IMG/VR virus record: IMGVR_UViG_2548876964_000015
Span: 1-35,062 of that record
Direction: 5' to 3' (one strand)
Origin: a virus
Lineage: Duplodnaviria; Heunggongvirae; Uroviricota; Caudoviricetes
DNA: 35,062 nucleotides
In this document: positions 1-35,062 of the stretch, piece after piece
Layout: every line of letters starts with the position of its first letter
Position numbering within the stretch: position 1 is the stretch's first letter
The notes under the pieces: generated by a model
Databases searched by the model: none
The model's input: the letters and a program-made list of their open reading frames with translations, nothing else
What the model was told of the DNA's origin: nothing
Program-made: the position numbers and the translations under genes

Positions 1-5
1 CAAGT

Positions 6-80
6 GATGGTGTAGCTCAGCGGTAGAGCAGTTGGCTGTTAACCAACTGGTCGGTAGTTCGAATCCACCCACCATCGCCA
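6..80 (+). tRNA. tRNA-Asn (anticodon GTT)
   Basis: Cloverleaf read by eye: acceptor 6-12 GATGGTG pairs with 70-76 CACCATC; D-stem GCTC/GAGC; anticodon stem GTTGG/CCAAC with loop CTGTTAA (GTT at 38-40); T-loop TTCGAAT; CCA encoded at 78-80. One A-C mismatch in the T-stem. Confidence 0.75.
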
Positions 81-85
81 CTTTA

Positions 86-172
86 GGGGAGTTAGTCCGT
101 AGGGGTAGCGGGGTAGACTGTAAATCTACTGTCATTGCGACTCGGGTGGTTCGACTCCATCACTCCCCACCA
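86..172 (+). tRNA. Type-II (long variable arm) tRNA-like gene, anticodon GTA (Tyr-like); D-arm irregular
   Basis: Acceptor 86-92 GGGGAGT pairs with 162-168 ACTCCCC; perfect anticodon stem GTAGA/TCTAC with loop CTGTAAA (GTA at 120-122); 15-nt variable arm; T-loop TTCGACT; CCA at 170-172. The D-arm does not fold canonically, so it may be a pseudo-tRNA. Confidence 0.5.
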
Positions 173-176
173 CATT

Positions 177-252
177 GCCGATTTAGCTCAGTTGGTAGAG
201 CAGTCGCTTTGTAAGCGAATGGTCAGCGGTTCGATCCCGTTAATCGGCACCA
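177..252 (+). tRNA. tRNA-Thr (anticodon TGT)
   Basis: Acceptor 177-183 GCCGATT pairs with 242-248 AATCGGC; D-stem GCTC/GAGC; anticodon loop TTTGTAA (TGT at 210-212); T-loop GTTCGATCC region; CCA at 250-252. Confidence 0.8.
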
Positions 253-257
253 ACATA

Positions 258-330
258 ACAGGTAAGAGCATTCTCCCTTATGGGGCCTGGCTTAAATGCA
301 TCGAGTGCTCTTACCGTTGTGATGAAGTGC
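258..330. repeat. Hairpin unit copy 1 (10-bp stem GGTAAGAGCA / TGCTCTTACC, 261-270 with 306-315)
   Basis: Shares the 20-nt block ACAGGTAAGAGCATTCTCC and the tail CCGTTGTGATGAAGTGC with the copy at 899-990. Confidence 0.45.
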
Positions 331-599
331 AGATCTTAGAAGCAACCAGAAGATAAGCATCTGGCTTCACAACATAAACCGCAGGAACGACCAATAAACG
401 GTAGTCCGTATGGAGAACACCCCGTTGAGGAAGAGGCCTGGCCGGAACCGTAACCGGCGACTGGTAATGTGTGTAAATGGAGCGAAATATGTGGGCGTTT
501 AACGGGATACGGGTTGTAACAGCGATTATTAACGGCGAACTTAAGTATTCACGTTTCGAGACAAATGAACGTGATGGGAAATGTATTGGTGTGCGGTTA

Positions 600-725
600 G
601 TAAGAGAATACGCATAACAACTACAACGTTGAGAACACTGGCGTAACGGGGTCATATCCCAATCTACGAATAAATGTTGCGTTGCCGCGTGACAACCAGT
701 GTTCTCAACATTGTGGTGAATGCAC
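600..725. repeat. Hairpin unit copy 2 (14-bp perfect stem GTTGAGAACACTGG / CCAGTGTTCTCAAC, 628-641 with 686-699)
   Basis: Loop carries GTAACGGGGTCATATCCCAATCTAC, also present at 922-946; tail CATTGTGGTGAATGCAC resembles the tails of copies 1 and 3. Confidence 0.45.
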
Positions 726-898
726 AGGCTGATGTGCCGCAACTACAGTAGTGCGCGCTTTGCGGGGCTTGCTACAACCCTGTGTCGGAGTTCAGCACCG
801 ACCATCACAGTTTGATTCTCTGGCATGAGCATAACGCTGAAATAAGTCCAGTCTGGTGCGGTCTGATCACCCGCCGTTAGCTCCACGAAACGGAGCAC

Positions 899-990
899 GT
901 AACAGGTAAGAGCATTCTCCTGTAACGGGTTCATATCCCAATCTACAGGTCCACCAAGAATGCTCTTTCCGTTGCGGTGAATGCGGCTAA
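899..990. repeat. Hairpin unit copy 3 (11-bp stem AAGAGCATTCT / AGAATGCTCTT, 908-918 with 957-967)
   Basis: Same 5-prime block as copy 1 and same loop block as copy 2; tail CCGTTGCGGTGAATGCGG. Confidence 0.45.
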
Positions 991-1125
991 GCGCACGCGG
1001 GGAAATGGTTATATCTGTCCATTATTTCTCCTTGTTTCCACGTCCACGGTGGATAACCAGCCAAAGGACACCGGGAGGAACCCGGCACCGCAGCTTTTTT
1101 ATTCGTTAAATAATGGAGTGAGAGG

Positions 1126-1344
1126 ATGCAGAACAATCCGAACAAATGTCGAACGCTATGGGTGCGGTTATATATTTATGCCGTCCTCTGTTTGATTGTG
1201 TCACTGGTTCTGTATGTTTGGCTTTTGCCAAATATGATCTCATCTAACAGCACAATACTTGTATTGTTGGGAGTCCTTCTCGCGCTCATTTACCCGGCTT
1301 TCGCAGTAGTCTTTTTTCGTGAAAAAAACCAGGAAATTAATTAA
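1126..1344 (+). CDS. Small hydrophobic membrane protein (72 aa, two predicted helices)
   Basis: ATG preceded by GAGAGG; strongly hydrophobic sequence; stop overlaps the next start (TAATG), implying translational coupling. Confidence 0.55.
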   Translation: MQNNPNKCRTLWVRLYIYAVLCLIVSLVLYVWLLPNMISSNSTILVLLGVLLALIYPAFAVVFFREKNQEIN

Positions 1345-2171
1345 TGAAAAAAACGTTGATTAGTGCAGCGATTATTTTGGGTTCTTTATGTCTGACCGGA
1401 TGCGATCGGGTAGAGCCAGGTAACGTAGGGATCAAAGTAAATAAGCTGGGGGATGATAAAGGTATCGGTGAAGTAGTTGGCGTTGGTCGCTACTGGACAG
1501 GCTTGAATACTGAAGTTTATATCTTCCCGACCTTTAAGCAAATGAAGACATACGATGAGCCGTTCAGCTTCCAGATGAGCGACGGAACAACCATTGGTTA
1601 CCACATCGGCGTAGCCTACAAGGTTGATCCAGCAAAAGTCACAACGGTATTTCAGACCTATCGCAAAGGTGTAGATGATATTACTGATACCGATCTACGC
1701 CAGAAGGTTGCAGATGCTCTGAACCGATTAGCCAGCAAAATGACCACCGACAAATTTATCGACGGTGGCAAATCTGAATTGCTTGATGCAGCCCTTAAAG
1801 ACATTCAGGAAGAAATGACGCCAATCGGCATTCAGGTGATGAGCCTCTCTTATGTAGGTAAGCCAGAATACCCGCCAACAGTTATTGACAGTATTAACGC
1901 CAAAGTCACGGCAAACCAAAAAACCCTGCAACGCGAGCAAGAGGTCAAACAACGTGAAGCAGAGGCCAACATGCTGCGCGCGGAAGCTGCCGGACAGGCT
2001 GATGCTATTCGCACAAAAGCCCAGGCCGAAGCTGATGCCATTCGTTTACGTGGTGAAGCTCTGCGCCAGAACCCCGGTGTTATGGACTTGGAAGCGATCA
2101 ACAAATGGAACGGTACATTACCGCAGTATATGACCAGTAATACCGCTGTTCCGTTTGTTCCGGTGAAATAA
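1344..2171 (+). CDS. SPFH/band-7 (stomatin-prohibitin-like) lipoprotein
   Basis: N-terminal signal peptide with lipobox LTGC; band-7-like core; C-terminal Ala/Glu/Gln-rich coiled coil. Domain call by eye only. Confidence 0.7.
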   Translation: MKKTLISAAIILGSLCLTGCDRVEPGNVGIKVNKLGDDKGIGEVVGVGRYWTGLNTEVYIFPTFKQMKTYDEPFSFQMSDGTTIGYHIGVAYKVDPAKVTTVFQTYRKGVDDITDTDLRQKVADALNRLASKMTTDKFIDGGKSELLDAALKDIQEEMTPIGIQVMSLSYVGKPEYPPTVIDSINAKVTANQKTLQREQEVKQREAEANMLRAEAAGQADAIRTKAQAEADAIRLRGEALRQNPGVMDLEAINKWNGTLPQYMTSNTAVPFVPVK

Positions 2172-2198
2172 AAGCGTAAGCAAAATTGGCAGTAATCC

Positions 2199-2274
2199 GG
2201 CCCTTTAGCTCAGTGGTTAGAGCTGGCGACTTATAATCGCACGGTCACCGGTTCAAGTCCGGTAGGGGCCACCA
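2199..2274 (+). tRNA. tRNA-Ile-like (anticodon TAT)
   Basis: Acceptor 2199-2205 GGCCCTT pairs with 2264-2270 AGGGGCC (one G-T); D-stem GCTC/GAGC; anticodon loop CTTATAA (TAT at 2232-2234); perfect T-stem ACCGG/CCGGT; CCA at 2272-2274. Confidence 0.75.
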
Positions 2275-2548
2275 TATTTGGTTGTAACACGGCGTCTGGC
2301 ACATGCGTCGTTAGCGGTCTGGTGACGTTAAAGGGGTAACCTTTCCCCTAGCTCAGGCAACAAACCAGGTAGCCGGAATGTGCAAGCCCCGTTCATAGCG
2401 TCGGACTGCGGATTCACCATCCTGGCGATTCGGTGTGACAGCCGGGAAGAGTCCGGCGCATTAATCCTGATTTTCTGGTGATGACTCATATCGTTAGGAG
2501 TGATTTGAGTATGCCGATTATATCTGACATTCAGCACGCCTGGGTGGA

Positions 2549-3924
2549 GTGCTAATGTCTGCATCCCCTCTTGAATCCATGCCAAATTCCCTTAGTGCAG
2601 AACAAGCTGTACTTGGTGGCTTAATGCTTGATAACTGCCGCTGGGATGAAGTTGCAGATCGTATAGTTGCTGATGATTTTTATACCAGTGCTCATCGTGA
2701 AATTTTCAGTGAGATGGAGAGGTTATTAAGTCATGGCAAACCGATTGATTTGATAACACTTGCTGAAGCACTTGAACAGAACGGTAAATTAGAACAGAAC
2801 GCGCCGGTGGTTTTGCGTACCTTGCGGAGATGTCAAAGAACACGCCCAGCGCGGCAAATATTTGTGCTTATGCGGATATCGTTCGTGAACGCGCGGTTGT
2901 TCGTGAAATGATTTCCGTCGCAAATGAAATAGCTGAAGCTGGATATGCGCAGGATGGCAGGGGCAGCAATGAATTGCTGGATATGGCCGAGCGCCGCGTT
3001 TTTGAAATAGCTGAAAAACGACAAAAGAGCGGTAGTGGTCCAAAAGATATCGCCAGCATTCTCGATGCAACGGTATCTCGCATAGAAGAGTTGTTTCAGC
3101 GACCGCATGATGGTGTAACGGGGCTTGATACCGGATTTACCGATCTCAATAAGAAGACGGCAGGACTTCAGGCGTCCGATCTCATTATTGTCGCCGCCCG
3201 CCCATCGATGGGGAAGACTACGTTTGCGATGAATCTCGTCGAAAATGCCGCAGTCCGTAACGATAAGCCCGTATTGGTTTTTAGCCTTGAGATGCCGAGC
3301 CACCAACTGATGATGCGCTCACTGGCTTCTCTTGCACGCGTTGATCAGACTCGTATTCGAACAGGGCAACTTAACGACGAGGATTGGGCGCGGGTTTCTG
3401 GCGCAATGGGGATTCTGTTGGACAAGCAGAATATTTTTATTGATGACTCAAGCGCCCTGACACCTACAGAGCTTCGTTCCCGCGCTCGTCGTGTTTATAA
3501 AGAAAATGGTGGTTTGAGCATGATTATGATCGACTACCTGCAACTTATGCGCGTCCCCGAGCTGCAAGATAACCGAACGCTGGAAATTGCCGAGATTTCT
3601 CGCTCACTGAAGGCTTTGGCGAAGGAATTACAAGTACCGGTGGTGGCATTGTCACAACTTAATCGATCGCTTGAACAGCGTGCGGACAAACGACCGGTAA
3701 ATTCAGATTTACGTGAATCAGGAGCAATTGAGCAGGACGCAGACCTGATCATGTTTCTGTATCGCGACGAAGTTTATCACCCGGATAGCGAAATGAAGGG
3801 CATTGCCGAGGTAATTATCGGAAAGCAACGAAATGGCCCAATTGGCACGGTGAGATTGGCTTTTAACGGCCAATACTCACGGTTTGATAACTATGCTGGT
3901 GCTGACTGGCAAGAGGATTATTAA
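2549..3924 (+). pseudogene. ban: DnaB-family replicative helicase (P1 ban-like) split by a frameshift near 2798-2810
   Basis: ORF 2549..2911 encodes the DnaB N-terminal domain (AEQAVLGGLMLDN...IDLITLAEALEQNGKLEQ); ORF 2830..3924 in the next frame encodes the rest (Walker A ARPSMGKTT, C-terminal motifs). The conserved GGFAYLAEMSKNTPSAAN is only in frame after a shift around GAACGCGCCGGTGG. Confidence 0.8.
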
Positions 3925-4922
3925 TGCAATGGAATGAGGAAAAGCCGATGAACATCCTGATCATTGGGAGAAAATTTGAAGCTATCAGTGATGTGAAAAC
4001 ATATACGGAAATGTGGGCTTACAACCTGGCCTGCGCCTTTAGTGAGGCAGGGGTAACATTGCAATACCATCGTCCATATTCCCCTGGCGTCGAAAGCCCG
4101 GAGGATTATGTTGAAGCTGTGTTGACTGCTGCGACCGCATGTTCTGCGAAGGCCATTTTGGCACCAGGATTGAGGTATTTTACTACGGTACCCAGGGAAA
4201 TAGGCATGCAACTGTGTCGCCGATTCTCTGGATGGGTAGCCCAGGTATATGACGGTTCTATGCTGGATTCGGCACCAGTCGATATTACTTTTACTGTCCG
4301 CGATGATACCTGGCGGTACCTGGATAATCCCGGCAGGTTAGAGCGTCATAATCGCTTTAACAAACATGTTGGATGGGCAGCGAATCAGGAACTGTTCCAT
4401 CTGGAAACCAAGACAGACGATGTTCTGCGTATTTTTGTAGACCACGCTGCATTTGATGTTAGTGGGTTTGATCACTCCTTAAGTATCCTTATGAACCTTC
4501 AGCGTCTGACCGTTCCGTATGAGGCCAGAACGTTGACCGATGACGGATTGGTTACCATTGATCCGGGGAATATTTCGGTAACTCCATACAGGCGGACGCC
4601 GGTGCCAGCAACCGAATTTGCAGCTGAATTGCGTAAGAGTGACGTTTTTATCGTTACGCATCCCGAAAGCCTTGGATTAACTGTACTTGAGGCGGCAATG
4701 TGCGGGGCGTTGGTATTAACGCCTCCCGATTGCCTTCCGCCAGATCGCCTGGCTTTGGTGAACCATATGGTTATCAAGTCGCGGATTGATTGGGATGAGG
4801 TTATTGCTCGCGTTGATCGCGTGAAAAATGCTGAAAAGGTCCAGTGTCACACCTGGTCGGCAATTGCGGAAAAGATGCTTGAGACGTTTATCACGCAGAA
4901 ACCGTCGCGCGGTAATGATTGA
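3924..4922 (+). CDS. Hypothetical protein with glycosyltransferase-like (GT-B) C-terminal motif
   Basis: ATG overlaps the ban stop (TAATG); motif THPESLGLTVLEAAMCGALVL resembles the E-x7-E region of GT1/GT4 enzymes. Function is inferred. Confidence 0.5.
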   Translation: MQWNEEKPMNILIIGRKFEAISDVKTYTEMWAYNLACAFSEAGVTLQYHRPYSPGVESPEDYVEAVLTAATACSAKAILAPGLRYFTTVPREIGMQLCRRFSGWVAQVYDGSMLDSAPVDITFTVRDDTWRYLDNPGRLERHNRFNKHVGWAANQELFHLETKTDDVLRIFVDHAAFDVSGFDHSLSILMNLQRLTVPYEARTLTDDGLVTIDPGNISVTPYRRTPVPATEFAAELRKSDVFIVTHPESLGLTVLEAAMCGALVLTPPDCLPPDRLALVNHMVIKSRIDWDEVIARVDRVKNAEKVQCHTWSAIAEKMLETFITQKPSRGND

Positions 4923-4968
4923 TTCTATTCATATGATTGCGATTGTATTGATTTTTACGATACCGCTT

Positions 4969-5001
4969 ATTGCTCTAATAAATTTGATTTATTAGAGCAA
5001 A
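4969..5001. promoter_or_regulatory. Palindromic pair of C1-operator-like sites
   Basis: 4969-4985 ATTGCTCTAATAAATTT is a 17/17 match to the P1 C1 operator consensus as I recall it; an inverted 14/17 copy overlaps at 4985-5001, giving TTGCTCTAATAAAT-TTGA-TTTATTAGAGCAA. Confidence 0.7.
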
Positions 5002-5086
5002 TAAACTACCATCGAACGCCAGACTATTGATCTTCCTGTTGTTCAGGCTTATAGTTCCTACGTCGTAGTAAATTCTGCGACCGGGT

Positions 5087-5107
5087 TTGACAGCCTGAAT
5101 GTACATG
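5087..5107 (+). promoter_or_regulatory. Candidate antisense target pair a1/b1 (TTGACAG 5087-5093, GTACATG 5101-5107)
   Basis: Exact reverse complements of the two 7-mers inside the c4-like RNA (CTGTCAA 5225-5231, CATGTAC 5212-5218). Confidence 0.5.
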
Positions 5108-5113
5108 CGGACA

Positions 5114-5146
5114 ACCGCAGATATCCGATATTGCGGTATTTTTGTG
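5114..5146 (+). terminator. Hairpin followed by T-tract (terminator- or attenuator-like)
   Basis: ACCGCAGATAT-CCG-ATATTGCGGT stem with one bulge, then ATTTTTGTG. Confidence 0.35.
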
Positions 5147-5174
5147 TCCGTAAACCACGTTACGCCCGAATTAT

Positions 5175-5251
5175 GGTGGGGCGTGATGGGGAGGCTTCGG
5201 CCTGCTGGTTTCATGTACGCCAGTCTGTCAACCCCGTCACGTCCTGCCACC
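5175..5251 (+). ncRNA. c4: c4-like antisense repressor RNA candidate (77 nt)
   Basis: 5-prime GGTGGGGCGTGATGGGG can pair over about 17 bp (with G-U pairs) with 3-prime CCCCGTCACGTCCTGCC, leaving a 3-prime ACC tail; internal region exposes CATGTAC and CTGTCAA, complementary to repeats upstream (5087-5107) and downstream (5255-5290, the latter overlapping the icd ribosome-binding site). Confidence 0.55.
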
Positions 5252-5254
5252 TGT

Positions 5255-5290
5255 TTGACAGCGGGTAGCAGGTTGTTAAACCTGTACATG
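5255..5290 (+). promoter_or_regulatory. Candidate antisense target pair a2/b2 (TTGACAG 5255-5261, GTACATG 5284-5290)
   Basis: b2 lies immediately 5-prime of the GAGG Shine-Dalgarno of the 73-aa ORF starting at 5302. Confidence 0.5.
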
Positions 5291-5301
5291 AGGCCGTAAC
5301 T

Positions 5302-5523
5302 ATGGTTAATGCCAATCCTTGCGCACGCCCTGAATTTATCTGGCGCTTTTACTCCTGCCAGAAACGTCACTATCACTTCGTTATTGCACCGACAGAAGAT
5401 GAGGCTCGCTCTCAGCTTCCGGATGCACCCTGTATTTTCTCTGCCCGCTTTTCCACTTATTCACGCAATTCTCTCAGTTACTGGTGCCTCCCTGTTAACG
5501 CTTCTGCTCAGGAGGGACTATGA
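5302..5523 (+). CDS. icd: Small protein (73 aa) translationally coupled to the antirepressor; icd-like by position
   Basis: GAGG about 10 nt upstream of ATG; stop overlaps the ant ATG (ATGA). Position between c4-like RNA and ant matches the P1 immI layout as I recall it. Confidence 0.5.
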   Translation: MVNANPCARPEFIWRFYSCQKRHYHFVIAPTEDEARSQLPDAPCIFSARFSTYSRNSLSYWCLPVNASAQEGL

Positions 5524-6632
5524 GAACATCGTTAGTTACCCGTGAAGAGATGATCGAGGCAATTGAACAGCACACTGCCTGTATCAGTACCAGGGATATA
5601 CCTGGCGTTATTGCCAACTACTTCATGATCACCAAACAACTTTACCGGAGAAAGGACAAGAACGCGGTTCACCGTATCCTGTTGTCTGATATCCGCGAAT
5701 ACCTGCTCGAACAGGGTCATCTGAATTACGCAACCGTCGCAGCCGAAGCACGCAAGGAGGCACACAGAATGAAAGCAAATAACGTTAAATTAGAAAAAAT
5801 TCATGCACCTTCAGTTCAGGAATCGGAGCTGGTGGTTGTTCAGAATCAGTCTGATGAAATTCCCGTTCTGGAATGGCAGGGAGTACGTGTCGTGACAACC
5901 GAAACTCTTGCTAGAGGGTATGGGGTCGATGAAGCCAATATTCGCAACAATTTGTCTCGCAACCTTGACCGCTTTGAAGAAGGTAAGCATTACTTTCTTC
6001 TAACTGCTTTAAAATTAAGAGAATTTAAGAACAGAGTAACCGGAAGTTACTCTGTTGGTAAGAACGCCAGAAGCCTTACACTCTGGACAGAGCGCGGCGC
6101 TGCACGCATGTCTAAGATCGTGGACACAAATGAAGCATGGGCATTCTTTGAAAAACTGGAAGACAGCTACTTCCGGCAAAAAGAACAGCAACCGGTTGCA
6201 ATCCCCCAGACGCTTCCAGAAGCTCTGCGCCTGGCTGCCGAACTGGCTGAACAAAAGCAACTTCTGGAACAGAAAGCCCACCAGCTAAATCAGCAGCTGG
6301 TGGCCGCCGCTCCTAAGGTCGATTTTGCCGACCGGGTATCAGTAGCTAAAGGGATCCTGATTGGGAATTTTGCAAAGGTTGTTGGACTTAAGCAAAACGC
6401 GCTGTTTGCCTGGTTACGGGAGAACGGCATCCTGATAGCGTCCGGCGGACGTAAAAATGTGCCGTTTCAGCAGTACATAAACGCCGGATATTTCACGGTG
6501 AAAGAAGTGGTGCTGGATGATGAAGATGGCTACCAGATACGGTTGACGCCTCAATTAACGGGTAAAGGCCAGCAGTGGTTGACGCGTAAACTGCTCGATG
6601 CTGGCTTGTTAAAACCGGTGGCGGCTGAATAA
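5520..6632 (+). CDS. ant: Antirepressor (ORF6N/Bro-N-like middle domain plus KilA-C/Ant C-terminal domain)
   Basis: Strong SD GGAGGG; 370 aa; middle segment VLEWQGVRVVTTETLARGYGVD...FEEGKHYF and C-terminal DFADRVSVAKGILIGNFAKVVGLKQNALFAWLRENGIL are typical of phage antirepressors. Confidence 0.75.
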   Translation: MRTSLVTREEMIEAIEQHTACISTRDIPGVIANYFMITKQLYRRKDKNAVHRILLSDIREYLLEQGHLNYATVAAEARKEAHRMKANNVKLEKIHAPSVQESELVVVQNQSDEIPVLEWQGVRVVTTETLARGYGVDEANIRNNLSRNLDRFEEGKHYFLLTALKLREFKNRVTGSYSVGKNARSLTLWTERGAARMSKIVDTNEAWAFFEKLEDSYFRQKEQQPVAIPQTLPEALRLAAELAEQKQLLEQKAHQLNQQLVAAAPKVDFADRVSVAKGILIGNFAKVVGLKQNALFAWLRENGILIASGGRKNVPFQQYINAGYFTVKEVVLDDEDGYQIRLTPQLTGKGQQWLTRKLLDAGLLKPVAAE

Positions 6633-6639
6633 TGGAAGA

Positions 6640-6664
6640 ATGCCCGGTTGATGCCGGGCATAAT
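6640..6664. terminator. Bidirectional hairpin terminator between convergent ant and c1
   Basis: ATGCCCGG-TTGATG-CCGGGCAT followed by AATTTATT. Confidence 0.5.
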
Positions 6665-7516
6665 TTATTGCGCGCTTTCGGGGTTGTCGTTTACTGGCTG
6701 CCCCTTCTTGGTTTTACGGCTGCGCGCAACTGATGCGGCTGACTTAACCTTTTTCTCTTCGCGAGTGATGGCAATTTGTTTTTTTACATTTTCAATATCT
6801 GCCAGGCGATATATTTTTGCCTGCGGCCAGCGGTCGCAGATGATCGGTTCTATAGAGTCATAAAGGCTAAATTTTGCTTTCTCGAATTCACCGTTGATGA
6901 TGATTCCATCACGGAGAGTTTCATCGCAGATAAACACACCACACAGCGGCACATGGTAACTAACTGATTTACCATCATTGTAGTTAGGGCTACTGGAAAT
7001 GTAATGGACGCGCAGCATTGTTTCGCTAAAGCCGTGTACACGCATACGGAATTTTTCATCCTCCGGGTACTGCTTCATTAGCTCTTTTGTTGCTTCCAGG
7101 TTCTCTATGTATTTCGCACTGTGCTCATTGATCCCCGCGCTTTTCTGGATGCGAATGTCCTTATCAATCAGATGAATAATGCGGCCAGCGGTCATGTTGA
7201 CGCTGTTCACAGCTTCTGTCTGATAAGTTGTAACCTTACGCACACCGCGAAGGATGTTAGGCACTGGATATAAAATAGTCTTTGGGATATTGAGGTCTGG
7301 GTACTGTTCCAGTTCCCGCGCCATTAAAGTCCATTTATCAATTTCAGCCTGAATGCTGTCCGTTTCTTTGAACGGCAGAACGACAACCGGGCGTACAGGA
7401 CGACCGTCGCTGGCGGCATCAACGTGTTGGGCGCGTGCAACAGCTTTTTTTAGAAAGAGATCCCTGAAGCTGACGAACTCCTGGTACAGTTGTTCGCCGT
7501 AGACATAATTTATCAT
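6665..7516 (-). CDS. c1: C1 repressor of lysis (immC)
   Basis: 283-aa protein beginning MINYVYGEQLYQEFVSFRDLFLKK, matching my memory of P1 C1 over its length; strong SD GGAGGAGGA upstream. Confidence 0.9.
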   Translation of the reverse strand: MINYVYGEQLYQEFVSFRDLFLKKAVARAQHVDAASDGRPVRPVVVLPFKETDSIQAEIDKWTLMARELEQYPDLNIPKTILYPVPNILRGVRKVTTYQTEAVNSVNMTAGRIIHLIDKDIRIQKSAGINEHSAKYIENLEATKELMKQYPEDEKFRMRVHGFSETMLRVHYISSSPNYNDGKSVSYHVPLCGVFICDETLRDGIIINGEFEKAKFSLYDSIEPIICDRWPQAKIYRLADIENVKKQIAITREEKKVKSAASVARSRKTKKGQPVNDNPESAQ

Positions 7517-7539
7517 TGATCCTCCTCCAGAATTGACAT

Positions 7540-7580
7540 GGCCAACAACTCACAGCGGATTACACTGGGAGTTGTTGGCC
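7540..7580. promoter_or_regulatory. 12-bp perfect hairpin between coi and c1
   Basis: GGCCAACAACTC (7540-7551) pairs with GAGTTGTTGGCC (7569-7580), 17-nt loop. Confidence 0.4.
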
Positions 7581-7626
7581 ACCATTATAGAAGGATCCAA
7601 CGAAAATAATAGATTTATTAGTGCAT

Positions 7627-7836
7627 TTATTGTGAGTCTGGCTGGTTAGTGGCCATGAGATATTCGATTGTGTCAGTGAGATCATCCAGGTCGTCTTGGG
7701 TGATGCGGTACTCCTGATTGGATATCTTTGAGTAGTGTTCAGCAATGGCGCGGGCAGCGTCGGTTTCGGCAGGGTCTACAGATAAAGCGTTAGAGCAATG
7801 TCTAACGTCGTCGATGGTTGGTTGAATGAAAGCCAT
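7627..7836 (-). CDS. coi: Coi, C1 inactivator
   Basis: 69-aa acidic ORF immediately upstream of c1 on the same strand, as in P1 immC. Confidence 0.75.
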   Translation of the reverse strand: MAFIQPTIDDVRHCSNALSVDPAETDAARAIAEHYSKISNQEYRITQDDLDDLTDTIEYLMATNQPDSQ

Positions 7837-8074
7837 AATTATGCCTCACTGTATTGACAACACAGAGCCTGAAGCTCTGACCTACTGTTTCACCCATGAT
7901 CCATGCTGGGGTAATCTAACAACATTGCGCTGTGTGTAAGATGAGCAATGCATAGCTGTAATGCCGTTGTATAAGGTTTCCCTGTTTGCTCATTTCCTTC
8001 TGAGCCGCTCTACAACGCTGAAGACACATTAAATAGTGAATCCAAAGTCGTATTACGTAACGGCGGCAAAACTA

Positions 8075-8091
8075 TAATTTATTAGAGCAAT
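8075..8091 (-). promoter_or_regulatory. C1-operator-like site (16/17)
   Basis: TAATTTATTAGAGCAAT is the reverse complement of the operator consensus with one mismatch; lies upstream of coi. Confidence 0.6.
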
Positions 8092-8156
8092 TGTCAAACA
8101 ACTATGAAAAACAATCCAGTTTTTGGCTGGTGGAGTGGGATTTTCTCTCAAAATTT

Positions 8157-8173
8157 ATTGCTCTAATAATTCT
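8157..8173 (+). promoter_or_regulatory. C1-operator-like site (15/17)
   Basis: ATTGCTCTAATAATTCT. Confidence 0.5.
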
Positions 8174-8216
8174 TGATTTTTATGCGTAGCTGGACGTAAA
8201 CTCCTCTTCGGACCTA

Positions 8217-8250
8217 ATAACTTCGTATAGCATACATTATACGAAGTTAT
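8217..8250 (+). other. loxP site (Cre recombination target)
   Basis: Exact ATAACTTCGTATA-GCATACAT-TATACGAAGTTAT. Confidence 0.97.
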
Positions 8251-8322
8251 CTTAAGGGTTATTGAACATGATTAATTTACCTGTAAATCCATACAGTTCA
8301 ATACCTTATCAGGTCAAATAGT

Positions 8323-8407
8323 GATCACTTGATCATTTGATCAAGGTTGCGCTACGTAAAATCTGCGAAATGTTGGCAGTGTTAGTGCTCCAGATTTCGC
8401 GTAGCGC
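8323..8407. promoter_or_regulatory. Three GATC sites within 20 bp plus an imperfect inverted repeat
   Basis: TGATCACTTGATCATTTGATCA (GATC at 8323, 8331, 8339); GCGCTACG (8349-8356) pairs with CGTAGCGC (8400-8407), and AAATCTG with CAGATTT. Confidence 0.45.
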
Positions 8408-8439
8408 ACTTAGCACCACCAATCAATCAGAGGTGAAAA

Positions 8440-8661
8440 ATGGGATATTCAGCTGCTAAAGTGTCCACTCATCTTGAGCTTGAGAAAAACCGTGGTTACT
8501 GGCGGGCAAAATGGTTTGAGCGTGATAGTTACCAACTGTCATTATCTCGCGGTGAAGAGAAAATAGAACGCACGCGCGGTCGCTGGCGTTTCTATGACGA
8601 GAACCATAACCAGGTAAAGGCAGAGCCAATCCTGTACACTCTGCTGAAAACAATAATTTAA
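8440..8661 (+). CDS. Hypothetical protein (73 aa)
   Basis: ATG preceded by GAGGTG at about -10; no recognisable domain. Confidence 0.45.
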   Translation: MGYSAAKVSTHLELEKNRGYWRAKWFERDSYQLSLSRGEEKIERTRGRWRFYDENHNQVKAEPILYTLLKTII

Positions 8662-8680
8662 CTTGATCATGAGGTGATGA

Positions 8681-9076
8681 ATGTTTAATGGCCTGACAGA
8701 TGCCAAGGTAAACGCCTTACTGAACGACGCAAAACAAAAAGCTGCTAACCCTGGAACGAATGAAAATGAACGTGCTATGGCTGTTGCAATTTGGGAGTTA
8801 GCAGAAGAAGTAAAGCGAAACCGCTTACTATACACTCGGGTTTACCAGCAATTTGATGGTGCGAGCTGGATAGATATCGAAGAGGCTGAATATGCAACAT
8901 GCAAAAAAGAAAAAAAGATTGTTCGGATTTTGCATAAAGCAGCAACCCCAATCACTGTAGAAATCCCCGATCACAGATATTTCGAGAACGATGATCTACC
9001 AGGGGATGTGATTCGAATTATTGATGAGATACTTCATGAACAAGGCTTAACTGTTAAAATCACGCATAATAAATGA
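8681..9076 (+). CDS. Hypothetical protein (131 aa), translationally coupled to cre
   Basis: ATG preceded by GAGGTG; stop TGA overlaps the cre ATG (ATGA). Confidence 0.55.
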   Translation: MFNGLTDAKVNALLNDAKQKAANPGTNENERAMAVAIWELAEEVKRNRLLYTRVYQQFDGASWIDIEEAEYATCKKEKKIVRILHKAATPITVEIPDHRYFENDDLPGDVIRIIDEILHEQGLTVKITHNK

Positions 9077-10104
9077 CTAATTCGTTAACCGTTCACCAAA
9101 ATTTGCCTGCATTGCCGGTCGATGCAACGAGTGATGAGGTTCGCAAGAACCTGATGGACATGTTCAGGGATCGCCAGGCGTTTTCTGATCATACCTGGAA
9201 AATGCTTCTGTCCGTTTGCCGGTCGTGGGCGGCATGGTGCAAGTTGAATAACCGGAAATGGTTTCCCGCAGAACCTGAAGATGTTCGCGATTACCTTCTA
9301 TATCTTCAGGCGCGTGGTCTGGCAGTAAAAACTATCCAGCAACATTTGGGCCAGCTAAACATGCTTCATCGTCGGTCCGGGCTGCCACGACCAAGTGACA
9401 GCAATGCTGTTTCACTGGTCATGCGACGGATCCGAAAAGAAAACGTTGATGCCGGTGAGCGTGCAAAACAGGCGCTGGCGTTCGAACGCACTGATTTCGA
9501 CCAGGTTCGTTCACTCATGGAAAATAGCGATCGCTGCCAGGATATACGTAATCTGGCATTTCTGGGGATTGCTTATAACACCCTGTTACGTATAGCCGAA
9601 ATTTCTAGGATCAGGGTTAAAGATATCTCACGTACTGACGGTGGGAGAATGTTAATCCATATTGGCAGAACGAAAACGCTGGTTAGCACCGCTGGTGTAG
9701 AGAAGGCACTTAGCCTGGGGGTAACTAAACTGGTTGAGCGATGGATTTCTGTCTCTGGTGTAGCTGATGATCCGAATAACTACCTGTTTTGCCGCGTCAG
9801 AAAAAATGGTGTTGCCGCGCCATCATCCACCAGCCAGCTATCAACTCGCGCCCTGGAAGGGATTTTTGAAGCAACTCACCGATTGATTTACGGGGCAAAA
9901 GATGACTCTGGTCAGCGATACCTGGCCTGGTCTGGACATAGTGCCCGTGTCGGTGCCGCGCGAGATATGGCCCGCGCCGGAGTTTCAATACCGGAGATCA
10001 TGCAAGCTGGTGGCTGGACCAACGTAAATATTGTCATGAACTACATTCGTAACCTGGATAGTGAAACGGGGGCAATGGTGCGCCTGCTGGAAGATGGCGA
10101 TTAG
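9073..10104 (+). CDS. cre: Cre tyrosine recombinase
   Basis: 343 aa, MTNSLTVHQNLPALPVDATSDEVRKNLMDMFRDRQAF...; matches Cre essentially throughout from memory. Confidence 0.97.
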   Translation: MTNSLTVHQNLPALPVDATSDEVRKNLMDMFRDRQAFSDHTWKMLLSVCRSWAAWCKLNNRKWFPAEPEDVRDYLLYLQARGLAVKTIQQHLGQLNMLHRRSGLPRPSDSNAVSLVMRRIRKENVDAGERAKQALAFERTDFDQVRSLMENSDRCQDIRNLAFLGIAYNTLLRIAEISRIRVKDISRTDGGRMLIHIGRTKTLVSTAGVEKALSLGVTKLVERWISVSGVADDPNNYLFCRVRKNGVAAPSSTSQLSTRALEGIFEATHRLIYGAKDDSGQRYLAWSGHSARVGAARDMARAGVSIPEIMQAGGWTNVNIVMNYIRNLDSETGAMVRLLEDGD

Positions 10105-10121
10105 CCGTTCATTTTTACTTG

Positions 10122-10138
10122 ATTGCTCTAATTATTTG
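10122..10138 (+). promoter_or_regulatory. C1-operator-like site (14/17)
   Basis: ATTGCTCTAATTATTTG, 18 nt after the cre stop. Confidence 0.5.
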
Positions 10139-10154
10139 ATATTTATGGTGACAC

Positions 10155-10466
10155 ATGCGGAAGGATTTCAAAATAGACGGAAAATATGTGGTGCTGTCTG
10201 TAAGCTCTCAAATTCAGTCACCATCTGTCATTGTCACCGTAAAATTGAGCGATAGGATGCCTGATATCGACTCGATATCTGTTGCGTTCCCCGTTAAAAG
10301 CATGCGGAGTGCTGAACATTTTGTGATGAATGCAACGGAGGAGGAAGCGCGGCGAGGGCTTACTAGAGTGATGGCGGAATTTGGCGAACTCCTGGGTAAG
10401 GTAAACAATGCCCTTTCAATCAGTTCAGCAAGATCCAAAGCGTTAACAGCTTCCATGATGAAATAA
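10155..10466 (+). CDS. Hypothetical protein (103 aa)
   Basis: ATG with GGTGA upstream; followed by hairpin GCCTGGC-AAGGA-GCCAGGC at 10471-10489. Confidence 0.45.
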   Translation: MRKDFKIDGKYVVLSVSSQIQSPSVIVTVKLSDRMPDIDSISVAFPVKSMRSAEHFVMNATEEEARRGLTRVMAEFGELLGKVNNALSISSARSKALTASMMK

Positions 10467-10596
10467 AAAAGCCTGGCAAGGAGCCAGGCTGCACAAAAGA
10501 GCGGGTTTGTATTCCGCATCCAATCAATCAAGAAAGAGTATAGCACACAGGTACTGAAGTGAAAAAATGTGATTCTCGATTAACAAAATATCTACC

Positions 10597-10626
10597 ATTG
10601 CTCTAATTGATTGCTATAATTGAGCC
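10597..10626 (+). promoter_or_regulatory. Tandem C1-operator-like sites upstream of ref
   Basis: ATTGCTCTAATTGATTG (14/17) then ATTGCTATAATTGAG (weaker, contains TATAAT). Confidence 0.5.
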
Positions 10627-10680
10627 GCAGTTTTTGTCAACTACGAAGACGTTGCCATTACTTAACTCCTTGACATCATT

Positions 10681-10708
10681 GGCGGCCATTAGGCCGCCTT
10701 TTTTTTGC
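10681..10708 (+). terminator. GC hairpin plus T8 tract directly upstream of the ref ATG
   Basis: GGCGGCC-ATTA-GGCCGCC then TTTTTTTT. Confidence 0.45.
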
Positions 10709-10711
10709 CAT

Positions 10712-11272
10712 ATGAAAACAATCGAACAAAAACTTGAACAGCGCCGCGAGTGGCAGAAGGCAGCCAGAGAACGAGCGATCGCTCGGCAACGGGAAAAGTT
10801 GGCTGACCCCGCCTGGAGAGAATCGCAATATCAGAAAATGCGGGATTCTATCGACCGCCGTATCGCTAAACAGAAAGAGCGCCTACCAGCCAGCAAAACG
10901 CGGAAAAGCGCGGTAAAAATAAAATCTCGTGGCTTGAAGGGGAGAACACCAACGGCGGAGGAACGGCGCATCGCCAATGCTCTTGGCGCTCTCCCCTGCA
11001 TTGCCTGCTATATGCATGGAGTAATATCTAATGAGGTGTCTCTGCACCATATCGCCGGTCGTACCGCGCCGGGTTGTCATAAAAAGCAATTGCCACTTTG
11101 TAGATGGCACCACCAGCATGCAGCTCCGGCTGAAGTAAGAGAAAAATACCCATGGCTGGTCCCTGTTCATGCCGATGGTGTGGTTGGAGGCAAGAAAGAA
11201 TTCACCTTGCTGAACAAGTCAGAGATGGAGTTACTGGCTGATGCCTATGAGATGGCAAACATCATGCACTAA
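10712..11272 (+). CDS. ref: Ref, HNH-type endonuclease (recombination enhancement function)
   Basis: 186-aa product from internal ATG, MKTIEQKLEQRREWQKAARERA...; Cys/His-rich HNH-like C-terminus (SLHHIAGRTAPGCHKKQLPLCRWHH). The track ORF from 10607 begins at a TTG inside the operator. Confidence 0.8.
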   Translation: MKTIEQKLEQRREWQKAARERAIARQREKLADPAWRESQYQKMRDSIDRRIAKQKERLPASKTRKSAVKIKSRGLKGRTPTAEERRIANALGALPCIACYMHGVISNEVSLHHIAGRTAPGCHKKQLPLCRWHHQHAAPAEVREKYPWLVPVHADGVVGGKKEFTLLNKSEMELLADAYEMANIMH

Positions 11273-11308
11273 TAAATATATTATTTTTAATGATAAATGA
11301 TTGACAAC

Positions 11309-11335
11309 TGACAAGTGACTTCAGTCAGAATCATC
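11309..11335 (+). promoter_or_regulatory. Candidate late-promoter element upstream of mat
   Basis: TGACAAGTGACT; the same ACAAGTGA(C/T)T core occurs upstream of prt and of lyz. Confidence 0.4.
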
Positions 11336-11461
11336 ACACGCCCGGTACGGATGGATCCCTTTTCAAATATTCCATGGACGGCACAGTCTGAGTACCGGGC
11401 GCTACCTTCAGTTGTATTGCTAAGCCGCCGCTGGTGGCTTTTCTTTTTTGTAGGGGGCGCT

Positions 11462-12103
11462 ATGGATAAGAAAATATGCGTTGTTTCGATGAGCGTCGGC
11501 AAACCGGCGTCAATGACTGCTGCATGGATCAATAACGAGCTGATAATGGCTGAGCGGACCAGCTACCCTGAACGCCGCCGCGATATGGAACTCCAGCTGC
11601 TGCGCGAATTGCGAGAAAAAGAGGAAAAGGGTTTTATCGTGCTGGTGGAAGAGGAAAACAGCTTTATTACTGGTCGAGTTGGCCAGCGTGTAAGGTTGCG
11701 CGATCCCTTCATGAACGGCAGGCCGGTACTGATTGAAGCAATGCAGATTTACAAGGAGCTGGAACGCCAGAAAGCAATCAAGTTACCGCGCAAGGAATCC
11801 GGCAAATACATTCTCCACCAAAGCATCTTCGATTCCGAACACGATAAAAAAGGCGATGAATTTTTCAACATCAACTGGAGCGAAATAACGACAGAGCATG
11901 TTCTGACGTTACTATGTTGCTTTGCGACGGAATACAACAACGTTGCCAGCGCCGACTACATCAGGGCAATGGCTGGAGAAGTTGAGGCCCGCCAAGAACC
12001 ATCGTTACTAAGTCCACTGATTAACATAATTCTGGGCACCCAGATACTGGAACAAAAAAAAGTGCCGAAAGGGGTATTAACAGGCAAGCATAATTATTTT
12101 TAA
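11462..12103 (+). CDS. mat: Mat-like particle maturation protein (by position)
   Basis: ATG at 11462 has SD GGGGG; track ORF from 11315 starts at a GTG inside the promoter motif. Product assigned by gene order only. Confidence 0.55.
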   Translation: MDKKICVVSMSVGKPASMTAAWINNELIMAERTSYPERRRDMELQLLRELREKEEKGFIVLVEEENSFITGRVGQRVRLRDPFMNGRPVLIEAMQIYKELERQKAIKLPRKESGKYILHQSIFDSEHDKKGDEFFNINWSEITTEHVLTLLCCFATEYNNVASADYIRAMAGEVEARQEPSLLSPLINIILGTQILEQKKVPKGVLTGKHNYF

Positions 12104-12196
12104 CAATTACATACAGTAATTTTGTGGTTACATTCTCCATTGATTTTCTAACCGCTTTATCATTAGATGTAACAGCATGTAAATCATTTAAAATGG

Positions 12197-13333
12197 ATGA
12201 AAGCAATGGGGAATGAAGTTTATCAAAGTCAAAAATGCAAGTTGAAATATTCAAAATCTCAAATTGATAGGGCTGCTCAATTGATAAGGCACGGGTGTAG
12301 TGACGAAGAAAGGCAGCAATCTATTGAAATGATACAAAATTTCCGTGAGCTGCATCTTTATCCATTAATGCTCATGAAAAATCATTTAGCAAGAGCAGCT
12401 GCTAAGGTTGACAAGGACAAAAAGATTCTCGTTGCAAGAAGACTTAAGCGACTTTCTACCATAATAGATAAACTAGAGCGTCCTAGTCTTGATGGAGGCA
12501 GAACTAGCAATGCAATTAAATTAACACGGATGCAGGACGTTGGCGGATGTAGGGCCATTGTCAGAAACTTAGACCAGTTGATACAGCTAAAGGAACGTCT
12601 TTTAAAAAGCAAATCTGTTCATAGGATTGTTAAAGAGTATGATTATCTTACTCCCAAAGACAGCGGCTATAGTGGAATCCACCTTGCATACAGTTGCTTC
12701 GATCAGAAAGAGGATCAATATCCGTGGCGAAAAACAAAGATTGAGATACAGTTAAGAACTCAATTGCAGCATGCTTGGGCTACTAGCCTTGAAATAATTG
12801 ATACCCTTGAAGGTATCAAGCTGAAAACTTCAAGTGAAGGGCATCCAGAATGGAGACGATTTTTCTATCTAGCCGGATGTCTTGTAGCGCACGACGAAAA
12901 AGCCTGCACTCTTGATGAGCTAGTTGTATCTCAGTATGAAGGCGAGCTTAAAGAGCTGGAACGGACTTTATCTGTACGGAGGAAACTAAGCACATACACC
13001 ATCGCCTTAAATTTAACTTCTGACGCGAATTTGATTAAGAAGTTGCCAAAAAATCATAAGGGGCATTACTTAGTAACAATGAGAAATGCAGAAAACAAGC
13101 CCAATACAAAAAACAAAAAAATGTTCCTAGTGTCTGTTCGCGCATTTAAAACAAAAGAAGCAGATGAAGCCCTTGAGGCCTTAAATAAAGACGATTCTAA
13201 TCCTAATGTATTGATATCTGTTCTCGTTGCTACAGATAACATTAAGTCACTAAAAAAAGCCTACCCCAACTATTTTGGCTCAACAAACCAGTTTACAAAA
13301 TTCTTAGATAAGCATCTTCGTAACGAAGGATAG
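12197..13333 (+). CDS. RelA/SpoT-like nucleotide pyrophosphokinase, toxSAS-type with extra C-terminal domain (fused toxin-antitoxin candidate, CapRel-like)
   Basis: Synthetase-domain motifs visible: RMQDVGGCRAIV, KEYDYLTPKDSGYSGIHL, KIEIQLRTQLQHAWA. About 170 aa of unrecognised C-terminal sequence follow. Confidence 0.8.
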   Translation: MKAMGNEVYQSQKCKLKYSKSQIDRAAQLIRHGCSDEERQQSIEMIQNFRELHLYPLMLMKNHLARAAAKVDKDKKILVARRLKRLSTIIDKLERPSLDGGRTSNAIKLTRMQDVGGCRAIVRNLDQLIQLKERLLKSKSVHRIVKEYDYLTPKDSGYSGIHLAYSCFDQKEDQYPWRKTKIEIQLRTQLQHAWATSLEIIDTLEGIKLKTSSEGHPEWRRFFYLAGCLVAHDEKACTLDELVVSQYEGELKELERTLSVRRKLSTYTIALNLTSDANLIKKLPKNHKGHYLVTMRNAENKPNTKNKKMFLVSVRAFKTKEADEALEALNKDDSNPNVLISVLVATDNIKSLKKAYPNYFGSTNQFTKFLDKHLRNEG

Positions 13334-13341
13334 TTGCTTAA

Positions 13342-13366
13342 TTTTGCCCGGTAATTCCGGGCAAAA
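13342..13366. terminator. Bidirectional hairpin terminator
   Basis: TTTTGCCCGG-TAATT-CCGGGCAAAA, flanked by A/T on both sides, between convergent stops at 13333 and 13370. Confidence 0.6.
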
Positions 13367-13369
13367 TTG

Positions 13370-13618
13370 TCAATCTGCATTCAGGAGCAATGCGTTATCT
13401 ATGATGATCTGCTCCCATTCTTCGAATGCCCGATCGCGGACGCCCTGGGGAACACTGTTAGTTTTGAAATCGACCACCGTCCGCCATTTCCCGTCCGGGC
13501 GGTACATGCGCAGAGCTTTACTTCCCCCTTCCCTGCGCACCTCAACGTTATGCTTATCAGCAAACTCTTGTAATGCTCGTAGCGTCCCATGCTTTACTGT
13601 GTAGTATCGCTTTTTCAA
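13370..13618 (-). CDS. Small basic protein (82 aa); possibly the C1 co-repressor Lxc/Bof (tentative, by size and position)
   Basis: Start overlaps the stop of the upstream ORF (ATGA); 82 aa matches my recollection of P1 Bof length. Confidence 0.45.
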   Translation of the reverse strand: MKKRYYTVKHGTLRALQEFADKHNVEVRREGGSKALRMYRPDGKWRTVVDFKTNSVPQGVRDRAFEEWEQIIIDNALLLNAD

Positions 13619-14055
13619 GTTTTCTCTCCAGCCTGTGCCAAGGCTTCAACTTCCAAATCGTAAGACTCAAACTCATAGTCCTGGTCGTCAACTTCTTCAG
13701 GCACTGGCAGTAAATGCCAGGCTGAGTATATCTGACCATTATCAAAACGCTCCTGGCTGTAGAGCGTCGCGGCTATGAGCGTCAGCGCCGGGCGGTCATA
13801 ACGGTAAATTTTGCGAACGTCACGGTCAACGAGACGACCGAAATTACCATAACCGCGCTCCAGTAATAATTTTTTAATTTCCGGCCAGTATGGACCATAG
13901 CTGCGGTACAGGCGGGGATTTTTCAGTAATCGCCCGCGTAGCCCTGACAGGAAGAAATCAACGTATTCATCTTCTGTCTTTCCTAACAACGCTGTACGGA
14001 GTACCGCCTCAAGATATGTTTTATTCGGTTTTATTGTATCAGATAGTGTGGCCAT
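13615..14055 (-). CDS. Hypothetical protein (146 aa) downstream of darB
   Basis: Same strand as darB, 33 nt after its stop; coupled to the 82-aa ORF. Confidence 0.5.
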   Translation of the reverse strand: MATLSDTIKPNKTYLEAVLRTALLGKTEDEYVDFFLSGLRGRLLKNPRLYRSYGPYWPEIKKLLLERGYGNFGRLVDRDVRKIYRYDRPALTLIAATLYSQERFDNGQIYSAWHLLPVPEEVDDQDYEFESYDLEVEALAQAGEKT

Positions 14056-14088
14056 ATTATGCGACGCCCGGCGAACCGGGCGCTCCTG

Positions 14089-17000
14089 TTATGCGTATTG
14101 TTGGATGACGGCCAGAACGTCCGCCACGTTGTGTTTTGTCTCGATAATCCACCAGTTACCCGGGAAATCGCTGTTCTTCGCCTTCGCTGGCAGCCAGCGA
14201 GCGCCGAATTTCGCCTTGATTGCGTCTTTCGCACGGAAAAGAACGCCTTTCATGCCTGAGGCTTCCTGAAGCCCAAATACCTCGCCAGCGGCGAATTTTG
14301 GTGCATACATCATCTTCAGGTCGGCGGTGGATACGCGATAATTCAGACCAAGAGACTGAGCTATGCTGGTGGCATCACCCTGTATTGATGATAACTCTTC
14401 TTGTTTCTCGTTTCTGGCGGCAATTTCTTCCTCCGTGATGTTGCCTAGGGCCAGGTTTATCCGATCGGCGTCGGCCTGTTTCTCTTCATCGGTGCGCCCG
14501 GCAAGAACCGTGTTAATTCTCTGCAATATCTCAACATGATTCTTGCGCATGCTGAGTAATTCCGGCGTAACCTCGTTAAGGTCCACCAGCCCAAGGATGG
14601 CAAGGTCAGTAAACATTGATACCAGGTTGTAGGTCATGCGATAGCTGAGTTGGCCATAGGCTGATGGCAACTGCACCGCATCCATTTTATAGGCATCCAT
14701 AAATTTAGAGCCGTCGTTTACGACATCTGCAATTGCCGGTGTGATTTTTCCTGTTGTGGCGGCCTCCCTGATTGCTGTTACCCACGATTGAGTCAGCGCG
14801 GCGACTGCATGATTCAGATTGGCTTTCCGTTCTGCTGCGATGCGCGCGCTTGCTGCGTCCATTGCCTGCTTGATCTCGGCTTTATTGCTGTAAATGCCAA
14901 TGGTGCCAAACTGTGCTGTGGTGATCTCATAATCTGACGCCCGGAACTCATTGGTACCGAAAATGGCATTGGTGACTTCAAGTTCAGAATCCCCGTTACG
15001 AGTAGCCCCCTGGCTTGTTTTTTCCGGCATTCTGGCGATCGCATCCGCTATTTTCTCCTGAATTGCTTCAGGGGATAGCGTATCTCCGTATGACGCGATT
15101 ACATCGCCATAATTGGAGCCAAACAGTTCAACCAGGAATGTTTCTGCCGAACGGATCTGGCGGTTATTCCCTTCCGACATCATACCAAGCACCCATTTTG
15201 CAATTGACGACTTCAGCGCGCCGTCACGGCGATCCGGGTAAACCGCATGCTTCAGTGGGTCCGTATAGGTACCAACAAAATCAATGCTATAGCCTGACTC
15301 TGTAGTCTGAACGCCGTATGAGTCAGTGATTTTGATCATGCCGCGCTGCTGGAAACGGTAGAAATCGTCACAGGAAATGATGTCGTTAATCCCGGCGATG
15401 GAGACGCCACCACTGATTTTCTGCATAACAGCATCTTCATCAGGAGTTACATCAACCTGTTTATCCAGCGTCTTCACATCCCAGTTACCCGATTTGGTGC
15501 CTTTGAAGGTAAAGATGATCTCCACGTCTGCGCGCTGGCTGTCGAAGTCCAGCGACTTAATGCGAACGATATCACCGGCACAATCGTAGTATTGGCCTAC
15601 ACGCCATGAGCGATCGCCGATAACAAGGAACTCACTCGCATGGTTAACCAGATCAGGATCAACATCCAGAATGCCTTTATTTATTGCATCCTCCACCAGC
15701 GGGCGCAGGCGTTTGATATCCGTCGCGGCCTTCTGAGTACGGTTCAATAATTTCTCATAGCGGGAGATGGCCTGAGAGATATTAGCCTTGCGCTGAATGG
15801 CGCTTTTCAACGACGCGCGATACTGTGCTAACAACGTACGGTCTGTGTGATGGACGCTACCCCAGCGGGCTTTCCAGTCTGCGTTATCAGCTGCTTTGGC
15901 CATTACCGCCTGTTTGAATTTAGCTACCTCGGCGGTGGTCTTTTCAAGTTCCGCTTTGCTTCGCTCTAATTCAGCGGTAAGTACCTCCACATCCTCGCCT
16001 GCTGCGTGCTGCGCCTTGATGTAGTTCTGAAGGTCGATAGTAGCCTGTTCTTTCTGGCGAGCGCGTTGCGCGGCTTTCGCCTTATCCATTTGAACCTGCA
16101 TCATTGCCAGACGTTCGCCATCATCCTTAGCGGTATACATCTGCATTTCGATCATATCGTTGGCGTCGGCGTTCTCCATTTCTGACTTATCTGAACGGAG
16201 GATATCGGAGATCCAGCCTGCTTTACGCTTCAGCGTCTTCAGTCGGTATTCATCGAAAGAACCCTTGCCGCAGTAGTAGTGAACGCGAACGCTTGCACGG
16301 TTGGAACCAACTCGGGCACCGCGACCGTTACGCTGTGCGATACTGGCTGGTGTCCATGGCAACGTCAGATGATGGATGTCAGTCGTTCCTCGATGCAGGT
16401 TGATACCCACCTCTGCCTTTTTGTTGCAGATGATGATCGGAGTCCGGCCCTCCTGGAAGTCGGCAGCAATCTTTTCCAGCCCGCCCAGCGACATTTCATT
16501 TTGCTGCGCGATATAGGCGTCATACAGAGCCATTTGCTCGTTGTATTTCGCTATCTGTGCATCTGTTGGTTCATCCGGTAGCTCTTTCGGCGGTTTAACC
16601 GCTTTCAGTTTCTTACCGGTTTTACCTGCCTCGGCAACCGTCTGAGCATTCAGTATCCCCACCTTTGAAGGTTCAAGGTTAAGAGCATTGCAGATAATGC
16701 GCTTGAGCTTCTGGTGCTGCGTTTTTTCATCGGTGAAGATGATTTGCTTACCTTCCGGGAAAAACTCCTTCAGCGTGGCAATCAGCTTCGCGTATTTGGG
16801 CGTAACGGGGTGAGTTACGGTCTGTTCGTCAATGCCAAACCTGGCCAGGCGCTTATTCACTTCCTGCTCGAACGCTTCCGGAACCTGCAACTGAATAAAC
16901 TCGCCCTTATCTATCAGGGAGTATTGCGATTGCTGCGTGATTGAATCATCACTGTCGTCGTCTTCGCTGGTGGCTTGTTTAGGCAAACTGTCCGCCAGCT

Positions 17001-20000
17001 GCTGCACCGCATCTGCGTACTCCGGCAGGAAACGATAGGTGATCCGGCGATAGTACAGGTCCATGTCAGTACATACGCGGTCCATATCCCTGATTATTGA
17101 GAAGATCGGACGGGCTTTCTCGTGCTCAATCACGCCGTCTTCATTGACCGAGGTCGTTACGCCATTGTTGGCTTTGGCCGCCGCTTCCGCCTGCTGACGC
17201 AATTCTTCATACGCCGCCAGTTGTTCTTCAGTAAGTGGTGCATCCTGCTGGTGTTCGTCCAGCTCCGGGATCTCCACGGTATCCTTAACGTCTTCCGCCG
17301 TTTTAAGCGTTACCCAGCGATGGAATATACCGCGCAGCGCATCAAGGTTTTCAAAGCCCACCAGCGCCATTTTTTCTTCAACTTCACCGCTGATTTTCTG
17401 TACCGTTTCCAGCCTGGTCTTGCCGAAGAATTTAACGAAGTCATCAGGACCGTAGATCCCCATCTTCTGCCAGTATTCCTTCGGCAGAACATGAGAAAGC
17501 ATGTTGTATGCATCGATCGGGGTGTTAACGACTGGCGTTGCAGTCAGGAGAACCGGCCCGCGCCCGCCATTCTTTTTCATCAGGTACGCGTTTTTGATTG
17601 CCATATCCCGCGCCGATTGCGCCACCGCGCTGGTGGGCAGATAGGCCAGTTGTGACGCTTCGCGACCATTTTTATAGCTATTGCGGTAGTTGTGACCTTC
17701 GTCGGCGATCACACTATCGAAGCCCATATCCTCAAAGTACGGATACTTCTCTGCTTTTTCGGTACCGGTATCTGAATACTCCGACAATACCCAGCGACGC
17801 GCCGCCTCTTTACGATGGGAGTCGGAATCCATTGCGCTGGCTACGCGCCCGGCGGCAACGAAGTCATAAAGCATGTCTTGTGCATGCTCATCTACGGTGT
17901 CATCACGTAGCGGAATGCGGGCGTATTGTTCTTTGGTAAACACGACTGCACGGTAATTTGAGTGCGGGATCGCGTTCATCCGCGCCGTGATAGTGGCTTC
18001 ATCTGCCAGCTTAAGAGCATCGCGCATAACTGGAGTGCCATCAGTACCAAGAACAGGTTTACCGTTCTCATCGAGCACCGGCACCTGGCGAATCTGATCG
18101 CCATCCATCAGCACATCAAGACCGACGAACAGGTAGTTACTGAATGCCTCTTCACTCAGGAACTCTTTTGCTTCGTAATACCAGTTTTCCAGCACTGATT
18201 TAGGCACTACATAAGCAGTACGGGTGGAGCGACCGTTCTCATAGTTGAACGCCTCAAGCGCCAGCGCGGTCGTGGTTTTACCCAGCCCGGTGCCGAAGCC
18301 CAGGATGCCGCGCCCATCTTCGGACAGTCGGCGCACCTCGCTATTCTGGTAATCAAATGGCTGGCGCTTACCGCTTAATCCCTTCAACCCAAGCGGATCG
18401 CCAGAGTGTTCATACGGGATATTGCTATTGAACACATCGTTGTATTTGGCAACCAGCTCATCGTAGCGATCGTGCGTCTTTATCCACTTATTGAACTGGT
18501 CCTCAAGCAGTGCCATCTGCTCGCGGTAGCCGTTCGCCGTCGCGCTATCTTTGCCACCGATACGCGCACCATTGAGATACTTTTCCAGCTGTGCCGGGAA
18601 CCCGGTCGCGTTTTCACCTGATTTACGGTCCCACTCGTAGCGGATCTCACCTGTTTCTTTATCCTTGCGCTGGACGACACCGTATCGGTGCCCGACGAAC
18701 AGGCCATCACTACCGTGATAGGTGTCAGAAACCATTTCGTCGCCTTCCAGCTGCACTGACTGCACATAGCGCAGATCCGGATAGCCGTTTTCCTGCAAAA
18801 ATTCCAGAATGACGGAACGGTCGAACCAACGGCTATTGAGCTTAAAGCGGATATTCTCTGCTGGCGTCTTGATGCGCTTCTCTTCAATCGCTGCCAGCTG
18901 ATTAAGGACGTTGTTCTTTACTGGACCGTCGGGGAGTGTGGCAAGGAATTCCTGTTTTGGAGCCACTATCTCGTTAATGTCGCCGCTGGTGGCGCGGGCG
19001 AACGGAACAATCCCGCCATACTGTGAAACCGCAATGCCAGGGGTGCTGGCCAATAAATTAAGCAACTCGTCATCACTGGCTGGCAGTTCACCGGTAAACG
19101 CAAGGCGGAAATCATCGAGCTGGATTGGATCGCGAGTGAGATCACTGTAGAGATAACGCAGGGTGTCCTGATAGCTGGTGGAGTCATAACTGGCGCTGGA
19201 ATCATGCGTAACCAGCTTTCCTGTCAGCTCGTCAGAAATAGTGCCATCCAGCTTAATTGCACCACGGAAAGCAAACCAGGCGCGCGCACCGCTCCCCGAT
19301 AATTTCGCTATCGGACCGCGACCGGGGTTACCAAAACGATCAATCTCTGCCTGCAAACGGGATACCAGAGAAAGGCGCTGCTGTTCGATTTGTTCAGCAC
19401 TATGCCCGGCGGCCTTCATATCCTGATATTCAATTAACATCCGGCCAATCATCGCCCCGCGATACAAGCGTTCACGGTATTTTTCAGGCTGGCTGTTAAT
19501 CCAGTCCACCAGCTGCACCATATCGTCGCTGATTGATGTGGTGTACTTATCGCGGACATTTGCCATCTGGGTAAATGTCATGCCGAGACGGCCTTCTGTT
19601 GTAGTCAGGTTACGCTGAAGAGCCTCCCAGCTATCCGCGCCATAACTGGCAGCATCGATCTTAAGTTCCTTCCCGGCATCAGCTTCAATCCAGCGACCAC
19701 CAGCATATTTTTGCCATACGCCATTAATCAGGCGCATTTCCCCTTCACCAACAACGTCTGCTGTCGGTGACGGTTCAGCCATATCGAGCAAAGACCAGTC
19801 GATACGACTTTCGAAACGATGAATCAGCTTCGCTTTAAGAGCCTGGTTATCAATCTGCCCGTCGGCACGAACCTCAATACGCCCCTGGAATCCCTTCTCC
19901 TGGGTGCCATGAACAAACCGGCGGCCGTCCTTTTCAAACCACTTGCCAGAAATAAACGTTGGCCAAAGCACATTTGCCGATTCAAGAGTGCCTTCATCCA

Positions 20001-20856
20001 CCAGGGGGATTTTCTCAGCCATCTCCGCCGGATGTTTGCGCATCAGCACCACGTCAACGACCGTACTGGTCCCGTTTGCGTCAAAAGTACCGGTAGGCAA
20101 GCGGTGGGCACCAAGAAATTCAGCTTTACGGGATAGGCGCAGGCGCAACCGCTTCATGTTTGAACCTGAAACAATGGACGGCGGCACAATCACACACATG
20201 AATCCGCCTGGCTTTATCTTGTCCAGCATGCGGAGCATGAAGTAAGACCCCATATCCGTTTCTTCTGCGTAAGGCTTATCGATGTTGCGTGTGTTATCAC
20301 GACCGCCGAACGGAACGTTACCCACAACATGGTCGAATGAATCGTTAGGTGTGCTTATAGCCAGCTGTTCGAACGGGGAAATCTGTACGCTGTCTTCCGG
20401 ATGTAACAGCTGGTTTATACGACCGGAAACACTGCTGATCTCAGTCGCGGTCATCACCGTACCAACCGGTTTTGTCTCATTAAAAACGCCGGTGCCCGCC
20501 GATGGTTCCAGAGTGTTACCTACGTCCGCGCCATAGAGCTTCATGATCTCCCAGACGCCTTCAGCGATCGGCTTTGGTGTGTAATATTCGGAGACGGACC
20601 CGCCAATGCCACCTTCACCGGTGTACCCAGCCAGGATCTGGCGCTGTTCATCTGTCAGTGTCGCGCCGTCCACCAGCGAATTAAGCAAATCTATCGCCTT
20701 CTGATTCGCCTCCCGGCGCAGTCGGTCATAGCTTTTGCCTTCCACCTTTTCCACGCCGTATTTAATCGGCGCCCGGTGAGATGTTATTGCCCTAATGTAT
20801 TTCAATATTTCGCTGACACTTGAACAGCGAAACACCCCCATAGATAGCTTGTTCAT
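14089..20856 (-). CDS. darB: DarB, large methyltransferase-helicase anti-restriction protein
   Basis: Single 2255-aa ORF; N-terminal N6-adenine methyltransferase motifs (EPSAGTG, NVPFGG); helicase motifs (GLGKTTT, DEGHNYRN). Length matches P1 DarB as I recall. Confidence 0.93.
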   Translation of the reverse strand: MNKLSMGVFRCSSVSEILKYIRAITSHRAPIKYGVEKVEGKSYDRLRREANQKAIDLLNSLVDGATLTDEQRQILAGYTGEGGIGGSVSEYYTPKPIAEGVWEIMKLYGADVGNTLEPSAGTGVFNETKPVGTVMTATEISSVSGRINQLLHPEDSVQISPFEQLAISTPNDSFDHVVGNVPFGGRDNTRNIDKPYAEETDMGSYFMLRMLDKIKPGGFMCVIVPPSIVSGSNMKRLRLRLSRKAEFLGAHRLPTGTFDANGTSTVVDVVLMRKHPAEMAEKIPLVDEGTLESANVLWPTFISGKWFEKDGRRFVHGTQEKGFQGRIEVRADGQIDNQALKAKLIHRFESRIDWSLLDMAEPSPTADVVGEGEMRLINGVWQKYAGGRWIEADAGKELKIDAASYGADSWEALQRNLTTTEGRLGMTFTQMANVRDKYTTSISDDMVQLVDWINSQPEKYRERLYRGAMIGRMLIEYQDMKAAGHSAEQIEQQRLSLVSRLQAEIDRFGNPGRGPIAKLSGSGARAWFAFRGAIKLDGTISDELTGKLVTHDSSASYDSTSYQDTLRYLYSDLTRDPIQLDDFRLAFTGELPASDDELLNLLASTPGIAVSQYGGIVPFARATSGDINEIVAPKQEFLATLPDGPVKNNVLNQLAAIEEKRIKTPAENIRFKLNSRWFDRSVILEFLQENGYPDLRYVQSVQLEGDEMVSDTYHGSDGLFVGHRYGVVQRKDKETGEIRYEWDRKSGENATGFPAQLEKYLNGARIGGKDSATANGYREQMALLEDQFNKWIKTHDRYDELVAKYNDVFNSNIPYEHSGDPLGLKGLSGKRQPFDYQNSEVRRLSEDGRGILGFGTGLGKTTTALALEAFNYENGRSTRTAYVVPKSVLENWYYEAKEFLSEEAFSNYLFVGLDVLMDGDQIRQVPVLDENGKPVLGTDGTPVMRDALKLADEATITARMNAIPHSNYRAVVFTKEQYARIPLRDDTVDEHAQDMLYDFVAAGRVASAMDSDSHRKEAARRWVLSEYSDTGTEKAEKYPYFEDMGFDSVIADEGHNYRNSYKNGREASQLAYLPTSAVAQSARDMAIKNAYLMKKNGGRGPVLLTATPVVNTPIDAYNMLSHVLPKEYWQKMGIYGPDDFVKFFGKTRLETVQKISGEVEEKMALVGFENLDALRGIFHRWVTLKTAEDVKDTVEIPELDEHQQDAPLTEEQLAAYEELRQQAEAAAKANNGVTTSVNEDGVIEHEKARPIFSIIRDMDRVCTDMDLYYRRITYRFLPEYADAVQQLADSLPKQATSEDDDSDDSITQQSQYSLIDKGEFIQLQVPEAFEQEVNKRLARFGIDEQTVTHPVTPKYAKLIATLKEFFPEGKQIIFTDEKTQHQKLKRIICNALNLEPSKVGILNAQTVAEAGKTGKKLKAVKPPKELPDEPTDAQIAKYNEQMALYDAYIAQQNEMSLGGLEKIAADFQEGRTPIIICNKKAEVGINLHRGTTDIHHLTLPWTPASIAQRNGRGARVGSNRASVRVHYYCGKGSFDEYRLKTLKRKAGWISDILRSDKSEMENADANDMIEMQMYTAKDDGERLAMMQVQMDKAKAAQRARQKEQATIDLQNYIKAQHAAGEDVEVLTAELERSKAELEKTTAEVAKFKQAVMAKAADNADWKARWGSVHHTDRTLLAQYRASLKSAIQRKANISQAISRYEKLLNRTQKAATDIKRLRPLVEDAINKGILDVDPDLVNHASEFLVIGDRSWRVGQYYDCAGDIVRIKSLDFDSQRADVEIIFTFKGTKSGNWDVKTLDKQVDVTPDEDAVMQKISGGVSIAGINDIISCDDFYRFQQRGMIKITDSYGVQTTESGYSIDFVGTYTDPLKHAVYPDRRDGALKSSIAKWVLGMMSEGNNRQIRSAETFLVELFGSNYGDVIASYGDTLSPEAIQEKIADAIARMPEKTSQGATRNGDSELEVTNAIFGTNEFRASDYEITTAQFGTIGIYSNKAEIKQAMDAASARIAAERKANLNHAVAALTQSWVTAIREAATTGKITPAIADVVNDGSKFMDAYKMDAVQLPSAYGQLSYRMTYNLVSMFTDLAILGLVDLNEVTPELLSMRKNHVEILQRINTVLAGRTDEEKQADADRINLALGNITEEEIAARNEKQEELSSIQGDATSIAQSLGLNYRVSTADLKMMYAPKFAAGEVFGLQEASGMKGVLFRAKDAIKAKFGARWLPAKAKNSDFPGNWWIIETKHNVADVLAVIQQYA

Positions 20857-20865
20857 TGGTAATCC

Positions 20866-20916
20866 TTAACAAGTGACTAGTGTTAAATTCCGTTCAAACA
20901 CGATGCGAATTATTCT
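20866..20916 (+). promoter_or_regulatory. Candidate late promoter of prt
   Basis: AACAAGTGACT (20868-20878), then TAAATT five nt downstream. Confidence 0.4.
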
Positions 20917-20922
20917 AATTAA

Positions 20923-23653
<2,731 letters not shown>

Positions 23654-24985
23654 CACCCTCCACGCCCTGACGGGCGTGGATTCCTGCTACGTTCAGGCTG
23701 TCGCCTGAATCATTTCGGTGGGTTCCTGCTTCAACGGGCGGCCTGACTGCACCATCCCTCCACAGGCAAGTACGGCGTGCCCCGCCGCTAAAATGTTACG
23801 AGCGCCGTTTACATCGGCGTTCGCTGTATATCCACATACCTGGCATCTGAATTTACTTTGTGACAGGCGATTTTCTTTCGCGGTATGACCACAGCACGCG
23901 CAACGCTGGCTTGTGTACGCTGGCGGCACTGCCAGTACCTGACCGCCATGCCAGAGCTGCTTATACTCAAGCTGGCGGCGCATTTCATACCAGCCCTGAT
24001 CCAGTATCGAACGGTTTAAACCTGATTTTGCCCGGACATTGCGACCCGGCTGACTTATCGTACCCGCCGCTGACTTTGACATGTGTTTAACCTTCAAATC
24101 CTCAATGACAATCATTGCGTGGTTTTTGCTGATGATCGTTGTGACTTTATGAAGGTAGTCTCTGCGGATATTTGCGATACGGGAGTGCAGTTGCTGTATT
24201 TTGCGTTTCTGCTTCTGCCAGTTGTTGCTGAATCTGACCTTGCGGCTTAACTGGCGCTGAAGTCTCGCCAGCTTTTTCTGGTTTTTCTGGAAACTGTTTA
24301 CAGGCTCAAAGACTGTGCCATCTGACAGCGTGGCGAGCCTGGCCACGCCAGCATCCAGTCCGACCATTGATGCTGAAGGGTGAACAGGAGTGGATACTTC
24401 ACTTTCTGTCTGAATACTGATGTACCATTTACCGCAGGACTGGCTGACAGTGACATTTTTCACAATCCCCGTGACCTGCCGGCTGTTACGGTAGCGCATC
24501 CAGCCAAGTTTCGGCAGAAAAATACGGCTGTTTTCCTGGTCGAGCTTAACACCCTGCGGGTAGCGGAATGCATCATTCTGTCCCCGCTTTTTGAATCGGG
24601 GAAAAGCCGCCCGCTTCTGGAAGAAATTTTTGTAGGCCCGCTCAAGGTCTTTCAGTGACTGCTGCAATGGCTGTGAGGGAGAATCTTTAAGCCATTCGGT
24701 TTCAGTGTCTTTTTTCCACTCAACCAACCAGGAAGCCATTTTCGTGTAAGGGATGTATTTATTCCCGGCCTCATAATTCTCATTCTGAAGTGCCAGTGCA
24801 CGATTGAAAACGAAACGACAAGCTCCGGCAAAGAGCCTCATTTGACGCTCCTGTTGACCACCGGGTCTTAACTGGAATTTAAATGCTTGTAGTCGCTTCA
24901 TCCCACTATTTTAAACAAAAACAGTTAGGTGGAAAACCACGCCTTATATCCCCTCCCTGAAGGACGGGATTTTACGGCGCACCGG
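23654..24985 (-). mobile_element. IS200/IS605-family element carrying tnpB only (IS609-like), inserted right after the pro stop
   Basis: Subterminal hairpin CCACGCCC-TGAC-GGGCGTGG at 23660-23679 on the tnpB 3-prime side; no Y1 transposase (tnpA) ORF. The far boundary is approximate. Confidence 0.7.
23693..24901 (-). CDS. tnpB: TnpB (RNA-guided endonuclease, IS200/IS605 accessory protein)
   Basis: 402 aa, [22 protein letters not shown]...; C-terminal zinc-finger CxxC...CxxC and RuvC-like motifs; near-identical in my memory to E. coli K-12 IS609 TnpB (insQ/ydcM). Confidence 0.9.
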
Positions 24986-24990
24986 ATAAC

Positions 24991-25022
24991 CACCAAAAAT
25001 AACCCCGGCGGCTGCCGGGGTT
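24991..25022 (-). terminator. Rho-independent terminator of the lyz operon
   Basis: AACCCCGGC-GGCT-GCCGGGGTT, followed on the minus strand by ATTTTTGG. Confidence 0.55.
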
Positions 25023-25033
25023 ATCGTTAACTA

Positions 25034-25288
25034 TTATCGCCTTCGCCTGCGTGCCATATATTTGCGCACCGCGCGGCGTGGACAATCTGAAGCGGTTTCT
25101 TTCTGCTGCATCAATCTCGCAGCCATGCTCAAAAATGTCAGGCACAGCCGAAGCCCGGCATATAATAGCGGTTCCAGTGGCCACGTCTCATTGAGCACAT
25201 ATACCGCCATGAAAATCGAGTCGAAAACTATCGCCGCCAGCGATAACTTCATTGTCGAAAGTCGGCGGAGCTGCCGGAGTTTATTCAT
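25034..25288 (-). CDS. Small hydrophobic protein downstream of lyz (lysis accessory candidate)
   Basis: 84 aa; start overlaps the lyz stop; terminator directly after it. Confidence 0.4.
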   Translation of the reverse strand: MNKLRQLRRLSTMKLSLAAIVFDSIFMAVYVLNETWPLEPLLYAGLRLCLTFLSMAARLMQQKETASDCPRRAVRKYMARRRRR

Positions 25289-25838
25289 TGATCAGCCCCG
25301 TCAGGCAAAGCTGGCGTTCTTTTTCACGGCGAATCTTTAAACCTCGCAGGGGCACGCCGTTACTGTTCACGAAATCAGGGAGATGGTTACACATATTCAC
25401 CCATTCCTCTTTCTGCGCCCACTTGTGGATGGACGTTTCTACTCGCATGCCTCGCGCTTTGCTGTAGTAGGTCCGTAAGCTATTGCATCCCATATTGAAT
25501 GCCGCGCTTGTCATTGCACTGAAGGCATTATCGGGCATGTCTTTGCCCCGGAAGTGCTGATTAATACAGCGTTCAGCGATCAGGATATTCTTTTCCCAAT
25601 CAGCGGCGATTTGCTGGTCGGTTTTTCGCACACCCGGCGTTACCCCGTGTGTATTACCGATCCCATCAGTCCATACCCCCGCCGGGCACATGTATGGATC
25701 ACGTCGGCAACCTTCAGCGTTTCCGATAAGCTCAAGCCCCGCCTGGTTGGTTCGCACATTGCCATTACCCATCACGATGGTAATCATCACCGCGATAGCG
25801 CAAATTGCACCGCCTCCTGCGGCTGTTTTTCCCTTCAT
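25281..25838 (-). CDS. lyz: SAR-type endolysin (lysozyme)
   Basis: 185-aa product from ATG 25838 (SD GAGG), MKGKTAAGGGAICAIAVMITIVMG... with Gly/Ala-rich signal-anchor-release segment and lysozyme core. Track ORF is extended to 25937. Confidence 0.85.
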   Translation of the reverse strand: MKGKTAAGGGAICAIAVMITIVMGNGNVRTNQAGLELIGNAEGCRRDPYMCPAGVWTDGIGNTHGVTPGVRKTDQQIAADWEKNILIAERCINQHFRGKDMPDNAFSAMTSAAFNMGCNSLRTYYSKARGMRVETSIHKWAQKEEWVNMCNHLPDFVNSNGVPLRGLKIRREKERQLCLTGLINE

Positions 25839-25937
25839 AAAGACCTCATAAGCGAATTTTTTACGCTCCAGGACAAACACCCATTCACAGCCAATACCGA
25901 CTGACTCGATCCCTTTAGAAGGCACAGGATAATGCAA

Positions 25938-25947
25938 ATCACTTGTT
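25938..25947 (-). promoter_or_regulatory. Candidate late-promoter element of lyz
   Basis: Minus strand reads AACAAGTGATT then TATCCT five nt downstream. Confidence 0.4.
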
Positions 25948-25971
25948 AGCTACGTTTCAAAGATATACATT

Positions 25972-25988
25972 GTTGCTCTAATTATTTT
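25972..25988 (+). promoter_or_regulatory. C1-operator-like site (14/17) between lyz and ssb
   Basis: GTTGCTCTAATTATTTT. Confidence 0.5.
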
Positions 25989-26007
25989 ATTTTATTAGGT
26001 AAGATAA

Positions 26008-26496
26008 GTGGCACAACGCGGTGTAAACAAAGTCATCCTGATTGGTACCCTGGGGCAAGACCCGGAGATCAGGTATATACCAAATGGCGGAGCGGTCGGA
26101 AGACTCAGCATCGCAACGAATGAATCATGGCGCGACAAGCAAACGGGCCAACAGAAAGAGCAAACAGAATGGCATAAAGTCGTTTTGTTCGGAAAACTTG
26201 CTGAAATTGCGAGTGAGTATTTACGAAAAGGTTCTCAGGTCTACATCGAAGGGAAACTTAAAACCCGTAAGTGGACAGATGACGCCGGTGTAGAACGTTA
26301 CACGACGGAAATTATCGTCAGCCAGGGCGGCACCATGCAAATGATCGGCGCTCGTCGCGACGATTCACAGTCCACAAATGGCTGGGGGCAATCAAACCAA
26401 CCTCAAAACCACCAGCAATACAGTGGTGGCGGTAAACCTCAGAGCAACGCTAATAACGAACCTCCAATGGACTTTGACGACGATATTCCGTTTTGA
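26008..26496 (+). CDS. ssb: Single-stranded DNA-binding protein
   Basis: GTG start; [20 protein letters not shown]... closely resembles E. coli SSB; Gly/Gln-rich tail ending DFDDDIPF. Confidence 0.9.
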
Positions 26497-26693
26497 ATGT
26501 GTAAAAAACGACTGAAAAAAAAGCGGTGGTCCAGACGCCGACAAAAGCACGAACTCGCTCAAAAACGCCAAAGTTGGCAATGGCACGCGCTTTTAACGAA
26601 TAGAACACCCCGAGATATTGCTTTCGCTGGTGGGAAAACATTCCTAACCAACCTGAAGGCGCAATACATCAGTTTTTAAGCAGAGAAAAGACT

Positions 26694-27482
26694 ATGACAG
26701 CACAAAATACTAAAACCATTCAATACCGCCTACGTAATGGCCAGAGTGTCGAAGTGACCGTCAATAATGATGGAGTGCCAGGCGAAAAGGTTTCTATCTC
26801 TGATCTGGCTATCGAAAAAACCATCATGTGCCACCTTGGCTTTACTGAAGAAGTGAGCAAAAAGCATGGTGTAGCAATCTGGAGCGCAATGGATACTGGT
26901 ATGCGCAGATTCATTACTGCTCGTACCCCAGGGATGACCATGATGGACCTCATGCAGATTGCGCCGCTGTTTGAGTGTGAACCTTTAGATGTATTCAGCA
27001 ATCCAGCTATCTGCCAGCAGTTATATGGTGAGATGAAACTCGCGGTTACCCCCATTGTGCTGCATGAAGGATCGCTTGCTGGCGTATGGAAAGTAGAGCG
27101 AATTTCAAGCTACATGCCTTTCCATGTCAACGGCGTAATCACTGGTGAAAATCAACCTGTTTCCGTTATAAAGTCAGACCTCAAGCGCGCAATTCTTGAA
27201 GCAAGTTGTCGAGTTGTCGGCCTGGGCAAACAGTCTTATGTTTCCTTCCCGGCTGGCCCTGAAGGCCCGGCAGAAATTCTGATTATGGATGCCGATCTGC
27301 TCTGGCAAATACAGTTTCTGATTGGCAAAAGCATCATCCGCGATGAAGAACTAGATCAGTACATTACCTGCACGATGACGGATGAAGTCAAAAGTGTGGC
27401 TATAGCCAATGCCCGGAACCTATGTCGTGCTGCATTAACAGAACTGCAAGAAAACACCACGGGAGAAGTGGAAAGTGATTAA
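26694..27482 (+). CDS. Hypothetical protein (262 aa), isaA-like by position
   Basis: Follows ssb as in P1; no domain recognised. Confidence 0.55.
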   Translation: MTAQNTKTIQYRLRNGQSVEVTVNNDGVPGEKVSISDLAIEKTIMCHLGFTEEVSKKHGVAIWSAMDTGMRRFITARTPGMTMMDLMQIAPLFECEPLDVFSNPAICQQLYGEMKLAVTPIVLHEGSLAGVWKVERISSYMPFHVNGVITGENQPVSVIKSDLKRAILEASCRVVGLGKQSYVSFPAGPEGPAEILIMDADLLWQIQFLIGKSIIRDEELDQYITCTMTDEVKSVAIANARNLCRAALTELQENTTGEVESD

Positions 27483-27484
27483 AA

Positions 27485-27517
27485 AGAACCCGCCAATTGG
27501 CGGGTTCTTTATTTATT
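27485..27517 (+). terminator. Rho-independent terminator
   Basis: AGAACCCGCC-AATT-GGCGGGTTCT then TTATTTATT. Confidence 0.6.
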
Positions 27518-27728
27518 GAATTAGCATTCAACTCCCGATTGTTATAGCGAACACTATGTAACAGAATAATATTATTAACATTTTAGTAATAAGTTGATTA
27601 TTCATCTTCTGTATTCGCAAAGCGTAAGTATTGCTCATAGTTTCTTATTCCAGTACATTGTGATTCGTTGAGGCAAAAGAATAGTGGCAATTCTACTGGC
27701 AATAAACTCAAGTAAGAGGTTGTAAACA

Positions 27729-28016
27729 ATGGAAAAACTGAACAATTTCTTAGACAAAATATCCACCCCAAACACTCGCGCAGGCCACACTATTACCCGC
27801 ATAGCTAAGCTAAGCGATGCGGGTGTCAGTGATGACGTAATCGCACTTCAACTGTCCAGTAACAGTGCAAATGGCTTCCGATATACAGCAGATGAAATAA
27901 AAGCGTATAAGAAGCTCCACAATGATGTAAAAACTAAAGTGGGAATTACATCCAAACAAACAAAAGCATTAATCAAAGATCAAGAGCTGACTTTTGTTGC
28001 ATTGCCTCAAAACTAA
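27729..28016 (+). CDS. Hypothetical protein (95 aa) in an AT-rich island
   Basis: Flanked by AT-rich non-coding DNA; followed by a 13-bp hairpin GTTATAAGAGCGA...TCGCTCTTATAAC at about 28052-28097. Confidence 0.45.
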   Translation: MEKLNNFLDKISTPNTRAGHTITRIAKLSDAGVSDDVIALQLSSNSANGFRYTADEIKAYKKLHNDVKTKVGITSKQTKALIKDQELTFVALPQN

Positions 28017-28219
28017 ATTTGTTTAAAGCTATAGCTAACAAAGAGTTATAAGAGCGATAGTGATAAATTTATCATTGTCGCTCTTATAACCTTGTTAAAG
28101 ATAAGAATATAACCCAAAAGATATACATGGGTTATTAAGGCCATAATTATCAGGCAAATAACATGAAGTCGTCTATGTGATGGATGAAATTTGAACAATC
28201 AATTCTATGCCAATTCCTG

Positions 28220-28540
28220 TCAATACAAGAGTTGGTTTACTGTTTCATCACTAAAAACCTCTTCATCGTCATCATCATCCTCATCGCCACCATCTACTGC
28301 TGGCCAATCAACAAACCAGCCAGCGTAAAGATGCAGCGTTCGGAGAACATCACTTGCGGGAGCATCAAGGGTGTTAACGAATCCCATATAGCTATTGGGA
28401 TTTGCCCCAGCTATGGCTTCAGCGATCATGTCCTCGGTAATGTCACCGGAGATAATGCTCAAACGCCCGGAAACTTCTTCATTATCATCAAATTCGATAA
28501 TGGCATCTCCGCCTAATGGCGCTGCGATTTTAATCTGCAT
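28220..28540 (-). CDS. Acidic hypothetical protein (106 aa), hxr position
   Basis: Start overlaps the ddrB 3-prime end; poly-Asp/Glu stretch. Confidence 0.5.
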   Translation of the reverse strand: MQIKIAAPLGGDAIIEFDDNEEVSGRLSIISGDITEDMIAEAIAGANPNSYMGFVNTLDAPASDVLRTLHLYAGWFVDWPAVDGGDEDDDDDEEVFSDETVNQLLY

Positions 28541-31517
28541 TATTTAGCTCCTTTGCCACACCTAATAACAGTTCCAGCAATCCGTCACCATTCATCAGTG
28601 ATGCGGCAGCGGCCTCTTTGTCATGATACAACTGAAGAGCCATAGAGAATACTTCCGTTGCTGACGTTTTGGAAATAGTCGGTGATTTCTGCCGAATTTT
28701 CCCGGAATTACTTACTGAGGCTGGCGGGTATACCTTCGCCATATAAATATTACTCAATCGAGATCTGAAGCACCATTCAGGCTTGCCACGCCCACCGATA
28801 TTGACGAATGATGGCTTATCCCCTTCAACATTGGCCTTCAGGAATGACTGGGCTTTCTCTAACAAACCAGGGTTACTGTACTCAAGATGATGACCCAGCT
28901 CGTGCCACAGTGCACTTGCATTTTTATCGTTCAAATTGACAGCAACAACACCATTTAGATTTGCATATGCCCTTCCCTGGTGGTGAACTACCTTTGATAA
29001 GGTCGATATTTTCCCGCCGGTCAGGCGATAAATATCAGCAAGTTCCTTGCGCAGGTCTATCCCACCATTCTGTCCAGCGCGGACTTCTTCCACTTCTTCT
29101 GTGATAAAAGAGTCGGCCCACTCAAGAGCTTTTTCTTCAGATACGGATGAGTTTGCGATCGCACTGTTCATGGCAGATAACACTTTCTCGTGGACCGAAC
29201 CCATACTTCGCTGATTCATTTGCCAGCGTGTCTGCGGGTTATATGAGAATCGCTTAAGTAGTTGGTCAAGCTGCTCAAGTTCTTCTTCACTGACATACTT
29301 TTTAGCCTCACCAATAATGCCAGGGAGAATATTGCCGTTAGGATTAAACGCTCGCGAAAGGAAGAGTTTCAGCGCCCCCATGCCCTCCGATGCTTCAATA
29401 TCACCAATAACCCGGTTAACAATGGCCGCACTCTTCGGATTAGCATCCGCCAACGCTCTGGCTACGATTTGCAGGGACGATACGACCTCACGCTGCATAT
29501 CAGTCCTGATCTCATCAATAAACTCTGGCGTTATGCCGTGCTCTTTAAGGATATCCCGGCCTTCCGCCGTTACCCCATCGATATCACCGACATGTTTATT
29601 AACACGACTTTGCAATGCCTTAAATGCCTTCAGAATTCCACGGGCATCATCCGCTTTACTAACGGCCTTCCTGAATGCTGGCAAGAAGTCTGAGTTAACC
29701 TCATTTTGTTGATCGGCCCACTGAATGGAGGCTTCCTTCATCTCGTCCAGAGTCAGATCACCCAACGCGGTATGGTCTGTGAATATGAGCGATAACCTCT
29801 GAACCATTTCTGCCAATGGTGATGCCGAATGCGCCGCGCTAAGGAATGCTTTCACCCTGGTTGGGCGAATGGAAAACCAGTCAATAGCTGGTGGCATATC
29901 TCCGTTTTTTATCGCCTGCGCTATCTCGTCAAAGCCATCGCGCCCAAGGGAGGATGCGTGATTTAACAAGCCGCGAAGTAACGAATTGCTGATACCGAAT
30001 AATCGGCACCATTTTTTCACGTCGGCAACAGGCATTCGAACAAAATGCGCAAGCACTTGAACAAGCTGTTCATCCTGGGGATCTGTACGGGAAAGCAGCC
30101 TGATCAGATGAATAATGTCTTTGATGCCGGATGCCCGATGTAATAGCAAGCTGGTATATGGAGCAACACCGTTGTAACTACCGCCAGAAGCTGACTCGAA
30201 AAGACCGCCAGATATCCCTTGCATACCTTCGTTTTCCAGTTCCTGAGATACCTGGCGAAGGATATCCTGTAACGACACATCGCCGCCGCCAAACATATCC
30301 CCGAGCGCCTGGCCCTGGTGCTGTAACTCATCATTGATACGTTGCGCCATCAACTTAAAGGCGGTGGCCATACGCTTCGCGCTACGGTTATTCGCGACGA
30401 TGAACAACGCGAGTGCTTTCACTTCCGGGGCCGTTTCGCTGAACATATCCCCCTGAGCAATAACATCGGTAATATGCTGGCCTGACTCCTTCGATTGCCT
30501 TACCAGGTCTACCGCATCTTTCAATGCCGCCAGCGCCTTTTTATCGAGGCTATCCGATGTCTCAATGCCATCAACAATAGTTGTCACAGCCTGCTTGTGC
30601 GCTTCTCCTGATAAAGCCTGCATCTGGACAAAATCATTGGCTGCCGCATTAAGCGCCGTCAGAACATTACGCATATCCGGATCAGGTTCTTCTGCAACCA
30701 TCCTTACCAGGCGCGCATCCTTATATGCCTTGGCAAAGATCGCGTTTTGTATACGGTCAACAAGTTGCCGTGTTGGTCGCCCATCTTCAGTTACAAGGCC
30801 AGCCGCCTGTGTGGCACCAACTTGCGTCATAAATCCGCGAATAAACGCGTCATTACTGCGGCTAAGCAGATCTCCGCTTTCTGACGGGTTAAAAAGCGCC
30901 ATCATCGCCGGTGTTATGCTGTCGGCATCAACAAAAGCCTTTTCACTGGCTGCCATTTCCTGAAGATCAGAAATATTTGAGTCCTTGGCAAACTGAACGC
31001 GGTCAACCTTAGTTAACCGGCGGCGCACCAGTACCGGAGCCGTCATTGATTCAACCTTTTCAGGTCGTATGCCGAATTCGGTCGCATGATCAATCAGGTA
31101 CTCACGATACCGATCCGCATTGCCGTCCTGATAGGCTTTGATGATCCCCATGGTCCGTCCATTACCTGACTCAACGGCATTGTCCTCACCAATTATCGGC
31201 GCGCCATGGCTGGATAAACCGGAATCGGTAAGCTGAGCAGGCCGCAAATCTTTGGATATCTGGTTAACCTGAAGAAGGCTGGATGCGCGGGTCCGGTCGC
31301 GCGGCTGAAGTTCCTGGGGATAGTCTGGATTAATTTTCCCATCCAGAGTATTGGATACCAAAAGAACTGAGGCATCGACGATATCAAACGCTGTTTTTAC
31401 CTCGTCTCCCTTCGCTGTCACCACATACGAAACCCGCCCATAATCGGGCAGGTTCTTTAGCAGCTCGATCAGCGTTTCTATGCTGGTGGCCATTACCACC
31501 TGATCGCTTAAGCTCAT
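28530..31517 (-). CDS. ddrB: DdrB-like large protein of the darA operon (995 aa)
   Basis: Assigned by size and order (ddrB-ddrA-darA-hdf) as in P1. Confidence 0.7.
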   Translation of the reverse strand: MSLSDQVVMATSIETLIELLKNLPDYGRVSYVVTAKGDEVKTAFDIVDASVLLVSNTLDGKINPDYPQELQPRDRTRASSLLQVNQISKDLRPAQLTDSGLSSHGAPIIGEDNAVESGNGRTMGIIKAYQDGNADRYREYLIDHATEFGIRPEKVESMTAPVLVRRRLTKVDRVQFAKDSNISDLQEMAASEKAFVDADSITPAMMALFNPSESGDLLSRSNDAFIRGFMTQVGATQAAGLVTEDGRPTRQLVDRIQNAIFAKAYKDARLVRMVAEEPDPDMRNVLTALNAAANDFVQMQALSGEAHKQAVTTIVDGIETSDSLDKKALAALKDAVDLVRQSKESGQHITDVIAQGDMFSETAPEVKALALFIVANNRSAKRMATAFKLMAQRINDELQHQGQALGDMFGGGDVSLQDILRQVSQELENEGMQGISGGLFESASGGSYNGVAPYTSLLLHRASGIKDIIHLIRLLSRTDPQDEQLVQVLAHFVRMPVADVKKWCRLFGISNSLLRGLLNHASSLGRDGFDEIAQAIKNGDMPPAIDWFSIRPTRVKAFLSAAHSASPLAEMVQRLSLIFTDHTALGDLTLDEMKEASIQWADQQNEVNSDFLPAFRKAVSKADDARGILKAFKALQSRVNKHVGDIDGVTAEGRDILKEHGITPEFIDEIRTDMQREVVSSLQIVARALADANPKSAAIVNRVIGDIEASEGMGALKLFLSRAFNPNGNILPGIIGEAKKYVSEEELEQLDQLLKRFSYNPQTRWQMNQRSMGSVHEKVLSAMNSAIANSSVSEEKALEWADSFITEEVEEVRAGQNGGIDLRKELADIYRLTGGKISTLSKVVHHQGRAYANLNGVVAVNLNDKNASALWHELGHHLEYSNPGLLEKAQSFLKANVEGDKPSFVNIGGRGKPEWCFRSRLSNIYMAKVYPPASVSNSGKIRQKSPTISKTSATEVFSMALQLYHDKEAAAASLMNGDGLLELLLGVAKELNNAD

Positions 31518-31529
31518 CCCTGTTACGCC

Positions 31530-31895
31530 TTATGCTGCCTCTTTAATGTTGGCGGCTATCCATGCCGCCGTGTGCTGTTTAACCTGGTCCAGGTCGATGT
31601 ATGTGCCAACATATTGACTCAAGTCCTGCAAGGTACCGATAAATGCATCTGTGCTCTGATCGACGAATTTATCAGCCAGGAAATCAGCAACCAGTTTTGG
31701 CACACCATCATGTACCGAAGGTTGTTTTTCCTCGCCACTACTGCCGCCGGACGCGCCGTACCCCATCTGTTGCATGATCTGGTCAATTTCATCGCTGATA
31801 TCCAGCAACTCCATGCCACTCGCGGTAGCCGCTTTGGACATCAGAGCATCCAACTTATCGCTGAGATCCATTAACTCAATAGCTGATAGTGTCAT
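31530..31895 (-). CDS. ddrA: DdrA-like protein (121 aa)
   Basis: Position; overlaps the darA stop by 4 nt. Confidence 0.6.
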   Translation of the reverse strand: MTLSAIELMDLSDKLDALMSKAATASGMELLDISDEIDQIMQQMGYGASGGSSGEEKQPSVHDGVPKLVADFLADKFVDQSTDAFIGTLQDLSQYVGTYIDLDQVKQHTAAWIAANIKEAA

Positions 31896-33811
31896 GCCGC
31901 TACCCCCGCTTTCTGGATTGCTACCAGCAGATCAGCCAGGTGGCGAGCAGCGCCATTAACCAGCTCTTCGTTTTCCTCAAAACGTCCGGCAGCCTGAAGG
32001 GCTGCAATCGCTTCCCGGACATTGCCCCGGGCGTTACGGATCTCCGCCATGTCAGTGCTTTGCATATCCATCACGTTATTGAGATATTCAATGGCTTTAT
32101 TAGCCTCTGCATCTGCTTCGCTAACCGTTTCATCAGGCTGTGCCGGGGCCGGTTCTGGCTGAGTAATCTCACCGACTTCGGCCTGCAATGCATTGATCAT
32201 GCTCTGCACCATTTTCTCGGTGCCAGCGCCCCCCGGAAACGCAATATTGGGGAAAGTTTTTTGAAACTGAGTCTTCAGCATTACGCGGAACTCGTCTGGT
32301 GAGCTGGTGGCCAGCTCCAGAGCTTTTTGTGCATATTTGCCAAACGGACCATTAGTAAGTGTCTTCGCCAGGAAGTCGAAAGAATCCTCGCGAGGCAATA
32401 ACTTCAGGTCGTACTCACTCATTTGCTGATCAGAAAGCGGGGTATCGTAAGTAGCAATGCCGTAGCGTGCATATTCATAATACGGGTCACCTTCATCAGG
32501 GCGCGGCAGAATTGCTTTGTTACCTTCAGGTATTGCGCCAGGGGCCGCCGGACGCATTTGCAGGGCATATCGATATGCACCTACAGAGACTTCTGGTTCA
32601 GGCGAAGAGCTACCGGTATCCTCCGCTGGTTCAGGTTCGACGTTTTCCGGTTTATGTTCTTCTGGTTGGACCAGGTATTCCGATACATTACCCGCTTTAT
32701 AGGCTTTAAACAGCTTGCCGATCGCATCTGCCATGTCCACACCCTGTATGGATTTAGCCTTGATCATGTATACGCTGCCATCCGGATCGGTTAACTGGAT
32801 ATACCCTTCGCCATCCCCAATGAATTGCTTCATTGATGCACCATTACTGAGCGTCGCTTCCCCGTCCATATGCATACGATTTTTGATACTGGCAAGGCGA
32901 TCCGTCAGCGCGCGAGAGTGCCCACCAGTCATCCCCGCAGGAGCAATGGTATCGCGCCCACCAGTGCGATTGAGCTGATCAATCTCCGCCTGCAAACGCT
33001 CATTTTCTTGATAAAGAGAATCCGCTTCCGAAGCAACCACGTTAATTTTCTGCTCCAGATCTGCCTTCTGGCCTTCTACCGCTGCCACCTGATCCGCGAG
33101 GTCGCTCATGGCATCCTCTTTCTGGTCACTGTCAGCCTGTAGTTGGGTTATTTCATCAACCAGGGCTTTTTTCTTCTTCTGCGCACGCTGGAATTTTGCC
33201 GAGTTTTTCTCTGCAAGGTTGGCAAGTTTCATGGTGACCTGCGCCAGCGTCATATCACGTCCACTCATCGGAGCAACGGTATGAGTAACGTCTTTTTTAT
33301 TCAGTAAGAACTGGAAAGCAATCAGCGTATCGCTATTGGTGATCCGGTTTTCCGCTGTCGGGCTATGAAACAGAATGCTGATAGTCTGACCATCACTGAG
33401 CGGAATAATGGCTGGCAGAACCGGCAGCCCGTTAACGTTACGCGCCCGGCCAATTTCAGCCCCGCCGATCGCGCGTGCACCGTTCTGGGCCACGTCCCCC
33501 GTTTTATCACTCCCCGCAGAGATTCCGGTACCATTCAGCTTCTGGTTCAATGCCCGGACAAATGCCTGCATGGTCCGGTGTAGCTGCAAACGAGTAGAAC
33601 TAATCGCCTCCAGTAAATCCGTAGCACACCAGTGGATCGGCGTGTCATAGAAGAACGTAGCCTCGATTTCCTCCAGGGTGTTGGATTCCGTCATCAGATA
33701 GCGGTCCTCACCGGCCATTAATGCGCGATATTCATCATCAGTCACTGGCGGGGGAAGCACGTCAAGCCCAGGCTTGATCGCCACCCCTTTATTGATATTG
33801 AACTGTTCCAT
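31892..33811 (-). CDS. darA: DarA-like internal head / anti-restriction protein (639 aa)
   Basis: Size and position; central coiled coil. Confidence 0.7.
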   Translation of the reverse strand: MEQFNINKGVAIKPGLDVLPPPVTDDEYRALMAGEDRYLMTESNTLEEIEATFFYDTPIHWCATDLLEAISSTRLQLHRTMQAFVRALNQKLNGTGISAGSDKTGDVAQNGARAIGGAEIGRARNVNGLPVLPAIIPLSDGQTISILFHSPTAENRITNSDTLIAFQFLLNKKDVTHTVAPMSGRDMTLAQVTMKLANLAEKNSAKFQRAQKKKKALVDEITQLQADSDQKEDAMSDLADQVAAVEGQKADLEQKINVVASEADSLYQENERLQAEIDQLNRTGGRDTIAPAGMTGGHSRALTDRLASIKNRMHMDGEATLSNGASMKQFIGDGEGYIQLTDPDGSVYMIKAKSIQGVDMADAIGKLFKAYKAGNVSEYLVQPEEHKPENVEPEPAEDTGSSSPEPEVSVGAYRYALQMRPAAPGAIPEGNKAILPRPDEGDPYYEYARYGIATYDTPLSDQQMSEYDLKLLPREDSFDFLAKTLTNGPFGKYAQKALELATSSPDEFRVMLKTQFQKTFPNIAFPGGAGTEKMVQSMINALQAEVGEITQPEPAPAQPDETVSEADAEANKAIEYLNNVMDMQSTDMAEIRNARGNVREAIAALQAAGRFEENEELVNGAARHLADLLVAIQKAGVAA

Positions 33812-33812
33812 G

Positions 33813-34424
33813 TTAATTTCCTGCTTTCAGTTGCTTAAGACGGCGTTTGAGTTCGCCATTTCGGGCCTTTTCGTTATTGAGTCGGCCTGTCTCCTTATCC
33901 AGCTTCGCCCGCAAATCAGTGATCTGCTGTTGATTGAAAGACACCGAGTTCTGCGCTGATTTATAAGCGGCAACCACCTGAGCATTCCGCTGTTTTGCCT
34001 CTTGCAGGCGCTGAAAGTTGGATTTTACTGCCGGTTTCTTGTCTACCGGATTGGCAACACGTTTCGCTTTGGCGATCAGTGATTTCTGGAATTTTGCGGA
34101 GTTTTTGCGGGCCGCTTGCCCCATGACGGTACCAAGCGTCTTGATATCCGGCGACTGAGCGTTAGGAATAGCTTTTCCATTCAGCCTCACAGACGATATA
34201 TCGCCAGTATCGTTTACCTGTATGGCAAGAATTTGTCCGTCGTTAAGAACCAGCTTTGCGGTTTTAACTTTAACGCCATCTTTCGTTGTTGCGCGGTTGC
34301 TGGAGTCAACCTCAATTACCGTAACACCGGTTTTATTGATCGCCGCGATAAGGGATTTCAGCCCCTTTTCATTAACCTGGTCAAAATCGACCGTTGCATA
34401 CTTATTTTTCGTCATCTGACACAT
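33813..34424 (-). CDS. hdf: Hdf-like protein (203 aa)
   Basis: Position upstream of darA; an alternative start at 34415 has a better SD. Confidence 0.6.
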   Translation of the reverse strand: MCQMTKNKYATVDFDQVNEKGLKSLIAAINKTGVTVIEVDSSNRATTKDGVKVKTAKLVLNDGQILAIQVNDTGDISSVRLNGKAIPNAQSPDIKTLGTVMGQAARKNSAKFQKSLIAKAKRVANPVDKKPAVKSNFQRLQEAKQRNAQVVAAYKSAQNSVSFNQQQITDLRAKLDKETGRLNNEKARNGELKRRLKQLKAGN

Positions 34425-34590
34425 CCTGTGCGAGATTTATTACGTAACTTCTGCGGATTTGCTGAGTAACAGGGAAAATCCGATACAACGGGTTAATGAA
34501 CGAGTCGCCATGCGTAACCATGACGTTGAAATGCCACAGCCGTTCTCCTTTACCCATATATTCAGTGGGTATGTACAACCATTCACTGTT

Positions 34591-35062
34591 TGAACCGCCC
34601 CGGAAATCCTGGAGACTAAACTCCCTGAGAAAAGAGGTAAAACAGGATGACTAAAAAATACTCGTTTTTCCCCCGAAGTCCGTCAGCGGGCGATTCGTAT
34701 GGTTCTGGAAAGTCAGGATGAATATGACTCACAGTGGGCGGCAATTTGTTCCATTGCCCCAAAGATTGGCTGTACGCCGGAGACTCTGCGTGTCTGGGTT
34801 CGCCAGCATGAGCGGGATACCGGGGGCGGTGATGGTGGGGCTCACCAGCGCTGAACGTCAGCGTCTGAAAGAGCTGGAACGTGAAAATCGTGAACTGCGC
34901 CGCAGTAACGATATCCTTCGCCAGGCTTCCGCTTATTTTGTCGAAGGCGGAGTTCGACCGCCTCTGGAAAAAAATGATGCCACTGCTGGATAAGCTGCGT
35001 GAGCAGGTACGGGGTCGGACCGGTTGCAGCGAACTGCATATTCGCCCCGTCAACGTATTACC
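34591..35062 (+). mobile_element. IS3-family insertion sequence, left end (runs off the window)
   Basis: Terminus TGAACCGCCCCGG at 34591; orfA-type HTH and leucine-zipper segments; A7 slippery run at 34968-34974; second-frame ORF starting [11 protein letters not shown] continues to the window edge. Confidence 0.7.
34647..34993 (+). pseudogene. IS3-family orfA interrupted by two single-base frameshifts
   Basis: ATG frame stops after 24 codons; HTH segment ([20 protein letters not shown]...) is in the +1 frame and the zipper segment ([33 protein letters not shown]) in the +2 frame. The shifts fall in an A6 run (34653-34658) and a G4 run near GGTGGGGCT. Confidence 0.6.

Follow-up and report, generated by a model that had tools for sequence, protein, structure and literature searches.

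The window, by which is meant the whole 35,062-nt stretch of DNA analysed here, comes from a P1-like phage-plasmid: its portal, pro, lydE/lydD/lyz and ssb genes follow the P1 order at 98% identity. Between the convergent pro gene and the terminator of the lyz operon, where the first-pass annotation had also placed it, lies a complete, non-autonomous IS609-type element with a solo tnpB gene (Table 1). The terminator was taken from sequence and fold, the promoter/terminator consensus scan having left its hairpin unlisted; the 50-nt stretch that contains it (24986-25035) folds with a dG of -22 kcal/mol, and the hairpin lies 11 nt upstream of the TTAT target on the strand of the element. The insertion is an already annotated, ordinary mobile element of the IS200/IS605 family with known biology, and in RefSeq its identical copies, which occur on at least ten plasmids, NZ_AP018809.1 among them, carry the label "RNA-guided endonuclease InsQ/TnpB family protein".

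Table 1. Coordinates of the IS609-type element, its parts and the neighbouring genes (window positions)
Feature	Position	Strand	Details and basis
pro (head processing)	22634..23653	+	last residue K to N, stop from element
Predicted 16-nt guide TTAAACGGGTTGATTG	23634..23649	-	reverse complement of pro 3' end; end of conservation
Complete non-autonomous IS609-type element, 1336 bp	23650..24985	-	blastn vs P1 NC_005856
Predicted omegaRNA scaffold, ~147 nt	23650..23796	-	last ~100 nt of tnpB plus right end (RE); RNAalifold
RE subterminal hairpin, CCACGCCC-GTCA-GGGCGTGG	23660..23679	-	sequence, fold
tnpB, 402 aa	23693..24901	-	RuvC D183/E267/D363; zinc finger C334/C337/C353/C356
Putative promoter, TTTCCA-16-TAAAAT	24908..24935	-	directly upstream of tnpB ATG; consensus scan
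Left end (LE)	24927..24985	-	internal AAAA 24970-24973, imperfect hairpin ~24949-24969; IS609 match, fold
lydE (putative antiholin)	24972..25184	-	C-terminal FKRID to SGAP plus stop within LE
Target and putative TAM tetranucleotide TTAT	24986..24989	-	directly 5' of LE on element strand (+ strand ATAA); LE junctions
lyz-lydD-lydE terminator hairpin, then TTATTTTT	25001..25022	-	sequence and fold

The boundaries of the element were set by blastn alignment with the empty site of P1 (NC_005856), in which window position 23649 corresponds to P1 locus position 1750 and window position 24986 to P1 locus position 1751. Both junctions are unambiguous, the bases on either side differing from those of any alternative placement, and comparison with P1 showed no target-site duplication at 23650-24985. 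The first-pass annotation had suggested a search of related P1-like genomes for an empty site, and such sites were found in P1 and its relatives; in P1 the site reads CCGTTTAA followed by ATAACC, with the insertion point between the two. The right boundary given earlier, 24985, is exact, whereas the left one, 23654, was 4 nt off and has to be moved to 23650. LE and RE each occur once in the window. The element lacks terminal inverted repeats and has at both ends subterminal imperfect hairpins with TCAGGG-type loops.

The insertion had been described as lying precisely after the pro stop codon. Instead, it falls inside the last sense codon of pro, between its second and third base (AA/A TAA), and at the same time within lydE, which in P1 converges on pro with an overlap of 21 bp that contains the insertion point. 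The stop codon of pro is now the element's own: P1 ends AAA TAA (...NPFK, stop) and the window AAT TGA (...NPFN, stop), where the T at 23650 and the TGA at 23651-23653 come from the conserved RE end, being TCAA in reverse complement. The earlier observation that a hairpin begins 7 nt after this TGA is correct (it begins at 23660), with the TGA itself counted as element sequence. Both pro and lydE appear to survive the insertion nearly unaltered, with trivial changes at their C-termini, because the ends of the element supply replacement stop codons.

Comparison with an IS609 reference, as the first-pass annotation had advised, made the ancestry of the element clear. Positions 1-59 of the element, i.e., LE, are 93.2% identical to positions 1-59 of the IS609 of E. 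coli K-12 (insQ/yncK locus, NC_000913.3 1503161-1504908), and positions 86-1336, which hold tnpB and RE, are 93.4% identical over 1251 bp to its positions 498-1748, so that 438 bp with tnpA in IS609 are represented here by 26 nt. The two elements also share the length of TnpB (402 aa), a TTAT next to the insertion, an RE ending in GTCAA, and the habit of supplying through RE the stop codon of a convergent neighbour (ydcO in K-12). They differ in size (1748 bp versus 1336 bp here), in location (chromosome versus P1-like phage-plasmid) and in the start codon of tnpB (GTG versus ATG). In K-12, tnpA (yncK) is a pseudogene divergent from insQ. Assignment to the IS609 group of the IS200/IS605 family is based on the hairpins, the duplication-free insertion, the tetranucleotide target, the relation between target and LE described below, and sequence similarity, TnpA itself being absent from the element.

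The absence of tnpA was both claimed and presupposed by the first-pass annotation, for which an intact tnpA nearby would have been adverse. A tblastn search of the whole 35-kb window with an intact IS609 TnpA as query found no tnpA (best E 1.4; positive control E 7e-84). The same 1336-bp solo form with intact ends was also present at unrelated sites, in two P1-like viral contigs (L093 and L094) and in a Citrobacter chromosome (L006), and the 26-nt junction with its conserved TAAAAT is common to these copies. Since the same architecture occurs at several unrelated sites, the solo form has been mobilised, and it appears to be an established, mobilisable lineage rather than the product of a local deletion. 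In fact, a solo state is the usual one, accounting for about 75% of tnpB genes (bioRxiv 10.1101/2023.03.14.532601), and the lack of tnpA is no peculiarity of this element. A helper TnpA acting in trans is plausible: of 5426 complete E. coli genomes, 4994 contain IS609 tnpA DNA, and in E. coli O157:H7 ATCC 43890 the gene is intact (WP_000604943.1). Full-length 1748-bp IS609-type copies were also seen in IMG/VR contigs; one of them (L110) shares the LE flank CTCTATTTAT with two others (L111 and L112) and differs from them in the RE flank, which suggests that copies have recombined with each other or that the DNA at the element has been rearranged.

The 402-aa TnpB reported in the first pass is borne out by an intact open reading frame, by the Pfam domains HTH_OrfB_IS605 (PF12323), OrfB_IS605 (PF01385) and Cas12f1-like_TNB (PF07282), by a score of 390 bits against the NCBIfam model guided_TnpB, "RNA-guided endonuclease TnpB" (NF040570; cut-off 100), and by an end-to-end alignment with the TnpB of ISDra2 (E 7e-52). 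The earlier reading depended on unmutated catalytic residues; D183, E267 and D363 match those of ISDra2 and are intact. The likeness to the ISDra2 TnpB-omegaRNA complex (PDB 8bf8/8exa/8h1j) takes in the catalytic triad, the zinc finger, a predicted scaffold that spans the 3' end of tnpB and RE, and a guide that would be drawn from the flank. Among solved structures, the top-scoring match was 9yyg, an 'AI-designed RNA-guided nuclease' (E 2e-61), which outranks ISDra2 TnpB. When tnpB was compared with seven relatives, dN/dS values were 0.07-0.15 and the D/E/D triad was kept in 7/7; by this measure, the tnpB family is under purifying selection. The TAAAAT of the promoter-like site upstream of the gene is retained in diverged solo copies. 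Literature searches for an experimental TAM or activity of IS609/InsQ gave only a mention of IS609 TnpB purified in a screen.

IS608 of Helicobacter pylori is the mechanistic model of the family. Its target is recognised through a tetranucleotide internal to LE, TTAC being paired with AAAG; at its RE, GAAT precedes the hairpin and a TCAA cleavage site follows 10 nt behind it. The present element resembles IS608 in its subterminal imperfect hairpins, its insertion 3' of a tetranucleotide target and its GAAT/TCAA arrangement at RE, where GAAT (23680-23683) precedes the hairpin and the 10 nt that follow it close with TCAA (23650-23653). It differs in that the last base of its target is T and tnpA is absent, and in the IS609 lineage tnpA and tnpB are divergent. 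The tetranucleotide adjoining LE was compared at 28 independent junctions, drawn from viral contigs and from genomes of Enterobacterales; it was TTAT in 17 cases and TTAC in 11, and TTAT also adjoins the K-12 IS609 and RCS47 copies. The tetranucleotide within LE covaried with the target: TTAT was accompanied by AAAA 17 times and TTAC by AAAG 10 times, with one exception (17/0/1/10; Fisher p 8e-7, for lineages that are not phylogenetically independent). This rule allows the TAM of IS609-type elements to be read from LE, and for the present copy, with its AAAA, it predicts TTAT. The use of TTAT as TAM by the nuclease is inferred from the target sites of the transposon. By comparison, the TAM of ISDra2 is TTGAT.

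A guide RNA derived from the 3' end of tnpB had been proposed in the first pass, and the scaffold that we predict does overlap this end and shows covariation. In an alignment of 51 distinct right-end regions (76-100% identity), RNAalifold gave 47 pairs, 12 of which had compensatory changes. Paired cells made up 97.7% of the total, compared with 36-46% in controls slid by 1-3 columns, and double-change cells numbered 95, compared with 4-18 in the slid controls; none of 500 shuffles reached the observed values. The scaffold sequence of the window had an MFE z-score of -3.27. A long-range helix between 23796-23791 and 23658-23653 brackets the ~147 nt. Since G-U pairs are frequent, the structure is assigned to the sense strand of tnpB, and most of its helices lie within coding sequence. 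Within the RE hairpin itself, 6 of the 9 pairs showed compensatory change, a pattern that could equally reflect a DNA hairpin recognised by TnpA. A search of Rfam gave no match of gathering-level significance; the sub-threshold matches at the scaffold, to HgcC (23640-23760), sot0042 and RAGATH-18, are hints and do not amount to family membership. Sense-overlapping RNAs at the 3' ends of tnpB genes, which have also been seen in data from E. coli K-12, have been linked to the HgcC/sot families (PMC4615843).

Sequence conservation among the 51 relatives ends right after GTCAA, beyond which the flanks are mutually unrelated. Because conservation ends exactly at RE, the predicted guide is 23649-23634, read from the DNA directly beyond the element. 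The earlier proposal that the flank at the 3' end of pro would serve as guide is therefore retained as a prediction, with the span corrected from 23635-23655 to 23634-23649. Its further claim, that this flank defines the target, is only part of the matter: the TTAT motif (24986-24989) would also be needed, and the element now separates it from the flank by 1.3 kb. TTAT followed by TTAAACGGGTTGATTG, i.e., the rejoined pro/lydE site, is predicted to be the target.

The placement of the element at the ends of genes looks exact, and a simple account of it can be given. On the complementary strand, the TTAY target becomes RTAA, with TAA in it, and the RE end becomes TTGA, with TGA in it. Since both complements hold stop codons, an antisense insertion at a gene that ends in NNA TAA trades one stop codon for another. 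Such swaps were found at pro in the window, at ddrA in RCS47-type phages (GC/A TAA to GCG TGA) and at ydcO in K-12 (L003 7906-9081). Among 73 independent RE flanks (L002-L136), 10 had an antisense frame that is open for at least 100 codons and ends at the TGA of RE; the comparison rate for such frames among RTAA sites at the same loci was 2.4%. Target specificity, together with the survival of harmless insertions, explains gene-end placement, and the apparent precision at pro follows from the choice of target.

The pro/lydE region was present in 492 E. coli records, in 446 of which the site was empty. About 22 of the ~490 P1-like E. coli plasmids (~5%) carried the element at at least 99% identity, ten of them at 100%, and all of these copies occupied one and the same site. 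This distribution fits one old insertion passed down by vertical descent, and nothing in it points to mobility at present. Filled and empty sites differ at position 9 of the predicted guide, where every filled site has G and nearly every empty site has A (41/42 in viral contigs and 308/309 in E. coli), the common empty-site allele being TTAAACGGATTGATTG. The G corresponds to window position 23641 (C on the plus strand; T in P1), 9 nt from the junction, and is a synonymous change in pro, AAT to AAC. With C at 23641 in every filled site examined, but in only ~1 of 300 empty ones, a flank polymorphism inside the predicted guide serves as a marker of the insertion lineage. Thus, the guide fits the element's own donor joint, which is what a retention model calls for, and mismatches most of the potential new P1 targets. 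The only empty site that matched the guide perfectly, that of pUTME-12-1, was considered as an excision product and rejected, its flanks (98.6% and 97.9% identity) being no closer to those of the window than are the flanks of P1; among the empty sites compared, none was found to be a recent excision product.

Taken together, the element is best read as a tnpA-less, non-autonomous derivative of IS609 with both ends, an intact tnpB and an overlapping predicted guide RNA, a reading to which we assign a probability of roughly 0.85. For its entry, expression, RNA ends, nuclease activity, use of the TAM and mobilisation in trans, we would propose the following course. An ancestor of the phage-plasmid would have been entered by single-strand 'peel-and-paste' transposition directly 3' of a minus-strand TTAT, in a reaction catalysed in trans by the IS609 TnpA that many E. 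coli chromosomes encode. The insertion would lie in the 21-bp pro/lydE overlap because the ...A TAA end of pro supplies, on its complementary strand, the TTAT that was used. Transcription of tnpB would start within LE, and the 3' part of the mRNA (~23796-23650) would fold into the omegaRNA scaffold and extend over ~16 nt of flanking sequence (23649-23634). Complexed with this RNA, TnpB would then cut DNA in which TTAT is followed by the guide sequence, which is the scarless joint left if TnpA excises the element, and repair from a sister copy would restore the element, as in the cut-and-copy model of retention. In a cell without TnpA, the element would merely be a stable passenger.

A less generous view is that the element is an inert relic, a fixed and immobile passenger whose TnpB and RNA are negligible or inconsequential and on which no cognate TnpA acts. 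The single site common to about 22 near-identical plasmids, for which a closely related empty site is absent, agrees with this view, as do the lack of tnpA in the window, the pseudogene in K-12 and the scarcity of IS609 tnpA DNA on plasmids, where it was found at 52 places compared with 546 for tnpB. We nevertheless regard it as unlikely, since the reading frame is intact, as are the catalytic residues, the two ends and the RNA structure, the family shows purifying selection, the solo architecture recurs at several independent sites, and intact IS609 tnpA exists in E. coli. The opposite view would make the element a weapon between phages or a homing drive, in which P1-like elements, whether incoming or co-resident, would be cleaved by TnpB-omegaRNA at their uninterrupted pro/lydE joint and so be excluded or turned into carriers. 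For this family, homing driven by TnpB is an established phenomenon (bioRxiv 10.1101/2023.03.14.532601), P1-like plasmids are frequent, with the 446 empty sites coming from complete E. coli genomes, and the empty site of P1 relatives offers TTAT beside a 15/16 match to the guide. However, the one mismatch is the A at position 9 that almost all empty sites carry, and a related TnpB is inactive with single mismatches at positions 5-12 (PMC12781874); moreover, carriage by ~5% of P1-like plasmids is unlike that of a successful drive. We think this role a remote prospect. The broader idea of a homing drive or exclusion nuclease directed at relatives met through superinfection and recombination, with the TAA to TGA swap allowing the element to sit harmlessly in phage DNA dense with genes, is likewise very improbable.

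Domestication of TnpB is known (PMC10705468), and this precedent is the sole ground for listing a further possibility, with nothing specific in its favour: that the protein is a nuclease-dead, TldR-like TnpB serving as RNA-guided repressor of a phage gene. The RuvC residues D183/E267/D363 and the zinc finger are intact, the gene lies between functional-looking transposon ends, and the guide is whatever flank happens to lie beyond RE. With the triad and both transposon ends in place, membership in the TldR class was rejected, and we give the idea next to no credence. On the preferred reading, that of a tnpA-less IS609 derivative, the significance of the element beyond correct annotation is small, IS609 and TnpB being already known. 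What is gained are the exact ends of the element, a TTAT target and putative TAM with the LE rule, an omegaRNA model with a predicted guide for E. coli IS609 TnpB, corrected C-termini of pro and lydE in this plasmid lineage, where the stop codons belong to the insertion sequence, and the simple account of gene-end placement given above.

A second solo element, at ddrA/ddrB, was seen in many P1-like phages and plasmids (RCS47, NC_042128, L002 3000-4334; also L087-L092, L095, L096, L098 and L100). It resembles the present one in its solo tnpB, its length of 1335 bp, the 95% identity of its tnpB, the adjoining TTAT and its insertion in the last sense codon of a gene; it differs in its site, in the first ~32 nt of LE, which have diverged, and in its RE end, TCAC instead of TCAA. 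Its tnpB reading frame is intact, and the TCAC at the RE cleavage site may have immobilised it. The RCS47-type copy was also considered as truncated at LE, an interpretation that we rejected: set against the P1 ddrA/ddrB junction, the 1335-bp insertion beside TTAT is complete, and its LE has diverged.

The interval between pro and lyz differs among P1-like plasmids in other ways as well. In some of them, such as p7_55_62A-3 of an O111:H8 E. coli (NZ_CP077509.1; L182 3755-5750), it is filled by genes annotated as antirepressor (KilAC-domain) and Icd-like, and lydD and lydE are not annotated there. The pro-lyz interval appears to vary independently of the insertion sequence.

What the first reader, a model, noticed from the sequence alone, without database searches (positions are those of the whole stretch)
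27513..28219. AT-rich island with a 95-aa ORF and a large hairpin where P1 carries IS1
Between the isaA-like gene and the darA operon the sequence becomes markedly AT-rich and holds a single 95-aa ORF of unknown function, followed by a 13-bp-stem hairpin. P1 has an IS1 copy in this interval by my recollection; here the slot carries different cargo, possibly horizontally acquired.
Basis: partly seen in the sequence, partly recalled or inferred. Interest (0 to 1): 0.4.

Follow-up and report, generated by a model that had tools for sequence, protein, structure and literature searches.

The report
Orphan small gene in P1 hotspot
A known swap-slot of P1-like phage-plasmids here holds an AT-rich, self-contained one-gene insert; its 95-residue helical protein has unnamed relatives on integrons, prophages and large plasmids, so this is an ordinary kind of variation carrying an uncharacterised gene.

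Summary
The interval has 34.7% G+C against a window mean of 48.9%, the lowest of any stretch that size. It holds one 95-aa ORF (27729-28016, +) followed by a strong palindrome (28045-28090). P1 carries IS1 plus isaB at this position, P7 carries nmpC, and SJ46 has only 29 bp. The slot is the published variable region "RD-2/region 2" of P1-like phage-plasmids.

The replaced segment runs from about 27511 to about 28271 and includes the last ~17 codons of hxr. Acquisition therefore looks like recombination with a diverged hxr-bearing relative, not transposition. Only 25 of about 480 P1-like elements in complete E. coli genomes carry it.

ORF95 is a real gene family: 121 cluster representatives, about five of them spurious repeat proteins, with dN/dS of 0.13-0.30. 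It has no Pfam, NCBIfam, PHROG or PADLOC name. A confident AlphaFold model (pLDDT 86) gives five helices that resemble helix-turn-helix DNA-binding domains only weakly.

Most relatives examined are lone genes oriented against their neighbours. These include attC-bounded integron cassettes in inverted orientation, three of them within 5 kb of an integron integrase, as well as prophage accessory sites and Pseudomonas megaplasmids.

My best reading is an autonomous accessory ("moron") unit encoding a small regulator-like protein. Its function is untested, and within P1-likes it may be drifting. Interest is low to moderate.

The parts
27483..27510 (.). Perfect 12-bp G+C-rich stem-loop with an A-run before it and a T-run after it. 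It is the bidirectional intrinsic terminator after isaA and belongs to the backbone, not the island. A slightly different version is present in SJ46.
27511..28271 (.). Replacement segment (island), absent from SJ46, P1 and P7. It is 34.5% G+C (measured over 27511-28275) and occurs as one unit in all carriers. The right edge is approximate and lies inside hxr.
27631..27659 (+). Candidate sigma-70 promoter TTGCTC-17 nt-TACATT, matching 8 of 12 consensus positions. This is below the scan tool's 9 of 12 threshold. It was read by eye and is inferred only.
   Evidence: sequence; one search reports no + strand promoter at its threshold
27682..27703 (+). Two direct repeats, TAGTGGCAAT and TACTGGCAAT, 12 bp apart and just upstream of the ribosome-binding site. 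Alleles differ at the same position of each repeat (27686, 27698). A possible operator; untested.
27714..27719 (+). Shine-Dalgarno-like AAGAGG, 9 nt before the ATG.
27729..28016 (+). ORF95: a 95-aa protein of five helices with a helix-turn-helix-like core, and a member of an unnamed family. RefSeq lists it as hypothetical protein WP_000413423.1.
28045..28090 (+). 46-nt near-perfect palindrome. On + strand RNA it forms a continuous 21-bp stem. On the - strand the two G.U pairs become C.A mismatches. Probably the 3' stem-loop or terminator of ORF95 and an insulator against the convergent darA operon.
28109..28135 (.). Second small hairpin, ATAACCCA / TGGGTTAT, with an 8-bp stem and an 11-nt loop. 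Function unknown.
28220..28540 (-). hxr. It is identical in kind to P1 hxr, but the last ~17 codons (about 28220-28271) are a diverged allele (...DEEVFSDETVNQLLY* in place of ...FGDHVDQIVY*). This allele is found only in island carriers.

Best explanation
The interval is one more cargo allele of the documented isaA-hxr variable slot (RD-2) of P1-like phage-plasmids. It is a roughly 760-bp, AT-rich, self-contained accessory unit of the "moron" type.

Its parts, in order:
- an AT-rich leader with a weak sigma-70-like promoter
- a good ribosome-binding site
- a 95-codon gene
- a very stable stem-loop that ends or stabilises the transcript and shields it from the convergent hxr-ddrB (darA) operon

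It arrived by recombination with a more diverged hxr-bearing relative. The left junction lies just after the isaA terminator and the right junction lies inside hxr. Transposition and integron integrase are not indicated.

The protein belongs to a widespread but unnamed proteobacterial family of about 100-residue helical proteins. The predicted core resembles helix-turn-helix DNA-binding domains. Most examined relatives travel as lone, self-expressed genes on mobile elements: integron arrays (as inverted cassettes), prophage accessory sites and megaplasmids.

My committed guess is that ORF95 is a small DNA-binding regulator made from the resident plasmid-prophage independently of C1 and late-promoter control.

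Shown: the composition, the boundaries, the family, purifying selection in the family, the genomic contexts and the RNA hairpin.

Inferred: the promoter, the termination role of the hairpin, DNA binding, and any phenotype.

Sub-claim confidences: cargo allele of the known hot-spot 0.95; real protein-coding gene 0.9; autonomous transcription unit 0.6; DNA-binding regulator 0.4.
For: Slot and boundaries:
- SJ46 has 29 bp where the window has about 740 bp, and P1 and P7 carry other cargo.
- The hot-spot is published.
- G+C is the lowest in the window.
- The island, together with the variant hxr 3' end, always occurs as one unit, in 25 genomes, all on P1-like plasmids.
- Hxr is 99% identical to P1 up to residue 80 and then diverges to a homologous-looking tail.

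Gene reality:
- 121 representatives at E<=1e-3, of which about 116 are small proteins of 62-163 aa, mostly around 100-125 aa, sharing a motif.
- dN/dS is 0.30 and 0.13 in two closer pairs; dS is saturated with dN 0.22-0.46 in distant pairs.

Fold:
- pLDDT is 86 with a 50-sequence alignment.
- Residues 26-41 fit the classic A..G(V)S...(V/I) HTH pattern (read from the sequence; conservation).

Autonomy:
- No C1 operator within 3 mismatches lies in the island.
- No P1 late-promoter -22 box is present.
- Relatives sit alone and against their neighbours in a Xenorhabdus prophage between the lysis genes and terS, after tail genes and in pQBR57/DN1 megaplasmids.
- In Nitrosomonas, Psychromonas and an Alteromonadales MAG they sit as attC-bounded integron cassettes in orientation opposite to the array, which requires their own promoter. 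In three of these four loci an integron integrase lies within 5 kb.

Hairpin: z = -7.6, continuous only on + strand RNA.
Against: - No promoter reaches the scan threshold on the + strand.
- The hairpin has no U-tract on the + strand.
- No sequence profile calls an HTH: there is no Pfam or NCBIfam hit for ORF95, and only 3 of 110 family members gave weak HTH_7, HTH_SB or HTH_38 hits.
- Foldseek finds nothing significant in the PDB or in viral models (E>=0.9).
- Family isoelectric points range from about 4.9 to 9.6, so the family is not uniformly basic.
- The putative recognition helix (DDVIALQLSS) is rather hydrophobic and acidic.
- Among near-identical P1-like copies the ORF shows 4 non-synonymous changes to 1 synonymous, one at the >90% conserved G19, plus two frameshifts. 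That looks like relaxed constraint.
Confidence: 0.6

Rival explanations
1. Passenger in decay. ORF95 came in with a recombined segment, has no role in Escherichia P1-like plasmids and is drifting toward loss. The island is simply neutral filler in a tolerant slot.
For: Among about 11 distinct copies there are 4 non-synonymous changes to 1 synonymous. The neutral expectation is about 3.5:1, from the N and S site counts. One change is G19D at a >90% conserved residue. There are also two frameshifts: a 5-bp deletion in L019 and a +A insertion in CP027590. SJ46 and most P1-likes do without the island.
Against: The counts are tiny, and the frameshifts could be assembly errors (a homopolymer run and a tandem GCTAA slip). 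Fourteen of fifteen Escherichia plasmid copies are intact at >=95.8% identity, across E. coli O111, O157 and O103 and E. albertii from several continents. The wider family is under clear purifying selection.
Confidence: 0.25
2. ORF95 acts through protein-protein contacts rather than DNA binding. Its HTH-like fold would be used as a mimic or adaptor, for example of sigma region 4 or of a small-terminase N-domain, in competition between mobile elements (defence, anti-defence or exclusion).
For: Most relatives are lone, self-expressed genes at classic accessory sites of prophages, integrons and plasmids, where defence and counter-defence genes gather. One sits among toxin-antitoxin, NOV_C and Pnkp/Hen1 genes. 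The top structural matches include small terminase and sigma region 4. Family pI is variable and the "recognition" helix is unpromising. Integron cassettes are reported to hold many defence systems (abstract of bioRxiv 10.1101/2024.07.02.601686, listed).
Against: There is no PADLOC hit for ORF95 or six relatives. No conserved partner gene appears. The structural matches are weak, and there is no direct evidence of any phenotype.
Confidence: 0.2
3. The palindrome is a relic attC site, and the island is an integron cassette inserted by an integron integrase at a secondary site.
For: Relatives are genuine cassettes bounded by attC sites. Three of those loci have a TIGR02249 integron integrase within 5 kb, scoring 381-492 bits against a cut-off of 265. 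With relaxed rules, 28033-28100 reads AGCTAAC, a short spacer, the long stem, a short spacer, GTTAAAG: 68 bp in an attC-like layout.
Against: The strict attC scan finds none in the whole window. The relaxed scan gives 6 hits in the island against 2.2 in shuffles, so it is not specific. The R boxes pair at only 4 of 7 positions. The stem has no extrahelical bases or unpaired central spacer. The island continues about 180 bp beyond the hairpin and ends inside hxr with a homologous allele, which does not fit a G|TT junction.
Confidence: 0.05
4. The palindrome is a pair of inverted, diverged C1-type operators inherited from the donor phage. It would be a repressor-binding site rather than an RNA element.
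For: Each arm resembles the P1 C1 operator. ATCGCTCTTATAACTCT matches 13 of 17 consensus positions. On a matrix built from the nine operator-like sites of this window, the arms rank 13th and 34th of 70,092 17-mers.
Against: The scores (11.9 and 5.1) are far below the nine sites (>=20.7). Both arms break the invariant TGC and CTAAT cores. The heads-in arrangement with an 18-bp centre is unlike P1 bivalent operators such as 4969-5001. The AT-rich context inflates chance similarity.
Confidence: 0.07
5. The functional product lies on the other strand: a small hydrophobic peptide (28046-28198, -, 50 aa, TTG start) or an antisense RNA, forming a type I toxin-antitoxin-like pair with the hairpin.
For: The ORF contains a hydrophobic stretch (HVICLIIMALITHVYLLGYILIF). 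Two weak minus-strand promoter-like sites lie at 28175 and 28098. Inverted integron cassettes with their own promoters are typically toxin-antitoxin systems (PMC11023631).
Against: AT-rich DNA gives hydrophobic ORFs by chance. The ORF has a TTG start and no clear ribosome-binding site. This downstream DNA occurs nowhere else. Homologous cassettes end within about 50 bp of the ORF95-like gene and hold one gene only. No Rfam family reaches threshold.
Confidence: 0.04

Closest known systems
Variable region RD-2 / region 2 (isaA-IS1-isaB) of P1-like phage-plasmids (Venturini et al. 2019, PMC6906374; PMC9603915)
   Same: It has the same position between isaA and hxr, the same low G+C, and cargo that differs from element to element while being shared among subsets of plasmids.
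   Different: The cargo here is a 95-aa gene plus a palindrome. I found no description of this allele in the two papers consulted. The replacement also covers the 3' end of hxr.
Phage "morons": extra promoter-gene-terminator units between conserved genes, as in lambdoid and HK97-like phages (definition recalled from my own knowledge of Hendrix and colleagues' work)
   Same: It is present in some genomes and absent in collinear relatives. Its composition is atypical. It is a single gene with its own apparent expression signals, placed between convergent transcription units.
   Different: The promoter and terminator are not demonstrated. The promoter match is weak and the stem-loop lacks a U-tract. 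No lysogen phenotype is known.
Promoter-bearing integron cassettes in reverse orientation, such as the toxin-antitoxin cassettes of the Vibrio cholerae chromosomal integron (PMC11023631, PMC13108822)
   Same: Relatives of ORF95 are attC-bounded cassettes oriented against the array. They must therefore carry their own promoter, and they carry their own terminator hairpin.
   Different: They hold one gene, not a toxin-antitoxin pair. The copy in the window has no attC and no integrase nearby.
Small helix-turn-helix DNA-binding domains (DeoR/SorC N-terminal domain, Mu Mor and C activators, sigma region 4, N-domain of phage G20c small terminase)
   Different: No sequence-profile relationship exists and Foldseek finds nothing significant. 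The most conserved motif (S/T-P-x-S-R-A-G-x-T-V-E-R at the start of helix 2) is not a feature I can assign to any of these families.

Membership tests
Cargo of the P1-like RD-2 hot-spot | Lies between isaA and hxr in an otherwise collinear P1-like backbone | tested here: met
   Flanks are 94-99% identical in protein to P1 IsaA and Hxr. Alignment to SJ46, P1 and P7 confirms the position.
Cargo of the P1-like RD-2 hot-spot | Low G+C relative to the backbone | tested here: met
   0.347 against 0.488. The papers describe the same trait.
Phage moron | Present or absent between otherwise adjacent conserved genes of close relatives | tested here: met
   SJ46 has a 29-bp junction. 25 genomes carry the island against 480 with the hxr-ddrB flank.
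Phage moron | Own promoter upstream and terminator downstream | tested here: inconclusive
   Only an 8-of-12 sigma-70 match was found by eye, and the scan tool reports none on the + strand. A strong stem-loop follows the ORF but has no U-tract on +.
Phage moron | Expressed from the prophage independently of lytic genes | not testable with these tools
   Indirect support only: no C1 operator and no late -22 box in the island.
Integron gene cassette | Bounded by an attC site (R''/R' boxes, paired L boxes, unpaired spacer, extrahelical bases) | tested here: not met
   The strict scan gives 0 in the window. The relaxed candidate 28033-28100 is not specific and lacks extrahelical bases. The feature is met for relatives in L008, L035, L025 and L028.
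Integron gene cassette | Part of an array next to an integron integrase | tested here: not met
   No integrase lies near the island. Relatives in L008, L025 and L028 lie within 5 kb of proteins scoring 381-492 bits on TIGR02249, cut-off 265.
Helix-turn-helix DNA-binding protein | Significant match to an HTH sequence family | tested here: not met
   No Pfam or NCBIfam hit for ORF95. Only 3 of 110 relatives give weak HTH hits. No PDB sequence hit below E = 0.089.
Helix-turn-helix DNA-binding protein | HTH fold | tested here: inconclusive
Helix-turn-helix DNA-binding protein | Binds DNA | not testable with these tools
   This needs EMSA or ChIP.
Insertion sequence / transposon | Transposase gene, terminal inverted repeats, target-site duplication | tested here: not met
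   No transposase is present. No inverted repeats lie at the island ends. The right junction is a homologous hxr allele.
P1 C1 operator | 17-mer within about 3 mismatches of ATTGCTCTAATAAATTT with the TGC..CTAAT core | tested here: not met
   The hairpin arms have 4-5 mismatches and break the core.
P1 late (Lpa-dependent) promoter | A -22 box (AAGTGATTT in LPlyz and AAGTTACTT in LPdar as read here) 4 nt before a -10 hexamer | tested here: not met
   Only TAGTGATAA lies inside the hairpin, matching 6 of 9 positions.
Known anti-phage defence system | Match to a PADLOC model | tested here: not met
   No hit for ORF95, six relatives, IsaA-like or Hxr.
Type II toxin-antitoxin module | Two adjacent co-transcribed small genes | tested here: not met
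   The island and the homologous cassettes each hold a single gene.

The most novel reading that the evidence does not exclude
ORF95 would stand for a new class of self-expressed, single-gene mobile module that moves between integron arrays, prophages, phage-plasmids and megaplasmids across Proteobacteria. In integron arrays it occurs as an inverted cassette, and in two unrelated marine integrons it is the first cassette, directly upstream of intI and on the same strand. It would encode a previously unrecognised helix-turn-helix-fold factor with a specific role in conflicts between mobile elements or in control of the host element, for example defence, counter-defence, or modulation of integrase or prophage expression.
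Probability: 0.2. Interest if true: 0.55.

Novelty: new member of a known kind. Interest (0 to 1): 0.3.

Why it matters
For P1 biology it adds little. It is another allele of a slot already known to swap cargo, and RefSeq already annotates the gene as a hypothetical protein.

The modest value lies in the gene family. It is a conserved, unnamed protein of about 100 residues, confidently foldable, under purifying selection, and in most examined loci placed as a lone gene against its neighbours on four different kinds of mobile element. Its presence as a promoter-bearing inverted integron cassette is unusual, because that arrangement is so far associated mainly with toxin-antitoxin pairs.

If a phenotype were found, it would name a family now blank in Pfam, NCBIfam, PHROGs and PADLOC. 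It would also give a concrete case of the same module being shared between integrons and phage-plasmids.

Tried and rejected
1. IS or transposon origin. No transposase or terminal repeats are present, and the right junction is a homologous hxr allele.
2. ORF95 as a relative of IsaB, which holds the same position in P1. No similarity was found.
3. Known RNA family for the hairpin or leader. Nothing reaches an Rfam gathering score.
4. P1 late promoter inside the hairpin. A loose pattern hit at 28059-28075 failed once the -22 boxes of LPlyz and LPdar were read.
5. C1 operator in the ORF95 promoter. ATTGCTC at 27630 is a chance heptamer: there are 13 in the window against 6.5 expected, and the rest of the site does not match.
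6. attC identity of the hairpin.
7. Giant proteins among the phmmer hits (P0088, P0097, P0110, P0113, P0120). These are repeat proteins whose many weak stretches add up, and they are not relatives.
8. The "second place" in each plasmid hit is only the palindrome matching itself on the other strand.
9. Searches that failed or could not run: the search for related loci with the wide alignment (no conserved stretch), afdb50 fold search (library absent), and the Lobocka 2004 P1 genome paper (not held).
10. The repeated TGGCAAT motif occurs nowhere else in the window, so no regulon could be proposed.

Full report
**What is in the sequence**

The window is a P1-like (Punavirus) phage-plasmid. Over the island it is 100% identical to pO111_2 of E. 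coli O111:H- 11128 and to several other STEC plasmids.

The features around the finding, in order:
- ssb at 26008-26496 (+)
- an isaA-like gene at 26694-27482 (+), 94% identical to P1 IsaA residues 57-320
- a perfect G+C-rich bidirectional terminator at 27483-27510
- a 218-bp AT-rich leader
- a 95-codon ORF at 27729-28016 (+), with AAGAGG 9 nt before the ATG
- a 46-nt palindrome at 28045-28090
- about 130 bp more of AT-rich DNA
- on the minus strand, hxr (28220-28540) and ddrB (28530-31517) of the darA operon

G+C of the reported interval is 0.347 against 0.488 for the window, and the lowest 707-bp window of all 35 kb starts at 27508. On + strand RNA the palindrome folds into a continuous 21-bp stem with a 4-nt loop, and the region has z = -7.6 against shuffles. 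On the minus strand the two G.U pairs become C.A mismatches and the stem is interrupted.

**The slot**

- In P1 the same interval holds IS1 (22626-23393) and isaB.
- In P7 it holds nmpC and odaA.
- In SJ46 the isaA stop and the hxr stop are 29 bp apart, with only the terminator between them.
- In RCS47 an ISSod13-family transposase is annotated under the match.

Two surveys of P1-like phage-plasmids list isaA-IS1-isaB as a recurrent, low-G+C hot-spot of variation: RD-2 in PMC6906374 and region 2 in PMC9603915.

**Boundaries and mode of arrival**

Against SJ46, similarity is lost right after the terminator stem (about 27511). It returns at about 28272, inside hxr.

Hxr is 99% identical to P1 Hxr for residues 1-80. 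Its tail reads ...DEEVFSDETVNQLLY instead of ...FGDHVDQIVY, a diverged but recognisably homologous ending (read). This variant tail is found only together with the island.

No transposase, terminal repeats or duplication flank the island. The simplest history is homologous replacement from a more distant hxr-bearing relative. That donor was not found.

Of 5426 complete E. coli genomes, 480 carry the hxr-ddrB flank, 335 carry the isaA flank and 25 carry the island, always on plasmids. It is also present in E. albertii plasmids and in phage vB_EcoM-Ro157c2YLVW.

**The gene**

A word-indexed search found only near-identical copies and one protein at 56% identity. An exhaustive phmmer search found 121 cluster representatives (61 at E<=1e-10). 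About 116 of them are small proteins of 62-163 aa, mostly around 100-125 aa. The five giant hits are unrelated repeat proteins.

The family shares a clear pattern: D..(D/E)K.S.P.SRAG.TVER..K....GV...VIALQ.T.NS.N...YT..DV....KLY.D.KTKV.IT..Q..ALI.DQ. R24 is invariant, and R17, G19, A39 and L81 are conserved at 90% or more.

dN/dS is 0.30 (N. europaea against Nitrosomonas sp. Nm58) and 0.13 (N. europaea against a gammaproteobacterial MAG). More distant pairs have saturated dS. It is a real protein-coding family.

No name exists for it. There are no Pfam, NCBIfam or PADLOC hits, and the only PHROG match is a chance-level E = 0.03. All source names are "hypothetical protein", apart from one evidently mis-assigned JGI label.

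**Structure**

Folded alone, the protein gave a poor model with pLDDT 63. With a 50-sequence alignment it gave pLDDT 86 and pTM 0.69, with five helices at 2-12, 14-30, 35-44, 54-69 and 75-90.

- sigma region 4
- Mu Mor and C
- DnaA domain IV
- LuxR-type domains, resolvase HTH, KorA and StbA

Foldseek found nothing significant in the PDB or in viral models, although the same small terminase and StbA came first. A profile search of PDB sequences found nothing.

Residues 26-41 (AKLSDAGVSDDVIALQ) fit the classical HTH spacing. However, the would-be recognition helix is hydrophobic and acidic, and family pI ranges from 4.9 to 9.6. DNA binding is my leading inference at about 0.4. It is not a result.

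**Contexts of relatives**

The most informative result is where relatives sit.

*Integron cassettes*
- In Nitrosomonas europaea and Nitrosomonas sp. Nm58 the gene lies between two attC sites, with a leader and its own canonical terminator. In N. europaea it is one unit of an array that ends at an integron integrase, and it points against the other cassettes.
- In Psychromonas sp. KJ10-10 and an Alteromonadales MAG it is the first cassette, again inverted. It has an attC upstream, a hairpin plus a conserved CTAACAG boundary downstream, and intI about 350-375 bp further on.
- The three integrases score 381-492 bits on TIGR02249 against a cut-off of 265.
- From memory, the + strand of the Nitrosomonas attC matches the bottom strand of attC-aadA7, which agrees with the inverted reading. 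The positions of intI and the orientation of the other cassettes give the same answer independently.

*Other mobile elements*
- In a Xenorhabdus prophage the gene sits alone on the opposite strand between the lysis cassette and the small terminase gene.
- In another prophage it follows the tail genes.
- In a MAG it lies among BrnT/CopG, NOV_C and Pnkp/Hen1 genes.
- In one metagenomic contig it lies in an island next to smpB, and in another it lies in a phage- or plasmid-like element with umuDC.
- In Pseudomonas megaplasmids pQBR57 and DN1 it holds a syntenic position, alone against all neighbours.
- It also occurs on an Aliivibrio plasmid.

No partner gene recurs. An inverted cassette cannot use the integron promoter, so the family must carry its own expression signals. 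That fits a moron-like unit in P1.

**Regulatory signals in the island**

- The nine C1-operator-like sites of the window all lie elsewhere.
- The P1 late -22 box, read from LPlyz and LPdar, is absent.
- A weak TTGCTC-17-TACATT promoter can be read at 27631-27659, below the scan threshold.
- Two direct repeats with a TGGCAAT core precede the ribosome-binding site. Alleles differ at the same repeat position in both copies. The motif occurs nowhere else in the window.

**The hairpin**

It is not in Rfam. It fails my strict attC scan, and it fits only a relaxed and unspecific one. It occurs nowhere else in E. coli.

Its arms resemble the C1 operator: 13 of 17 positions, with matrix ranks 13 and 34 of 70,092. 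They break the invariant cores and are arranged heads-in.

I take it as the 3' stem-loop of the ORF95 transcript and an insulator against the convergent darA operon. The T-rich CTCTTTGTT follows it on the minus strand. This role is inferred.

**Caveat on function in P1-likes**

Near-identical island copies differ in ORF95 by four non-synonymous changes (E2A, P14T, G19D, S75A) and one synonymous change. Two copies are frameshifted, one by a 5-bp slip at AGCTAAGCTAAG and one by an extra A in an A-run. The numbers are too small to decide, but they fit relaxed constraint.

**Verdict**

In kind it is a known phenomenon, cargo turnover at RD-2.

The cargo is a new, unnamed member of the accessory-gene world. 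My best estimate is an autonomously expressed small HTH-fold regulator. The rivals are a drifting passenger or a protein-protein effector in conflicts between mobile elements.

Novelty is "new member of a known kind", and interest is 0.3.

Noticed in passing
window 4969-5001, 7611-7627, 8075-8091, 8157-8173, 10122-10138, 10597-10613, 20786-20802, 25972-25988: Nine 17-mers lie within 3 mismatches of the P1 C1 operator consensus, against 0.2 expected by chance. They include an overlapping inverted pair at 4969-5001 and the ssb operator at 25972. Three further near-sites score just below them, at 7783, 11263 and 3914.
   Followed up: partly
window 28042-28058 (-) and 28077-28093 (+): The two arms of the big palindrome look like degenerate C1 operators, ranking 13th and 34th of 70,092 17-mers on a matrix from the nine sites. 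The invariant TGC and CTAAT cores are broken and the arrangement is heads-in.
   Followed up: partly
window 27682-27703: The direct repeats TAGTGGCAAT and TACTGGCAAT lie just upstream of the ORF95 ribosome-binding site. Other island alleles carry G>A at 27686 and G>T at 27698, the same position of each repeat, and the two changes mostly occur together.
   Followed up: partly
window 27796-27812; L019 (IMG/VR contig) and L034 (NZ_CP027590): ORF95 contains a tandem GCTAA-GCTAA slip site. One viral contig has lost one copy, giving a frameshift. Another plasmid has an extra A in the run at about 27928, and there the gene is annotated as a 69-codon stump.
   Followed up: yes
window 26497-26693, compared with L002, L003, L030-L033: A second presence/absence polymorphism lies just upstream. 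Many relatives have a DUF2829 gene (225 aa) between ssb and isaA, and SJ46 has a 281-aa gene there. The window and pO111_2 have only 197 bp. P1 IsaA is 58 residues longer at its N-terminus.
   Followed up: no
window about 7770-8730 and about 11720-13440: These are the only other stretches of the window where 707-bp windows fall below 40% G+C. [quoted passage not shown]
   Followed up: no
L025 5285-5345 and L028 5300-5350: Two different marine integrons (Psychromonas and an Alteromonadales MAG) share the boundary motif CTAACAG(C)TTTAT between intI and an inverted ORF95-like first cassette. This is presumably the attI crossover region. Finding the same family as first cassette in both is striking.
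   Followed up: partly
L008 6387-6445 and L035 6387-6446: The Nitrosomonas attC sites beside the ORF95-like cassette are very similar to the bottom strand of attC-aadA7 as I recall it (GCCTAACGCC...AAGCCG...CGGCTTGAAT.GACTTGTTAGGC). This comparison is from memory and was not checked against a database.
   Followed up: no
L006 234-864 and L007 159-789: In two metagenome contigs, the closest non-Escherichia relative from the first word-indexed search (56% identity) overlaps by 8 nt the end of an upstream 100-aa ORF of unknown function. This is the only case seen of a possible two-gene operon.
   Followed up: no
window 28046-28198 (-): A 50-codon TTG-start ORF with a strongly hydrophobic core lies on the minus strand directly after hxr and spans the palindrome. 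It is probably an artefact of AT-rich DNA. Its homology was not searched.
   Followed up: no

Follow-up and report, generated by a model that had tools for sequence, protein, structure and literature searches.

Does the insertion sequence (IS) at the right-hand end of this P1-like DNA stand outside the dar operon as an immobile relic, or does it lie within the operon as an element that arrived recently and intact? The whole stretch that was analysed, here called the window, is 35,062 nucleotides long and represents a P1-like phage-plasmid of the type found in Shiga-toxin E. coli. An earlier sequence-only reading had described a decayed, probably immobile IS3-family element just upstream of the darA operon, and had suggested that it might have displaced or re-wired expression of the antirestriction genes. 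The P1 dar operon encodes LydA and LydB as well as antirestriction functions; LydB antagonises the LydA holin, and phages with amber mutations in lydB lyse prematurely (PMC9025707). When lydB is knocked down, efficiency of plating falls to 0.023 (PMC10695390).

Position and identity of the element

Two homologies meet at the junction. Within the last 1263 bases of the window, those up to 34591 are 98-99.9% identical to P1, P7, RCS47 and their relatives beneath darA, hdf and lydB, whereas those from ~34584 on match the IS629/IS1203 of Stx phages and of E. coli records numbering in the thousands. Sequence matching puts the end of P1 homology at 34591 and the beginning of IS629/IS1203 homology at ~34584-34591, a clean division into a P1-like part and an IS629/IS1203 part. 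The element opens with TGAACCGCCCCGG, and its left inverted repeat (IRL; Table 1) contains no indels. Only 472 of the 1310 bp of the element are in the window, with the DDE domain and the right end lying beyond it; the domain (Pfam rve, rve_3) is present in the copy at the same site in p08_4347-1, a plasmid of E. coli O111:H8 strain 08-4347 (NZ_CP077546.1). The terminus at 34591 proposed from the letters alone is borne out by the switch of homology and by the identity of IRL, the assignment to the IS3 family is sharpened to IS629/IS1203 by reference comparison, and the distance to hdf, put at about 170 bp, measures 167 bp from the hdf ATG at 34424.

In P1 (AF234172), the genes follow one another on one strand in the order LPdar-lydA-lydB-hdf-darA-ddrA-ddrB, and the end of lydB shares 23 bp with the start of hdf. 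What remains of lydB in the window is collinear with P1, together with hdf and darA; ddrA and ddrB were seen, both intact, in p08_4347-1 sequence identical to the window. A 58-aa minus-strand ORF at 34402-34578 corresponds to positions 90-147 of the 147 in Pfam LydB (PF16084, E 7.7e-37) and also to PHROG 1898, ‘lysis determining protein’. Judged by these alignments, the IS lies within the dar operon, splitting lydB between codons 86 and 87, and its transposase genes are oriented opposite to the operon. The sequence-only reading had set the element just upstream of the operon; the P1 map and Pfam LydB move it inside. The segment 34425-34590 is neither promoter nor intergenic DNA: it is the 3' end of lydB by P1 annotation and Pfam LydB, and contains no intact lyd genes and no promoter of theirs. 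The P1 map behind that reading was right in placing the IS between hdf and the place of lydA, most of lydB and LPdar; lydA, LPdar and the 5' part of lydB lie beyond the element.

These missing parts lie outside the window and were located through p08_4347-1. This plasmid has an identical junction followed by a complete 1310-bp IS, with an intact programmed-frameshift transposase, its frameshift annotated, and GTT on both flanks. Beyond the IS come lydB codons 1-86, then lydA, then the exact LPdar 19-mer. The window contains only the left GTT, the right-hand copy being outside it.

Table 1. Coordinates of the IS element and of the dar genes beside it in the window
Feature	Position	Strand	Basis or remark
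IS629/IS1203 (IS3 family), left 472 bp	34591..35062	+	full element 1310 bp; cut by the window end
IRL of IS629, 25 bp	34591..34615	+	base-for-base equal to annotated ‘inverted repeat from left end of IS629’, AP000422
orfA (HTH transposase N-terminal protein)	34647..34980 (end approximate)	+	frame broken, as the sequence is given, by extra bases at 34653, 34837 and 34941
ALIL pseudoknot RF01497, frameshift-stimulating RNA of IS3-family elements	34930..35049	+	85.9 bits, gathering score 50
GTT, left copy of 3-bp target-site duplication (AAC = lydB codon 86)	34588..34590		p08_4347-1 GTT/GTT vs single GTT in P1
lydB 3' remnant (codons 86-147 and stop), overlapping hdf start	34402..34590	-	Pfam, PHROG, P1 annotation
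hdf, 203 aa, the intact gene next downstream of the IS	33813..34424	-	ORF list, P1 annotation, Pfam DarA_N, PHROG ‘Hdf-like antirestriction’
darA, 639 aa, intact	31892..33811	-	ORF list, P1 annotation; Pfam DarA_N and DarA_C on identical p08_4347-1 gene

Predicted consequences for lysis and the dar operon

In the lydB frame, the end of the IS reads TGA, an immediate stop, so that LydB would be cut to residues 1-86. By analogy with the lydB amber mutants of P1, an antiholin truncated in this way is expected to cause early lysis. The genes beyond the element, hdf-darA-ddrA-ddrB, have a single annotated promoter, from which 1.3 kb of antisense IS that is not translated would now divide them; polarity should lower their expression, weakening antirestriction and the normal control of head size. 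Re-wiring of dar expression by the insertion, as had been suggested, is plausible as a prediction. Phages without Hdf or DarA exclude the other Dar proteins from packaging, and normal heads drop from ~80% to ~15% (PMC12810830).

The scans brought up no substitute promoter for these genes. Sigma-70-like matches in and around the IS did not rise above chance, and no alternative promoter was found between the IS and hdf. The LPdar 19-mer had no match with up to 2 mismatches near hdf and one chance-level match elsewhere; as a motif it is too narrow for other P1 late promoters, so that this absence is weak evidence. The P1 annotation (AF234172) gives no alternative promoter in front of hdf. The promoter element that IS3-family members carry in IRL faces inward.

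An insertion that is real and intact could still have little effect on the dar genes if late transcripts from LPdar continue across the 1.3 kb of the IS, leaving only lydB affected. The antisense strand of the element would allow this, since a terminator scan through it found no site above chance, the sole match being a weak 5-bp stem at IRR. As no convincing intrinsic terminator was found in the IS, polarity, if it occurs, would have to depend on Rho. However, 1.3 kb left untranslated after a premature stop usually does cause Rho-dependent polarity in E. coli, and no alternative promoter, found or annotated in P1, lies between the IS and hdf to make up for it. We consider read-through of this kind unlikely, and lowered expression of hdf-darA-ddrA-ddrB the better expectation.

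Nine single-base differences at the window end

Over its 472 bp, the window copy shows no substitution and nine single-base indels against both the IS629 of VT2-Sakai (AP000422) and the IS1203 of p08_4347-1. Eight are insertions, at 34633, 34639, 34653, 34837, 34941, 34968, 35006 and 35043, and one, at 35024, is a deletion; they fall before the orfA ATG (two), in orfA itself (four) and in the orfB part (three). At six of the nine positions a homopolymer run gains a base; the other three are not homopolymer changes. The sequence-only reading had ascribed the broken orfA to two single-base insertions in homopolymer runs. Those two are there, the A6 run at 34653-34658 and the G4 run at 34837-34840 each exceeding its length in intact copies by one base and each breaking orfA, but they are two among nine indels rather than the full count. 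As given, orfA is scattered over three frames when its three-frame translation is compared with the intact 108-aa OrfA of p08_4347-1; the latter matches Pfam HTH_Tnp_1 (E 2.4e-12), and the window fragments have no Pfam match.

A separate observation concerns the extra A at 34968, which turns the slippery A6 of the programmed -1 frameshift into A7 (34968-34974) and alone would fuse orfA and orfB in frame. It is most likely another homopolymer error.

The view that the IS is genuinely decayed, nine real mutations having inactivated the transposase and left an immobile relic, draws on the breaks in the sequence as given: besides orfA, the orfB part is interrupted at 35006, 35024 and 35043, and the ALIL pseudoknot falls from 121.5 bits in the intact copy to 85.9, five of the window indels being departures from the Rfam consensus. 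Their distribution argues against it. From 5459 to 34632 (29,174 bp), the window does not differ at all from p08_4347-1, which carries an intact copy at the same site, and all nine indels are crowded into the final 430 bp, for which the chance under uniform placement along the aligned stretch is ~3e-17. Real decay would be expected to bring substitutions, and time for the flank to diverge; neither is seen, and the indels are therefore read as error. Counting against error, the start of the window has no cluster comparable to that at its end.

Other assemblies point to error. The draft contigs JHHR01000045.1 and JHHT01000063.1 (NCBI) have the same lydB-IS junction with no mismatches and show the same nine gaps when aligned with the window, from which it follows that the indels are peculiar to the window; they are absent from all three independent assemblies of the junction. 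Among ~25,000 IS1203/IS629 places in 5,426 complete E. coli genomes, none exceeds 98.2% identity to the window copy, and no other IS1203 copy shares the nine indels. The preponderance of lengthened base runs is typical of read errors, and the same-site copy has moved between sister plasmids (below). A decayed copy, with mutations that three other assemblies of its junction do not reproduce and with no substitutions, is not supported by these comparisons, and we hold it to be highly improbable. From assembled sequences rather than from reads or quality values, we strongly infer that the nine indels came about through error, in the sequence or its assembly, within a terminal stretch derived from a repeat; the failure of orfA to stay open in the window is attributed to such error, the p08_4347-1 copy being intact.

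That the junction itself is an assembly chimera, a contig end joined to a read from another IS copy, is barely conceivable: the IS part is visibly poorer in quality than the remaining window and IS1203 is multi-copy, with up to 52 places per genome, but the complete plasmid has the identical junction with both IS ends and a matching 3-bp target duplication, the two draft contigs have it as well, and the first 42 bp of the IS beside the junction are error-free.

We thus return to a recent insertion of a structurally intact IS629/IS1203 at codon 86/87 of lydB, with the window indels arising from sequence or assembly error and not from biological decay, as the very probable explanation. In this account, the DDE transposase of IS629/IS1203 would have inserted the element into lydB, in a P1-like phage-plasmid like those of EHEC O111:H8, producing the GTT duplication, and the breaks in orfA, orfB and the ALIL pseudoknot would be errors in the repeat-derived end of the window.

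Occurrence of the junction

The lydB-IS junction was found in one of 5,426 complete E. coli genomes and in the two draft assemblies, and had no match in 50,697 phage records or 72,556 PLSDB plasmids. The exact junction was likewise without a match in IMG/VR and in the species representatives of GTDB, and the version with the errors had none in JGI metagenomes; exact-protein searches with an ORF specific to the errors and with the frameshifted ban fragment gave nothing or unrelated short contigs. With p08_4347-1, the window shares insertion site, orientation and flank; it differs in that its copy is cut short and carries the indels, where the plasmid copy is complete and free of them. The lydB::IS1203 insertion with an intact element is already deposited and annotated in RefSeq. 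The contig DBIZHX010000043.1 (34,501 bp), whose end near the junction suggested a sibling, was rejected as unrelated: its SNPs are of the P1 type, and it breaks off 13 bp short of the junction.

The IS629 of VT2-Sakai resembles the window copy in the 25-bp IRL, orfA, the A-run slippery site and the ALIL pseudoknot. It is inserted elsewhere, adjoining the lysis genes of an Stx2 phage, and the nine indels are a feature of the window copy. STEC, O111:H8 included, commonly carry P1-like phage-plasmids, and insertions of IS629/IS1203 in their mobile elements are routine (PMC13596339).

Movement between sister plasmids

Comparison of the plasmid p08_4347-1 (101,763 bp) with p08_4455-1 (NZ_CP077541.1; 101,761 bp) shows no differences beyond the place of the IS, a 2-bp deletion in lydB and one SNP. 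The first has IS1203 in lydB; the second has it in an icd-like gene instead.

In p08_4455-1 (positions 3604-4045), lydB is free of the IS and has lost 2 bp, the AA of GAAAAC, at the very site that IS1203 had targeted (~34588-34592 of the window), which frameshifts the gene. This deletion is likely to be the scar of an imprecise excision, accompanied by insertion of the IS elsewhere. Far from being immobile, as had been thought probable, the lydB copy has by this comparison evidently been mobile in the p08_4347-1/p08_4455-1 lineage. EHEC O111:H8 reportedly possesses IEE, an IS-excision enhancer that promotes excision of IS3-family elements with deletions from a few nucleotides upward (PMC9397093, PMC9943667).

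Other features of the window

Several features away from the junction were recorded. At 2791-2795, a 5-bp tandem duplication (AGAAC) in ban, which encodes a dnaB-like helicase, frameshifts the gene relative to p08_4455-1, p08_4347-1 and the 2015C-3101 plasmid. At 5404-5778, the ban-side icd/ant module runs directly into the c1-side icd/ant module, with the crossover between 5459 and 5716. The window thereby skips the ~25 kb that p08_4347-1, like the complete O111:H8 plasmids, has between the two icd/ant repeats, including tail genes, lpa and pacAB. The ban duplication and this skip might be real or might be errors. The ban-icd-ant-c1 adjacency is also present in two NCBI draft contigs, and the skip may therefore reflect genuine structural variation rather than a chimeric join.

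On the plus strand at ~12206-13333, a gene with a RelA/SpoT domain lies between the 213-aa gene that follows ref and an 82-aa gene; in three related P1-like contigs, a SIR2_2-domain gene takes its place, which suggests that the position is a variable, possibly defence-related, cargo slot. On the minus strand at ~23693-24901, the annotation of the identical p08_4347-1 sequence gives a gene for an InsQ/TnpB-family RNA-guided endonuclease between the head-processing protease gene and lyz.

Discussion

The element and its position are both known, and the case adds one more EHEC prophage gene interrupted by IS629/IS1203 through a process that is well documented. Its methodological lesson is that pseudogenisation should not be concluded from frame breaks limited to a sequence end that derives from a repeat.

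Disruptions in the 5' part of the same operon have precedents in the darA-operon and lydB amber mutants of P1 (Iida et al. 1987, 1998; Schmidt et al. 1996, as cited in PMC9025707), which lead one to expect premature lysis, loss of antirestriction and small heads. Those mutants belong to laboratory P1, whereas the window has a natural IS insertion in a P1-like EHEC plasmid.

Some classical darA mutants of P1 are themselves IS insertions. Because the insertion is in lydB, the timing of lysis would be affected along with dar expression. If dar expression were lost, the other Dar proteins would go unpackaged and small heads would predominate (PMC12810830).

The sister plasmids add the lesson that IS1203 can move on a very short timescale. 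Tentatively, and as a possibility that we do not favour, IS1203 in lydB may act as a fast and partly reversible switch on a P1-like phage-plasmid within one EHEC O111:H8 lineage: insertion would put the antiholin out of action, and probably also the genes for antirestriction and head size; excision, presumably helped by IEE, would take the element out again but could leave behind a 2-bp scar that shifts the reading frame, as p08_4455-1 shows, with the element inserting anew in icd. If such a switch operates, isolates that differ only at the level of an outbreak would differ in whether their P1-like prophage lyses normally and evades restriction.
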